The notes beneath the pieces are model-generated. The model saw only the letters and a program-made list of their open reading frames with translations. It did no database searches and was not told the DNA's origin. From a virus (lineage: Duplodnaviria; Caudoviricetes): 39,923 bases of DNA. The translations under genes were made by a program, and so were the position numbers. This document shows, one piece after another, positions 1 through 39,923 of this stretch; positions within the stretch are counted from its first letter, which is position 1; each line of letters opens with the position of its first letter. The stretch is taken from IMG/VR virus record IMGVR_UViG_3300035492_000269, positions 1 through 39,923 of that record; one strand, given 5' to 3'.

Positions 1-79
1 CAGGCCTCTCACAGCATCAACGCCAGCAACGCGCAAAGGGGTTGGCAGCAGAACTCAGTAACCTAACAGGCAGTCAGAA

Positions 80-181
80 ATGCACCCGGAACCCATATCC
101 AGCCCAGCAACCACGCGCCAAGAGCCTAATCGCCGTTTCAGCGTTGCGCCGATGATGGATCGGACGCGCATAAAAAAATAA
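80..181 (+). pseudogene. dusA: Displaced 5' fragment of dusA ([27 protein letters not shown], then phage-derived RTRIKK*)
   Basis: Near-identical to the start of the dusA reading frame at 39731; diverges after APMMD and stops at TAA 179-181. Confidence 0.9.
146..159 (+). repeat. Left att core GCGCCGATGATGGA
   Basis: Exact 14-bp direct repeat with 39797-39810; both are followed by NN-GGAC. Confidence 0.9.
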
Positions 182-220
182 GTCTTTAAATTCAAATATT
201 TGCCATAAAACAAGAATCGC

Positions 221-245
221 TTGTAGCAAATATGTAGTACCCGCC
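221..245. promoter_or_regulatory. Putative integrase arm-type sites (TGTAGCA, TGTAGTA)
   Basis: Same motif occurs as repeated TGCTACA/TGTAGCA at 39634-39673 beside the other att site. Confidence 0.55.
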
Positions 246-398
246 CTGTCCCCGCTGGTTGACTCTCGGCTTCCGCATGAAGGTTAATCTACGCAATAGC
301 CAACGCCTCAGGCCTACTACGTCTATCAATTGAGCCCTAAAGGCTGGGCTAAAAGGCTATGGGCCATCCTAAACGGAGCAACTCTCTTAGGAGAACGA

Positions 399-1442
399 AT
401 GGCAGGTGTACGACAACACTTCATACCCCGCTTTCTTCAAAAAGGGTTCAAGGCCGTCCGCAAGGGCAAAGGCACCTACTGCTGGGTGTACGAAAAGGGA
501 AAGCCCCCACGCATCGCAAATATCCAGGACGTTGGACTTGAGCGGCATTTTTACGCGGTTGAGTCAGAGACCGATCTGGACGACAAAATTACGATAGATG
601 AGGAGCGGCTTTATTCACCACTGATAGACAACCTGCGCGCCGGGAATATTAACAACGAAGTAATCCCCCATATCCCCAAGCTTCTCGCCCACTTTGAAAT
701 TCGAAGCAGAAATGTGCGCAGCAACATGCTGTATGCGTTCGAAAGTCTCGTTGAAGGAGTAGGCGCTCAACTGCGTGACCCAGCGATCTTAGGTCGACTT
801 TTAGAGCGCCACCTCACACTAGATTCGGACTTGCTCCAAAAAGAGCTTGGCAAAGCAGGTATGAGTGTCGAGCAGCTAAAAGCTCTGTTGCGACAGACTG
901 GTATGCAGTTTCGTGATCTATTGGCCCCCTTCATCGCTAACATGGCCAGATCACTACCTGATCTTCTGGCACCGCTGAGAAGTTCGCTGCCAGATAACGT
1001 CAAGAAAAGTCATGTGAAGCTGCTTAAGCGCTCCATTGCGCCTGATCTGCGCGCCCAGCGCTTCACGTCATTACACTACTCCATCGAAAATTTCGTGCCT
1101 GCCAACCTACCCTTAGGCGACTCGATTGTGCTTTTTCTTATAAAGGGGGAGCGATCATTCAAGCCCTTTTTGGACAAAAATGACGAGCTAGTCGCGGTAA
1201 TCCTGCCGCTGGCAAAAGACAAATATCTTTTAGGCGCGTCACCAAGCTTTAACTCACTGCCTTCTGATTTACCAACAGAGATTGCTCGCTGCTCACTGGA
1301 GTACTTCATTTCAGCCGAGAACGATGAGAAGAGCGCTGAATTGCATGCACTCGTAGGGAGTAACTCACACTGGTTTTCCTCTGAAGAAATTCAATCAATC
1401 TTGGATGATGTATTCAAAAGCCAGCTAGACGGCCAGATCTAG
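399..1442 (+). CDS. DUF4238-like protein, candidate anti-phage defence
   Basis: N-terminal QHFIPRFLQKGF matches the HxxP..L..F start of DUF4238; GGAG RBS before ATG 399; lower GC than the phage core. Confidence 0.7.
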   Translation: MAGVRQHFIPRFLQKGFKAVRKGKGTYCWVYEKGKPPRIANIQDVGLERHFYAVESETDLDDKITIDEERLYSPLIDNLRAGNINNEVIPHIPKLLAHFEIRSRNVRSNMLYAFESLVEGVGAQLRDPAILGRLLERHLTLDSDLLQKELGKAGMSVEQLKALLRQTGMQFRDLLAPFIANMARSLPDLLAPLRSSLPDNVKKSHVKLLKRSIAPDLRAQRFTSLHYSIENFVPANLPLGDSIVLFLIKGERSFKPFLDKNDELVAVILPLAKDKYLLGASPSFNSLPSDLPTEIARCSLEYFISAENDEKSAELHALVGSNSHWFSSEEIQSILDDVFKSQLDGQI

Positions 1443-1455
1443 GCCGTCCCTCCTC

Positions 1456-2262
1456 TCAGGCCAACGCCGGCAGCGTGACCAGCTGATACACATACGGCCG
1501 CGCACCTCCGGGGCCAGTGGGTGACAGCCGCACCCGCTTGTAACCGAGCAACCGCAGGCAGCTGCCGACGGACGTTTGCGTGCCGCGGTCGTTGACCAGC
1601 TGCAGGGCTTCTATCACTTGCTGCACGCTGAAGCCTTGCGGCCAGTCGTTGGCTACCAGGTGCGCACGGATGCGTTGCTGCAGCTCATAGGCTTTGCGCT
1701 GCGGAGCTGGCAGGTCTGGGCCATCCAGCCAGGGGCTGGCGTCCAGTTCTGCTGCCAGATCCACACCGGTGGTGCGCTCGGCTGCTTGATTGGCTCGGGT
1801 GGCGGCCAGCCGGCGCGGCATGCCCATGCTGCGGCCGACGGTGTAGAGCGAGCGAAACACCCGCCCTGCGGCTACCACCTCTTCCGCTTCTACCCGCAGC
1901 GCTCTGGGTGCTGGCTCTGGATCGGGCTGCGTGTTGGGCATCACGTACCCGCCGTATTTGCGGACGCTGGGCAGCACCTCAGCGGTGACCCACTTCTTAA
2001 AGCGCTTGGCCGAGGCCTTGCGGCTGCGAAGGATCGCGGAGTACAGGCCGGACTCATTGATGATCAGCATGTCCTGCTCACCGCCAAGGGTACTCACAAT
2101 ATGAGTACCCTTCTCATCATCGTCCAGATTTCTGACCATATTGCCGGCGTCGCGATACTCCAAAGCCAAAGCGACATCACCAGCGACCCACCACGGCTCA
2201 CCGTTCACCAATACCACGCGCACGGGCTTATCATCAAACGCAAACTCGATAGGCAAGCTCAT
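1456..2262 (-). CDS. BRO-N domain phage antirepressor
   Basis: FDDKPVRVV..GEPWWVAGDVALALEY, INESGLYSAILRSRK, AKRFKKWVTAEVLPSVRKYGGY. Confidence 0.9.
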   Translation of the reverse strand: MSLPIEFAFDDKPVRVVLVNGEPWWVAGDVALALEYRDAGNMVRNLDDDEKGTHIVSTLGGEQDMLIINESGLYSAILRSRKASAKRFKKWVTAEVLPSVRKYGGYVMPNTQPDPEPAPRALRVEAEEVVAAGRVFRSLYTVGRSMGMPRRLAATRANQAAERTTGVDLAAELDASPWLDGPDLPAPQRKAYELQQRIRAHLVANDWPQGFSVQQVIEALQLVNDRGTQTSVGSCLRLLGYKRVRLSPTGPGGARPYVYQLVTLPALA

Positions 2263-2726
2263 GACTCGCCCTCCTCGCTGCGCTCATCAAAACGCAGCCC
2301 AGCATTGACCAGGGCCAGCAGCGCCTCATCGCTTTGAGCATCCAAGCCGCCCTCCAGATCGCACACAGCCACCTCCAACCACGCGTCCAGCTCAGAGAAG
2401 AAGCCGACCACCTGCCCACGCAGAGCGGACTGCTCCGGCGTTAACGCGCTCGCAGCGGCCGGGCCGATCATATCCAGCACGATCCACTGGAGCGCGCCCA
2501 AGCCCTCCGGCCGACCGTGCTGCTTGAGGTACTTCAGGTAAATGCGAGCCAGCCCGCGGCCTACTTCGTTGCCGCCGGCGTAGCCGCCCGTTCTGGGCAC
2601 GCCCCAAAAGCTGAACTGAGTGCGGCCGCGCACGGGGCCAATGAAGGGTAAGCGATGCAGCGGGAGATCCCGCCGGTTGTTGAAGTGCAGCGGAGCAGCC
2701 GCCGGCGCCTGCGCTTGAACGCTCAT
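2259..2726 (-). CDS. Hypothetical phage protein in the antirepressor operon
   Basis: 155-aa ORF with ATGA-type overlaps to both neighbours and GGAGG RBS. Confidence 0.75.
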   Translation of the reverse strand: MSVQAQAPAAAPLHFNNRRDLPLHRLPFIGPVRGRTQFSFWGVPRTGGYAGGNEVGRGLARIYLKYLKQHGRPEGLGALQWIVLDMIGPAAASALTPEQSALRGQVVGFFSELDAWLEVAVCDLEGGLDAQSDEALLALVNAGLRFDERSEEGES

Positions 2727-2896
2727 TGGGCACCTCCGCGGGCTTCCAGGTCGCGGGCTTTGGCCATGGCCGCGTTGTAACGCTTGAGCCGGACAGACAG
2801 GGAGGAATCCGCATGCAACGCAGTAAGTGCCTGAGCACGATAGCGGGCAGCGCGATTTTTGAACGGATTGAGGGTAAGAATAGGACGGTTCGGCAT
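2723..2896 (-). CDS. 57-aa basic leader protein (icd/kil position) of the C4-controlled operon
   Basis: MPNRPILTLNPFKNRAARYRAQ...GGAQ; its RBS (CACGAGG) overlaps the C4 b2 target; coupled to the next gene. Confidence 0.7.
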   Translation of the reverse strand: MPNRPILTLNPFKNRAARYRAQALTALHADSSLSVRLKRYNAAMAKARDLEARGGAQ

Positions 2897-2949
2897 GTTA
2901 GTAGCCTCGTGAGTAGCGGTCTGTTTCCGCTCGCCCCGTCGCCAAACAG

Positions 2950-3026
2950 GGTGAGCGAACCGTGCAGGTTGGCGAACCGGACTCACGAGCCGGCAGACCC
3001 GAAGGTCTCCCACACGGCCCGCCCAT
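2950..3026 (-). ncRNA. C4-type antisense RNA
   Basis: Minus strand folds as a cloverleaf with a GACC-UUCG-GGUC arm and loops CUCGUGAGU and UUCGCCAAC; complementary targets upstream (3093-3101, 3080-3085) and downstream (2938-2946, 2906-2914), as in P1/P7 immI. Confidence 0.85.
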
Positions 3027-3132
3027 AAAGGCCTTGCCGTGTTGCGGACACAAAAAAACCGCGCAATGGCGGTGTCCGCCGTGAGGTAACGAGTCGCCAA
3101 ACCCGTGTCGCTGAATTTGCAGCGACACGGAA

Positions 3133-3161
3133 AAGGTAGCCGGATTGAGGCTGCAGGTCAA
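3133..3161 (-). promoter_or_regulatory. Sigma70 promoter of the C4-antirepressor operon
   Basis: TTGACC-17 nt-TACCTT on the minus strand, followed by hairpin CCGTGTCGCTG-CAAATT-CAGCGACACGG. Confidence 0.7.
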
Positions 3162-3282
3162 TGCACCATTACATTTGGCTCAATTACAGAAGAACAAGTG
3201 TTGCAATGGATAAGGCATTGCAGTATCAAACCGAAAGGATGCCGCTCCGGGGGCACAAGCCACGCTCAAGGAGAGAAGCGTT

Positions 3283-3903
3283 TTGCAAGACATAGTCAAC
3301 GACGTAATACCGCTCATCCAGAGCCTGGTCCCCGGCTTTCTGATGATGACCGTATTTTATTGGTTTGCTGAAGTACCAAAACCAGGTCAGTTTGAGAGAA
3401 CGATTCAGGCTCTGATCGCTACAGCCATCATCCAGGTGCTTATCAACACCATCGAATCAGCAGCTCATGGTTTGGGGCGAGTCTACAGCATTGGACCGTG
3501 GAGCCCTGATGCTGCGCTAGTTTTCTCAATCGCTTTAGCGTTTTTGGCTGGTTTATACCTTGCTTACCTTTGCAATCAAGACAGGCTTTATGAGATAGCC
3601 CGCAAGCTAAAAATCACATCCAAGGCATCAGTCGACGATGCAAGCCACATATATAAAACCTTGGGGCAGTGTCCGGTCGTACTGCAGTTAACTGACGGGC
3701 GAAGGTTGATGGGCTTCTACTCCATCTTCCCAAATTCTAAACAGACAGGATCTTTCTTAATAGAGCAGCCGCACTGGCTCCAAGGCGAAGAAATAATCCC
3801 TTGCGAAACAACTCGGGCAATCCACATTACTGGCTCAGATGTTCACTGGGTTGAATTTCTAGAGCCCACACCAGAAGACGAGGAGAAAAAAAATGAAGGA
3901 TGA
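3283..3903 (+). CDS. Membrane protein, DUF6338-like moron
   Basis: N-terminal LVPGF motif, about three hydrophobic segments, C-terminal beta domain (VVLQLTDGRRLMG...VHWVEFL); AAGGAG RBS before TTG. Confidence 0.65.
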   Translation: MQDIVNDVIPLIQSLVPGFLMMTVFYWFAEVPKPGQFERTIQALIATAIIQVLINTIESAAHGLGRVYSIGPWSPDAALVFSIALAFLAGLYLAYLCNQDRLYEIARKLKITSKASVDDASHIYKTLGQCPVVLQLTDGRRLMGFYSIFPNSKQTGSFLIEQPHWLQGEEIIPCETTRAIHITGSDVHWVEFLEPTPEDEEKKNEG

Positions 3904-4072
3904 TGACGTTAAATCACTTAACGAGACTTTGGCCAAAGGCAAAATGGAAGGCCAAATCAGGGAAGGAATTGCAAAGGACTCAATAAATGCCAACATTAAC
4001 ATGCCGCGCGGCGCGCTCCCAACAAAAGCCCCTACACCGCCGCCGCCAGCACCTACCAACGAGAAAAAGTGA
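3893..4072 (+). CDS. 59-aa protein with proline-rich C-terminus (absent from the ORF track)
   Basis: AGGAG RBS, overlaps the upstream stop; MKDDDVKSLNETLAKGKMEGQIREGIAKDSINANINMPRGALPTKAPTPPPPAPTNEKK. Confidence 0.65.
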   Translation: MKDDDVKSLNETLAKGKMEGQIREGIAKDSINANINMPRGALPTKAPTPPPPAPTNEKK

Positions 4073-4093
4073 AGCTAATATAGGAGCTTTCGA

Positions 4094-4531
4094 ATGATGA
4101 CTTCAGCCGAGAACAACGACATCGACTCTAATTTCTCAGCATTAAGGACGTATTCGAGGCAGTGGATCAATATAACCGCAAGCTTCAACGACCTCTTTCA
4201 ATACTTACAAGGCCAATTCCAAAGATACGTTACTGACGTAAAGATCGAAATTGGCGAAAAGATCATAATATGCTACCTCACGAAACGCATAAGCATTCAG
4301 GTCAACCCCATAACTAAGAACGCTGAACTGTATGGCGTCATCAGCGTACAGCTGGAAAATGGTGGCGACTTTATCGACTTGGATAAGTACTATCTAAATC
4401 GGCTTGGAATGCTTCAAGATTCCGAAGCTAACGATCTTTTCGAGGTGGAGTTCGGGGGAGGAAAGGTCATCCTATGGCTTCAAGGCATATTGGCCTCGGC
4501 TATGGAAAAAGAAACCAGGCAGAGCATGTAA
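4094..4531 (+). CDS. Hypothetical low-GC accessory protein
   Basis: 145-aa ORF with AGGAG RBS and protein-like composition. Confidence 0.7.
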   Translation: MMTSAENNDIDSNFSALRTYSRQWINITASFNDLFQYLQGQFQRYVTDVKIEIGEKIIICYLTKRISIQVNPITKNAELYGVISVQLENGGDFIDLDKYYLNRLGMLQDSEANDLFEVEFGGGKVILWLQGILASAMEKETRQSM

Positions 4532-4681
4532 TGCTCCAGAGACAGGCAGGCGGCAGCGCCTGCCGCCCTTCCATGACCTCTTCGCCCGGCGCCGGGCGTC
4601 TTACTTAATTGCACCGAGCCCGCCCTACAGCCGCTACCCTCCTCCATGAGCTGATTCACAATCACACGAGCCACCAATATA

Positions 4682-4697
4682 CTGTACACATATACAG
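4682..4697. promoter_or_regulatory. LexA (SOS) box CTGTACACATATACAG
   Basis: Canonical CTG-N10-CAG with an AT-rich alternating spacer, 15 nt upstream of ATG 4713. Confidence 0.85.
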
Positions 4698-4712
4698 CAT
4701 ATTGGTGTACTC

Positions 4713-5015
4713 ATGTTTTTCTATGTGACGCGCATGCGGGTTAAAGGTCGCAAGCTCACGCCTGACCAGCTGAGCCGTGGCGAGCGAGTACCTTGCAACA
4801 TTCGGATTGAACACGAAAGTTGCGTTCAGGGGCGTGCATCGGTTGTAGCTAGAACAGCAGGGAGCGGCGGCCCACTCGAAGCCGGCCCCTTACCAGACCT
4901 GATGGATTGCCAGCTGCATTCCATGCAAGCAAACGGAATGGTCTTGTCTGGAATCGAGGAAATCAACGGGGTGATGTACGCGCAGTCATGGCTGTGCCGC
5001 CCCAGTTCACACTGA
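4713..5015 (+). CDS. LexA-regulated small phage protein
   Basis: 100 aa ending GIEEINGVMYAQSWLCR, a motif I recall from SOS-boxed Pseudomonas prophage genes. Confidence 0.75.
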   Translation: MFFYVTRMRVKGRKLTPDQLSRGERVPCNIRIEHESCVQGRASVVARTAGSGGPLEAGPLPDLMDCQLHSMQANGMVLSGIEEINGVMYAQSWLCRPSSH

Positions 5016-5116
5016 TCCTTTTCGCGTACAATAATACGATACGCAAAAATGCAAGTACCGTTTATCGGATTGCTTGCATTTTAGGGGAGCACACACTATC
5101 TTGTGTCCGTAGAAAC

Positions 5117-5144
5117 ACAAAACCCCTCTATCGAGGGGTTTTGT
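5117..5144. terminator. Bidirectional intrinsic terminator
   Basis: ACAAAACCCCTC-TATC-GAGGGGTTTTGT perfect 12-bp stem including A/T runs. Confidence 0.75.
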
Positions 5145-5281
5145 TTCTAGCACCAACTGCAGGCACACATTACTGCTAGGCGATGGTAACCGCAGCTTTT
5201 GGACGGGCTTGTGGGGATATTACAGCGCCGAGCAGCGATGTCAAACGCCAGCAATACAACCACGCGCCCAGAGGCAACCGC

Positions 5282-5452
5282 ATGCGCTATCGCATTGAAA
5301 AATTTGACCGGCACGGCACTATTCGCTCCCGCACCCAGTTTGAATCACCGAACCTAGGGCGCCATCTCACCAACCTAGCGCGTCTGCTACTCGGAACGGC
5401 AACCCTGCTACTTACCTCGTGCAACGGCAACCTGCCATTCCCATATAGCTAG
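5282..5452 (+). CDS. Possible 56-aa protein with C-terminal hydrophobic stretch and lipobox-like LTSC
   Basis: AGAGG before ATG; MRYRIEKFDRHG...LLLGTATLLLTSCNGNLPFPYS. Confidence 0.35.
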   Translation: MRYRIEKFDRHGTIRSRTQFESPNLGRHLTNLARLLLGTATLLLTSCNGNLPFPYS

Positions 5453-5472
5453 ACGCACAATAAGGGGCCCGC

Positions 5473-5748
5473 CTAGCGCGGGCCTTTTTGTTCCTGCGCA
5501 CCCTGCAGCTCGACGCACCCGAGCACCTGCGCTGCACAGCTTAATAGCGCCGCTTCGGTTTCGTCCAACGCCCTACGCCAATCGTCATTCACCACCAGCG
5601 GTTTGCGCGCCGGCAGCTGGCAAGGCACGAGGCTGCACTGCGCTTTCTGAACGGTAGGCTGCGGGATCGGTCGTGGCTGGGCGGGCGTAGAGCAGCCCGA
5701 GTTCAACAGGCACATGCTCAGACAGATACTGCCTAATCGTTTGGTCAT
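5473..5748 (-). CDS. o-spanin (Rz1/LysC-like lipoprotein)
   Basis: Signal peptide with lipobox (LLNSGC), Pro-rich linker, C..PC and SCAAQV..C pattern; overlaps the 3' end of the i-spanin in another frame. Confidence 0.85.
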   Translation of the reverse strand: MTKRLGSICLSMCLLNSGCSTPAQPRPIPQPTVQKAQCSLVPCQLPARKPLVVNDDWRRALDETEAALLSCAAQVLGCVELQGAQEQKGPR

Positions 5749-6052
5749 TCTGTTGCAGCTCCTCAAATGCTTGTGATTGATCATTGGCGTTGCGGTCCAC
5801 CTGTTGGCGCAGCAGTTCCAGCCCCCGGCCAATCTCTGCAATGCGCCCCATTTCCTGTTGCTGCCCCTCCAGCACCCGCGCTTGCACCTGGATCAGCTCA
5901 TCAGCCTTGGCCAGATCCCGCTCGGCCGTGTCGGCCCGCAGCCGTTGCAGCTCAATGCGCGGCGACACCGCCCACCACCCCGCCGCCAGCACAATCACCA
6001 ACAGCCCAGCCGCGGCCGCGAGCTGAGCCGCCCACTTCCAGTTTCCAAACAT
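5585..6052 (-). CDS. i-spanin (Rz/LysB-like)
   Basis: N-terminal TM helix followed by coiled coil; GGAGG RBS. Confidence 0.85.
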   Translation of the reverse strand: MFGNWKWAAQLAAAAGLLVIVLAAGWWAVSPRIELQRLRADTAERDLAKADELIQVQARVLEGQQQEMGRIAEIGRGLELLRQQVDRNANDQSQAFEELQQNDQTIRQYLSEHVPVELGLLYARPATTDPAAYRSESAVQPRALPAAGAQTAGGE

Positions 6053-6067
6053 GATTCCTCCAGGCAC

Positions 6068-6090
6068 AAAAAAGCCCGCAGGTGCGGGCT
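6068..6090 (-). terminator. Intrinsic terminator upstream of the spanins
   Basis: AGCCCGCA-CC-TGCGGGCT followed by T run on the minus strand. Confidence 0.6.
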
Positions 6091-6166
6091 GGTGGATGGC
6101 AGCAAGGCAGCTGCTGACAGATACGCGAGCGTGATAACCTCGGTGTTTTTTCAGGGACGATCAGGT

Positions 6167-6883
6167 ATGACAAAAAAGCGTTGGGATATACCGAAGCGGA
6201 CTCAAAACACCCCGCAAGCTTCAGCCCAACAGGAAACGCCGCTAGATATGGGCAAGCTGATAGACCACTTCAAGTGGTTCCCCGCCCTTGCCCTCATAAT
6301 TAACGGACTCCTTGCAGGAACGGGATACCTTTTCATCGCTGGGTTTCTAGCGAAAGTAGGTATAGACGTTGCCGAGCTGGAAATTAGCCTGCCCTCACTT
6401 TTGCTATATGGCTACATCTTCACAATGGACGCTACAGCTCAGAGCGCACGACCAGTTTTATTCACTGTGACCTTTGTGCTCACGGCACTCTTCGTTTGGT
6501 TTTTTCACACCTCTCTCAAAGGTGCCTACCCCAAGCAAAACGAGCGGACACGCACAGTTACAAGCATCTGCTTTGGGGCTGTGTCTGCTGTAATACTTCT
6601 TCTCTGCCCCGCATGGATATTTACCTCCGGCGGAGCCAATGCGATACGCAGCGAACTGGCCAAGATGGATATTAGCGCCACGCTAAGCCAGGTGACGCTC
6701 ACCCATTCGATCAACACGCCCGACGGCCCGATTCAGGGCAGTCTCGTGATCGCAGACCAGCGATACACCTACCTAAGATCTGGCAATGTGGTCTATAAGA
6801 TCGCCAACGACTCGCAAACAGTGGTTAGAGCGATTACGTTCACTTCCGCCAGTACCGATGAGGAGAATAAAGGTGAAGGCTAA
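6167..6883 (+). CDS. Multi-pass membrane protein moron, antisense to the lysis genes
   Basis: 238 aa, about four hydrophobic segments plus a C-terminal beta-rich domain; lower GC. Confidence 0.75.
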   Translation: MTKKRWDIPKRTQNTPQASAQQETPLDMGKLIDHFKWFPALALIINGLLAGTGYLFIAGFLAKVGIDVAELEISLPSLLLYGYIFTMDATAQSARPVLFTVTFVLTALFVWFFHTSLKGAYPKQNERTRTVTSICFGAVSAVILLLCPAWIFTSGGANAIRSELAKMDISATLSQVTLTHSINTPDGPIQGSLVIADQRYTYLRSGNVVYKIANDSQTVVRAITFTSASTDEENKGEG

Positions 6884-7091
6884 TCGTCATCTTGCTTACC
6901 GGCCAACCCCACGTGATTACGCCGCTCGCAACGCGGCCCGCAGGTACGTTGCAACTCTGCTGCTGGATGCCGGTGAGCACGCTGACGCATTTAACGACGA
7001 AGACCTGACCGAAGCAGAACGTGCCATAGCCAGAGACGAGGTGAAGCGCCTCGGCATCGAGCTGACCCAACGGTACAAGTGCGAGCTGTAA
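6873..7091 (+). CDS. 72-aa hypothetical protein coupled to the membrane moron
   Basis: AGGAG RBS at 6861-6865, GTG start overlapping the upstream gene end. Confidence 0.55.
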   Translation: MKANRHLAYRPTPRDYAARNAARRYVATLLLDAGEHADAFNDEDLTEAERAIARDEVKRLGIELTQRYKCEL

Positions 7092-7094
7092 CCG

Positions 7095-7430
7095 CTACCG
7101 ACGCCCCTCATGCTCCAGGGAGTAGTGGTTACCATCCTTAAAGCGGCCACCCCAGCTACCGCCAAGTGACTCCCAGTATTCACCCAACGGCCGGTGGTCC
7201 TCTGTGCTGGTGAGGTATTGACCGTTACGGAACAGGTTAAAGTCCACTGCCAGCCGCTGCTTATGCAAGCTGCTGGCGGCGCTGTAGCTCTTCTTCTCCC
7301 CTACCTTGCCGTGGACCCTTGGGTCTCGGTAGGCGTCACCAAACGTCAGTTCATACCCTTGCTGATATGCGTATTCGATCAGCAGGCCGATCATGCGCGT
7401 GAAGCGCCGTTGTTTACTTCCTAGCGTCAT
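7095..7430 (-). CDS. Endolysin, M15-family Zn peptidase
   Basis: R..., SLH..RLAVD, WGGRF.DGNHYS metal-binding motifs; GGAGA RBS. Confidence 0.9.
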   Translation of the reverse strand: MTLGSKQRRFTRMIGLLIEYAYQQGYELTFGDAYRDPRVHGKVGEKKSYSAASSLHKQRLAVDFNLFRNGQYLTSTEDHRPLGEYWESLGGSWGGRFKDGNHYSLEHEGRR

Positions 7431-7445
7431 ATTTTCTCCAGGCAT

Positions 7446-7466
7446 AAAAAAACCGCCGACGCGGTT
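7446..7466 (-). terminator. Intrinsic terminator between tail genes and endolysin
   Basis: AACCGC-GTCG-GCGGTT followed by T run. Confidence 0.55.
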
Positions 7467-7586
7467 GTGATGGGGTTTGCGTTTCGTTGATGTAATTGGC
7501 GACACCTGCGGCCAGGTCACGCACTATCACGCTGGCTCTACACGGATGTGGGCTGTTCCAAAGCCGGGTTTTGCAGTACCGGCAAG

Positions 7587-8270
7587 CTAAACAGGGGTCA
7601 GGGTGACCGTCACCGGGCCGTCTGGCCAGAGCTGGCCGGTTGGTAGGTCGACTACCTCGATAAACCAATCCGTAGCATCCTGCTGCAGAACTACCGTCTG
7701 ATCCTCGTAGCCTGGCGCCGATAGGATGTACTCGGCCGGTTCGGTCGTGCCCTCTGTTGTTCCGCTGATACCGATCCCGTACAGCGTGGTTTCGCCGGTA
7801 CTATCCACCAGGCTCATAACCTGAGTAACCGTCACTGTCGCACCACCCAGTTCAGCAGGCGCAGAAACAAGGCTGCCTACCTCCATGCCAGCAAAGAATC
7901 CTGTTCCTCCAAAGCCCGGTGGGGCCATCTCTGGCGGAACCGCAGCAGACACTATTTCAAAAGTGAGCACATTCGTCGGCGGTGCCTTCAGCGCATCCAG
8001 CCGCGCCAGAATGCTCTGGAACGTGCCCGCAGTCAGCGTACAGTAGATGACACTGCCAGCCCCCCAATCTTGAATCGCCGTTCCCTCTTGGCCACGGGTA
8101 AGTGCTGCATTACCGCCCACCACATCGGCGTCGACGATCTCCCAGCGGGTCGCGGCCGTTGCACTATCTGCAATGGTCAGTCGATAGGTTCCATCAGCGA
8201 GCGATAGAGCGACCGTGTCTGCTGCAGCGGTCAGCGTGATCGGCTGCAGGTAGTTGTTTGCAAACTGCAT
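7587..8270 (-). CDS. Putative tail fibre / receptor-binding protein
   Basis: N-terminal MQFANN...LTRGQEGT...W.AGS....LTAG attachment-type domain; last gene of the tail module. Confidence 0.65.
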   Translation of the reverse strand: MQFANNYLQPITLTAAADTVALSLADGTYRLTIADSATAATRWEIVDADVVGGNAALTRGQEGTAIQDWGAGSVIYCTLTAGTFQSILARLDALKAPPTNVLTFEIVSAAVPPEMAPPGFGGTGFFAGMEVGSLVSAPAELGGATVTVTQVMSLVDSTGETTLYGIGISGTTEGTTEPAEYILSAPGYEDQTVVLQQDATDWFIEVVDLPTGQLWPDGPVTVTLTPV

Positions 8271-8281
8271 AACTTCTCCTG

Positions 8282-9850
8282 TTAGGTCCAGCAAATGGGG
8301 TTGGATTGCGCGCGCACTATTTCACCCGTGCCCGGATTCCAGCTGCCATAGCGGGCCGCTGCGGGTGCTGTGTCGCTACCGCTGACAACGCCCTGCGGCG
8401 TCAAGCTGCTGCCGTTATGCCAGGTCCAGTCGTAATTGCTGTTCTGCGCGTCGTAAGCCCCGGTCTGCGTGATCACAGACACCAGGTTGTTGCTGTACTG
8501 CCATAAGCCAACAGTCGCGGCTACGGCCGCACTGCCAGAGCCAACTGAAAACCAAGGGTCATCCCCCAGCGCAGTGGCGACCTCTTGCGGGCTGGTCCCC
8601 AAAGACGTATCTCCGGGTGACGGGTTACGGCCTAAACTCGAGTCTGCCTGCTCAATACCCACCGACGAGGTGATAACGGCAGTGCTGTCATCAGTCACAA
8701 CCTGTTCAGGTGTTGGGCCCGCAAGTGTCCACCTATAGTCGTAGCTGCCGCTCTCAGCCTTCGTGACACTAGCGCTGATGCTCTGCCCCATGAATGTTGC
8801 TGTCACGATACGGGTAGTACTGCGGGACATGCCGTTGCGCTTGATGTTTTGAACCAACTCGCCGCTATAACTGTTGGAACCACCCTGACTTGTGATTGTG
8901 AGCAAGCCCGAATGGGTGGATGTGATGGGGCCGATGTTGGCCTCCCACGTCCGCTCAATCGTCACAGTCACCGGCTGCGGCACTCCGGACGAGTCAAACC
9001 ACATAGCAGCGACTTTGCCGTCAATCCGCCACTCACGCTCACCATAGAACTGGTTATATGAGGCGCTACCGCTATCGGCCCATGCGATGGTGCTAGTGCC
9101 AGGGCTGGGGGACTCATTGACCGTCCCCCGGATTTCGTAGGTTGCCGGCGTGGCTGGGATGGCCCCAGTATCAGACGCCACACCAATCGTCTGCTCTCGC
9201 GTTTTCAGGACGCTGACACTTGCAGCAAAATCAACACCCGGCGTACCACTAAGCTCGATGAGCCAGAAGCCGATAGGATGCCGTGCCAAGAAGCCGCCAG
9301 CGGGCTGGCTCGGCTTGAGATAGATGGCGACGATAGCCTTGCTGCCATCTGGCGTTATGTCTGCAAGCTCTGCGTACACGGCCCCGGTGAGGCTTGGCGT
9401 GCTCTGGCCGGTGTTCGCTAGCTCGAGAGTGAAGCTACGCACCCCACCCGACCCGCCCGCCCTGCCGAAGCGGGTCATCTTCAGCGCTTTGATCCAACTA
9501 CTCTGGCCGCTGTAGCTCCTGATCTGCTGGGCATCGATCAGCCAAGGGCGATTATCCGGCGCAGCGTAGATCCAACCACCAATGACGGAGCCGTGCAGGT
9601 TTTGATACAACCCGGACAACAGGGCGTAATCCAACCACTGCCTACCCTTCTGCAAATCTGACGCCGCCTGCTCCGGCGTGCGTTCTGCACCTGGCGACCA
9701 GGGCATACGCTGGAGCAGCGTGTTGCCGTACCCAGCATTATCACCCGGCCAGCTCACCGGTTCTGCGCAATCCATAGTGCTGCCATTAGGCAGCGTCAGC
9801 AGGCCACCGCTGATTGTGCCGTGGTATGGGCACCCCCAGTTTTCAAGCAT
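8282..9850 (-). CDS. Putative tail-tip / fibre protein
   Basis: 522 aa, Ser/Thr/Gly-rich beta-type sequence in the distal tail module. Confidence 0.6.
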   Translation of the reverse strand: MLENWGCPYHGTISGGLLTLPNGSTMDCAEPVSWPGDNAGYGNTLLQRMPWSPGAERTPEQAASDLQKGRQWLDYALLSGLYQNLHGSVIGGWIYAAPDNRPWLIDAQQIRSYSGQSSWIKALKMTRFGRAGGSGGVRSFTLELANTGQSTPSLTGAVYAELADITPDGSKAIVAIYLKPSQPAGGFLARHPIGFWLIELSGTPGVDFAASVSVLKTREQTIGVASDTGAIPATPATYEIRGTVNESPSPGTSTIAWADSGSASYNQFYGEREWRIDGKVAAMWFDSSGVPQPVTVTIERTWEANIGPITSTHSGLLTITSQGGSNSYSGELVQNIKRNGMSRSTTRIVTATFMGQSISASVTKAESGSYDYRWTLAGPTPEQVVTDDSTAVITSSVGIEQADSSLGRNPSPGDTSLGTSPQEVATALGDDPWFSVGSGSAAVAATVGLWQYSNNLVSVITQTGAYDAQNSNYDWTWHNGSSLTPQGVVSGSDTAPAAARYGSWNPGTGEIVRAQSNPICWT

Positions 9851-9857
9851 AAAGGCC

Positions 9858-10316
9858 TCACGGTTCCGGGTTTTCTGGCTCGGCCAACTTGATCTCTACC
9901 ACCGCGTTGTTTGCGTCGCGCAGGGTGATGGTGTTGATTGCCGCAACCTCCCACACAAACAGTCCATCCGAGCTGACAACTTCGCGGGGAGCGTGGTAGG
10001 TGCGGTCCAACACCGGTTCAGTTCCCGACGCACTGCCGCCCTCAATAAGCGGGCTCGCGATGCCGCCGCCAGGACCAGAGCTGCTGCCGGGCTGGTAGTT
10101 GTACTGCGCATATCCGCGTGCAGACGGGATGCCGCCGCGCGGTTCTTCGCGGCGGAGTGTGGGCGGCTCGGCCTGCCGGGTAATGATCTGTGACAGATCG
10201 CGAATCAGCCCCTGCGCAAGCGCCTGCCGGCGACTGGCAAGCTCTGATCGAATGCCGCTGCTGCGCTCTTGCAGCTTGCCCCGGATTCCTGCCGCTCGAT
10301 CATCAATCGTACTCAT
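9858..10316 (-). CDS. Putative minor tail protein
   Basis: Tightly packed in the tail-tip module; GGAG RBS before MSTIDD. Confidence 0.6.
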   Translation of the reverse strand: MSTIDDRAAGIRGKLQERSSGIRSELASRRQALAQGLIRDLSQIITRQAEPPTLRREEPRGGIPSARGYAQYNYQPGSSSGPGGGIASPLIEGGSASGTEPVLDRTYHAPREVVSSDGLFVWEVAAINTITLRDANNAVVEIKLAEPENPEP

Positions 10317-10317
10317 G

Positions 10318-12024
10318 CTACAGCTCCAGTTCGTCTGCCGTTGGAGCAACCCTGTACACAGCCGGCTGCTCTGCACGGATCTCGTTGCGCCACTGCTCGG
10401 GAATCTCGGGTGTGATCAACATAAAGCGCCGGGGGAAACGCAGGGCGGGGTCGCCGTTCCCAATCGAATAGTTACCTGCAAAGCCTGGTAGCTCATCGTC
10501 GTACAGCGGGCTGGTAGTCCGCAGACCGAGCTGCGTCGGTAGAGCCCCAGGCACAACTGGGCCCGGCTCGTCGTCAAACTCGGGCGGCTCCGGCAAAACC
10601 AATGCATCATCAACGCTCCCCGGCTGGCCAGCGCTTACCGCAAGCGTGATTGTGAGCATCGCGAGGCCAGTGGTGATATCCATCTCTTCCTCCAGCGCGG
10701 CAGGAACACCGGTCACCGCAACCTGACCATCAGCCAGCCGCACGCCCTTGCCGAAGTCCACTCCGAGCGCATGGGCCAAGGGCGTTTGCCAGGTCACCTG
10801 GTTTGCTCGGTGAGATGCCAGCAGCATGGTGCGGCCAACTCCGAGCGCGCATTCGGCTGCGGCCGCCAGACGAGCGGCCTCCCTGCTGCTGCCGCTGTTG
10901 ATCGGCAGGTCTCCGACCGTAACACCATCAGCACCAGTGCTGCGGTCCCATGCCTGGTCGCCGGCGCTGTCTGTGTCGAGCACGACCCGCGCACGCTCGA
11001 TGACTTCCCCCACAGCTGCAACGGAGTAATCAACCTGCAGGCGCAGGCGGTATTGCTCAACTGCACGCTGGCTCCAGCGGATGCTCGCCGACCAATTCGC
11101 ACCGAGCAGCAAGTCGGTGTTGTCGTTGTACCAAGGCTGCGGCAGGTCTGGCAGGTCGCCGTAAAGCCGGAACCAACTGGCCGAGCGCAGATACCAGCCC
11201 GCGGACTCGGTTGCCTCGGTGATCATCTGAATGTCTGGCAGTTCGGTAGAGTCAGCCCGCCAGGCGTTGAAGCCGGTGAGCGACGTGTTGCCGCCAGTGC
11301 CCGGGTGCAGCCAGCTGTAGGACTGGTTGCGTTGGCGGTAGCGGGTGAACCGGTAGTCCAGCTCAAGCTCATAGACGTTTGGCGTATCACCAAGCGGAGC
11401 CAGGTTCACATCCAGCGATTCATAGACGGTGGTGCCAGACCCGAACTCGAAAGCCAGCGCGGGTTGCCAGCTGGTTACCCGTGGCATGCCAACGCGATCG
11501 ACATTCAAGCTGGCTGGGCGCGTGCTCATGCGCTCTTGCGCGTATTCCCACCGGGATCGGCCAGCCGTTTCCTCAAATACATCAGCAGACCATTGACCGC
11601 CGGTTAGCTGGTCAATTTCTGCCAGCTCCATGCGCTCAATACTGTCCGCAAGCCGGGTGGTTGCCTCACAAAACATCACGCGACTGAGCACGTCGAAGGA
11701 CGGCTGAACCAGATACCCGGTGAACCGGCGGCTGGAAAAGTCCGTCTCACCCAGGACAATGAAGTCGACAGTCAGCGCAGCCCCGGTGTAGGCCGCAACA
11801 TTCACCGGGCCCGCACCGAGGTACACGGCAAAGCGTGCGACGGCATCGCCATCCTCGGAGCGACTGATAACAACCGAACCGGTCAGCACGCTGGTAACAT
11901 CAACACCGCCCAGCAGCACCTGCAGGCGCCACACGAATGACCCGCCCTGCTCGATCTGCTGAACTGCCGTACCAGACGCCAGCCCGTTGAGTGGGACGCT
12001 ATTTAGGGGGTACGCATTAAACAT
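10318..12024 (-). CDS. Putative tail-tip hub protein
   Basis: 568 aa, second gene after the tape measure; VLLGGVDVT..LTGSV.ISRSE hub-like start. Confidence 0.65.
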   Translation of the reverse strand: MFNAYPLNSVPLNGLASGTAVQQIEQGGSFVWRLQVLLGGVDVTSVLTGSVVISRSEDGDAVARFAVYLGAGPVNVAAYTGAALTVDFIVLGETDFSSRRFTGYLVQPSFDVLSRVMFCEATTRLADSIERMELAEIDQLTGGQWSADVFEETAGRSRWEYAQERMSTRPASLNVDRVGMPRVTSWQPALAFEFGSGTTVYESLDVNLAPLGDTPNVYELELDYRFTRYRQRNQSYSWLHPGTGGNTSLTGFNAWRADSTELPDIQMITEATESAGWYLRSASWFRLYGDLPDLPQPWYNDNTDLLLGANWSASIRWSQRAVEQYRLRLQVDYSVAAVGEVIERARVVLDTDSAGDQAWDRSTGADGVTVGDLPINSGSSREAARLAAAAECALGVGRTMLLASHRANQVTWQTPLAHALGVDFGKGVRLADGQVAVTGVPAALEEEMDITTGLAMLTITLAVSAGQPGSVDDALVLPEPPEFDDEPGPVVPGALPTQLGLRTTSPLYDDELPGFAGNYSIGNGDPALRFPRRFMLITPEIPEQWRNEIRAEQPAVYRVAPTADELEL

Positions 12025-12027
12025 CTG

Positions 12028-12534
12028 CTATACCTCCAGGCATACAAGCTGCCAGTCATTGCTGCCGGCTTCACTGCTCTCGGTTGGCCGGCGGCACCGG
12101 ACAGTGAAACGAGGCAGCCAGCCAAGACTGTAGAGCGCGGCTCCCGCCACCGGCGTGATGGTTGCGCTGCGATCAACAACGGAAACCGGCGTGCGCTGGT
12201 GCGTACCGTCGGGGAACAGCGCATCGCACCACACCGGCACATCCGGGCGCGGCTCGGTTGTCAGTGTTACCTCAAGGCCTTCGGTGTTGAGCCGCAACGC
12301 CTTGGTGCTCCACAGGTCCAGATCCGAGCGGAAGTCCACACCATCAAGCCCAGGGCCCATTAACCCGGAGCCAGTGATGGTGATGCGCATCTTTTCCCAG
12401 TGGGTCATCTCTACCAGTGCGCCATCACTCATGCGCACTTGGCTTGTGCCGCCATCAGTTTCATAGCTGACAGACGGCCAGCCGCTGAGCGGCATGATGG
12501 GCACACCGCCCAGCTTCAGCAGAATCATGATCAA
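12028..12534 (-). CDS. Putative distal tail protein
   Basis: Immediately follows the tape measure gene; RMSDGALV..THW.K..ITITG. Confidence 0.65.
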   Translation of the reverse strand: MIMILLKLGGVPIMPLSGWPSVSYETDGGTSQVRMSDGALVEMTHWEKMRITITGSGLMGPGLDGVDFRSDLDLWSTKALRLNTEGLEVTLTTEPRPDVPVWCDALFPDGTHQRTPVSVVDRSATITPVAGAALYSLGWLPRFTVRCRRPTESSEAGSNDWQLVCLEV

Positions 12535-14567
12535 CCCTTTTTAAGTCTGGATAGCCGGGCGAAGTCGGCCAGTTCCTCAAGGCCGCTGCGCTGCGCCATC
12601 ACGGGAACAGAGCGACCGCCAGGCAACTGGATCAGCGCCGCAGAAGAGAAGTCGTTCGCGGCACCAGCCAGCGCCGCGTCAGTCAGCCCAGCCCCTGCCT
12701 CAGACTCGCGCAGGCCACTCAGCACGCTGGCAAGGCGCTGCGATGCGTCAGCAGTGAACACCCGCTCGCCACCGCCAAACGCCACCAGCTCGGGACCGCG
12801 CTCGCCAACCCAGGCCAAGCCCGGCGCGGCATTCGGTGTGCCTGTCGCGTAACCAGGCACACCACCAGAGCTACCCGGAATGGGTGACCAGCCAGCAGCG
12901 GCCGGAGCCTCCGGTACGTTAAGGGTTGGAGTGATCACCATCTCTTTGCCAAGCGCCACACCCAGGGCAACGACCTTGGCTCGCAGATCCTCAATGGCTT
13001 CTGGCGGCATGAACGGCTTGACCTCGACTGAGGCCAGCTCTTTGACGCGCTGAAGCTCTGCGGTGATCGATGCCAGCTTTTTATCTGCATCCGTTTGCTG
13101 CAGGCGGTTGGCCTCCAGCTCGATTTGCTGCAGCTCTTTGGCGAAGCCGGTAAAGCCGTAAGTGTTCTCTCCTGCCCGCTCCAGCTCCAGCAGCATCTCC
13201 AGCGCCTGCTGGGCTTGCCGCTGCGCACCTTCAAAGTCACCGCCGGCAAGAGACTGGCGGGCATTCAGCTTCAGCGCTTGCGCGGCACCGTAGCTTGCGC
13301 CGCCTGCCCCGCCCTGCAGCTGGGCCAGTGCATCGGCATAACGCTTTTCAATCTCTAGCCGCTCGTCGCGGAATTTCTCTACGTCTCGGTTTGCCTCGCG
13401 CTCTGCCGTTTTCAGCTCGCTCAGCTTTTCCTTGGCGTCATCAACCAGCTTTTTGTATGCATCCTTGATGGCTTGAGAGGATGTGACCACCGCGTTTTCC
13501 ATCCGCTCGGAGCTGGCCTCAACCTCTCCCGCAACGCGGGTCACTGTTTCCCCAACGCTTTGGTAGGAGCTGTCCCACAGCTTGCGCACCCGATCCATAG
13601 CAATGCCGGTATTGCGGGCGTTATCCTCACCCACCATGCGCATAATGTCGGCAGCCTGGGATAGCTCACCACTGGCAACGGCAGCGGCCGCAGCGGCAGT
13701 GCCACCGATAAAGCGGCCCAGCGCGCCGAACCCATCGCCGACAATGATCACGGCACTGGCCAGCACCTTCATCACGAAGCCGAGGACATTGGCAACCTGG
13801 GTTGCGATCTGCCCCTCTCGCGACACATCAACAAGCAAGCCGGTGAGTTGGTTCATTGAAGGCAGCAGCTCTGACGTAATCTGCTGCCCCACGCCTTGCG
13901 ATACCGCCCCCAACGTATTGGCCGAGCGCTCGAAGGCTTTGGCACCCTCAACGACATCATCGCTCATCACCAGGCCAAGTTCTCTGGCCTGCTCGGCCAG
14001 GCGCTGATACTCGGCGCCGTTATCGCGCAGCAGCGGCAGCAGCAACGCGGCATCACTGGCAATGGCCTCCATGTAGAAGGTCATTTCATTCTGAGAGACG
14101 TTGGCCTGCTCCAGACTCTTAACGTAGAGCTGCAGAGCATCAGGACCGCTAAGCTCGCGAAACTGCTCAGCCGTTACGCCTACCTGCGGCGCGATGTTCT
14201 CGAAGAAATCGGCCAGCGGCCCGCCGCCTGTCTGCAGGAAGTCGCCAACCTTGTCGCGCACATCCTTGAAGATATCGCCCAGCTTGTCCTGCTCAATACC
14301 CATCGTCCGAGAGGCAAAGGCCCAAGTCTGAAACTTCTGAGCAGTAGTGCCAGACAATTCAGCCATGCGCACCATCTGAGCGGTAGCCAGGGCGCTTTCT
14401 TTGACAAAGGACGCGACTGCACTCACCGAGAACGCACCCAGCAACGCCAAGCCCGCCTTTTTGGCACCAGCACTGAACCGCTCCAGCTGGTTGTCTGCCT
14501 GCTTGAACGCGGGGCCGGCGTTGTTCTTGCCGTCTACCACCAGCTGCACGCGGGCCTTTTTGCTCAT
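12531..14567 (-). CDS. Tail tape measure protein
   Basis: 678 aa, Ala-rich helical; C-terminal GYATG...VGERGPELV motif; follows the tail chaperones. Confidence 0.92.
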   Translation of the reverse strand: MSKKARVQLVVDGKNNAGPAFKQADNQLERFSAGAKKAGLALLGAFSVSAVASFVKESALATAQMVRMAELSGTTAQKFQTWAFASRTMGIEQDKLGDIFKDVRDKVGDFLQTGGGPLADFFENIAPQVGVTAEQFRELSGPDALQLYVKSLEQANVSQNEMTFYMEAIASDAALLLPLLRDNGAEYQRLAEQARELGLVMSDDVVEGAKAFERSANTLGAVSQGVGQQITSELLPSMNQLTGLLVDVSREGQIATQVANVLGFVMKVLASAVIIVGDGFGALGRFIGGTAAAAAAVASGELSQAADIMRMVGEDNARNTGIAMDRVRKLWDSSYQSVGETVTRVAGEVEASSERMENAVVTSSQAIKDAYKKLVDDAKEKLSELKTAEREANRDVEKFRDERLEIEKRYADALAQLQGGAGGASYGAAQALKLNARQSLAGGDFEGAQRQAQQALEMLLELERAGENTYGFTGFAKELQQIELEANRLQQTDADKKLASITAELQRVKELASVEVKPFMPPEAIEDLRAKVVALGVALGKEMVITPTLNVPEAPAAAGWSPIPGSSGGVPGYATGTPNAAPGLAWVGERGPELVAFGGGERVFTADASQRLASVLSGLRESEAGAGLTDAALAGAANDFSSAALIQLPGGRSVPVMAQRSGLEELADFARLSRLKKG

Positions 14568-14803
14568 TTGGAGAGTTCCTGCAATATGCCTTTAAGGCGG
14601 TTTGGTTTAGCCCTGGCGACGGCGGCAGCCAGAATGGCGTCATGCCTACGGCGACGGTCTCTGGTCTCAATAGCTCGCTGAAAGCCCTCCAGCTGATCGA
14701 GTGTGTAGCCCTTCACATCAGCCAGCGAATGGCCCGCTTCGATCAGTTGCTGGACAACGTAGAGCCAGCCAGCTGGCTTGCCGCCTGCACCAGGGCTTGG
14801 TCG
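14564..14803 (-). CDS. -1 frameshift extension of the tail assembly chaperone (gpGT-like C-terminal part)
   Basis: Slippery T TTT TTC at 14809-14803 in the chaperone frame; the -1 frame is open (RPSPGAGGKPAGWLYVVQQLIEAGHSLADVKGYTLDQLEGF...ELSK) to a TGA overlapping the tape measure ATG. Confidence 0.85.
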   Translation of the reverse strand, partial: RPSPGAGGKPAGWLYVVQQLIEAGHSLADVKGYTLDQLEGFQRAIETRDRRRRHDAILAAAVARAKPNRLKGILQELSK

Positions 14804-15105
14804 AAAAAAGAGGAGTTCACCTGAATCACTGCGAACATCAGGCTGACCGCAGAAGCCGCAGGCATACGCCGCCGCTGGCGGCGGCTCAGGCTGGTGCAGC
14901 TACCCAGCACGGCATCCAATGCGCCGGACTGACGGGCATAGGCATAGATCTCTGCCGGGCTGGCATTTTGCAGCATGCTAATCAGTGCGCCTGACGCTTT
15001 GCCGAACACTTCAAAGTGCTCCAGCGTGACCGGTTTAACCTCTACCCGCCCCGTACCGAACGGCACCGAGACAGGTTTGGGAAACAGAACACTCAGCTCG
15101 CTCAT
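14743..15105 (-). CDS. Tail assembly chaperone (gpG-like)
   Basis: Lies between major tail and tape measure genes; carries the slippery site near its end. Confidence 0.85.
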   Translation of the reverse strand: MSELSVLFPKPVSVPFGTGRVEVKPVTLEHFEVFGKASGALISMLQNASPAEIYAYARQSGALDAVLGSCTSLSRRQRRRMPAASAVSLMFAVIQVNSSFFDQALVQAASQLAGSTLSSN

Positions 15106-15887
15106 GCGCCCACCGCTTCGTGCTCGATGGTGAAAAATGCAGCGTCACCGGGTTCAAATACGTTCGGATCAGGCAACAGCCGGATGCTGACCGGAATCGA
15201 GCCAAACTCCGCGCCTTGGGTGATCGGCATGCCTCCGTTCAGGCTGATGCGCGCATAGAAGCACTTAATACGGCGCTTCTCGTTGGCGCCGCCTTCGTTG
15301 ACCTGCGCGAACATCACCCGGTAGAACTTGCGGCCCTGCGTGAATGGCTTGATCAGATCCACTGTCGGATAGCTATAGCTCACAAGGACCGGCAGTTTCT
15401 TGCGCCCATCCACGCCGGCGTCCTCGGCATTGATGGCAGTGGCCAGCGCACCTCCCGGCAGAATGCGGATGCCACCCGGCAGCACGGCGTAATCAGTACC
15501 ACGGTTGTACTCGGTCACACCGTCGTCACTGGTGACTGCCGTGACGGCCAACGGGATGTGCTGCAGCACGATGTCGCCACCCACGTAGGCATCATGTGGC
15601 TCATCGTCTTCGGAGCCGCTGGGCACACGCTCGACCGAACCGTACAGCGCAATACCCGCCGCACGCGGGCTGAAGTCCACCGCCTCGCCAGTAATATTGA
15701 GCGCAGAGGTTGAGGTAACGCCGTCCAGCTCGGGCAGGCCGATTCGGGTCGGATTGGGGATCGTGATTTCGGACGACTCCGGCTCAACGCTCACGTTCTG
15801 CAGTTTGAAAATTTCTTCCAGACCCCAGCTCGGGTAAGCACCGACGCTCACGTGGCCGCGGAAAAGCTGAGTATAAAGTTGGTCCAT
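15102..15887 (-). CDS. Major tail tube protein
   Basis: 261 aa, acidic and beta-rich; canonical position before the chaperone. Confidence 0.8.
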   Translation of the reverse strand: MDQLYTQLFRGHVSVGAYPSWGLEEIFKLQNVSVEPESSEITIPNPTRIGLPELDGVTSTSALNITGEAVDFSPRAAGIALYGSVERVPSGSEDDEPHDAYVGGDIVLQHIPLAVTAVTSDDGVTEYNRGTDYAVLPGGIRILPGGALATAINAEDAGVDGRKKLPVLVSYSYPTVDLIKPFTQGRKFYRVMFAQVNEGGANEKRRIKCFYARISLNGGMPITQGAEFGSIPVSIRLLPDPNVFEPGDAAFFTIEHEAVGA

Positions 15888-15911
15888 TTCGTGCTCCTGG
15901 CCTGCGGCCTG

Positions 15912-16343
15912 CTAGTAGGTTTGGGTGTACAACACAGCGATGCTGATGGTCAGGCGCATGGTCGTTACACCATCCACCGGGTACTGCGGTTCGGCCTCGT
16001 CTTCTTCGTCATCGAGACCGGGGAAGCGCTTATCAACGTCGGGCTCGTGGAAGCCCAACGCACGCAACACATCGACGTGCGCGCCATCCAGCTCAGCCGC
16101 ACTTGCGCCCTTGGAGAAGGTCACTTCAATGGCGTATTCACGGCGGCGCAGCGCCTGCCGCCCAGCTGCGTCAGCGCGGCCATCACGCACCATGCGATAT
16201 TGGATGTAGGGCGTTGGGTCTCGGTCTTTGATCTTGTCCAGCGGGCCATACACCTTGACCACATCGGTCAAATAACCGTCTGCTTTGGAAATACCGGACA
16301 GCCGCGCCTGCAGCGCTGCGTCCAGCTCTGTGGCCTTGATCAT
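15912..16343 (-). CDS. Tail terminator / completion protein
   Basis: L.ARL..I..ADGY.TD start; position before the major tail gene. Confidence 0.65.
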   Translation of the reverse strand: MIKATELDAALQARLSGISKADGYLTDVVKVYGPLDKIKDRDPTPYIQYRMVRDGRADAAGRQALRRREYAIEVTFSKGASAAELDGAHVDVLRALGFHEPDVDKRFPGLDDEEDEAEPQYPVDGVTTMRLTISIAVLYTQTY

Positions 16344-16359
16344 GGGAACTCCGGGCAAT

Positions 16360-16382
16360 AAAAAACCCGCCGAAGCGGGTTT
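16360..16382 (-). terminator. Terminator downstream of the Zn-ribbon moron
   Basis: AAACCCGC-TTCG-GCGGGTTT followed by further Ts. Confidence 0.75.
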
Positions 16383-16398
16383 GATTTGAAGAAGATTT

Positions 16399-17142
16399 CT
16401 AGCGCATATTCTTTATGCACTGCAGATAGACTTCGTTCTTAAAGTCTTCCACTTCTCTCTGCTGCATCTGATCAGTTCCGTAACGCGGCTTCTCGTATGC
16501 ACTTACAACCAGGTGATTCAAAAGCTCATTTTCACCTGTCCCCATGGCAGTTGACATGGGAATGCCGGCTTGCCGTCCCTGCATAAGCGTTTCCGCAAAC
16601 TCCTCATATTTGCGGCACTGCTCGGCTACCTCTCTACGATCTGGCAGTTCATCTACAGTTTCGGGATCAGAAAGCCCCGCTTCACCCGAGGAGCCAGAAA
16701 CACTGCTTGAAAGACTCGGGACATCATCGGAGGAGTACTTACCGAGCCCTGAGAAAACGCCACCGACAAACGATCCAAGCATGACCAAGATCAGCGCCGC
16801 AAAAACAGCAGCGGGCAGCGCTGCCAAAATTATCTTCGTCATCAGCCAAATCAAGCTAATGAAGGGAATCTGTACGCCAGTAATCACCACACAGTCTGGC
16901 GCGGCCCGCTTCAGACTGGACTGCCACTCTGCCTCCTGGCGGCGCTGCCGGCTCTCTTCAATACCTGCCTTTGCCCCAGCTATCCCCGCACCCAACTTTG
17001 CCGAGACACCGGGAGAATCGGCCACTGAAGCATCTTGCCTCGCCTGAACCTTCGCGTAGACGACTCCGCACTTGGGGCAGATTTCCGGGCTGGCAGTGTG
17101 CTCTGCCATCGTTGGTTCATACTTACACTTAGGACATTCCAT
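16399..17142 (-). CDS. Moron: N-terminal Zn ribbon, TM segment, C-terminal extracytoplasmic helical domain
   Basis: CPKC...CPKC, long hydrophobic stretch, Ser-rich linker, C-terminal domain with two Cys; own promoter and terminator. Confidence 0.8.
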   Translation of the reverse strand: MECPKCKYEPTMAEHTASPEICPKCGVVYAKVQARQDASVADSPGVSAKLGAGIAGAKAGIEESRQRRQEAEWQSSLKRAAPDCVVITGVQIPFISLIWLMTKIILAALPAAVFAALILVMLGSFVGGVFSGLGKYSSDDVPSLSSSVSGSSGEAGLSDPETVDELPDRREVAEQCRKYEEFAETLMQGRQAGIPMSTAMGTGENELLNHLVVSAYEKPRYGTDQMQQREVEDFKNEVYLQCIKNMR

Positions 17143-17172
17143 TGCTCTATTCCCTTGCCAATCCTAATAGGG

Positions 17173-17201
17173 AGCATAGCGTATAGCCACTAGCAGGTCA
17201 C
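17173..17201 (-). promoter_or_regulatory. Putative moron promoter
   Basis: GTGACC-17 nt-TATGCT on the minus strand. Confidence 0.5.
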
Positions 17202-17206
17202 ACGTG

Positions 17207-17830
17207 CTAGCGGCGGCGAACCGGTAGCCTGATGCCCTTCTCTATCTCCGCAGCAAGGCGGCGCTCAAACTCAGCAATCATGAAGCTGTGAACGCGCCGT
17301 ATCCGAGCGCCGGTCATCAACAGATGAAACCAATACGCGACGCTCGGCCCAAGAGCCGGCTCAGGCTTGGCCGTACTGTAGCGATAAGTTCGACGTGCGC
17401 CCCCCAGCTTGCCAACGCCAGCCGTACGCGCACTGTGTGTTCTCAGTGGCTTGCGCTTGGCACCTTTGGGGTTTACAAACCCTGCGGCGATCTTACGCCC
17501 CGTGACTCCCTGCACCCATACGATGGCACGGGTAGGATCGACAGCATGAAAGCCCCAGCGCTTGTACTGCTCGACCTCAACACCAGAGGAAGACGGAATC
17601 AGTCGGGCATTGGTGCGGCGGCTACCGGCCCGCTTGATGATCAAGCGCCGATTCAGCGCCCGGCGACCACCAGCAATAATGCGCGACAAATCAGGCATTA
17701 CCTCAGACTTGCGGGTGTGGGTGACCGTTGTATTCAACGTGCCACGAATAACCGGCTCCACACGCCGATTCAGCTTGGCCAGGTCCTGACGCGCTTGGCG
17801 AACATCACGTGCAGTAATTGACAGTTTCAT
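17207..17830 (-). CDS. Basic neck / tail completion protein (gpZ-like position)
   Basis: Very Arg/Lys-rich; lies between head-closure and tail terminator genes. Confidence 0.6.
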   Translation of the reverse strand: MKLSITARDVRQARQDLAKLNRRVEPVIRGTLNTTVTHTRKSEVMPDLSRIIAGGRRALNRRLIIKRAGSRRTNARLIPSSSGVEVEQYKRWGFHAVDPTRAIVWVQGVTGRKIAAGFVNPKGAKRKPLRTHSARTAGVGKLGGARRTYRYSTAKPEPALGPSVAYWFHLLMTGARIRRVHSFMIAEFERRLAAEIEKGIRLPVRRR

Positions 17831-18375
17831 GGCTGCCGCTCCAGCCATACGCCACGAACAATGCCGTCATCGCTGCGGTCGTCGTAATCGATCACTTGAT
17901 AACTGACCCCAGCAACCTGCAGCACATCACCGGACTGAGGGCGGCCGACCTCAATCAACGCTAGCTCTGCCCGCGTCTTGTAATCAACTACCTGCCCCAT
18001 CGCATCCAGCACAGGCGCTTCATGCTGCAGAAACACGCGGCAGGAAACCGAACCGCCCGCATCCGGCAGCAGCGTGGCCTGCTGGCCAACCAGCTCGGTC
18101 GCAGCTATCTGCACCTCAACCCGCGTGCCCATCACGTCGCGCACGTTGTCGATATGCAGCAGCCGGTCATCAGCTACCAGATACCGCCCCTGCTGCAGCC
18201 GGTCATCCCACCAGGCGCGCACCGTCACCTGCGCACTGCTGCGCAGGCCTGCCGGTGCAGGGGTTGTGCCTTCCTTGGCACGGATGCCGACCCACAGCCA
18301 GTCGATGGTGACCGGCTGCAGATCGGGATCCAACTCGACGAGGTTGGCCGGGGTGTCAAGTTGACCCGCTCTCAT
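17827..18375 (-). CDS. Head-closure / head-tail joining protein, apparently two-domain
   Basis: MRAGQL start and HIDNVRD typical of SPP1 gp16-type adaptors; second half resembles another joining-protein beta barrel (P..GD.L.V.G..Y.V....DDG). Confidence 0.7.
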   Translation of the reverse strand: MRAGQLDTPANLVELDPDLQPVTIDWLWVGIRAKEGTTPAPAGLRSSAQVTVRAWWDDRLQQGRYLVADDRLLHIDNVRDVMGTRVEVQIAATELVGQQATLLPDAGGSVSCRVFLQHEAPVLDAMGQVVDYKTRAELALIEVGRPQSGDVLQVAGVSYQVIDYDDRSDDGIVRGVWLERQP

Positions 18376-18902
18376 GCCGGCACCTCATAATCAGTAAGCA
18401 ACCCGTCAACAAAACCAAGGTCAGTGGCATTCGTTCCCACCACCACGCCACTGGCATTTTCGTAGAGCGCCGCCAGGCGCATCAGCATCCAATCCAGAAT
18501 GGGCTGCGGCACATCAGATGCAGACGCATAGCCAGAAGTGAACAGCACCCGCACTTCCTTGCCATGCCAGCTAACGCCCTCTGCTGGCGTCAGCACCGGA
18601 TTGTCGCCTACGGTCGCGCTGTACGACGCCTGCTGCAACAGCTGACCATCCACGGTAACTGACTGAACGCTTTGCACCGGCCACTTGCGCAAACGGATCA
18701 GGCTCGGAGCGCAGGCGCTGTATTGCTCCCACTGCTGCATTAGTAGCGCTCTGCCGGTGCGCCCTTCCGCTTGTTGCCGAGCGCTGCGGATCAGCTGCTG
18801 CAGTCGAGCATCCAGCTTGTCGTGCCGGACGCGGCACTGTTGCTTGGCTTCGTCCAAGGTGATCGGTTCGCTCACCGGTGCCGTGATGAGAGTGAGGCGC
18901 AT
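18372..18902 (-). CDS. Head-tail connector (HK97 gp6 / phiE125 gp8-like)
   Basis: P..EPITLDEAK..CRV, AEGRTGRAL, VPQPI...ML...A.LYEN. Confidence 0.9.
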   Translation of the reverse strand: MRLTLITAPVSEPITLDEAKQQCRVRHDKLDARLQQLIRSARQQAEGRTGRALLMQQWEQYSACAPSLIRLRKWPVQSVQSVTVDGQLLQQASYSATVGDNPVLTPAEGVSWHGKEVRVLFTSGYASASDVPQPILDWMLMRLAALYENASGVVVGTNATDLGFVDGLLTDYEVPA

Positions 18903-18907
18903 GGCCG

Positions 18908-19153
18908 CTATTCCTGTTGCTGGTTCTGCGGGCTCTGTTCCTGCTGGTCAGCACCGTCTTCAATGACATCAGCAACGGGTGGTGCAGGTTGCGCAGCCTC
19001 TGCCGCCTTGATTGCCGCAGCACTGGTATCAAAGCGCTTCGCCGCTTCCAGCTGTTTTGCGAGGGCGCTATCCAGCTCAACCACTTGGCCACAGCGCAGG
19101 CTGTGCGCTGGTTCGTCCAGTAGCACCAGGCCTTTTACTTTTTTGCTCGCCAT
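18908..19153 (-). CDS. Small head-associated hypothetical protein
   Basis: 81 aa directly after the capsid gene; AGGAG RBS. Confidence 0.65.
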   Translation of the reverse strand: MASKKVKGLVLLDEPAHSLRCGQVVELDSALAKQLEAAKRFDTSAAAIKAAEAAQPAPPVADVIEDGADQQEQSPQNQQQE

Positions 19154-19228
19154 GATCTGGCTCCTGTTCAGGATGCGTGAACTGCCGGGCCGCCCGAAGG
19201 CAGCCAGGAATTAGTTGATCGCCGAGGA

Positions 19229-20470
19229 TCAGGCGGCGGCGTTCTGGTACGCCTTGACCGCCCCGCCCACATCCATCAGGCGGCCACCGCTGCGCATGAA
19301 GGCCAGGAAGCCGACTTGCCCTTTGCGGGTGAAAGCGGAGTCAGCCATGCGGAATAGCGCGACCTGCATCACATCTCGGATGATGTAGCGGCTGAAGTCA
19401 CCAAACAGCACGGACTTGTTACCTGCTGCCATAACCGGCATGTGCTGGTTGATGCTGTAGCGGTATCCCGCCAGCACGTCCGGCTCGCTGGCCGACACAC
19501 CCGGCAACCAGATCGGGCGACCGTCGTTGTCTTTCAGCTTCTTCAGTTCGCGCAGAGTGTTGTCGTGGAACATCCAGGCAGGCGTGGTGCCGTTGCGGTA
19601 GGCCGGATCAACCGAGTGCTCCAGGTCGATCAGATCTTCCCAGGTGATGCTGCTGACCTGACCACCCGCGCCAATCTTGCCAGCGGCAGCACCGGTAACG
19701 ATGCCGTGCGGCTGACCGACGCCGGTGCCGACTGTGAACATGCGGTTGGTTACGCGGCCAAGGCGCTGTACCAGGCGCTCGCGGATATGCGCTTCAATGT
19801 CGATGGCGCTGTCTTGCAGCAGCTCAAACGGGATCGCGATGTCTTTGGAGCTGAACTTGTAAACCACGTGCGCGAGCGTACCGAATTCGGCGTCACTGCT
19901 ACCGGCTTCTTCGTTCTCGCCTAGGATTTCGCCCTCCTCCGAAGTGGCGTCAGTGGTTGGGTAATCCATCGCGGCACCAGACTCGGTGCGAATCACCTGC
20001 GCCACTTCACGCATGCCGCCGTAGGCCTTCATTGCCTCCAGCAGCGTGGCGCTGAACTCATTCGGCACCAGATAGCCGCCCTCTGCTGGCACGCCGGTGC
20101 TCATGGCGTTGCGCAGGTCTTCGCGGCGCTTGGCAACCAACTCGCGTTGCTCAGAGCTTAGCGCCTCAACACCACCGGCCAGCCAGGCATGGAAGACTGC
20201 TTTATCTTCCAGGCCACGCTGGGTGGCTTCATCCTCACTGATGCCTTCGCGTTCACCGCGCTGGCGAGCCGTCAGCTTGTCGCGGGCTTCGATGTCGAGC
20301 ACCTTTTGCTGACGCTCAATGTCTGCGTCCAGCTTTTCGATCTCGGCCACCAGGCCGTCATACTGGGTCTGATGCTCCGCGCCCCACTGGTCGGCGGGTG
20401 TTGCGTCCATCAAGGCTCGGGTTTGCGCTGCCAGCTTACGGCGTTGCTCCCGCTTGGCTTGGATACTCAT
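19229..20470 (-). CDS. Major capsid protein, HK97 fold
   Basis: N-terminal coiled-coil delta domain, GGYLVP, ELLQDS, GTG.GQP.GI, LKKLKD.DGRPIW, FGDFSRY. Confidence 0.95.
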   Translation of the reverse strand: MSIQAKREQRRKLAAQTRALMDATPADQWGAEHQTQYDGLVAEIEKLDADIERQQKVLDIEARDKLTARQRGEREGISEDEATQRGLEDKAVFHAWLAGGVEALSSEQRELVAKRREDLRNAMSTGVPAEGGYLVPNEFSATLLEAMKAYGGMREVAQVIRTESGAAMDYPTTDATSEEGEILGENEEAGSSDAEFGTLAHVVYKFSSKDIAIPFELLQDSAIDIEAHIRERLVQRLGRVTNRMFTVGTGVGQPHGIVTGAAAGKIGAGGQVSSITWEDLIDLEHSVDPAYRNGTTPAWMFHDNTLRELKKLKDNDGRPIWLPGVSASEPDVLAGYRYSINQHMPVMAAGNKSVLFGDFSRYIIRDVMQVALFRMADSAFTRKGQVGFLAFMRSGGRLMDVGGAVKAYQNAAA

Positions 20471-20541
20471 AGGGTCTTTCTCCGATTTCAGGTACAAAAA
20501 AACCGCCAGGTGGCGGTGTGGGTGCTGCGCGCGGGAGCCCG

Positions 20542-21258
20542 CTACGCTGCAATGCGCTCCAGCAGAGCCAGGCGGCGTTCTGCCAATGCCCGGTCGTACT
20601 GTGGTTGTTCTTCCGGCCTGCGATTGGCGAGCAGCGCCGCAGGCGTGTTGTTGTAGGCTGAGAGATTCCAGTGATTGGCCGCAGCGCTCTGCCCTTCCAG
20701 CAGGCTATCGGCAAAGCCGTACTCGACAGCTTCATCTGCGGTAAACCACGTCTCGGCTTTCATCCATTCGCGGATCTGCGCTTCTTCCTGACTGGTCTTG
20801 TTCAGGTAGTCGTTGACGATGCTGCCGTCCACTTTGCGTAGCAGCCCTGCTGTGGTCTCCAGTTCATCCGCGTTGCCGATGGCCAGCGTCCAGGCGTAAT
20901 GAATCATGAAGAACGCGCCTTGGCTGATGCGCGTGCTGGCGGCGGCAGTGGCCACATAGGTAGCGGCGCTGGCTGCCAAGCCGTCGATCTGGGCCGTCAC
21001 CTTGCCACGGTGCTGCTGAATGGCAGTAGCCATGGCTCGACCTTCAAACACATCACCACCGGGGCTGTTGATGCGCAGCAGCACGTCCTGCCCGTCGAAC
21101 TGGGCCAGTGCCTTTACGAAGGCTTCAGCGCTGATGCCGTACCAGTCGCCGATAGCGTCGTAGAGGAAAATCTCAGGCGTGTCACCTTCTGCGCGGATCT
21201 CAAACTTCTTCTCCGCCTTCAGGTTGTCCTGTACCAGTTTCAGCAGCCGGTTCTTCAT
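20542..21258 (-). CDS. ClpP-type head maturation protease
   Basis: INSPGGDVFEG, DGLAASAAT, FMIH, ETWFTADEAVEYGFAD. Confidence 0.95.
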   Translation of the reverse strand: MKNRLLKLVQDNLKAEKKFEIRAEGDTPEIFLYDAIGDWYGISAEAFVKALAQFDGQDVLLRINSPGGDVFEGRAMATAIQQHRGKVTAQIDGLAASAATYVATAAASTRISQGAFFMIHYAWTLAIGNADELETTAGLLRKVDGSIVNDYLNKTSQEEAQIREWMKAETWFTADEAVEYGFADSLLEGQSAAANHWNLSAYNNTPAALLANRRPEEQPQYDRALAERRLALLERIAA

Positions 21259-22498
21259 TTGCCTTTTCTCCTGCCCAAATGAGTTTGTCACCACCCTCCA
21301 TGGGCGGCAGATTCTTGATGCGGCGCACTTCGTTTACCGTCATGTAGCCCTGCGTTCCAGGACCGCCCAGCGCCTTGGCCAGGTACTCCGCTTCGGCCTT
21401 GCTGTCGCCAGCCAGTAGCCCCTGTCGGTTGAACTCGACGAAGTAGCGCGCACTACGTGGCCAGAGCTTGCGATTCAGCTCCTGCTCGATGGGCTTGAGG
21501 TGGCGGTTCAGCTGCCAGCGCACAAAGCCGATCCCCAACTGCTCGATACCGCTGCCCCAGCTGCTGGACTTCTCGTGCTCACCAATCATGTGAGCTGGCA
21601 CACCAAACAGACGGGCAATGTCCACCACCTGCCAACGCCGCGTCTCCAGCAACTGGCTGTCCTCGGCTGACATGCTCAGCTCTTTGATGTCTGCCCCGCC
21701 GGTGAGCATGGCCGGCAGATGGCTGCGACTGCCGCCTTGGTGCCGTTCCAGCCACTTCTCGCGCATCAGGTTGACTTGATCAGGCCCCGGATTGCCGGGG
21801 TGTTTGATGGCAAAGTCCGGGCGCGCTCCGTTACTGAAGAAGCGTGCGCTGTACTCCTCGGCGGCCAACGCCACGCCGATGCTCTGGCGGCCGGCCAAGC
21901 CAATCACTGATGGGCTTTTTACGCCGTCAAAACCAAGGCTATGGAAGTGCAAAATATCTTCCTGCTCGACACCGTAGTACTCGCCATCCAGCTCGAAGTA
22001 GTAGGTGTTTCGCCCGTTCTTGCGCTCGACAATGGTTTGGGTCCAGGGCAGAGGAATGATCTCTTCGACCTCGCCTACCCGGTTGCGTACCAGCCAGCCG
22101 TAGCTGTCGCCTCGCAGCAGCTTGCAACTAATCAGGTATTCCCATGCTGCGAACGCGCTGAACGATGGCGTGAACTGTTCGTTGAGCAGATACCACACTG
22201 GATGCTCTGCCCTATCGCGGCCATCGGCGGTACGCTGATAAACCGGTATTGGCAGCGATGCTACGGCCCCGGCCAACAGTGCAACGCTGGCGTATACCGC
22301 AGATGCCTTCATTGCCGTCTGCGAGTTCACCACCGGCCCGGCATAGCTGGGCTGCACATTGAACAGCTCCATGATCGCTTCACGATCATTGGTGCTGACC
22401 ATGCCCGAGCTGTTGTTAATCTGGTCCCGCAGATCGGTAATCTGCGCGCTGAGCTGCTCGACCAGCGCTTGCTGCTCGCGGCGTTTTCTTCCGAACAT
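21200..22498 (-). CDS. Portal protein, HK97 family
   Basis: SAVYASV..LA..VASLP, ILHF, FFSNGARP, DIARLFGVP, MTVNEVR...NLPP. Confidence 0.95.
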   Translation of the reverse strand: MFGRKRREQQALVEQLSAQITDLRDQINNSSGMVSTNDREAIMELFNVQPSYAGPVVNSQTAMKASAVYASVALLAGAVASLPIPVYQRTADGRDRAEHPVWYLLNEQFTPSFSAFAAWEYLISCKLLRGDSYGWLVRNRVGEVEEIIPLPWTQTIVERKNGRNTYYFELDGEYYGVEQEDILHFHSLGFDGVKSPSVIGLAGRQSIGVALAAEEYSARFFSNGARPDFAIKHPGNPGPDQVNLMREKWLERHQGGSRSHLPAMLTGGADIKELSMSAEDSQLLETRRWQVVDIARLFGVPAHMIGEHEKSSSWGSGIEQLGIGFVRWQLNRHLKPIEQELNRKLWPRSARYFVEFNRQGLLAGDSKAEAEYLAKALGGPGTQGYMTVNEVRRIKNLPPMEGGDKLIWAGEKANEEPAAETGTGQPEGGEEV

Positions 22499-22505
22499 GG
22501 AGGCC

Positions 22506-24245
22506 TCACAACAGGATGATGCCAACCTCCGGTTCAGCCTCCGGCGGTGGCGCTATGCTTTTGCCCGTAGCCATGATGGCGGCAACAATGCCGTCCACTC
22601 GGCCGGTGGCTTTGTCTTTGGCGACCTTGCGGTTACCCGCAGGATCTTGTGCGGTGATCGCGTTCGCAGCGCACCAGGTCATCACCGGATTGCCGTTGTG
22701 TTTGAGCTGACCGTTGATCAACAGCCGCTCAAACTCATCAAGCGCGGGCCCCATATCCTTGAAGCCCTGCCCGAACGGAGACAGCGGCGGCAGACTTAAA
22801 CCTTCGTCCTCAATCATTTGCTTGAGATCTTCGATTCGCCAGCGGTCATAAGCCAAGCCCTGCAGGTCAAATTGGTCAGCCACTTCCACCAACCGGTGGA
22901 GCACAAACATCTTGCTGATGGCCCGGCCAGGTGTGGTTTCAAGCCACCCTTTGTCATGCCAGGTGGTGTACGGCACGCGGTCTCGCTCGGCCTTGTCGGC
23001 CAAGCCCTCAGCCGGTAACCAGAAGTACGGCAGCAGGCGCCACTGCTCATCGCTATCGTCCGGCTCAAACAGCAGCACCAGCGATGTCAGATCCTGAGTG
23101 CTTGAGAGGTCCAGACCTGCATAGCAGCGCCGCCCGCGCAGGCGTTCTGGGGTGTAGGCGTCTCGCGCTCCCAGCCAGACATCTGCGCTGATCCAGGGGC
23201 TGGCAGACTCTACCCACTGACAGAAGTTGAGTCGCCGTACTGTGGCTTCTTTGCTCGGCATTCCGCGGGCTTCTGTTACCTGCTCGCGCAGGTACTTCAT
23301 GCCGGGAATGCCGTGCTCCAGGCTGGGGTTTGCCTTGGCCCAACAGCGCTCGTCTTGGAACGGGTCGTCGCCTTCATCCAGCGAGCACACGAACGCAAAG
23401 AAGCTGTCGTCGTAATACGGCTCACCGGGCATAGCACCCGCAGCACCAGCAGCGCACACCTTTGCCCCGTACTCGTGATACTCCCAGCAGATGCTCTGCT
23501 TGTTGGTACCGCTGTTGGTGATCATGAAGATCAGCGCCTGCGTCCGGCTCTTGGTACCGGCGCGCATCATGTTCACTACGGTGCCCGTCTTGTGCTCGTG
23601 GATCTCGTCAAGCAGCGCCATATGAGGCCGCGGGCCGGACTGGCCATCATCCGCGGAAACAGTGCGAAAGAAACTACCTGATTGCAGGTGAGCCAGATTG
23701 AACTCTCGCCCAGGTGCGCCGGACTTCTCCAGCCGCTCAGCCAGCAGCGGGGATTGATCCACCATCGCCACCGCATCCCGAAACAGGATCTGAGCCTGAT
23801 CTTTCTTGGTGGCGGCAGCGTAGATTTCTGCCCGTGGCTCACCATCACTGGTCAAGCCATACAGTCCGACGCCGCCGGCCAGCGGCGATTTGCCGGAACC
23901 CTTGGCCGTTTCGGTGTAGCAGGTACGAAAACGGCGATAACCATCCGCTCCCAGCCAGCCAAACAGCGAACCAATGATGAAGGCTTGCCAGGGCAACACC
24001 ACAAAGGGCTTGCCCTCAAACTGGCCCCCGTTGAGCCGCAGCACATCCTCAAAGTAACCGATTGCCCGTTGGGCCAACTCCAGACTCCAGACCAACCCGC
24101 GCTCTTTGGCGGTGGCCAGGTCATGCAGATGACGCTTACACGCATCACGCACGTGCGGGCCAGCTACGATCTTTCCGGCCACCACATGCTTTGCATAGGT
24201 GGTCGCACGGTCAGAAGTACTTTTCCGCGATCTCTTTTTGCTCAT
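22506..24245 (-). CDS. terL: Terminase large subunit
   Basis: PWQAF, AKGSGKS Walker A, LLDEIHEH Walker B, GLDLSSTQDL, RVDGIVA nuclease motifs. Confidence 0.95.
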   Translation of the reverse strand: MSKKRSRKSTSDRATTYAKHVVAGKIVAGPHVRDACKRHLHDLATAKERGLVWSLELAQRAIGYFEDVLRLNGGQFEGKPFVVLPWQAFIIGSLFGWLGADGYRRFRTCYTETAKGSGKSPLAGGVGLYGLTSDGEPRAEIYAAATKKDQAQILFRDAVAMVDQSPLLAERLEKSGAPGREFNLAHLQSGSFFRTVSADDGQSGPRPHMALLDEIHEHKTGTVVNMMRAGTKSRTQALIFMITNSGTNKQSICWEYHEYGAKVCAAGAAGAMPGEPYYDDSFFAFVCSLDEGDDPFQDERCWAKANPSLEHGIPGMKYLREQVTEARGMPSKEATVRRLNFCQWVESASPWISADVWLGARDAYTPERLRGRRCYAGLDLSSTQDLTSLVLLFEPDDSDEQWRLLPYFWLPAEGLADKAERDRVPYTTWHDKGWLETTPGRAISKMFVLHRLVEVADQFDLQGLAYDRWRIEDLKQMIEDEGLSLPPLSPFGQGFKDMGPALDEFERLLINGQLKHNGNPVMTWCAANAITAQDPAGNRKVAKDKATGRVDGIVAAIMATGKSIAPPPEAEPEVGIILL

Positions 24246-24738
24246 TGGGGAACAGTTCGCCTTGCGGGGCCTGCAACTGCGCCCGCAGGTTGCGCCGCGC
24301 AAGCGGGCTGAATCCGAATTTTGCGCCGGCAGCGTCAGCGCGCCGCTCGGCATCATTGCGCAGCTTGCGCCAGATCGAGAGATCCTTAGCACCAGTGCGA
24401 TAGGTCATCACGTCGCCGCGCCCTTCCAGTTCATCGTTCAGGCGCTGAATCTTGAGCGTCCAGCGTCGATAGTCGCTGACCGCCTCGCAGTACTGGGCGA
24501 GCGCCTGCCGGTCGAGTCGTGTAATCAAACCCAGCAGCACCAGGTCAGGGCCGACGCGCTCCCACTCAACGCGGGCGTCTTCGTCCAACCAATCAGGCGC
24601 AGCCGGTATCTCGACCGGCAGCGGGCTGCCTTGCATCTCGTCCTGCAGGTCACGCGCCGATTTCTTCGACCGATTGCCTGTCAGCAGATGCACCACAGCG
24701 GGTTTTGCATGCCGGCCGGAGTTTGCATTTCCAGCCAT
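24211..24738 (-). CDS. terS: Terminase small subunit, P27-like
   Basis: APDWLDEDARVEW, LAQYC, FGFSPLARR. Confidence 0.9.
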   Translation of the reverse strand: MAGNANSGRHAKPAVVHLLTGNRSKKSARDLQDEMQGSPLPVEIPAAPDWLDEDARVEWERVGPDLVLLGLITRLDRQALAQYCEAVSDYRRWTLKIQRLNDELEGRGDVMTYRTGAKDLSIWRKLRNDAERRADAAGAKFGFSPLARRNLRAQLQAPQGELFPNEQKEIAEKYF

Positions 24739-24881
24739 AATTCACCTCAGATTTCACACAGGGCCGCGTCCCTCAGCAAAGGGGGCCACCCCCATTTTTC
24801 CCGCTCTTGCAAACGAGGTTCCCCCCGTCGTTCGAGAGTCCGTTGGTTGTGGACTTTTAGGTACCCCCCACCCCGGCCGAT
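24739..24881. other. Probable cos packaging region
   Basis: Non-coding gap with G/C runs between HNH and terS, the usual cos position in HK97/P27-like phages; cut site not resolved. Confidence 0.5.
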
Positions 24882-25250
24882 TCACTGATTCCAGTGGTGG
24901 CTGGCGTTGCGCGGGATTCCATCGTCCGAGCACCCAGGCTCGCCAGACTTCTCCACCCGTTGTTTGTAGCTGTCATGGCATTGCTTGCAGAGCGACTGCC
25001 AGTTCTTCCGATCCCAGAACAACCTTCGGGCTGCAGCAATCGCCAGCTTGCAACCACTCGCCAAGGCCTGACCAAGCCGGTGCGGTACCTTATGGTCCAC
25101 CACCGTAGCGGGCGTAACCCGGCCATGCCGCTTGCACTCCGCACACAGCGGATGCTCGGCCAACCAGACCAACCGCGCCTTCTGCCAGCGGTAGTCGTAG
25201 CCCTTGGCCGCACTGCTGGTGATCTTATTCGTCTTGGCTAGCGCGCCCAT
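24882..25250 (-). CDS. HNH endonuclease (HK97 gp74-like terminase cofactor)
   Basis: GYDYRWQKAR, HPLCAEC, ATVVDHKVPH, NWQSLCKQCHD. Confidence 0.9.
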   Translation of the reverse strand: MGALAKTNKITSSAAKGYDYRWQKARLVWLAEHPLCAECKRHGRVTPATVVDHKVPHRLGQALASGCKLAIAAARRLFWDRKNWQSLCKQCHDSYKQRVEKSGEPGCSDDGIPRNASHHWNQ

Positions 25251-25596
25251 GTGGCGGCACCCCACAAACCCCAGCCCGCTTAGCCGCCCAGCGCTCAAAC
25301 AAGCTGCTGGCTACATCGCCGCCCAGCATTGCCGAGAAGATACACAGGGCTGCGCTCAGGTACGGGTGCACAGCCAGAGCGAAAGCCGCCATGAATACCG
25401 CAATGCCAACCAAGCCAGCAGCGCCGAAGCGCATACCGATGCGGGCAGCAATCTGCCGCCAGCTCAGGTTGATCAGCGCGGAGGCTCGCAGCATCTCACC
25501 ACTCAGGCCGGATGCCAGGGCCAGGAGAATCGCCATCCACAACGGGATCTCGGCAATCGCCTTGCCGATGGGTGCAGGGTTGCTTGGGTCAGACAT
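25225..25596 (-). CDS. Holin (pyocin PA0614-like)
   Basis: IPLWMAILLALASGLSGEMLRA...GGDVA..LFERWAAKRAGVC; three hydrophobic segments. Confidence 0.85.
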   Translation of the reverse strand: MSDPSNPAPIGKAIAEIPLWMAILLALASGLSGEMLRASALINLSWRQIAARIGMRFGAAGLVGIAVFMAAFALAVHPYLSAALCIFSAMLGGDVASSLFERWAAKRAGVCGVPPHGRASQDE

Positions 25597-25616
25597 GCGG
25601 CCTCCGCGCTCTGAAT

Positions 25617-25642
25617 AAAAAAACCCAGCCGCTTGGCTGGGT
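25617..25642 (-). terminator. Second terminator in the late leader
   Basis: ACCCAGCC-AAGC-GGCTGGGT followed by T run. Confidence 0.7.
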
Positions 25643-25719
25643 AAAAGCCCTCACTGGGCTGCCATGATTGGGTGGCACCGCGTCCTTGGCAGAATCAGCA
25701 ACCGCCGGGCACCAGAAAC

Positions 25720-25745
25720 AAAAAACCCGGCACGTTGGCCGGGTT
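25720..25745 (-). terminator. First terminator in the late leader (tR'-like)
   Basis: AACCCGGC-CAACGT-GCCGGGTT followed by T run, about 30 nt after the -10 box. Confidence 0.7.
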
Positions 25746-25775
25746 GTGTTTGCAGACTTCTTTGAAGTTACGGGA

Positions 25776-25804
25776 TTTATACCCCCTGATTCTCATGGCA
25801 GCAA
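25776..25804 (-). promoter_or_regulatory. Late promoter (pR'-like)
   Basis: TTGCTG-17 nt-TATAAA on the minus strand, upstream of the holin. Confidence 0.7.
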
Positions 25805-25968
25805 GGGAGGTTTACTGCCATACCACCAGTGCGCCCGCAGTGTGCCGCCAATGTACCGCGAGTGCGCCGCGAGTATTCCCAATCTGGCTTTGGCGCCTGC
25901 GGCGCCTGACTCACCTGCCCCACCAGATTTAGACGTGAGACACCGCTCAACCCCACATCCTTACTGAC

Positions 25969-26157
25969 TGTGTCCCACTTCCTAACCTGTAAGGTAATAA
26001 TAGATATGTGCGCGCATGCACGCGTGCGCGCGTAGGCGCACACATGTACCCGCACGTACGGGGGACAGGGGTAAACGGTAGGGTGTTGGACACAGCCAGA
26101 GAATATGCGGCCTCCACGCTGCCCGACCTGAAAACGCAAGTGGGGAGGTGGGACACA
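25969..26157. other. Candidate replication origin
   Basis: Inverted 10-mers TGTGTCCCAC (25969) and GTGGGACACA (26148), internal GGACA variants, short AT-rich patch, 31-bp alternating purine/pyrimidine tract. Confidence 0.45.
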
Positions 26158-26173
26158 AACAAAAAAGCGCGCC

Positions 26174-26548
26174 TCATGCGGCGCGCTTCCGGTTCAACAA
26201 AGCCTGCTGTATCAGCACATGAGCCATGTGCAATCGCCTGTAAAACTGGGCTCGGCTGCAGCCACACGCCTCCAGGCGTTGGTACTCAAAGCTCTCATGG
26301 TTTACGTAGTGCTCCCATACCACCTGCGATTCCTTGAACGGCAGATGCTTGTTCACAATCAACTCAATATCGGCCGACTCGTCCAGCAACACGCGGCTAC
26401 CCCGCGTACTGCGGATCATCACCCCCTTGGCGTCGATCAACGCCCCCAGCGGGCTACCGCACTGGCCTCCAGACTCAAGCCACACACCGTCAGGCGGGTG
26501 CAACTCTGCGGCCCATAGCCGCAACATATCGTCGATAGCGCGAATCAT
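26174..26548 (-). CDS. PA0613-like putative late-gene regulator
   Basis: MI..ID.ML.LWA.ELH start and C-terminal HTH-like CGCSRAQFYRRLH.AH; Q position upstream of the late promoter. Confidence 0.7.
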   Translation of the reverse strand: MIRAIDDMLRLWAAELHPPDGVWLESGGQCGSPLGALIDAKGVMIRSTRGSRVLLDESADIELIVNKHLPFKESQVVWEHYVNHESFEYQRLEACGCSRAQFYRRLHMAHVLIQQALLNRKRAA

Positions 26549-28785
26549 AACACCGGCTCCCTCGGTGTCGATGGCTGATGTGCCCACGATTTCCAGTCAT
26601 CTGGCCGCAAGTAGGCGTAAGGCCGGATGCCATAGCGCCCCTGCGGTGCCAGCCGCCGCCGTCGCCAACGCAGCCGGTGCATCACCTGGCCAATTCGCGT
26701 TTGCTCTGGCCTGCCCCAGTGGCCGGGGTCCATGTTCAACGCCTTTTCCAGCAGCACATCGCTGGTGACAGTCTCACAGGGGTTGTCTTCCAGCCAACGC
26801 ACAATGCGCGGCTCCCAGGCATCGCCTTGAAAGCGCAGATCCTGTTCAGCGGTGAACATATCCATCTCGTCGGTCTGCGGCCACCAGGGCTCGCCAGCCA
26901 GATACAGCTCATAAGCCTCTGCCCACAGCTGGTCGCGCACCTCGGCCAAGCCGGTCAGATCCACCTTGGTACAGTCCACCGGCCAATAGCGGCGGTTACC
27001 CGTTGGATCGCGCAGGTATTCGTCCTGGTTGGTGGTGCCGGCAAAGACGCACTGTCTGGGCACGTCCACCGTGCGCCGGGCATAACTGGCCCGGAAGGTA
27101 TCCGTAGTCGCGCCAAAGAACTGCTTCGCCTTGGTACTCTCAACCTTGTTGAAGGCATCCAGCTCGCCCAGCTCGATCAGCCACTTGCCGCGGATCTGCT
27201 GAAACGCCTCTTTGTCCCCAAGCGGAAACGGCGTATCCATAAACCACTCGCCACCAAGGATCGACAGCGCAGTCGACTTACCCCGCCCCTGCAAGCCCTC
27301 AAGGATGATCACACAATCAGCCTTGGCGCCTGGTTTCATCACCCGCGCTACCGCAGACACCAGATAGCGCATACCCATAATGTCTGGGTAGTCCTCGCGG
27401 TCAGCCAGAGCACGGCCACCCAGGTACGTGCGCAACCAGCTGCGCAAGCGCGGCACACCATCCCAGCGCAGGCTCGCAAGGTACTCGCGCACCGGGTGCC
27501 ATTGGTGATCATGGGCAACCACACCCACCGCCTCCAGCACCGTCAGGGCCTTCACACGCAAGCCATACTGCTCGGCCAGCCAGATTGCCGTGCGCGTGTC
27601 GTCCAGGTCGCTCCACTCCCCTGCCTTGCCGCCATAGGGCGTGGCACGGCGCTTCACCGTCTTGGAGCTGAAAATATCCTCGGCAATCACCCCGGCCCAG
27701 CGCTCATCATTCGCGAGAATCAGCGCCACGTTCACCACATGCGCCACCAGTGCCCCGGTATTGCTGCGGTGCAAGTGCTCCCGCCAGCCGCCTTCGGCAC
27801 GGGGCCGAACCACCGCCATCACCTGCCGGCGCACCGCCTCAATACCCTCGGCCACATGCAGGTCGTTAAAGTCGGTCCACTTGTCTTCCCGCTCGCCCTC
27901 AAACAGCGGCATCACCACCCGGCCACCCACTACTGCAGCGGCGTTCTCAGCCTTCTCCTGCCCCGGATTCCAGGGCTCGCCTTTGGCGTTGGTGGTCTTC
28001 CAGTCGTCATCCGCGCAAAACACAAACTGGCGACCGGGGTAGCGCTCGCGCATTGCCTCGGCCACCGGCATCAGGTTGCCCGCGTCAAAGGCGATGGCCA
28101 CGCACATGCCGGTGGCCAAATGCAGGCTTGCGCCGGTGGCGTAGCCCTCACACAACAGCACCGCTTCACCCGGCTCCGGATGCGGCCCAATCAAGCAGAA
28201 CGCGCCCTCTTTCTGCAGGCCGGGCGGCCAGTAGCGTTTGCTCAGGCCGTCTTCATCTGGCTTATCAAACAGAATCTGCAGCCCCACCACCTGGTCGCGC
28301 ACGTTCAGCATTGGCACCAAAGCCGTGCCCGGCTTACGACCAAACCGCACCCCCAGCGCGGTGACCTGTTTGCGCTCCAGATACGCAGAGCGGCCACGCT
28401 CTGGCAACGTCTTCCACATGGCAGCAGCGCGCCGCCCTGCCCTTGCATGCCGCGCTGCCTGCTTGGCCGCCTCGCGTTTTTTGGTGGCATCAATCCGCGC
28501 CTTGATGACCTTGCGGTCTTCCTCGCTCATGCGGCCGCCAACCGGCTTTAACTTGTGAAAGTCGCCCTTGCTGCCCTCACGCCAGGAGCCGAACGCCCCC
28601 GCGTAAAACGTGCGCCCATCGTTCCGGTGCTCGTAAATCACATAAAAACCGGTGCGCGCTTTGCCCTGGTCGCCGTTCGCCTTGCAGCGGGTACGCACAC
28701 CAATTTCAAGCGGCGTGTCCGGGTCCAGCCCGGCATCGCGCAGTTGTGCCAACACGTCTTCCAACAGCTCATGTGCCTCAGCCAT
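26545..28785 (-). CDS. Primase-helicase: TOPRIM plus VapE/VirE ATPase
   Basis: LCEGYATG, AFDAGNL, ADDD, TDFND TOPRIM motifs; GLQGRGKST, IELGELD, GTTN...L.D.TGNRRYWP. Confidence 0.9.
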   Translation of the reverse strand: MAEAHELLEDVLAQLRDAGLDPDTPLEIGVRTRCKANGDQGKARTGFYVIYEHRNDGRTFYAGAFGSWREGSKGDFHKLKPVGGRMSEEDRKVIKARIDATKKREAAKQAARHARAGRRAAAMWKTLPERGRSAYLERKQVTALGVRFGRKPGTALVPMLNVRDQVVGLQILFDKPDEDGLSKRYWPPGLQKEGAFCLIGPHPEPGEAVLLCEGYATGASLHLATGMCVAIAFDAGNLMPVAEAMRERYPGRQFVFCADDDWKTTNAKGEPWNPGQEKAENAAAVVGGRVVMPLFEGEREDKWTDFNDLHVAEGIEAVRRQVMAVVRPRAEGGWREHLHRSNTGALVAHVVNVALILANDERWAGVIAEDIFSSKTVKRRATPYGGKAGEWSDLDDTRTAIWLAEQYGLRVKALTVLEAVGVVAHDHQWHPVREYLASLRWDGVPRLRSWLRTYLGGRALADREDYPDIMGMRYLVSAVARVMKPGAKADCVIILEGLQGRGKSTALSILGGEWFMDTPFPLGDKEAFQQIRGKWLIELGELDAFNKVESTKAKQFFGATTDTFRASYARRTVDVPRQCVFAGTTNQDEYLRDPTGNRRYWPVDCTKVDLTGLAEVRDQLWAEAYELYLAGEPWWPQTDEMDMFTAEQDLRFQGDAWEPRIVRWLEDNPCETVTSDVLLEKALNMDPGHWGRPEQTRIGQVMHRLRWRRRRLAPQGRYGIRPYAYLRPDDWKSWAHQPSTPREPVL

Positions 28786-29005
28786 GGCGTACCCCCTTTT
28801 GCTTGTGCTCAAACAGTGCTTGGCAATCCACGCAGCGAATGCAGCCGCAGCTGCTCAGCGCCGCCAGGCGTTCAGGTGCAATCGGGTCGCCGCAGTCTTC
28901 ACACTCAGGCGCGACCGTGCGCAAGGCATTGGCCGAACGGTCGGCCAACGTGCGGTCCAGGTAGCGCTGCACGTTGTCGGTGGCAATATCCGCGTTATCA
29001 GCCAT
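28778..29005 (-). CDS. TraR/DksA C4 zinc-finger protein (PtrB/PA0612-like)
   Basis: MAD.AD.A start; CEDCGDPI..ERL....C.RCVDCQ. Confidence 0.9.
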   Translation of the reverse strand: MADNADIATDNVQRYLDRTLADRSANALRTVAPECEDCGDPIAPERLAALSSCGCIRCVDCQALFEHKQKGVRHG

Positions 29006-29537
29006 GGGCTGGCCCTCCCTCAACGTGGTGGTCCAGCGTGCGCTCAAGCAGCAACAACGCGCCGTAAACGCGCTGAATGAGCTGCTTACACTCGGCCGCC
29101 TCGCTGTGGTCCAGCACCCCATCTGACAGGTGGTGCCCCAAGCGCTCTAGCAGGCCGCTCTGCTTGCGCAATGCTTCGCCCGCGCTCGTCAGCACCTCTG
29201 CCAGAGCCTCTACCTCGCCCCGGTGCTCACGCTGCTGCCGCTCAAGCAACGGCTGCAGGTCTACCCAGCAGGCATTGCCAAAGGCCGCAATCATGGAATC
29301 CACAATGCGCGGGTCGCGTGTGTAGGCGGTGATTTCTTCAACCTCAACGGGCGTGAGGTTATGAGTGCGCTGAGTGGGGCTCAGCTTGTGCTGCATGGTG
29401 GAAGGGTTACGCCCATATTGGGCAGCAAAACCGGCGGTACCGCCGGGCATTTCACGTAACGCGTGATAACAAGCAAGCTCCAGCGGCAACAACTCCCGCT
29501 TGGCCCGCTCGACGCAACTCATGGCTGCTCGACTCAT
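28998..29537 (-). CDS. Phage regulatory CII-family protein (186-type)
   Basis: PGG..G.A...GRN.ST.QHKLSP...THNL, C-terminal L.DG.LD..E; lies downstream of cro. Confidence 0.8.
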   Translation of the reverse strand: MSRAAMSCVERAKRELLPLELACYHALREMPGGTAGFAAQYGRNPSTMQHKLSPTQRTHNLTPVEVEEITAYTRDPRIVDSMIAAFGNACWVDLQPLLERQQREHRGEVEALAEVLTSAGEALRKQSGLLERLGHHLSDGVLDHSEAAECKQLIQRVYGALLLLERTLDHHVEGGPAHG

Positions 29538-29590
29538 GGCAGTTCTCTCCAAAGTCTGCCAGTGCCACAGCACACCTGTTTTGCTACAGT
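29537..29590 (+). promoter_or_regulatory. Putative establishment promoter (pRE/pE-like) with candidate CII sites
   Basis: GTGCCA-17 nt-TACAGT with extended TG; inverted repeat TGGCAG (29537-29542) and CTGCCA (29556-29561) just upstream of the -35. Confidence 0.55.
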
Positions 29591-29595
29591 TGCGC

Positions 29596-29966
29596 TGTGA
29601 GCACTGTCCCAGTGATCACAAACCCCTGGCCGGCTGCTCTGTGGTGGAAACGCCGGCCAGAAAAAAGGCATGGGCCACCGCTCCGTGGTGCCCGTGCCAA
29701 CCTGCCCGCCTATCTGTGGTGGAGACGGCGGGCAACCAACGGCCGGTAAATCTGTGGTGGAGATACCGGCAAGTCCTGATCCAATCAGGTCGGTGATAGC
29801 CGGGCATGCCCGGCAGTCACTACAGCTACATCAACCGATCATCTGTGGTGGAGATGTCGGCCCGGCTTACGCCGGAAGAACTTGGTCTTGGCCCAGCCTC
29901 CCGGCTGTACCGCGACCGAATCCAGCCCGTTACGGGGCTGGCTTTCATCACTGCCATGGAGAGCAG
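29596..29966. ncRNA. Structured cro-cII intergenic element: hairpin array with invariant GTGGTGG/CCACCAC loops
   Basis: Four hairpins (29626-29660, 29703-29734, 29742-29770, 29835-29860) share TCT-GTGGTGG-A(G/A)A while their outer stems differ in sequence yet remain paired; further hairpins are interspersed. Confidence 0.7.
29661..29698 (-). terminator. Putative tR1-like terminator before cII
   Basis: Minus strand GGCACGGG...CCCATGCC stem followed by TTTTTT; contains the CACCAC variant. Confidence 0.55.
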
Positions 29967-29990
29967 ATGTGAAATATGAAACCAAGCGCC

Positions 29991-30221
29991 TTACGCTGCG
30001 GCCTTTCTTCGTGCGACCCGCGTAAGTATTTCCTCTTCACTGAAAGGCTCGCCTGCAGCCTTCGCCAAAGCTGCAGCGTACGTTGTCTCCCCGGTGTAAT
30101 CAGTCCTGGGCAGAGCACCTGCAGCCAGCCACTTGTAGACCGCGCGAGCACTGACCCCGCAGATACCTGCAGCTGCAGTTACGCCGCCAACCTTTGCAAC
30201 AACCTCTCTCAGAGCGCTCAT
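29991..30221 (-). CDS. cro: Cro-like repressor
   Basis: GGVTAAAGICGVSARAVYKW HTH and LPRTDYTGET; divergent from cI. Confidence 0.9.
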   Translation of the reverse strand: MSALREVVAKVGGVTAAAGICGVSARAVYKWLAAGALPRTDYTGETTYAAALAKAAGEPFSEEEILTRVARRKAAA

Positions 30222-30234
30222 AGACAAACCTTTC

Positions 30235-30306
30235 TGAACTTTAGGTACAGATTAACTCGGTACTGAAAGTACAGTCAAGCACGTGCAATAGTGAACCCAT
30301 GGTACA
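30235..30306. promoter_or_regulatory. Right operator: three 15-bp sites plus divergent pR/pRM
   Basis: TGAAC-N5-GTACA (30235-30249), GGTAC-N5-GTACA (30259-30273), TGAAC-N5-GTACA (30292-30306); TTGACT -35 on the minus strand at 30273-30278. Confidence 0.8.
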
Positions 30307-31030
30307 AAATGACGAACTAAGACAAGCCTTTGCCCAACGCCTGAAAGCCGCCCTAAAAAATGTGGGGCAGGAATCTTGGGGGGCTGGCGTTTACTTGCGC
30401 GACGTAGCCGGTGTTTCCGACAAGGCAGCCAGCAAATGGCTGAATGGCGAGACTATGCCTGGCCGTGCCAACATGCTCACCATCGCACACCATCTGGGTG
30501 TACGTGTCGAATGGCTTCAATACGGCGAAGGCTCGCCAAGCAGCAAAGATGTTAAGGACAACAACGTGATAACCGCTGATTTTGCAGGTCGCGGCCGTCT
30601 TAAGGATGGCGAGATCTCAATCCCCCAGTACAACATCCGTGGCGCCATGGGTCATGGACAGGTGCCCGCCGATTACATCGAAACTGTCCGCCACCTGACG
30701 CTGCATGAGTCCCACCTGATTGGCCGGGGAATCTCGTTCAGCAAGGTTGAAAATCTTGCAGTGATCACCGGGTGGGGCCAAAGCATGGAAGGCACCATCA
30801 ACGACGGAGATCCGGTCATCATCGACCGCGGAGTTGACGCCTTTGTAGGTGATGGTGTTTACGTGTTCACTTGGGACAATCTTCTGTACATCAAGCGTCT
30901 GCAGAAGCACTCACCTACTCAGTTCGACATGATCAGCGACAACAAACAGCATAAAGATCAGATAGTTAATGTAAATGAAATAAGAATTCATGCTCGCGTA
31001 GTTCTAGTCTGGAATGCAAAAAAACTATAG
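30299..31030 (+). CDS. cI: CI repressor, XRE HTH plus S24 autopeptidase (PrtR-like)
   Basis: GVSDKAASKWLNGE..P HTH; GQSMEGTINDGD (Ser) and YIKRLQ (Lys). Confidence 0.95.
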   Translation: MVQNDELRQAFAQRLKAALKNVGQESWGAGVYLRDVAGVSDKAASKWLNGETMPGRANMLTIAHHLGVRVEWLQYGEGSPSSKDVKDNNVITADFAGRGRLKDGEISIPQYNIRGAMGHGQVPADYIETVRHLTLHESHLIGRGISFSKVENLAVITGWGQSMEGTINDGDPVIIDRGVDAFVGDGVYVFTWDNLLYIKRLQKHSPTQFDMISDNKQHKDQIVNVNEIRIHARVVLVWNAKKL

Positions 31031-31053
31031 CGCCACCGGTTACATGGATCGTT

Positions 31054-32901
31054 ATGTCATCAAAAAACCAGCAGAAACAGCCTTTAGATAAAAAAATAGA
31101 TAGCCTCAAACAGGCACTGGCAGCGAATCAATTTGAGCCGTACATCAGGCACATAAGATTCCCCCATTTCAAGAACTTATCACCTGGCCTTAGCTTATCT
31201 TTTGACTTCCCAATCACAGCGTTAGTCGGGCCAAACGGATCAAACAAAAGTTCAATACTACGGGCTATAGCTGCCTGCCCTCATTATGAGAACCTAGGAG
31301 ATTACTGGTTTTCAACCGACATCGACCCCATAGATGAAAAAGGTGGACGACCACGCTATATCTTTGGGTATTTCAACCCCCCAACAAAATCAATCGTTGA
31401 AGTAATCCAAACACGCATTAAAAAAGAAAAAGACCCTGATTATTGGGAACCCTCTCGACCTATCATTAAAGATGGCATGACCCCCATGCCAGATATCGAT
31501 AAAAGCTTGAGCGGGACCAATCTCAAGGAAGAGCTAAGCAGACTCGGCAGAAAAAAAACCAGATGGTCAGGCATTGAAAAAAACGTATTACTCATTGACT
31601 TCCGAAACGAGATAAGCGCATTTGACAAGGCGCTTTATCATGGCGACGCTAGCTCCCACTCTACAAGAAAAAAGGGGAAAGAGTTTCTAAGAGACAGGTC
31701 TAAGCACCTAAAAAAAGTAATTCAGGAGAACTTGAGTAGCTACAAACCTTTCAAGGGGAAAGAAGAAAAAATCTTACTTCGCGTCGAGCTCACCCAGGAA
31801 GAAGTCGATCAAATATCTTTGATACTTGGACGAGAATACAAAAAAATATCACTAATAAAGCATACGTTATTTGATAGCGAAGGCTTTACTGCAATCATGT
31901 CAACAAACCACTTAGACTACAGCGAGGCATTTGCTGGAAGTGGAGAATTCGCGGTTGTCATGCTGGTTTACAAGCTAAACCAAGCCCCCGCCAAAAGTCT
32001 GATAATCTTAGACGAACCGGAGGTATCCCTACACCCTGGAGCCCAAGTAAAACTGTCTGAATTTCTGATTTCAGTCTGCCTTGCAAACAAACACCAAATA
32101 TTTATAGGAACACACTCAAAGTTCATAATAGAGGCACTTCCAGCAGAAGCAATAACCCTGCTTCAACAAAATCAGATAACCGGGAAAATGGTAGCCCAGC
32201 AGAAAGTTAAGGCCAGTGAAGCATTTTTTCATCTCGGCCACTTAGCGCCGAACAAAACGAAAGTTTTCGTAGAGGATCGACTAGCCGAAGAGCTCGTAAA
32301 ACGTTGCCTCCGCACCATGGGCCCAGGTGCTTTCGACCAATTTGAGATAATTGCATTTCCCGGTGGCGCTCAGACCATTTTAGGCAAATGCATCCCAACA
32401 TTAGTTCAAACAAATGACAACAACAGCTTAATATTCCTTGATGGAGACCAAAAACCCGCTAATGCTCCGCGCATGGCGAACAGCATCCCTGCCACAGATA
32501 CCGAAAGCATCACAAAAGAGATAAAAAACATAACAGGCATTGACCAAATAAAATTCGCGCTACACAGCGGAACAAAAGAGGAAAAAAAACTACAGCAAGA
32601 AAAATTAGAGAGAAGCTACCTAGAGTTCTGCAATAACAATCTTTACTACCTTCCCGCCAACACCCCTGAAGAGTTCATCTGGAATGCTCTTGAGCTTGAC
32701 AAGGAAAGCAAATACAATAGCAGTCCGAGCCATAAAGACAAATTCGCAAATCTCACTCGAGACGAGCTTGCCAAAATGGACAACGAGCAAACCACTTCTG
32801 ACGAAATTCTGAGCCTTCAAGTGCGGTACCTAGCTAAAATCACTGAAAGCAACGAAGACATACAAGGCATATGTGAAATACTTAAAAAGTATCACAACTA
32901 A
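31054..32901 (+). CDS. ABC-ATPase plus TOPRIM nuclease (OLD-like)
   Basis: Walker A GPNGSNKS, signature AGSGE, Walker B/D-loop IILDEPEVSLHP, H-loop GTHS; TOPRIM VFVED, PGGA, LDGD; low GC. Confidence 0.85.
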   Translation: MSSKNQQKQPLDKKIDSLKQALAANQFEPYIRHIRFPHFKNLSPGLSLSFDFPITALVGPNGSNKSSILRAIAACPHYENLGDYWFSTDIDPIDEKGGRPRYIFGYFNPPTKSIVEVIQTRIKKEKDPDYWEPSRPIIKDGMTPMPDIDKSLSGTNLKEELSRLGRKKTRWSGIEKNVLLIDFRNEISAFDKALYHGDASSHSTRKKGKEFLRDRSKHLKKVIQENLSSYKPFKGKEEKILLRVELTQEEVDQISLILGREYKKISLIKHTLFDSEGFTAIMSTNHLDYSEAFAGSGEFAVVMLVYKLNQAPAKSLIILDEPEVSLHPGAQVKLSEFLISVCLANKHQIFIGTHSKFIIEALPAEAITLLQQNQITGKMVAQQKVKASEAFFHLGHLAPNKTKVFVEDRLAEELVKRCLRTMGPGAFDQFEIIAFPGGAQTILGKCIPTLVQTNDNNSLIFLDGDQKPANAPRMANSIPATDTESITKEIKNITGIDQIKFALHSGTKEEKKLQQEKLERSYLEFCNNNLYYLPANTPEEFIWNALELDKESKYNSSPSHKDKFANLTRDELAKMDNEQTTSDEILSLQVRYLAKITESNEDIQGICEILKKYHN

Positions 32902-32903
32902 TC

Positions 32904-33929
32904 ATGAGCATTGACGTTTTCGATTTTTTCTCTGGCTGCGGCGGCACTAGCTGCGGCTTTAAGGCTGCAGGATTCAATATCAAACTTGGCCTAGATATTG
33001 ATCCATCTGCATCAAAAACCTTTGCAGAGAACTTCCCAGAAGCAGAAGTCATAAACGGTGACATTAGAGCACTTTCTACAGACGCGCTCAGTACTGCTAT
33101 AGGAGCCAGGAAAAATAAAATTTTGTTTTCCGGGTGTGCGCCTTGCCAACCATTTTCCAAACAAAACAGGCAAAATAAACCTTCTGACGCTCGCGCCACA
33201 CTATTAGATGAATTTGCTCGATTCGTTGAGCACTGGCTGCCTGATTATGTTTTTATCGAAAACGTACCCGGCATGCAGAATAATTCAAGGAAAAGCGCTA
33301 TATTTAACCGCTTTCTCAAAACTCTGGAAAGGCTGAACTATAGTTACGACTCTGAAGTCGTGGAAGCGCAATGGTTTGGAGTTCCACAAAAACGGCGCCG
33401 ACTGATCCTTGTTGCATCACTCAATAGCCCAGTCAAAATTCCCCAAAGGACACACGGCCCTGATTTGAAGCCCTATTCAACAGTACGGGAATGGATCTAC
33501 GACCTACCCCGGATCAATCACGGCCAAGTCCACCAAAGCGATCCCGACCACTTCGCCCTCGGCCTATCCGAGATAAACTTGGCACGGATTCGGCTTACTC
33601 CCGAAGGCGGAGGCCGAAGCTCTTGGCCAGAGTCACTGCTCATCAATTGCCATCGCAATTACAGCGGTCATACCGATGTATATGGCAGGCTTAGCTGGGA
33701 CAAGCCTGCGGTCGGCCTGACAACCCGCTGTATCAGCTACTCCAACGGGCGTTTTGGCCACCCAGAACAAGATAGAGCTATCAGTCTCAGAGAAGCTGCA
33801 TGCCTACAAACCTTTCCACGAGACTTTCGTTTTCACGGCACCAAGTCGTCGAAGTCGTTGCAGGTGGGCAATGCTGTACCCCCGCTGATGGCTCAGGCAA
33901 TCGCACAAAGCTTTACCAAAATGCAATAG
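32904..33929 (+). CDS. DNA cytosine-C5 methyltransferase
   Basis: FFSGCGG (I), PCQPFS (IV), ENVPG (VI), Q.RRR (VIII), RAISLREAA.LQTFP (IX), QVGNAVPP (X). Confidence 0.95.
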   Translation: MSIDVFDFFSGCGGTSCGFKAAGFNIKLGLDIDPSASKTFAENFPEAEVINGDIRALSTDALSTAIGARKNKILFSGCAPCQPFSKQNRQNKPSDARATLLDEFARFVEHWLPDYVFIENVPGMQNNSRKSAIFNRFLKTLERLNYSYDSEVVEAQWFGVPQKRRRLILVASLNSPVKIPQRTHGPDLKPYSTVREWIYDLPRINHGQVHQSDPDHFALGLSEINLARIRLTPEGGGRSSWPESLLINCHRNYSGHTDVYGRLSWDKPAVGLTTRCISYSNGRFGHPEQDRAISLREAACLQTFPRDFRFHGTKSSKSLQVGNAVPPLMAQAIAQSFTKMQ

Positions 33930-33982
33930 CTAAACCCATTTAGTTGGCTGGGCCAGCCTTAATCTGCCCTAGGCTCTGCAAC

Positions 33983-34011
33983 TTTACAAATATGTACTTT
34001 TGGTTCATATT
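33983..34011 (+). promoter_or_regulatory. pL-like early promoter with left operator
   Basis: TTTACA-17 nt-CATATT; operator TGTAC-N5-GTTCA at 33993-34007 matches the cro/cI operators. Confidence 0.8.
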
Positions 34012-34014
34012 CTT

Positions 34015-34039
34015 CTCGTCTCTCCACCACAGAGCCGAG
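34015..34039 (+). promoter_or_regulatory. 5' leader hairpin with CCACCAC loop covering the RBS
   Basis: CTCG-T-CTCT-CCACCAC-AGAG-C-CGAG; the 13-mer TCTCCACCACAGA is the exact reverse complement of the array repeat. Confidence 0.65.
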
Positions 34040-34046
34040 GTAAGCA

Positions 34047-34208
34047 ATGAAGACCACCACACTCCACGCGCTGCCATCCTGCAGCGCAGACCGCATCTTT
34101 GAGCTGCGCAGAGCCGCACGCGACGCCGGCGCCCGGTATGTTGCCAGCCGGCCGCGCCTGGTCAGCCGTGCGCCCTCCTCTTCACCACAGGGAGGCGACG
34201 CAGCATGA
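34047..34208 (+). CDS. 53-aa Arg-rich first gene of the pL operon (absent from the ORF track)
   Basis: GAGG RBS; MKTTTLHALPSCSADRIFELRRAARDAGARYVASRPRLVSRAPSSSPQGGDAA; ATGA overlap with the next gene. Confidence 0.75.
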   Translation: MKTTTLHALPSCSADRIFELRRAARDAGARYVASRPRLVSRAPSSSPQGGDAA

Positions 34209-34735
34209 GCATGCTCACACTTAACCCCGCCAGTCACGCACGCCTGCCAGCACAACTGGCACTCAACGGCACCTTTGAACACACCCTGCGCAACAGCCTG
34301 GGCGTTAGCACCACCGTGCGACTGCTGGTGCTGCAATGCAGTCACGCGGTTGAGCTGACTGTGAGTAGCAGTCAGGGCCAGAGCAGCATCACCCTCAAGC
34401 GCCCGGCCTGCCCAGAACGGGCTGCGCGGTTTATCCAGGGCGCGGCCAACGGCGTGCACGCAGAAGCCACCCAGCTGGACGAGTGGGATCTGGTCAGCGA
34501 CGTAGAAAGCACCCTGCGCCGGGCGGTCGTGCTGCGGCAAGGCACCCAGCAGTTCACGACAGACGACGAGCTGGACGTGGAGGTGACCAGCTCACCAGAG
34601 CGCACCTGCATTCAAGTGCATGACACTCGCCTATGCATGGCCCTGCCGGCTGACCCCGAGACGGCCTATCAGCAACTGCACGAGCTGCTGCAGCGCTTTC
34701 TCAGCGCCTGCCGCAGCACCGCACAGGTAGCCTGA
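34205..34735 (+). CDS. Hypothetical early protein
   Basis: 176 aa, GGAGG RBS, coupled in the operon. Confidence 0.75.
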   Translation: MSMLTLNPASHARLPAQLALNGTFEHTLRNSLGVSTTVRLLVLQCSHAVELTVSSSQGQSSITLKRPACPERAARFIQGAANGVHAEATQLDEWDLVSDVESTLRRAVVLRQGTQQFTTDDELDVEVTSSPERTCIQVHDTRLCMALPADPETAYQQLHELLQRFLSACRSTAQVA

Positions 34736-34745
34736 GAGGTGGCCC

Positions 34746-35036
34746 ATGTACGCATATACGTTGCAAAGCGCTGCTCAGGCGCTGGGCATCACGCGGCCAG
34801 AGCTGATCAAGCGCATGCGCGCCAAAAGGCTGCTGAACGACCGCAACCTGCCCGCCCAACCACAGCGGCACCGTGCTTATCTGTTTGTGCACGAGAGCAG
34901 CTGGCCGCACCCGTCACTTGGCATGCAGTACAGCAGCTCTACCCGCATTCGCCGGGACGGGCTGCGCTGGCTCGCCTTCCAGCTCGACATGCAACCGCCG
35001 GCACCGCCACCACCGGACCGGGCAGATGTCGCGTGA
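34746..35036 (+). CDS. KilA-C/ANT-like DNA-binding protein
   Basis: TLQSAAQALGITRPELIKRMR...LL...NLP and final T.I...GLRWLA pattern. Confidence 0.65.
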   Translation: MYAYTLQSAAQALGITRPELIKRMRAKRLLNDRNLPAQPQRHRAYLFVHESSWPHPSLGMQYSSSTRIRRDGLRWLAFQLDMQPPAPPPPDRADVA

Positions 35037-35235
35037 CGCTCAGCACCTGCGCATCAACGGCCAGACCGTGCAACCGCTCACGCCCCGCGCCTGGGCAGCC
35101 GCCATTGTGCAACTGCCCACGCTGGCCGAGCGCCGCGCTGCGATGGAGCTGGTCCCGCCCCATTGGCAAGCGCTGGTGCGCACGCACCTGACCATTGCCT
35201 GGAACCACCCACAACGCAACAAGGAGCCATCGTGA
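35026..35235 (+). CDS. Hypothetical early protein, 69 aa
   Basis: MSRDAQ...PRAWAAAIVQL.T..ERRAA...VP.HWQALVRTH; overlaps both neighbours. Confidence 0.6.
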   Translation: MSRDAQHLRINGQTVQPLTPRAWAAAIVQLPTLAERRAAMELVPPHWQALVRTHLTIAWNHPQRNKEPS

Positions 35236-35555
35236 CCGAGGACACAGCCCAACAGGTTCTGCGCCTGCACACGCCGCCCCGGCCAAGCACGCTGGACATG
35301 CTCTTTCGCATGTTTGGCACCGTGCTGGTGCCTCGCGAGGAGCTGCGCGAGCGCCTGTTTCGCAACGTCAATGAAGACCGCTTTAAGCGCGTACTCGGCA
35401 CCCCGCGCCTGCCACTTCCGGTCACCACCCTGGAAGAAAGCCGCGAGGCCCGCCAGTACATCGAGATCCACCATCTGGCCGCCTACATCGACCAGCGCGC
35501 CGCCCGAGCGGACAACACGCTGGCCAAGGCACTGGCACCACCAGAACAACCCTGA
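35232..35555 (+). CDS. PrtN-like (pyocin activator family) protein, copy 1
   Basis: TLDMLFR.FG.VLVP.E.LR...FRN.N...F...LPLPVTTL..S..A..YIEI.HLAAYID; AAGGAG RBS with GTG start. Confidence 0.7.
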   Translation: MTEDTAQQVLRLHTPPRPSTLDMLFRMFGTVLVPREELRERLFRNVNEDRFKRVLGTPRLPLPVTTLEESREARQYIEIHHLAAYIDQRAARADNTLAKALAPPEQP

Positions 35556-35601
35556 CGACCCGGCCGCCACCACCGGCCCCATAAACCACGGAGCAACCAC
35601 C

Positions 35602-36072
35602 ATGGATATGCAACCCACCACCCTTGTTGGCCTATGCATTTTGATCTGCGCACCGCTCGCGCTGTACTTCTACGGCTTGCGCATTGGCCGCGGCGAACGC
35701 GACGTGCAGCACGAGATTGAACGGGATCTGTTGAACAGCAAAGCAAGCCGGCATGAGCGCTTGGCCAGCGAGCAGCAGCACATCGCAGACCGCCAGCAGC
35801 AGACCATCACAGAGCTAAGCGCCCGTCTGCGCGAAGTAAAAGTGCTGCAGGTGCTAGACCGCAGCGCCCTGCTGCAGGCGGCCACCACGCTGGATCTGGC
35901 CGCCCGCACCTTTGACGCGTTTAACGCCCCACAGGCCGAGACCGCGCGCGAGCTGCGCGACGAGTGCCGCAACATGGCCACGCGCCTGGGCTGGGTTGAG
36001 CCAGCACCGCAGAGCCTGAGCACCGCCAGCCCAGAAGATACAGCGCAGGTAATGCAGGGGGGTGCGGCATGA
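35602..36072 (+). CDS. N-terminally membrane-anchored coiled-coil protein
   Basis: Hydrophobic LVGLCILICAPLALYFYG then coiled coil; GGAG RBS. Confidence 0.7.
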   Translation: MDMQPTTLVGLCILICAPLALYFYGLRIGRGERDVQHEIERDLLNSKASRHERLASEQQHIADRQQQTITELSARLREVKVLQVLDRSALLQAATTLDLAARTFDAFNAPQAETARELRDECRNMATRLGWVEPAPQSLSTASPEDTAQVMQGGAA

Positions 36073-36674
36073 GCTGGATACTCACCCACACCGGCAAACA
36101 CTTTGACCTGATGCAACCGAGCGCGGAGAACGTGAGTCCGCTGGATATTGCGCACGCACTGGCGCACCTGTGCCGCTTCAACGGCCACACCCACCGCTTT
36201 TACAGCGTGGCGCAACACAGTTGCATAGTGGCAGAGCTGGTACCCGCAGAGCACCGCTTGGCCGCCCTGCTGCACGATGCCACCGAAGCATACATTGGCG
36301 ACATCACACGCCCTTTTAAGGCGCTGCTACCAGTCGCCCGCCAGATCGAGCAGCACATCTGGCACGCGATCTGCGCCCGCTTCCGGCTCGATCCGGAGCT
36401 GCCGGCGAGCGTACACGACGCCGACATGATCGCCCTGGCCACAGAGAAGCGCGACCTGATGCCAAGCGACGGAACAGCTTGGCCGTGCCTGCATGGCACC
36501 CAACCACTTGCTCAGCGCCTACGCGCGTGGAGCAGCGAGGAAGCGTTTCACCAGTATCAGGTACAGCTGTTTAACGAGCTGACCGCCCACAACCGCCGCT
36601 TGGCACTGCAAACACAGCAGCCCCGACAACCCGCATCACCGGCTTACCTATCGGAAGGGAGAGACTGCGCATGA
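36069..36674 (+). CDS. HD-domain phosphohydrolase (YfbR/YfdR-like)
   Basis: DIAHALA..CRFNGH, YSVAQHS, LLHDATEAYIGD, AD..ALATEKRDL. Confidence 0.9.
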   Translation: MSWILTHTGKHFDLMQPSAENVSPLDIAHALAHLCRFNGHTHRFYSVAQHSCIVAELVPAEHRLAALLHDATEAYIGDITRPFKALLPVARQIEQHIWHAICARFRLDPELPASVHDADMIALATEKRDLMPSDGTAWPCLHGTQPLAQRLRAWSSEEAFHQYQVQLFNELTAHNRRLALQTQQPRQPASPAYLSEGRDCA

Positions 36675-37252
36675 CTACCTGCACAGCAGCCGCTGCCACT
36701 TACACCACCGCTCCTGCCGCGCTGCTGCGCGGCGGCGACCATCGCTCGGTGCATGAGGCGACCGCCGCACCAGACGGTCGCCCTCACAAAACCAACGGCA
36801 GCGGCATAAAGAGCCACTGCCCCGCAGGGGCAGGCATTATCAATCCCTCAGCCAGCACCCGCAGAACCGCCAATACCCCCACCCAAGGCGTGCGCCACGC
36901 AGCAGAACCGAGCACACCGCTCCGCTCTGGGGGTGGTGCTGCAGCGCAGCTTGTGGAGGGGTATAAGCGAGACCTGAGCCATATCACCATGCCAAAAGCT
37001 TGCGTGAGCTGCCTGCACTACCAAGCCAAGGGGTTCGCCAACGATGCTCACTGCCCATTCTCAACCTGGAATGGGCGCAAGCAGCGAACACCCTACGGCA
37101 CATGCAGCCTGCACAAACAGGAGGTGTTTGCGACCGAGATTTGCACTAGCTACAGCTGCGATCCACAGGTGCACCCCATAGAGGTGGAAAACCGTCCGAG
37201 CCCACGCACGCCCATGCAGGAGCAGCTCGGCCTTGAGGGCTGCGTAAGATGA
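36671..37252 (+). CDS. Hypothetical protein with C-terminal Cys-rich domain
   Basis: Low-complexity N-terminus; C..C.HY...C...G.C..H...C; ATGA overlaps on both sides. Confidence 0.6.
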   Translation: MTTCTAAAATYTTAPAALLRGGDHRSVHEATAAPDGRPHKTNGSGIKSHCPAGAGIINPSASTRRTANTPTQGVRHAAEPSTPLRSGGGAAAQLVEGYKRDLSHITMPKACVSCLHYQAKGFANDAHCPFSTWNGRKQRTPYGTCSLHKQEVFATEICTSYSCDPQVHPIEVENRPSPRTPMQEQLGLEGCVR

Positions 37253-37527
37253 ACACGTTATTCTTGCTCATGGCGCAATACAGCGGGCTGGCAGTGATAC
37301 CGCTAGACAAGGTGTGCACTGACTACTTCAGCCACCTAAGCGTGGAGAAGCTGCAGCGCAAGGTGATGGCGGCAGAGATAGACCTACCGATTGTGCGGAT
37401 GGAGGGCAGCCAGAAAGCCGCGAAGGGAGTGCACGTGCAGGATCTGGCCAAGTACCTGGACGATCAGCGGGCGAAGGCGGTGATTGAGAATGACAAGTTG
37501 CAGGGACGGTATCGCCGCGCAGGATGA
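37249..37527 (+). CDS. PrtN-family protein, copy 2 (candidate excisionase)
   Basis: MNTLFLLMAQY.G.AVIPL..VC.DYF.HL...SQKAAKGVH..DLA.YLD; last gene of the early operon, nearest the integrase. Confidence 0.85.
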   Translation: MNTLFLLMAQYSGLAVIPLDKVCTDYFSHLSVEKLQRKVMAAEIDLPIVRMEGSQKAAKGVHVQDLAKYLDDQRAKAVIENDKLQGRYRRAG

Positions 37528-37542
37528 GCGCGGCGCGTCCAA

Positions 37543-38532
37543 TCAATAGTCCCAATGAGAAAAGCGAAGTATGTTCTCGAGAGAACAATATTGAATATCT
37601 TGTGTTTTAAATACTCGAGTCCAAAATGATTTCCGAGCTGATTTCCGGACTTCTGGTCTAAACCACTCAACAATTAACACCGGCCTTGATCGAGCAAAGG
37701 CAGCAATCATCTCGTTTAGATGATCGTCTAAGCCTGAATACCCAAATACGATAATTTTTTCGGACTCACTCAAGGCGTCATTCAAAAACCGCCAATAAGC
37801 AGACAGCACTGCCGAAGCACCAATAACCGTCCTTTTATGGCGTACGTGGGTCAAAACAATATGATCAGACCCTTCAACAGAGAAAGGATCTAGATCCCAT
37901 CGCTGACGCTTGCGAGCCAAACCATCTTCATGATCAAAAAACAGCGGAGAGCCATGTAAATGGAGATAATAGCCAAAGTCGTTATTATTCATACGCTCTA
38001 GATTTTCAGGACGGAACCCTCTATCGATCATGCCATCAACGAGAGTCGTATTGAAATAATCTCTCATCAATCCACGATCTATAAAAGCCCCATAAAGAAG
38101 CCTGTCATAATTGAGCGTTGCAACGTGTGATTTAGTCTCACGTAGAAACTCTAAAAGCGGCTCCAAAAAATCGTCCGGCAAACGCCCATCAAAAAGGTGT
38201 AGCCTGGTGGCTACCTTATGGATATAGTTGCCTACCGCTTCAGGAAAAGCTTGCCCTTCAGGGCTCAGCCAGTGAACATCCATGTGCTGCGAAGCGCTCA
38301 CTTGTTTCAAGGTTCTGCAAGCGGCGACGACACGATGCAGCGGATCCAACTGATCCTCAGTTTGGGGAATAATATCTTCGCCCCCCAAACAAGTACTTAT
38401 CAGAAGTTTCTCTTGACGGCTAAGGTAGTCTGGATTATTCCAGACATCAGCCATAGCATTTGGCAAATAGAAATGCTCCGAATCTAATGCCATACCCAAG
38501 CCATTACCGAATATCAAAGTCCTTTTTACCAT
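37543..38532 (-). CDS. SIR2-like (SIR2_2/AbiH-type fold) protein, candidate defence NADase
   Basis: IFGNG, ATLNYD, LHLHGS, VFGYSGLDDHL motifs; low GC; starts 7 nt after the int stop. Confidence 0.8.
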   Translation of the reverse strand: MVKRTLIFGNGLGMALDSEHFYLPNAMADVWNNPDYLSRQEKLLISTCLGGEDIIPQTEDQLDPLHRVVAACRTLKQVSASQHMDVHWLSPEGQAFPEAVGNYIHKVATRLHLFDGRLPDDFLEPLLEFLRETKSHVATLNYDRLLYGAFIDRGLMRDYFNTTLVDGMIDRGFRPENLERMNNNDFGYYLHLHGSPLFFDHEDGLARKRQRWDLDPFSVEGSDHIVLTHVRHKRTVIGASAVLSAYWRFLNDALSESEKIIVFGYSGLDDHLNEMIAAFARSRPVLIVEWFRPEVRKSARKSFWTRVFKTQDIQYCSLENILRFSHWDY

Positions 38533-38539
38533 CCCTGTT

Positions 38540-39631
38540 CTACTCCAAGTGACGAGCCGATAAATTCCATTCTGCGTAACGATCACCCCGCCCGCGAAGG
38601 TGAGTATAGCGACGCAAAGAATTCCAGTCGCGATGCCCAGACACACTGGCCACCCGAGGAATATCCCAGTCCATCTCAAATAGCCTACTCACACCATCAT
38701 GCCGCAAATCATGAAAGCGCAGATCCTCGATCTCCAGAAACTTGCACGCCCTGGTGAATGAGGCTGATATAGAGCTGGAGTTATAGGGAAATATCTCGTC
38801 AGCCAGCCGCGGCATGCTCTGGACAATGGCCCATGCCTCATCAGGCAGGTGGCACCACACATCGTTGCCCAGCTTCTGGCCGGGGTTCTTCATATCCCGC
38901 ACCAGTACGCGCTGGCCGGCCTCGTCCAGGTCGGCCCAGCGAATGCGGGTGATCTCGTCTTGCCGGCGCGTAGAGAACAGCGCGAAGGCAATCACCTTTG
39001 GCATGGGTATGGATGAAGGCCGACGCTGTTGCATCTCGGAGAAGTGCGTCATGAGCAGGTCCAGCTCTTCAAGGCTCGGCCGGCGGTCACGCTCTTTGCT
39101 CCGAGACGCCATGCCCATTTTGCGCAGTACCTTGCGGGCATCAGCCATCGCGTGATGATCCACCTCAAAGCCCCAGGCAGGCCGTGCTACAGACATCACC
39201 GCACCCAGGTGGGAAAGGTCATTGCCGATGGTCTGCGGCTGCACCGCCCCGCCCTGGTCACTGCGGCGCCAGTGCGCATACTCGACCAGGCGCTGACTGG
39301 TGAGGTCGCTGTCGGCCAGGTCGCCCAACCAGGTATCGGCAATCGCCTTCAATGTTGCACGCTTGGTTTTGCCCAGCGGCCGCACCCGCTCAAACTCTTC
39401 CAGGTAGCGCAAGATCATTTCTCGCACAGTCACACCAGCGCGCACAGCTTTATCAAGCGCACCCGGCTGGGCCAGCTCCCCTTCTCGCTTTTTCAGCCAG
39501 GCGCTGGCGGCTTGCTTGCGCTCAAAGGTTTGGCTTTCCTGATAAACTACGCTGCCTCGGCGCTTGATCCGGATCTGCGCCGTATAACTCGATTTTCCGT
39601 TCTTGCGTTTGCGTTCTGTGATGGTACCCAT
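38540..39631 (-). CDS. int: dusA-associated tyrosine integrase
   Basis: TRRQDEI, RDMKNP, FHDLRH, SGHRDW..LRRY catalytic residues; divergent from dusA. Confidence 0.95.
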   Translation of the reverse strand: MGTITERKRKNGKSSYTAQIRIKRRGSVVYQESQTFERKQAASAWLKKREGELAQPGALDKAVRAGVTVREMILRYLEEFERVRPLGKTKRATLKAIADTWLGDLADSDLTSQRLVEYAHWRRSDQGGAVQPQTIGNDLSHLGAVMSVARPAWGFEVDHHAMADARKVLRKMGMASRSKERDRRPSLEELDLLMTHFSEMQQRRPSSIPMPKVIAFALFSTRRQDEITRIRWADLDEAGQRVLVRDMKNPGQKLGNDVWCHLPDEAWAIVQSMPRLADEIFPYNSSSISASFTRACKFLEIEDLRFHDLRHDGVSRLFEMDWDIPRVASVSGHRDWNSLRRYTHLRGRGDRYAEWNLSARHLE

Positions 39632-39633
39632 GG

Positions 39634-39673
39634 CGGTGCTACATTTTTTTTGACGGTGCTACATTGTAGCACC
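39634..39673. repeat. Putative integrase arm / autoregulation sites
   Basis: CGGTGCTACATT repeated at 39634 and 39654 (20-bp period); GGTGCTACA-T-TGTAGCACC palindrome at 39655-39673. Confidence 0.65.
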
Positions 39674-39730
39674 CACCTTAAAAAAACAGCCGAAAACAGC
39701 AGAAATTAAGCACTAAACAGGCAGTCAGAA

Positions 39731-39923
39731 ATGCACCCAGAATCACCATCCAGCCCAGTAACCACGCGGCAAGAGCCCAATCGCCGCTTCTCCGTGGCGC
39801 CGATGATGGACTGGACTGATCGCCACTATCGCTACTTTGCGCGGCTGATCAGCCGACACGCATTGCTGTATACCGAGATGGTGACAACCGGTGCGGTGCT
39901 GCATGGTGATCCCGAGCGGTTTC
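39731..39923 (+). CDS. dusA: tRNA-dihydrouridine synthase A, 5' part (reconstituted; runs off the window)
   Basis: [43 protein letters not shown]. Confidence 0.95.
39797..39810 (+). repeat. Right att core GCGCCGATGATGGA
   Basis: Exact direct repeat of 146-159. Confidence 0.9.

Follow-up and report, generated by a model that had tools for sequence, protein, structure and literature searches.

A conserved hairpin array opposite the cro–cII leader of Pseudomonas and Halomonas prophages: a candidate gene for a multi-armed antisense RNA

The C4 RNA of phages P1 and P7 is cut by RNase P from the leader of the operon that it targets, in a layout flanked by a1b1/a2b2 sites. The lambda nut/boxB and HK022 put systems have their element both at the head of pL and in the cro–cII interval, and the RsmY/RsmZ/CsrB decoys consist of many hairpins with repeated loops. 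In the excerpt of PMC12197685, C4 is described as pairing by loop complementarity near the ribosome-binding region and thereby blocking the antirepressor operon; in P1, Icd is needed for expression of ant (excerpt of PMC8201110). The first of these excerpts also presents lambda paQ (aQ), lambda OOP and P22 sar as antisense RNAs of the lysis–lysogeny choice, with paQ activated by CII; each has one main target, and none appears there as a multi-loop RNA acting against several genes of the opposite early operon (PMC12197685). At the pE promoter of phage 186, which transcribes cI, the CII half-sites lie at -38 and -58, and the excerpt of PMC6593788 describes no small RNA there.

We analysed an entire virus record of 39.9 kb, hereafter the window. 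Its early region has the lambdoid order of cII, a cro-like gene, cI, two accessory genes and the pL operon, with the integrase beyond on the opposite strand; judged by cII, the nearest named relative comes from Halopseudomonas. The pL operon contains ORF1, ORF2, a KilAC antirepressor gene, a PrtN-like gene, g6, an HD phosphatase gene and a second PrtN-like gene. The features of this region that are needed below are as follows.

28998..29537, minus strand: cII, of the phage 186 CII (CP76) family (PF06892, E 3e-27; phrog_101)
29991..30227, minus strand: cro-like gene (phrog_35; P22_Cro score under the cut-off)
30299..31030, plus strand: cI repressor, HTH and S24 peptidase (domain and PHROG matches)
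33983..34011, plus strand: predicted pL promoter; its spacer contains an operator-like GTAC-N5-GTTC
34047..34208, plus strand: ORF1, 53 aa, its stop overlapping the ORF2 start (phrog_35204)
34746-35036, plus strand: KilAC-domain antirepressor gene
35602-36072, plus strand: g6, with a hydrophobic N-terminus and without a family match

Operator-like GAAC-N5-GTAC repeats occur at 30236-30305 (pR/cI) and at 33994-34006, in the pL spacer. The slot between cI and pL (31054-33929) holds AAA ATPase and C5 methyltransferase genes that resemble an accessory defence module, and it differs in length between relatives. Both PrtN-family (excisionase-like) genes, at 35163-35555 and 37249-37527, belong to the same pL operon, and a gene with a SIR2-like domain (PF13289; 37543-38679, minus strand), possibly anti-phage, adjoins the integrase.

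A sequence-only reading had described the cro–cII gap as rich in hairpins and free of any credible gene, and had singled out four hairpins with an identical loop. This description held. The array folds far better than its shuffles on both strands (z -6.44 for minus, -7.02 for plus), and the two strands of the window are near-equal in energy (-214.9 and -212.7). Three ATG/GTG ORFs of 63-100 aa were compared with PHROG and had no match, on which ground a protein-coding reading of the gap was rejected. The GTGGTGG loops lie at 29641-47, 29716-22, 29754-60 and 29845-51, and the outer stems that had been named do pair (29626/29652, 29703/29727, 29742/29765 and 29835/29856). The repeated unit is longer than the loop: an 11-mer, TCTGTGGTGGA, has four copies (starting at 29638, 29713, 29751 and 29842), whereas any 11-mer occurred four times in only 3 of 10,000 Markov resamples of the array region. 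Its single further copy in the whole window lies at the pL leader. The predicted elements of the locus are listed here.

29537..29561, unstranded: inverted repeat TGGCA-N15-TGCCA, predicted CII site (present in 110 of 120 loci)
29562..29567, plus strand: -35-like hexamer GTGCCA, 17 nt before the -10 (position; column conservation in 110 loci)
29582..29590, plus strand: extended -10, TG-C-TACAGT, with predicted +1 at 29597
29597..29950, plus strand: predicted small RNA gene, antisense to the cro–cII leader, both ends predicted (promoter motif, fold and model R1)
29626..29660, plus strand: hairpin H1, GUGGUGG loop
29667..29698, plus strand: hairpin H2, terminator-like on the minus strand in the window's lineage
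29703..29734, plus strand: hairpin H3, GUGGUGG loop
29742..29770, plus strand: hairpin H4, GUGGUGG loop
29835..29861, plus strand: hairpin H5, GUGGUGG loop
29922..29948, plus strand: weak terminator candidate, a hairpin followed by a short U-rich stretch; the terminator of relatives at this place is strong

A long imperfect inverted repeat (29545-29606) encloses the promoter and has the -10 in its loop; in relatives a stem is kept there with a different sequence. The repeat could fold only in the pR mRNA or in DNA.

The array had also been called undescribed, and we found nothing to the contrary. Rfam 15 gave no match at the array, its four weak hits (E 0.5-9.5) being far under the thresholds; blastn against known phages returned solely cro/cI matches or one short piece; and the open literature, as represented by listings and the starts of abstracts, held no description of it. 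Six supplement files of Fremin 2023 (PMC10690425) contain no match, and three others could hold the motif. The material from Weinberg 2010 (PMC2864571) gave one match, which is unrelated, and the Pseudomon-2 motif of that paper is a different one. A Chi-like DNA motif was considered and abandoned, given that the stems covary and that the motif follows translation starts.

We then examined relatives, using 165 loci (164 of them with cII) gathered by cII-alignment scans and one pattern scan. CCACCAC occurs at most 650 nt upstream of cII in 146 of the 164, a redundant set that includes three truncated loci, and most of the remainder have TTACCAC or CTACCAC in its place. Among 142 distinct loci, hairpins with an ACCAC loop directly before cII are on the cII strand in 160 cases versus 0, and those further out are on the pL strand in 165 versus 3. 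Conservation in relatives, which had been proposed as a check, was borne out: 30 fluorescens-type arrays, aligned at a mean identity of 81%, have near-fixed loops, and 27 of their 84 pairs have changed on both sides (0 of 500 shuffles). A model, R1, made from these 30 fluorescens-type loci, which do not include the window, matches the window at 29634-29875 of the plus strand with an E of 4.5e-6, a result that carries no test of strand because R1 was built on the plus strand. R1 finds the array in 17 of 24 sources, including P. aeruginosa and Halopseudomonas types; in the same 24 it missed phage IPK of Paraburkholderia and six loci of the short Halomonas type. The array of Halomonas phages is shorter, IPK has none, and the isolated P. 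aeruginosa phages Haddon and vB_Pae_U5 belong to the group. Of 401 genomes sampled for the class, 9 have CP76-like genes, and of 401 sampled for the order, 11. Several of the more distant CP76 loci lack an array: among the 15 loci of this kind, as listed, it is present in at least L191 and one further locus and absent from at least L193 and L201-L206. We conclude that the array is an RNA family located upstream of CP76-type cII in Pseudomonas, Halopseudomonas and, in the shorter form, Halomonas prophages.

In three P. putida-type loci (L103:9240-10003, L048 and L098) the whole cassette of inverted repeat, promoter and array is present twice in tandem. The loops of the two copies have diverged, and L048 also duplicates two inner modules.

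The punctuation of the array resembles that of a gene on the plus strand, with what looks like a promoter towards cII and a terminator towards cro. TGnTAnnnT keeps a constant spacing to the start of cII in 97 of the 120 distinct loci, compared with 0 and 1 of 50 in the controls. The half-sites of the inverted repeat centre at 29559 and 29539 in the window, which is -38 and -58 from the predicted +1. The locus thus shares with 186 pE the CII family (PF06892), an adjacent CII gene, an inverted repeat at -38/-58 and a promoter that faces pR. It differs from 186 pE in having a terminator, usually within about 270 nt of the array promoter: a U-tailed plus-strand terminator is present in 94 of 110 loci, nearly always no more than 20 nt from the cro stop, and its distance from the promoter in relatives is usually ~270 nt or less. 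On the mRNA strand, an intrinsic terminator (the one type covered) was found in 10 of the 110. The fifth hairpin, H2, had been read as a minus-strand terminator; a U-run does follow 29667-29698 in the window, whereas few relatives have a terminator on that strand.

Folding gave a mixed answer as to strand. Consensus folds favoured the plus strand, both in 30 fluorescens-type loci (-102.4 versus -75.8) and in 91 loci (-81.3 versus -69.3), although such comparisons always favour the G-rich strand, via G-U pairs. In ungapped stems, wobble pairs were slightly more frequent for the mRNA strand (188 versus 146); across 7 aligned helices, pair types stood at 14 versus 7 for the plus strand, and G-U/A-U exchanges workable on one strand only were seen in helices 1, 11 and 13. 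CANGGANG, which we take to be the Rsm motif, has 65 copies on the mRNA strand and 0 on the opposite strand in 133 loci. Both strands of the array may matter.

The loop had been noted to recur in the pL operon, and it does so at three places: the hairpin at 34021-33, the variant at 34178-95 and the hairpin at 35560-76. Two further plus-strand copies of CCACCAC, at 35615 and 35882, fall within coding frames. The predicted targets are these.

34021..34033, plus strand: target 1, a 13-nt site in a hairpin where the pL RNA is predicted to start
34178..34195, plus strand: target 2, a variant of the loop whose hairpin spans the ORF2 Shine-Dalgarno
34738..34748, plus strand: candidate target at the start of the KilAC antirepressor gene; this lineage only, may be chance
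35560..35594, plus strand: CCACCAC hairpin (35560-76) with a 10-nt site (35585-94), over the g6 Shine-Dalgarno

Target 1 is just upstream of the ORF1 Shine-Dalgarno (34037-40). ORF1 was found in 131 of 142 loci, and 8 of the 11 in which it was missed have less than 3.6 kb upstream; where ORF1 is present, a loop hairpin nearly always directly precedes its Shine-Dalgarno, and ORF1 and ORF2 overlap as ATGA in 117 of 128 loci. This overlap recalls the Icd/ant dependence of P1.

For 124 loci we counted the exact matches of at least 9 nt that the array makes with the initial 3.5 kb of pL. In the leader, the plus array strand had 203 matches and the opposite strand 9; at other start regions the counts were 289 and 61, which gives 492 versus 70 for the two classes together. 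Outside start regions the strands were equal (557 versus 554). Array loops are exactly complementary over 10-17 nt to the pL 5' end (ORF1) and to the g6 Shine-Dalgarno or start codon, and distinct array modules match distinct pL genes. The g6 site, which in many loci spans the spacer and start codon, differs together with its matching module in the window, L010/L211, L086/L216, L015 and the fluorescens group; in the last of these, one loop reproduces the g6 spacer and start codon. In the window, the best 3 of 67 Shine-Dalgarno starts were those of ORF1 (13 nt), the antirepressor (11) and g6 (10), the complementarity to the last two start regions, 34738-48 (11 nt) and 35585-94 (10 nt), being provided by H2. 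When co-folded with the ORF1 leader, H1, H3, H4 and H5 gave -8 to -16 kcal/mol, with 0 of 100 shuffles for each, and H3 with the ORF2 site gave -15; for H2 with the g6 site at 35585, co-folding gave no net energy gain.

Across 33 lineages, with relatedness ignored, arrays scored 9.85 against their own starts and 7.22 against those of others (0 of 5000 permutations), and the own array was the top match in just 3 of the 33. For g6, own and other pairings scored 11.45 and 9.55, compared with 6.40 and 6.37 for a mid-gene control, values inflated by the choice of the 20 lineages after the match had been seen. Covariation of array and pL loops, which had been proposed as a test, was seen in part. 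Array and leader have the same main loop in 88 of 102 loci, TTACCAC arrays are paired with a CCACCAC leader in 0 of 14 (these 14 may represent one event), and L009 has CTACCAC in both; on the other side, the loops are unlike in 14 of 102, and array–leader mismatches show no bias to G-U-compatible types (29 versus 45; 44 distinct pairs). In several lineages loop and target change jointly, if imperfectly.

We consider it probable that the plus strand of the array is the gene for a multi-armed antisense RNA of ~350 nt, predicted to pair with translation starts of the pL operon and likely to damp its expression. The promoter, the terminator, the fixed loops and the gene-specific complementarity are most simply explained by an antisense RNA that would act in trans to block pL translation starts. 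The earlier suggestion of a CII-activated plus-strand RNA that kisses loops at early-gene starts gains from the conserved promoter, the CII-type sites, the terminator and the module-specific matches at pL starts, with the qualification that these are features of sequence. Transcription of the plus strand would start near 29597 and would be raised by CII from the -38/-58 sites, as at 186 pE, and some of this transcription may continue into cI. Contact between a GUGGU loop and its target loop would extend into a duplex and so block ribosome loading. A block at ORF1 would likely silence ORF2 too, since the stop of the former and the start of the latter overlap, and the antirepressor gene may be shut off by polarity. 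After induction, the lytic pR transcript, being fully complementary, would use up the small RNA, giving a toggle. The small RNA is thus likely to be an RNA brake beside the protein repressor.

The same hairpins can be read from the mRNA strands. There, the CCACCAC loops would be sites for a protein, with ORF1 as that protein: either nut/boxB-like sites for an N-like antiterminator, or the operator of a translational repressor with the array as a decoy. This is unlikely in our view, but it retains some weight because of the nut-like positions. As in lambda nut, the mRNA strands have a hairpin at the head of pL and in the cro–cII gap, positions that resemble those of nutL and nutR; loop hairpins are confined to those strands; ORF1 is small, nearly always present and the first pL gene; and a shared protein specificity would likewise make the loops change together. 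ORF1 is modelled as a small beta-alpha-beta unit (pLDDT 75.5) with no meaningful Pfam, PDB sequence, fold or atlas match; its weak fold hits include the RNA-binding L30e and are not significant (E about 0.8-1.6). Unlike lambda nut and N, however, the locus has no conserved intrinsic terminator to pass and no conserved arginine-rich first pL protein: among 46 ORF1 sequences no Arg or Lys is invariant, the invariant columns being M, P and A alone. The sequence-only proposal of boxB-like sites that allow passage of a terminator at 29661-98 is correspondingly weakened. Moreover, the matches run past the core into gene-specific Shine-Dalgarno and start-codon letters, and the gene-like promoter and terminator that bracket the opposite strand, a further difference from nut, are left unexplained. 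A different account keeps the plus-strand geometry of pE and gives the promoter mainly the 186 role of transcribing cI, with the array as a structured leader or a binding region for host RsmA/CsrA on the pR mRNA that tunes cII and with the pL matches as a by-product. We regard this as quite improbable. RNA contigs that span the array, cro and cI in three studies (unstranded) would fit it, as would the strand bias of CANGGANG, and the array shares with Rsm/Csr decoys its many repeated-loop hairpins and GGA loops on the mRNA strand. Unlike those decoys, it has no Rfam hit, and its principal loop is GUGGU/ACCAC, without any GGA in the TTACCAC lineage; in about one-third of aligned GGA loops the A of ANGGA is missing (U in 9 of 30), and with 65 motif copies in 133 arrays ANGGA is not found in most loops. 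A terminator also separates the promoter from cro in most loci, and the excess of matches is restricted to start regions.

Pairing of the plus-strand RNA with the same targets might instead activate them, by opening the hairpins over the ORF1 and ORF2 Shine-Dalgarno sequences, as Gifsy-1 IsrK activates translation of a downstream gene (excerpt of PMC12197685). Both sites do lie in hairpins able to cover the Shine-Dalgarno, and the ORF1 duplex stops just upstream of it. Nevertheless, the 5' arm of the ORF1 lower stem precedes the predicted pL start, so that this stem would form only in read-through RNA, the g6 site in many loci covers the spacer and start codon themselves, and an RNA raised by CII that activates lytic genes fits poorly; we think activation very unlikely. 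Least plausible of all, to the point of being barely credible, is that the hairpins act as DNA, in the form of cruciforms or single-strand signals. The near-equal folding of the two strands in the window would suit such a role, and so would the ORF1 palindrome, which reaches upstream of the predicted start with compensating changes; the exchanges workable on one strand only (helices 1, 11 and 13) argue against it, as do the terminator with its U-tail and the focus on translation starts.

The array loops are complementary to sequences near the phage's own ribosome-binding regions, as are those of P1/P7 C4 (RF01695; targets RF03163) and the CI RNA of P4. The trans-acting antisense RNA that we favour differs from C4 in size (about 250-350 nt, against 87 for the C4 model), in being apparently its own gene, with promoter and terminator, some 4 kb from its targets, and in having several repeated loops for several genes, with a seed unlike that of C4. 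RF01695 gave no hit in 29400-30300 up to E 10, nor in seven related loci, and RF03163 gave none near the array. The array was therefore rejected as a C4 RNA, failing both the C4 model and its layout. RF01695 does find the phage's true C4, at 2947-3030, where a1b1 is also present. We conclude that the array is a real conserved RNA element that lacks an Rfam entry, probably of the phage antisense-repressor kind, with a CII-type promoter and several predicted target genes.

The true C4 belongs to a separate cassette on the minus strand (1456-3139), with c4-a1b1 at 3086-3139 and a small icd-like frame; its ORF at 1456-2262 resembles, by eye, a Bro-N antirepressor. The phage would then have two antisense systems.

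Hints of expression come from RNA-library contigs, which give no strand, end or level and are a weak hint, at a P. aeruginosa-type locus, L170. The cII-side ends of contigs from three studies fall at 2883, 2902 and 2935, compared with a predicted +1 at 2885, and two of the three studies have short, far deeper contigs with adapter ends within 2885-3044. In three studies, longer unstranded contigs extend from the array over cro and into cI, as far as its end. A fourth set (X4) has a single flat contig that is probably DNA, and raw reads at L170 numbered 0, 1, 0 and 0 in four runs. Basal activity of 186 pE is negligible without CII (excerpt of PMC6593788), which, by analogy, would fit poorly with an abundant RNA in uninduced cultures.

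If the proposed antisense function is right, a widespread group of Pseudomonas and Halomonas prophages connects CII, the decision protein, to an RNA by which the opposite early operon is repressed one gene at a time, a CII-to-RNA link absent from the excerpted accounts of lambda and 186. A broader idea, which we offer tentatively and think rather doubtful, is that this CII-coupled modular antisense RNA forms a second layer of immunity common to phages with unrelated repressors. An identical 9-nt seed is present in 9 of 11 Cro sequence groups, and a prophage's RNA would therefore silence the early operon of heteroimmune relatives. An arms race would in that case be documented by the loop variants and the tandem duplications of the cassette, with the lytic pR transcript serving as a built-in sponge. 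If the antisense function is right, RNA-based immunity between phages with different repressors could be tested directly, which bears on phage therapy and prophage stability, and the array would provide a natural multi-target antisense scaffold with swappable arms, as well as an RNA family missing from Rfam.

Most arrays have a tetraloop hairpin beside the main loop (L170:3030-3042), which is absent from the window. The tetraloop reads UCCG on the antisense strand and CGGA on the mRNA strand, and the hairpin could be a second seed for the GGA of Shine-Dalgarno sequences, a stable end, or an Rsm site.

Follow-up and report, generated by a model that had tools for sequence, protein, structure and literature searches.

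The CCACCAC hairpins that precede orf1 and orf6, two genes of the pL operon of a temperate phage, are probably the targets of a multi-loop antisense RNA that would be boosted by CII and would repress the translation of early genes. This reading comes from comparing a stretch of 39,923 nucleotides, hereafter the window, with related loci; the nearest named relative of its orf2 product, 86% identical, comes from Halopseudomonas phragmitis. Among the four hairpins that an earlier note had described along the operon, our best reading of the sequence is that two are core targets, one may be a local extra and one is probably a chance occurrence.

On the minus strand of the window, the switch region comprises, in order, cro, a 450-nt spacer, cII, a gene for a DksA-type zinc finger protein and a primase-helicase gene. 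On the plus strand, cI is followed by genes for an AAA ATPase and a C5 methylase and then by the pL operon (34047-37527), in which one gene encodes a KilAC antirepressor-like protein and two others are PrtN/excisionase-like (Table 1). Neither Pfam nor the Atlas assigned the orf1 product to a family, the best score being 0.88. The same motif recurs as an array of hairpins in the cro-cII spacer, where the sense strand of the pR transcript bears it in 135 of 136 spacers and the opposite strand in none.

Relatives were collected as 160 loci chosen by cII similarity alone, giving 141 non-redundant loci once the window was added. A further 147 loci from a motif scan were excluded from the enrichment counts, having been selected on the motif, and 44 non-redundant loci derived from the motif or from records were used for covariation only. 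The element is present in prophages of many Pseudomonas species, Halopseudomonas, Azotobacter and Halomonadaceae, as well as in the cultured P. aeruginosa phages U5 and Haddon and in Halomonas phage H4907. The loci were arranged on a quick tree of cII. One clade (clade 0) takes 94 of the 136 full cro-cII spacers, and the motif counts given below therefore overstate the independence of the loci.

Table 1. Coordinates of the genes, predicted signals and hairpins of the window, with the basis for each.
Feature	Position	Strand	Basis
cII, CP76 family	28998..29537	-	PF06892
Inverted repeat over the cII start, predicted CII operator; half-sites centred at about -58/-38 of the antisense start	29537..29561	.	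109/136
Predicted pE-like antisense promoter, extended -10; start at about 29597	29582..29590	+	112/136
Predicted multi-hairpin antisense RNA, 3' end uncertain	29597..29950	+	z -5.8
Weak terminator-like hairpin, candidate 3' end in the window's lineage	29922..29949	+	sequence; fails terminator test in 5/5 of clade
cro-like repressor gene	29991..30227	-	profile/family matches
cI-like repressor gene, S24 peptidase domain	30299..31030	+	profile/family matches
Predicted pL promoter (-35, 17 nt, -10); predicted start at about 34018	33983..34011	+	same position in 116/123 relatives
Hairpin in the orf1 leader; its site A (34021-34035) has 13-nt matches to four array loops	34015..34039	+	-7.1 kcal/mol; relatives
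orf1, 53 aa, head of putative coupled block 1 (orf1-orf2-ant-orf4-prtN1)	34047..34208	+	PHROG 35204; intergenic gaps
orf1 site B, codons 3-5, second pairing site (predicted)	34054..34061	+	core conserved in relatives
Hairpin covering the orf2 Shine-Dalgarno, perhaps an extra site of some lineages	34171..34197	+	-8.9 kcal/mol; motif 8/118
ant, KilAC-domain antirepressor-like, within block 1, without a conserved site of its own	34746..35036	+	PF03374 above its cut-off; motif 1/124
Stem of 3 bp within Pro codons of ant, a likely chance occurrence	35004..35016	+	-0.4 kcal/mol; at most 7/118
orf6 leader hairpin, site A, in the operon's only real gap	35562..35578	+	-7.1 kcal/mol; motif 91/95
orf6 site B, covering the Shine-Dalgarno; matches array 29680-29689 over 10 nt	35585..35594	+	match and fold
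orf6, head of putative coupled block 2 (orf6-HD-orf8-prtN2)	35602..36072	+	gaps; motif counts

Motif hairpins at the heads of two gene blocks

All of the motif copies and hairpins listed in the earlier note are present in the window. Its expectation of roughly one CCACCAC per 10 kb was too low, as YCACCAC occurs 34 times in the window compared with 11.3 +/- 3.6 times in shuffled sequences, an approximately 3-fold over-representation. Given this window-wide excess, enrichment was judged on relatives chosen without the motif. When counted by strand and position in the non-redundant loci picked by cII, the motif was strongly enriched on the sense strand before orf1 and orf6, lying 60 nt or less upstream of the start in 110/125 and 91/95 loci, respectively. 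The corresponding sense-strand counts were 8/118 for orf2, 1/124 for ant, 0/122 for prtN-1, 1/42 for HD and 10/95 for orf8; before orf4 the count was 3/118 and at most 7, the start assignment having missed the window and three near-identical relatives. On the antisense strand there was a single case before any of these genes, at ant. The proposal of four equal sites along the operon thus finds no support at orf2 or orf4. A site was also found on the start of a Q-like gene in four relatives (4/128), and on the start of one cro-type gene in 7 loci. Readings of the motif as tRNA-like CCA ends or as Chi-like sites were considered and set aside.

Judged by gene spacing, orf1 and orf6 are the two uncoupled starts of the operon and head its two blocks of putatively translationally coupled genes. 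Gaps of 12 nt or less separate orf1 from orf2 in 111/112 loci, orf2 from ant in 115/115 and ant from orf4 in 112/118, and the gap between prtN1 and orf6 is at least 30 nt in 74/84. Any operon-wide control would rely on translational coupling downstream of the two entry points and not on each gene having a site. The hairpin ahead of orf2 is predicted to sequester the Shine-Dalgarno, as had been claimed, its fold pairing the GGGAGG of that gene, but it is confined to a few lineages. By contrast, the hairpin claimed for the orf4 start folds at only -0.4 kcal/mol, is not conserved and looks like a chance occurrence in the Pro codons of ant.

The orf1 hairpin had been described as the first element of the transcript, with the Shine-Dalgarno in its stem. 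The hairpin exists, but most of the arm that pairs with the Shine-Dalgarno precedes the predicted start. Between the end of the predicted pL -10 and the orf1 loop there are 11-13 nt in 116/123 loci, and the outer stem begins 9-14 nt upstream of the loop. Folded from the predicted start, the leader of the window retains only a stem of -1.9 kcal/mol, and across relatives the pairing probability of the orf1 Shine-Dalgarno is 0.97 in the full hairpin compared with 0.66 from the predicted start (n = 118). Because the predicted start falls inside the 5' arm, the stem that hides the Shine-Dalgarno is probably confined to read-through transcripts that begin further upstream.

This difference in Shine-Dalgarno pairing would agree with an explanation confined to cis effects, in which each hairpin tunes its own ribosome-binding site (that of orf1 silencing cI read-through RNA in an IS10-like manner) and the likeness to the array is a product of duplication or conversion. 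cI ends less than 200 nt before orf1 in 61/125 loci, and the orf6 stem covaries, with pairs that swap T-A/C-G and G-C/C-G among 40 distinct copies. We give this explanation little credence, as the loop is invariant while the stems are variable, the placement at two starts is strict, and compensatory changes in the outer orf1 stem do not exceed those in shuffles (4 pairs compared with 3.5, 236 of 500; 65 of 90 distinct leaders, with about 8 rows of the window's type one column out of register). Effects in cis may operate alongside the action of an antisense RNA.

Second sites at the two starts

A further feature shared by the two starts is a second site close to the initiation codon. A short core of the motif (ACCAC or ACCAA) is present between -20 and +14 in 109/125 loci at orf1 and 88/95 at orf6, compared with 1/124 to 31/118 at other genes. 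Second copies of the motif had been reported in the first codons of two genes. The exact heptamer is found in the first 45 nt of orf1 in 10/125 loci and in those of orf6 in 5/95. Going by the short core, the copy at 34054-34060 in orf1 marks a real second site, whereas that at 35615-35621 was rejected as a conserved site. Codon 4 of orf1 is ACA in 57 of the 103 cases in which it encodes Thr, compared with 513/3693 in neighbouring genes. The orf6 site B at 35585-35594 had been overlooked in the earlier note.

Matches and shared variants between the array and its likely targets

Since the array and the targets both read CCACCAC in the mRNA sense, only the opposite strand of the array can pair with the targets. 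Pairing between the sense array and the targets was rejected, being impossible at the loops and reaching a best net energy of -6.8 kcal/mol over 20 regions. We found that the longest exact match between the array and the start region averages 12.1 nt for orf1 and 11.2 nt for orf6, compared with control values of approximately 7 nt for six other genes and 6.5-7.2 nt for the opposite strand. Individual matches extend through the stems to 12-17 nt. In the window, with opening costs included, the predicted net pairing energies of the antisense RNA are -19.4 kcal/mol for orf1, -13.4 for orf2, where a 12-bp duplex could form in this phage, -12.2 for orf6, -10.7 for int and -9.6 for orf4. Three other starts were examined and rejected as targets: the site at int is conserved in 1/76 loci, that at ant (an 11-nt match, net -5.7 kcal/mol in the window) in 0/124 relatives, and a 10-nt array match at the dksA start (29025) is present in none of 136 relatives.

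Variants are also shared between array and targets within the same phage. Within clade 0, the orf6 start repeats a double change of array hairpin 2 (2/77), the orf6 loop a T variant of array hairpin 1 (7/77) and the orf1 loop a TT variant of array hairpin 3 (5/87); these represent few events, because they come mostly from one 11-row subclade and the locus L313 in the quick tree. The words of the second site differ between lineages and are matched by the array of the same lineage over 10 nt in the window's clade, 13 nt in L008, 11 nt in L007, 9 nt in U5 and Haddon and 11 nt in L315. Distinct second-site words are likewise found in L159/L236 and in L220/L238/L257, each present in its own array. 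In 15 of 18 loci outside the major clade, the cognate array matches better than arrays from other clades do on average, and at orf1 site B it matches over 8.2 nt compared with 7.2 nt (n = 42), with permutation counts that ignore relatedness. Complementary loops were thus found to change together with their targets, in few independent events. Changes in the targets that are compatible with wobble pairing exceed others (17 versus 1 and 6 versus 1, with 12 versus 11 at the orf1 loop), an excess that is partly built in because transitions in a C/A motif can only go that way. The long matches and the variants shared within a phage bear out the suggestion that the cro-cII array has cognate partners in the sites of orf1 and orf6.

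At each of the two starts the paired sites are separated by about 25 nt, one of them being in a loop and the other at the Shine-Dalgarno, an arrangement like that of CsrA sites. A code of the CsrA/CsrB type, in which a phage or host protein binds the ACCAC loops at the two starts, the sense pR array acts as its sponge and the antisense promoter is an ordinary pE, would moreover agree with the shared sense of the motif in both transcripts, the conserved wobbles on the sense strand, the alternation of GGA and ACCAC loops, and a hairpin with the motif that clade 0 has at -48 of cII, ahead of where the antisense RNA would start. We nonetheless judge such a code unlikely. The second-site words vary by lineage, with the cognate array following suit, but the CCACCAC loop is kept, from which we infer that a single protein is a poor explanation; the matches of 12-17 nt go through the stems; the clade-0 antisense terminator before cro would stop a pE-cI message; and there was no candidate RNA-binding gene among the 19 genes scanned.

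A predicted antisense transcription unit in the cro-cII spacer

A source for the proposed antisense RNA is suggested by promoter-like sequences at the cII end of the spacer. An extended -10 facing the array lies 43-45 nt upstream of the cII start in 112/136 spacers, compared with 0 and 1/136 in controls, and an inverted repeat with a spacer of 14-16 nt covers the cII start in 109/136. In phage 186, CII has its site at -38/-58 of the pE promoter, which faces pR, according to PMC6593788. With a CII of the CP76 family and an inverted repeat at these same positions of the predicted start, the promoter predicted in the window resembles 186 pE in both respects.

The predicted RNA folds with a z-score of -5.8 and displays GUGGUGG at hairpin tips, with loops at 29641, 29716, 29754 and 29845 and a hairpin opposed to the orf6 Shine-Dalgarno near 29680. 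An antisense terminator is found near cro in 94/94 clade-0 spacers, compared with 6/94 for the sense-strand control; a clear one is present in 8/42 spacers outside clade 0 and in 0/5 of the window's clade. The predicted accessibility of the loops is low (0.01-0.31), which counts against the antisense reading. The sense strand of the array folds equally well, and wobble asymmetry does not favour the antisense strand in either of two helix sets: helices called on both strands gave 40 G-U versus 47 A-C cells, and hand-drawn helices gave 404 versus 180 cells in favour of the sense strand (24 versus 22 columns). These wobble results suggest that the sense fold of the array is under selection too. 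The spacers also contain GGA-loop hairpins, two per spacer in 104/136 (range 0-3), and in clade 0 one motif hairpin lies at -48 of cII; the antisense reading leaves both unaccounted for.

One motif site after pL and several after cro would also suit antitermination of the nut or put kind, recognised by RNA polymerase or an N-like protein. The topology is that of lambda nut and HK022 put; nut consists of boxA and boxB with an Arg-rich N protein, and put is a two-stem fold. Sense terminator-like signals 240 nt or less from cII were found in 30/136 spacers, including 5/5 in the window's clade, as antitermination would lead one to expect. This explanation seems to us scarcely probable, given that the sites lie on start codons and Shine-Dalgarno sequences, in some lineages also those of Q-like and cro-type genes, that variants are shared at non-loop words, and that the relatives of orf1 are without an obvious Arg-rich motif; none of the 19 genes scanned belongs to the N family.

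RNA over the array in a relative

Array RNA is abundant in one P. aeruginosa-type relative, the locus L085, in which RNA contigs show a discrete zone of high depth over loops 2-4 (approximately L085:6925-7075; runs X9 and X11). The single-record depths are 2540 and 3154, compared with 137-285 and 212-586 in the flanks. The zone, of about 150 nt, lies within the predicted 6884-7135 transcript and is short of the whole predicted 250 nt. Both runs are contigs of one study, and contigs give neither the strand nor the ends of an RNA; under the antisense reading, the RNA would come from the strand opposite to pR. Runs X5 and X13, from two other studies, hold flat long contigs with no peak, so that the peak is seen in 2 of 4 prophage-holding runs. 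The raw-read runs X21, X23 and X24 are without the prophage and hence carry no strand information.

The edges of the peak lie near motif loops, as they might if the loops were processing sites, and the hairpins of orf1 and orf2 hide Shine-Dalgarno sequences, which an antisense RNA could activate by opening the stems. We regard processing or activation as highly improbable: the second sites directly cover the Shine-Dalgarno or the AUG, and the edges of contigs do not define RNA ends.

Proposed mechanism

We propose that repression by an antisense RNA would proceed as follows. A pE-type promoter, probably boosted by CII, would drive transcription of the spacer between cro and cII on the strand opposite to pR, yielding a multi-hairpin RNA of 250-350 nt. 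Contact would begin as a kissing interaction between the GUGGU(GG) loops of this RNA and the CCACCAC loops of the targets; pairing would then extend to 10-17 bp, and a second antisense loop would cover the Shine-Dalgarno or the start codon. Ribosomes would be kept from loading at the two block heads, orf1 and orf6, and the levels of antirepressor, excisionase-like and downstream proteins would fall through coupling and polarity, favouring lysogeny. In lytic growth, the fully complementary pR transcript would soak up the antisense RNA.

A wider version of this model is conceivable, though we hold it only tentatively and consider it doubtful. CII would have been rewired so that pE makes a modular multi-loop RNA and not the cI message; interchangeable loops would address the entry points of lytic blocks, those of pL and, in some lineages, Q or cro; the pR strand would be a sponge, the two strands forming a toggle; and loop variants would define immunity groups at the RNA level. 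As a check of heteroimmunity, we compared co-resident pairs of Pseudomonas prophages, and the loop variant differed in 3/6 pairs and was the same in 3/6.

The module is undescribed in the freely accessible full-text literature searched and in Rfam, though it could figure unnamed in supplementary sRNA lists. The H4907 paper (PMC10580944) does not contain the terms antisense, non-coding or hairpin, and the MD8 paper (PMC8508860) does not contain hairpin or antitermin. If the proposed mechanism is true, an sRNA that is linked to CII and has multiple targets takes part in the lysis-lysogeny decision of a common class of lambdoid prophages, and the natural variants of loop and target are ready-made specificity swaps that would be quick to test.

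Comparison with known systems

CsrB and RsmZ are sponges whose arrays of loops repeat the ribosome-binding-site motif of CsrA/RsmA. The cro-cII array resembles them in repeating a ribosome-binding-site motif in an array of loops and in having GGA loops, but its motif is ACCAC and its variants change with the targets; with 0-3 GGA loops per spacer and no Rsm match over the array in Rfam, it falls outside that class.

In its action, the array RNA is likely to be c4- or sar-like while standing outside any Rfam family; the Rfam C4 model gave no match at E <= 5 in the window between 24000 and 39923, nor at E <= 1 in 15 short loci and L250. The c4, CI and CA RNAs act by pairing with their targets, and c4 is processed by RNase P from the leader of its own target operon, on the same strand. 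Like P1/P7 c4 (immI, c4-icd-ant), P4 CI and N15 CA, the small RNA would pair in trans with short two-part sites, and as with c4 the targets precede a small leader ORF to which an antirepressor gene is coupled. Unlike c4, the array lies about 4 kb from its targets, on the opposite strand of the cro-cII spacer and not in the leader of the target operon, and its RNA would exceed c4 in size, have at least four loops and come with a predicted CII site. Control of P1 ant by C4 and Icd is described in PMC8201110, and CI RNA and seqA of P4 in PMC3632133.

Like lambda aQ (from paQ) and OOP, the array RNA would be an antisense RNA of the switch region, and four relatives bear a site on a Q-like start. 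The paQ promoter is activated by CII. aQ and OOP act in cis on an overlapping gene, whereas the array RNA would act in trans through repeated loops. PMC12197685 reports that aQ RNA lowers Q and that P22 sar blocks the initiation of antirepressor synthesis and aids lysogeny. The sar RNA is 68-69 nt long with one target, whereas here several patches of 10-17 nt would act at the heads of two blocks and ant is without a site.

With the pE promoter of phage 186, as PMC6593788 presents it, the predicted promoter shares a CP76-family CII and an inverted repeat at -38/-58 of a promoter facing pR. The 186 promoter makes the cI mRNA; here it would make a hairpin array, with a terminator before cro in clade 0 (94/94; 0/5 in the window's clade). 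Overall, we liken the predicted action to that of P1 c4, P4 CI and P22 sar and, in some lineages, lambda aQ, for which PMC5415839, PMC4488713 and PMC7067206 also provide background. In the decision between lysis and dormancy, the antisense RNA would likely be an additional control at the RNA level, and, if the proposal is true, its multi-target form contrasts with the single-target versions in the lambda, 186, P22 and P1 circuits.

Variants of the loop word among prophages

The CCACCAC-type word found in the loops of the cro-cII array and in its predicted target sites varies among relatives. Three prophage pairs that each share one host genome (L288/L293, L295/L296 and L280/L307) carry differing loop variants, and in three further same-genome pairs the variants are alike. 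Altered loop words are also found in the distant relative L007 (cII 28%), where they still match that locus's own orf1 leader and first codons.

Array and target-type sites at other genes

Within the window, one array hairpin matches site B, a predicted target site at the start of orf6. On the pR strand a T run comes after this hairpin, and the resulting sense terminator-like signal is present in 5/5 loci of the window's clade. The ant SD/start shares an 11-nt match with the array that showed no conservation among relatives.

Complete multi-site motif clusters lie upstream of the Q-like gene start in L203, L233, L259 and L315, and these change along with the array. In L187, L230, L275, L290, L301, L308 and L312, the motif site falls between the SD and ATG of one cro-type gene, located ~570 nt upstream of cII. 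Halomonas phage H4907 (L008) has a motif copy ahead of cro.

Likely cargo genes around the early region

The AAA ATPase and C5 DNA methylase genes form an insertion that separates cI from pL and looks like defence cargo. As the cI-orf1 distance is at least 1 kb in 57 of 125 relatives, the cI-pL interval is a cargo hot spot. The SIR2_2-domain gene, between prtN2 and int, is likely anti-phage cargo.

Coordinates of features in the window and relatives
Feature	Position	Strand	Remark
Array hairpin, orf6 site B match, with T run	29668-29700		
ant SD/start	34738-34748		matches 29669-29679
AAA ATPase + C5 DNA methylase	31054-33929		phrog_3940, AAA_15/AAA_21 (ATPase)
SIR2_2-domain gene	37543-38679	(-)	overlaps int end
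Motif copy, H4907	L008:9017		
GGA-loop hairpins, example	L044:7140-7170		

Hairpins of the cro-cII spacer in relatives

Spacers of clade 0, the largest clade, contain a motif hairpin at ~-48 from the cII start that overlaps the predicted antisense -10; this hairpin would be present only in pR RNA and is possibly a target-type site for cII. Motif hairpins alternate with GGA-loop hairpins in relatives' spacers, the latter resembling RsmA/CsrA sites.
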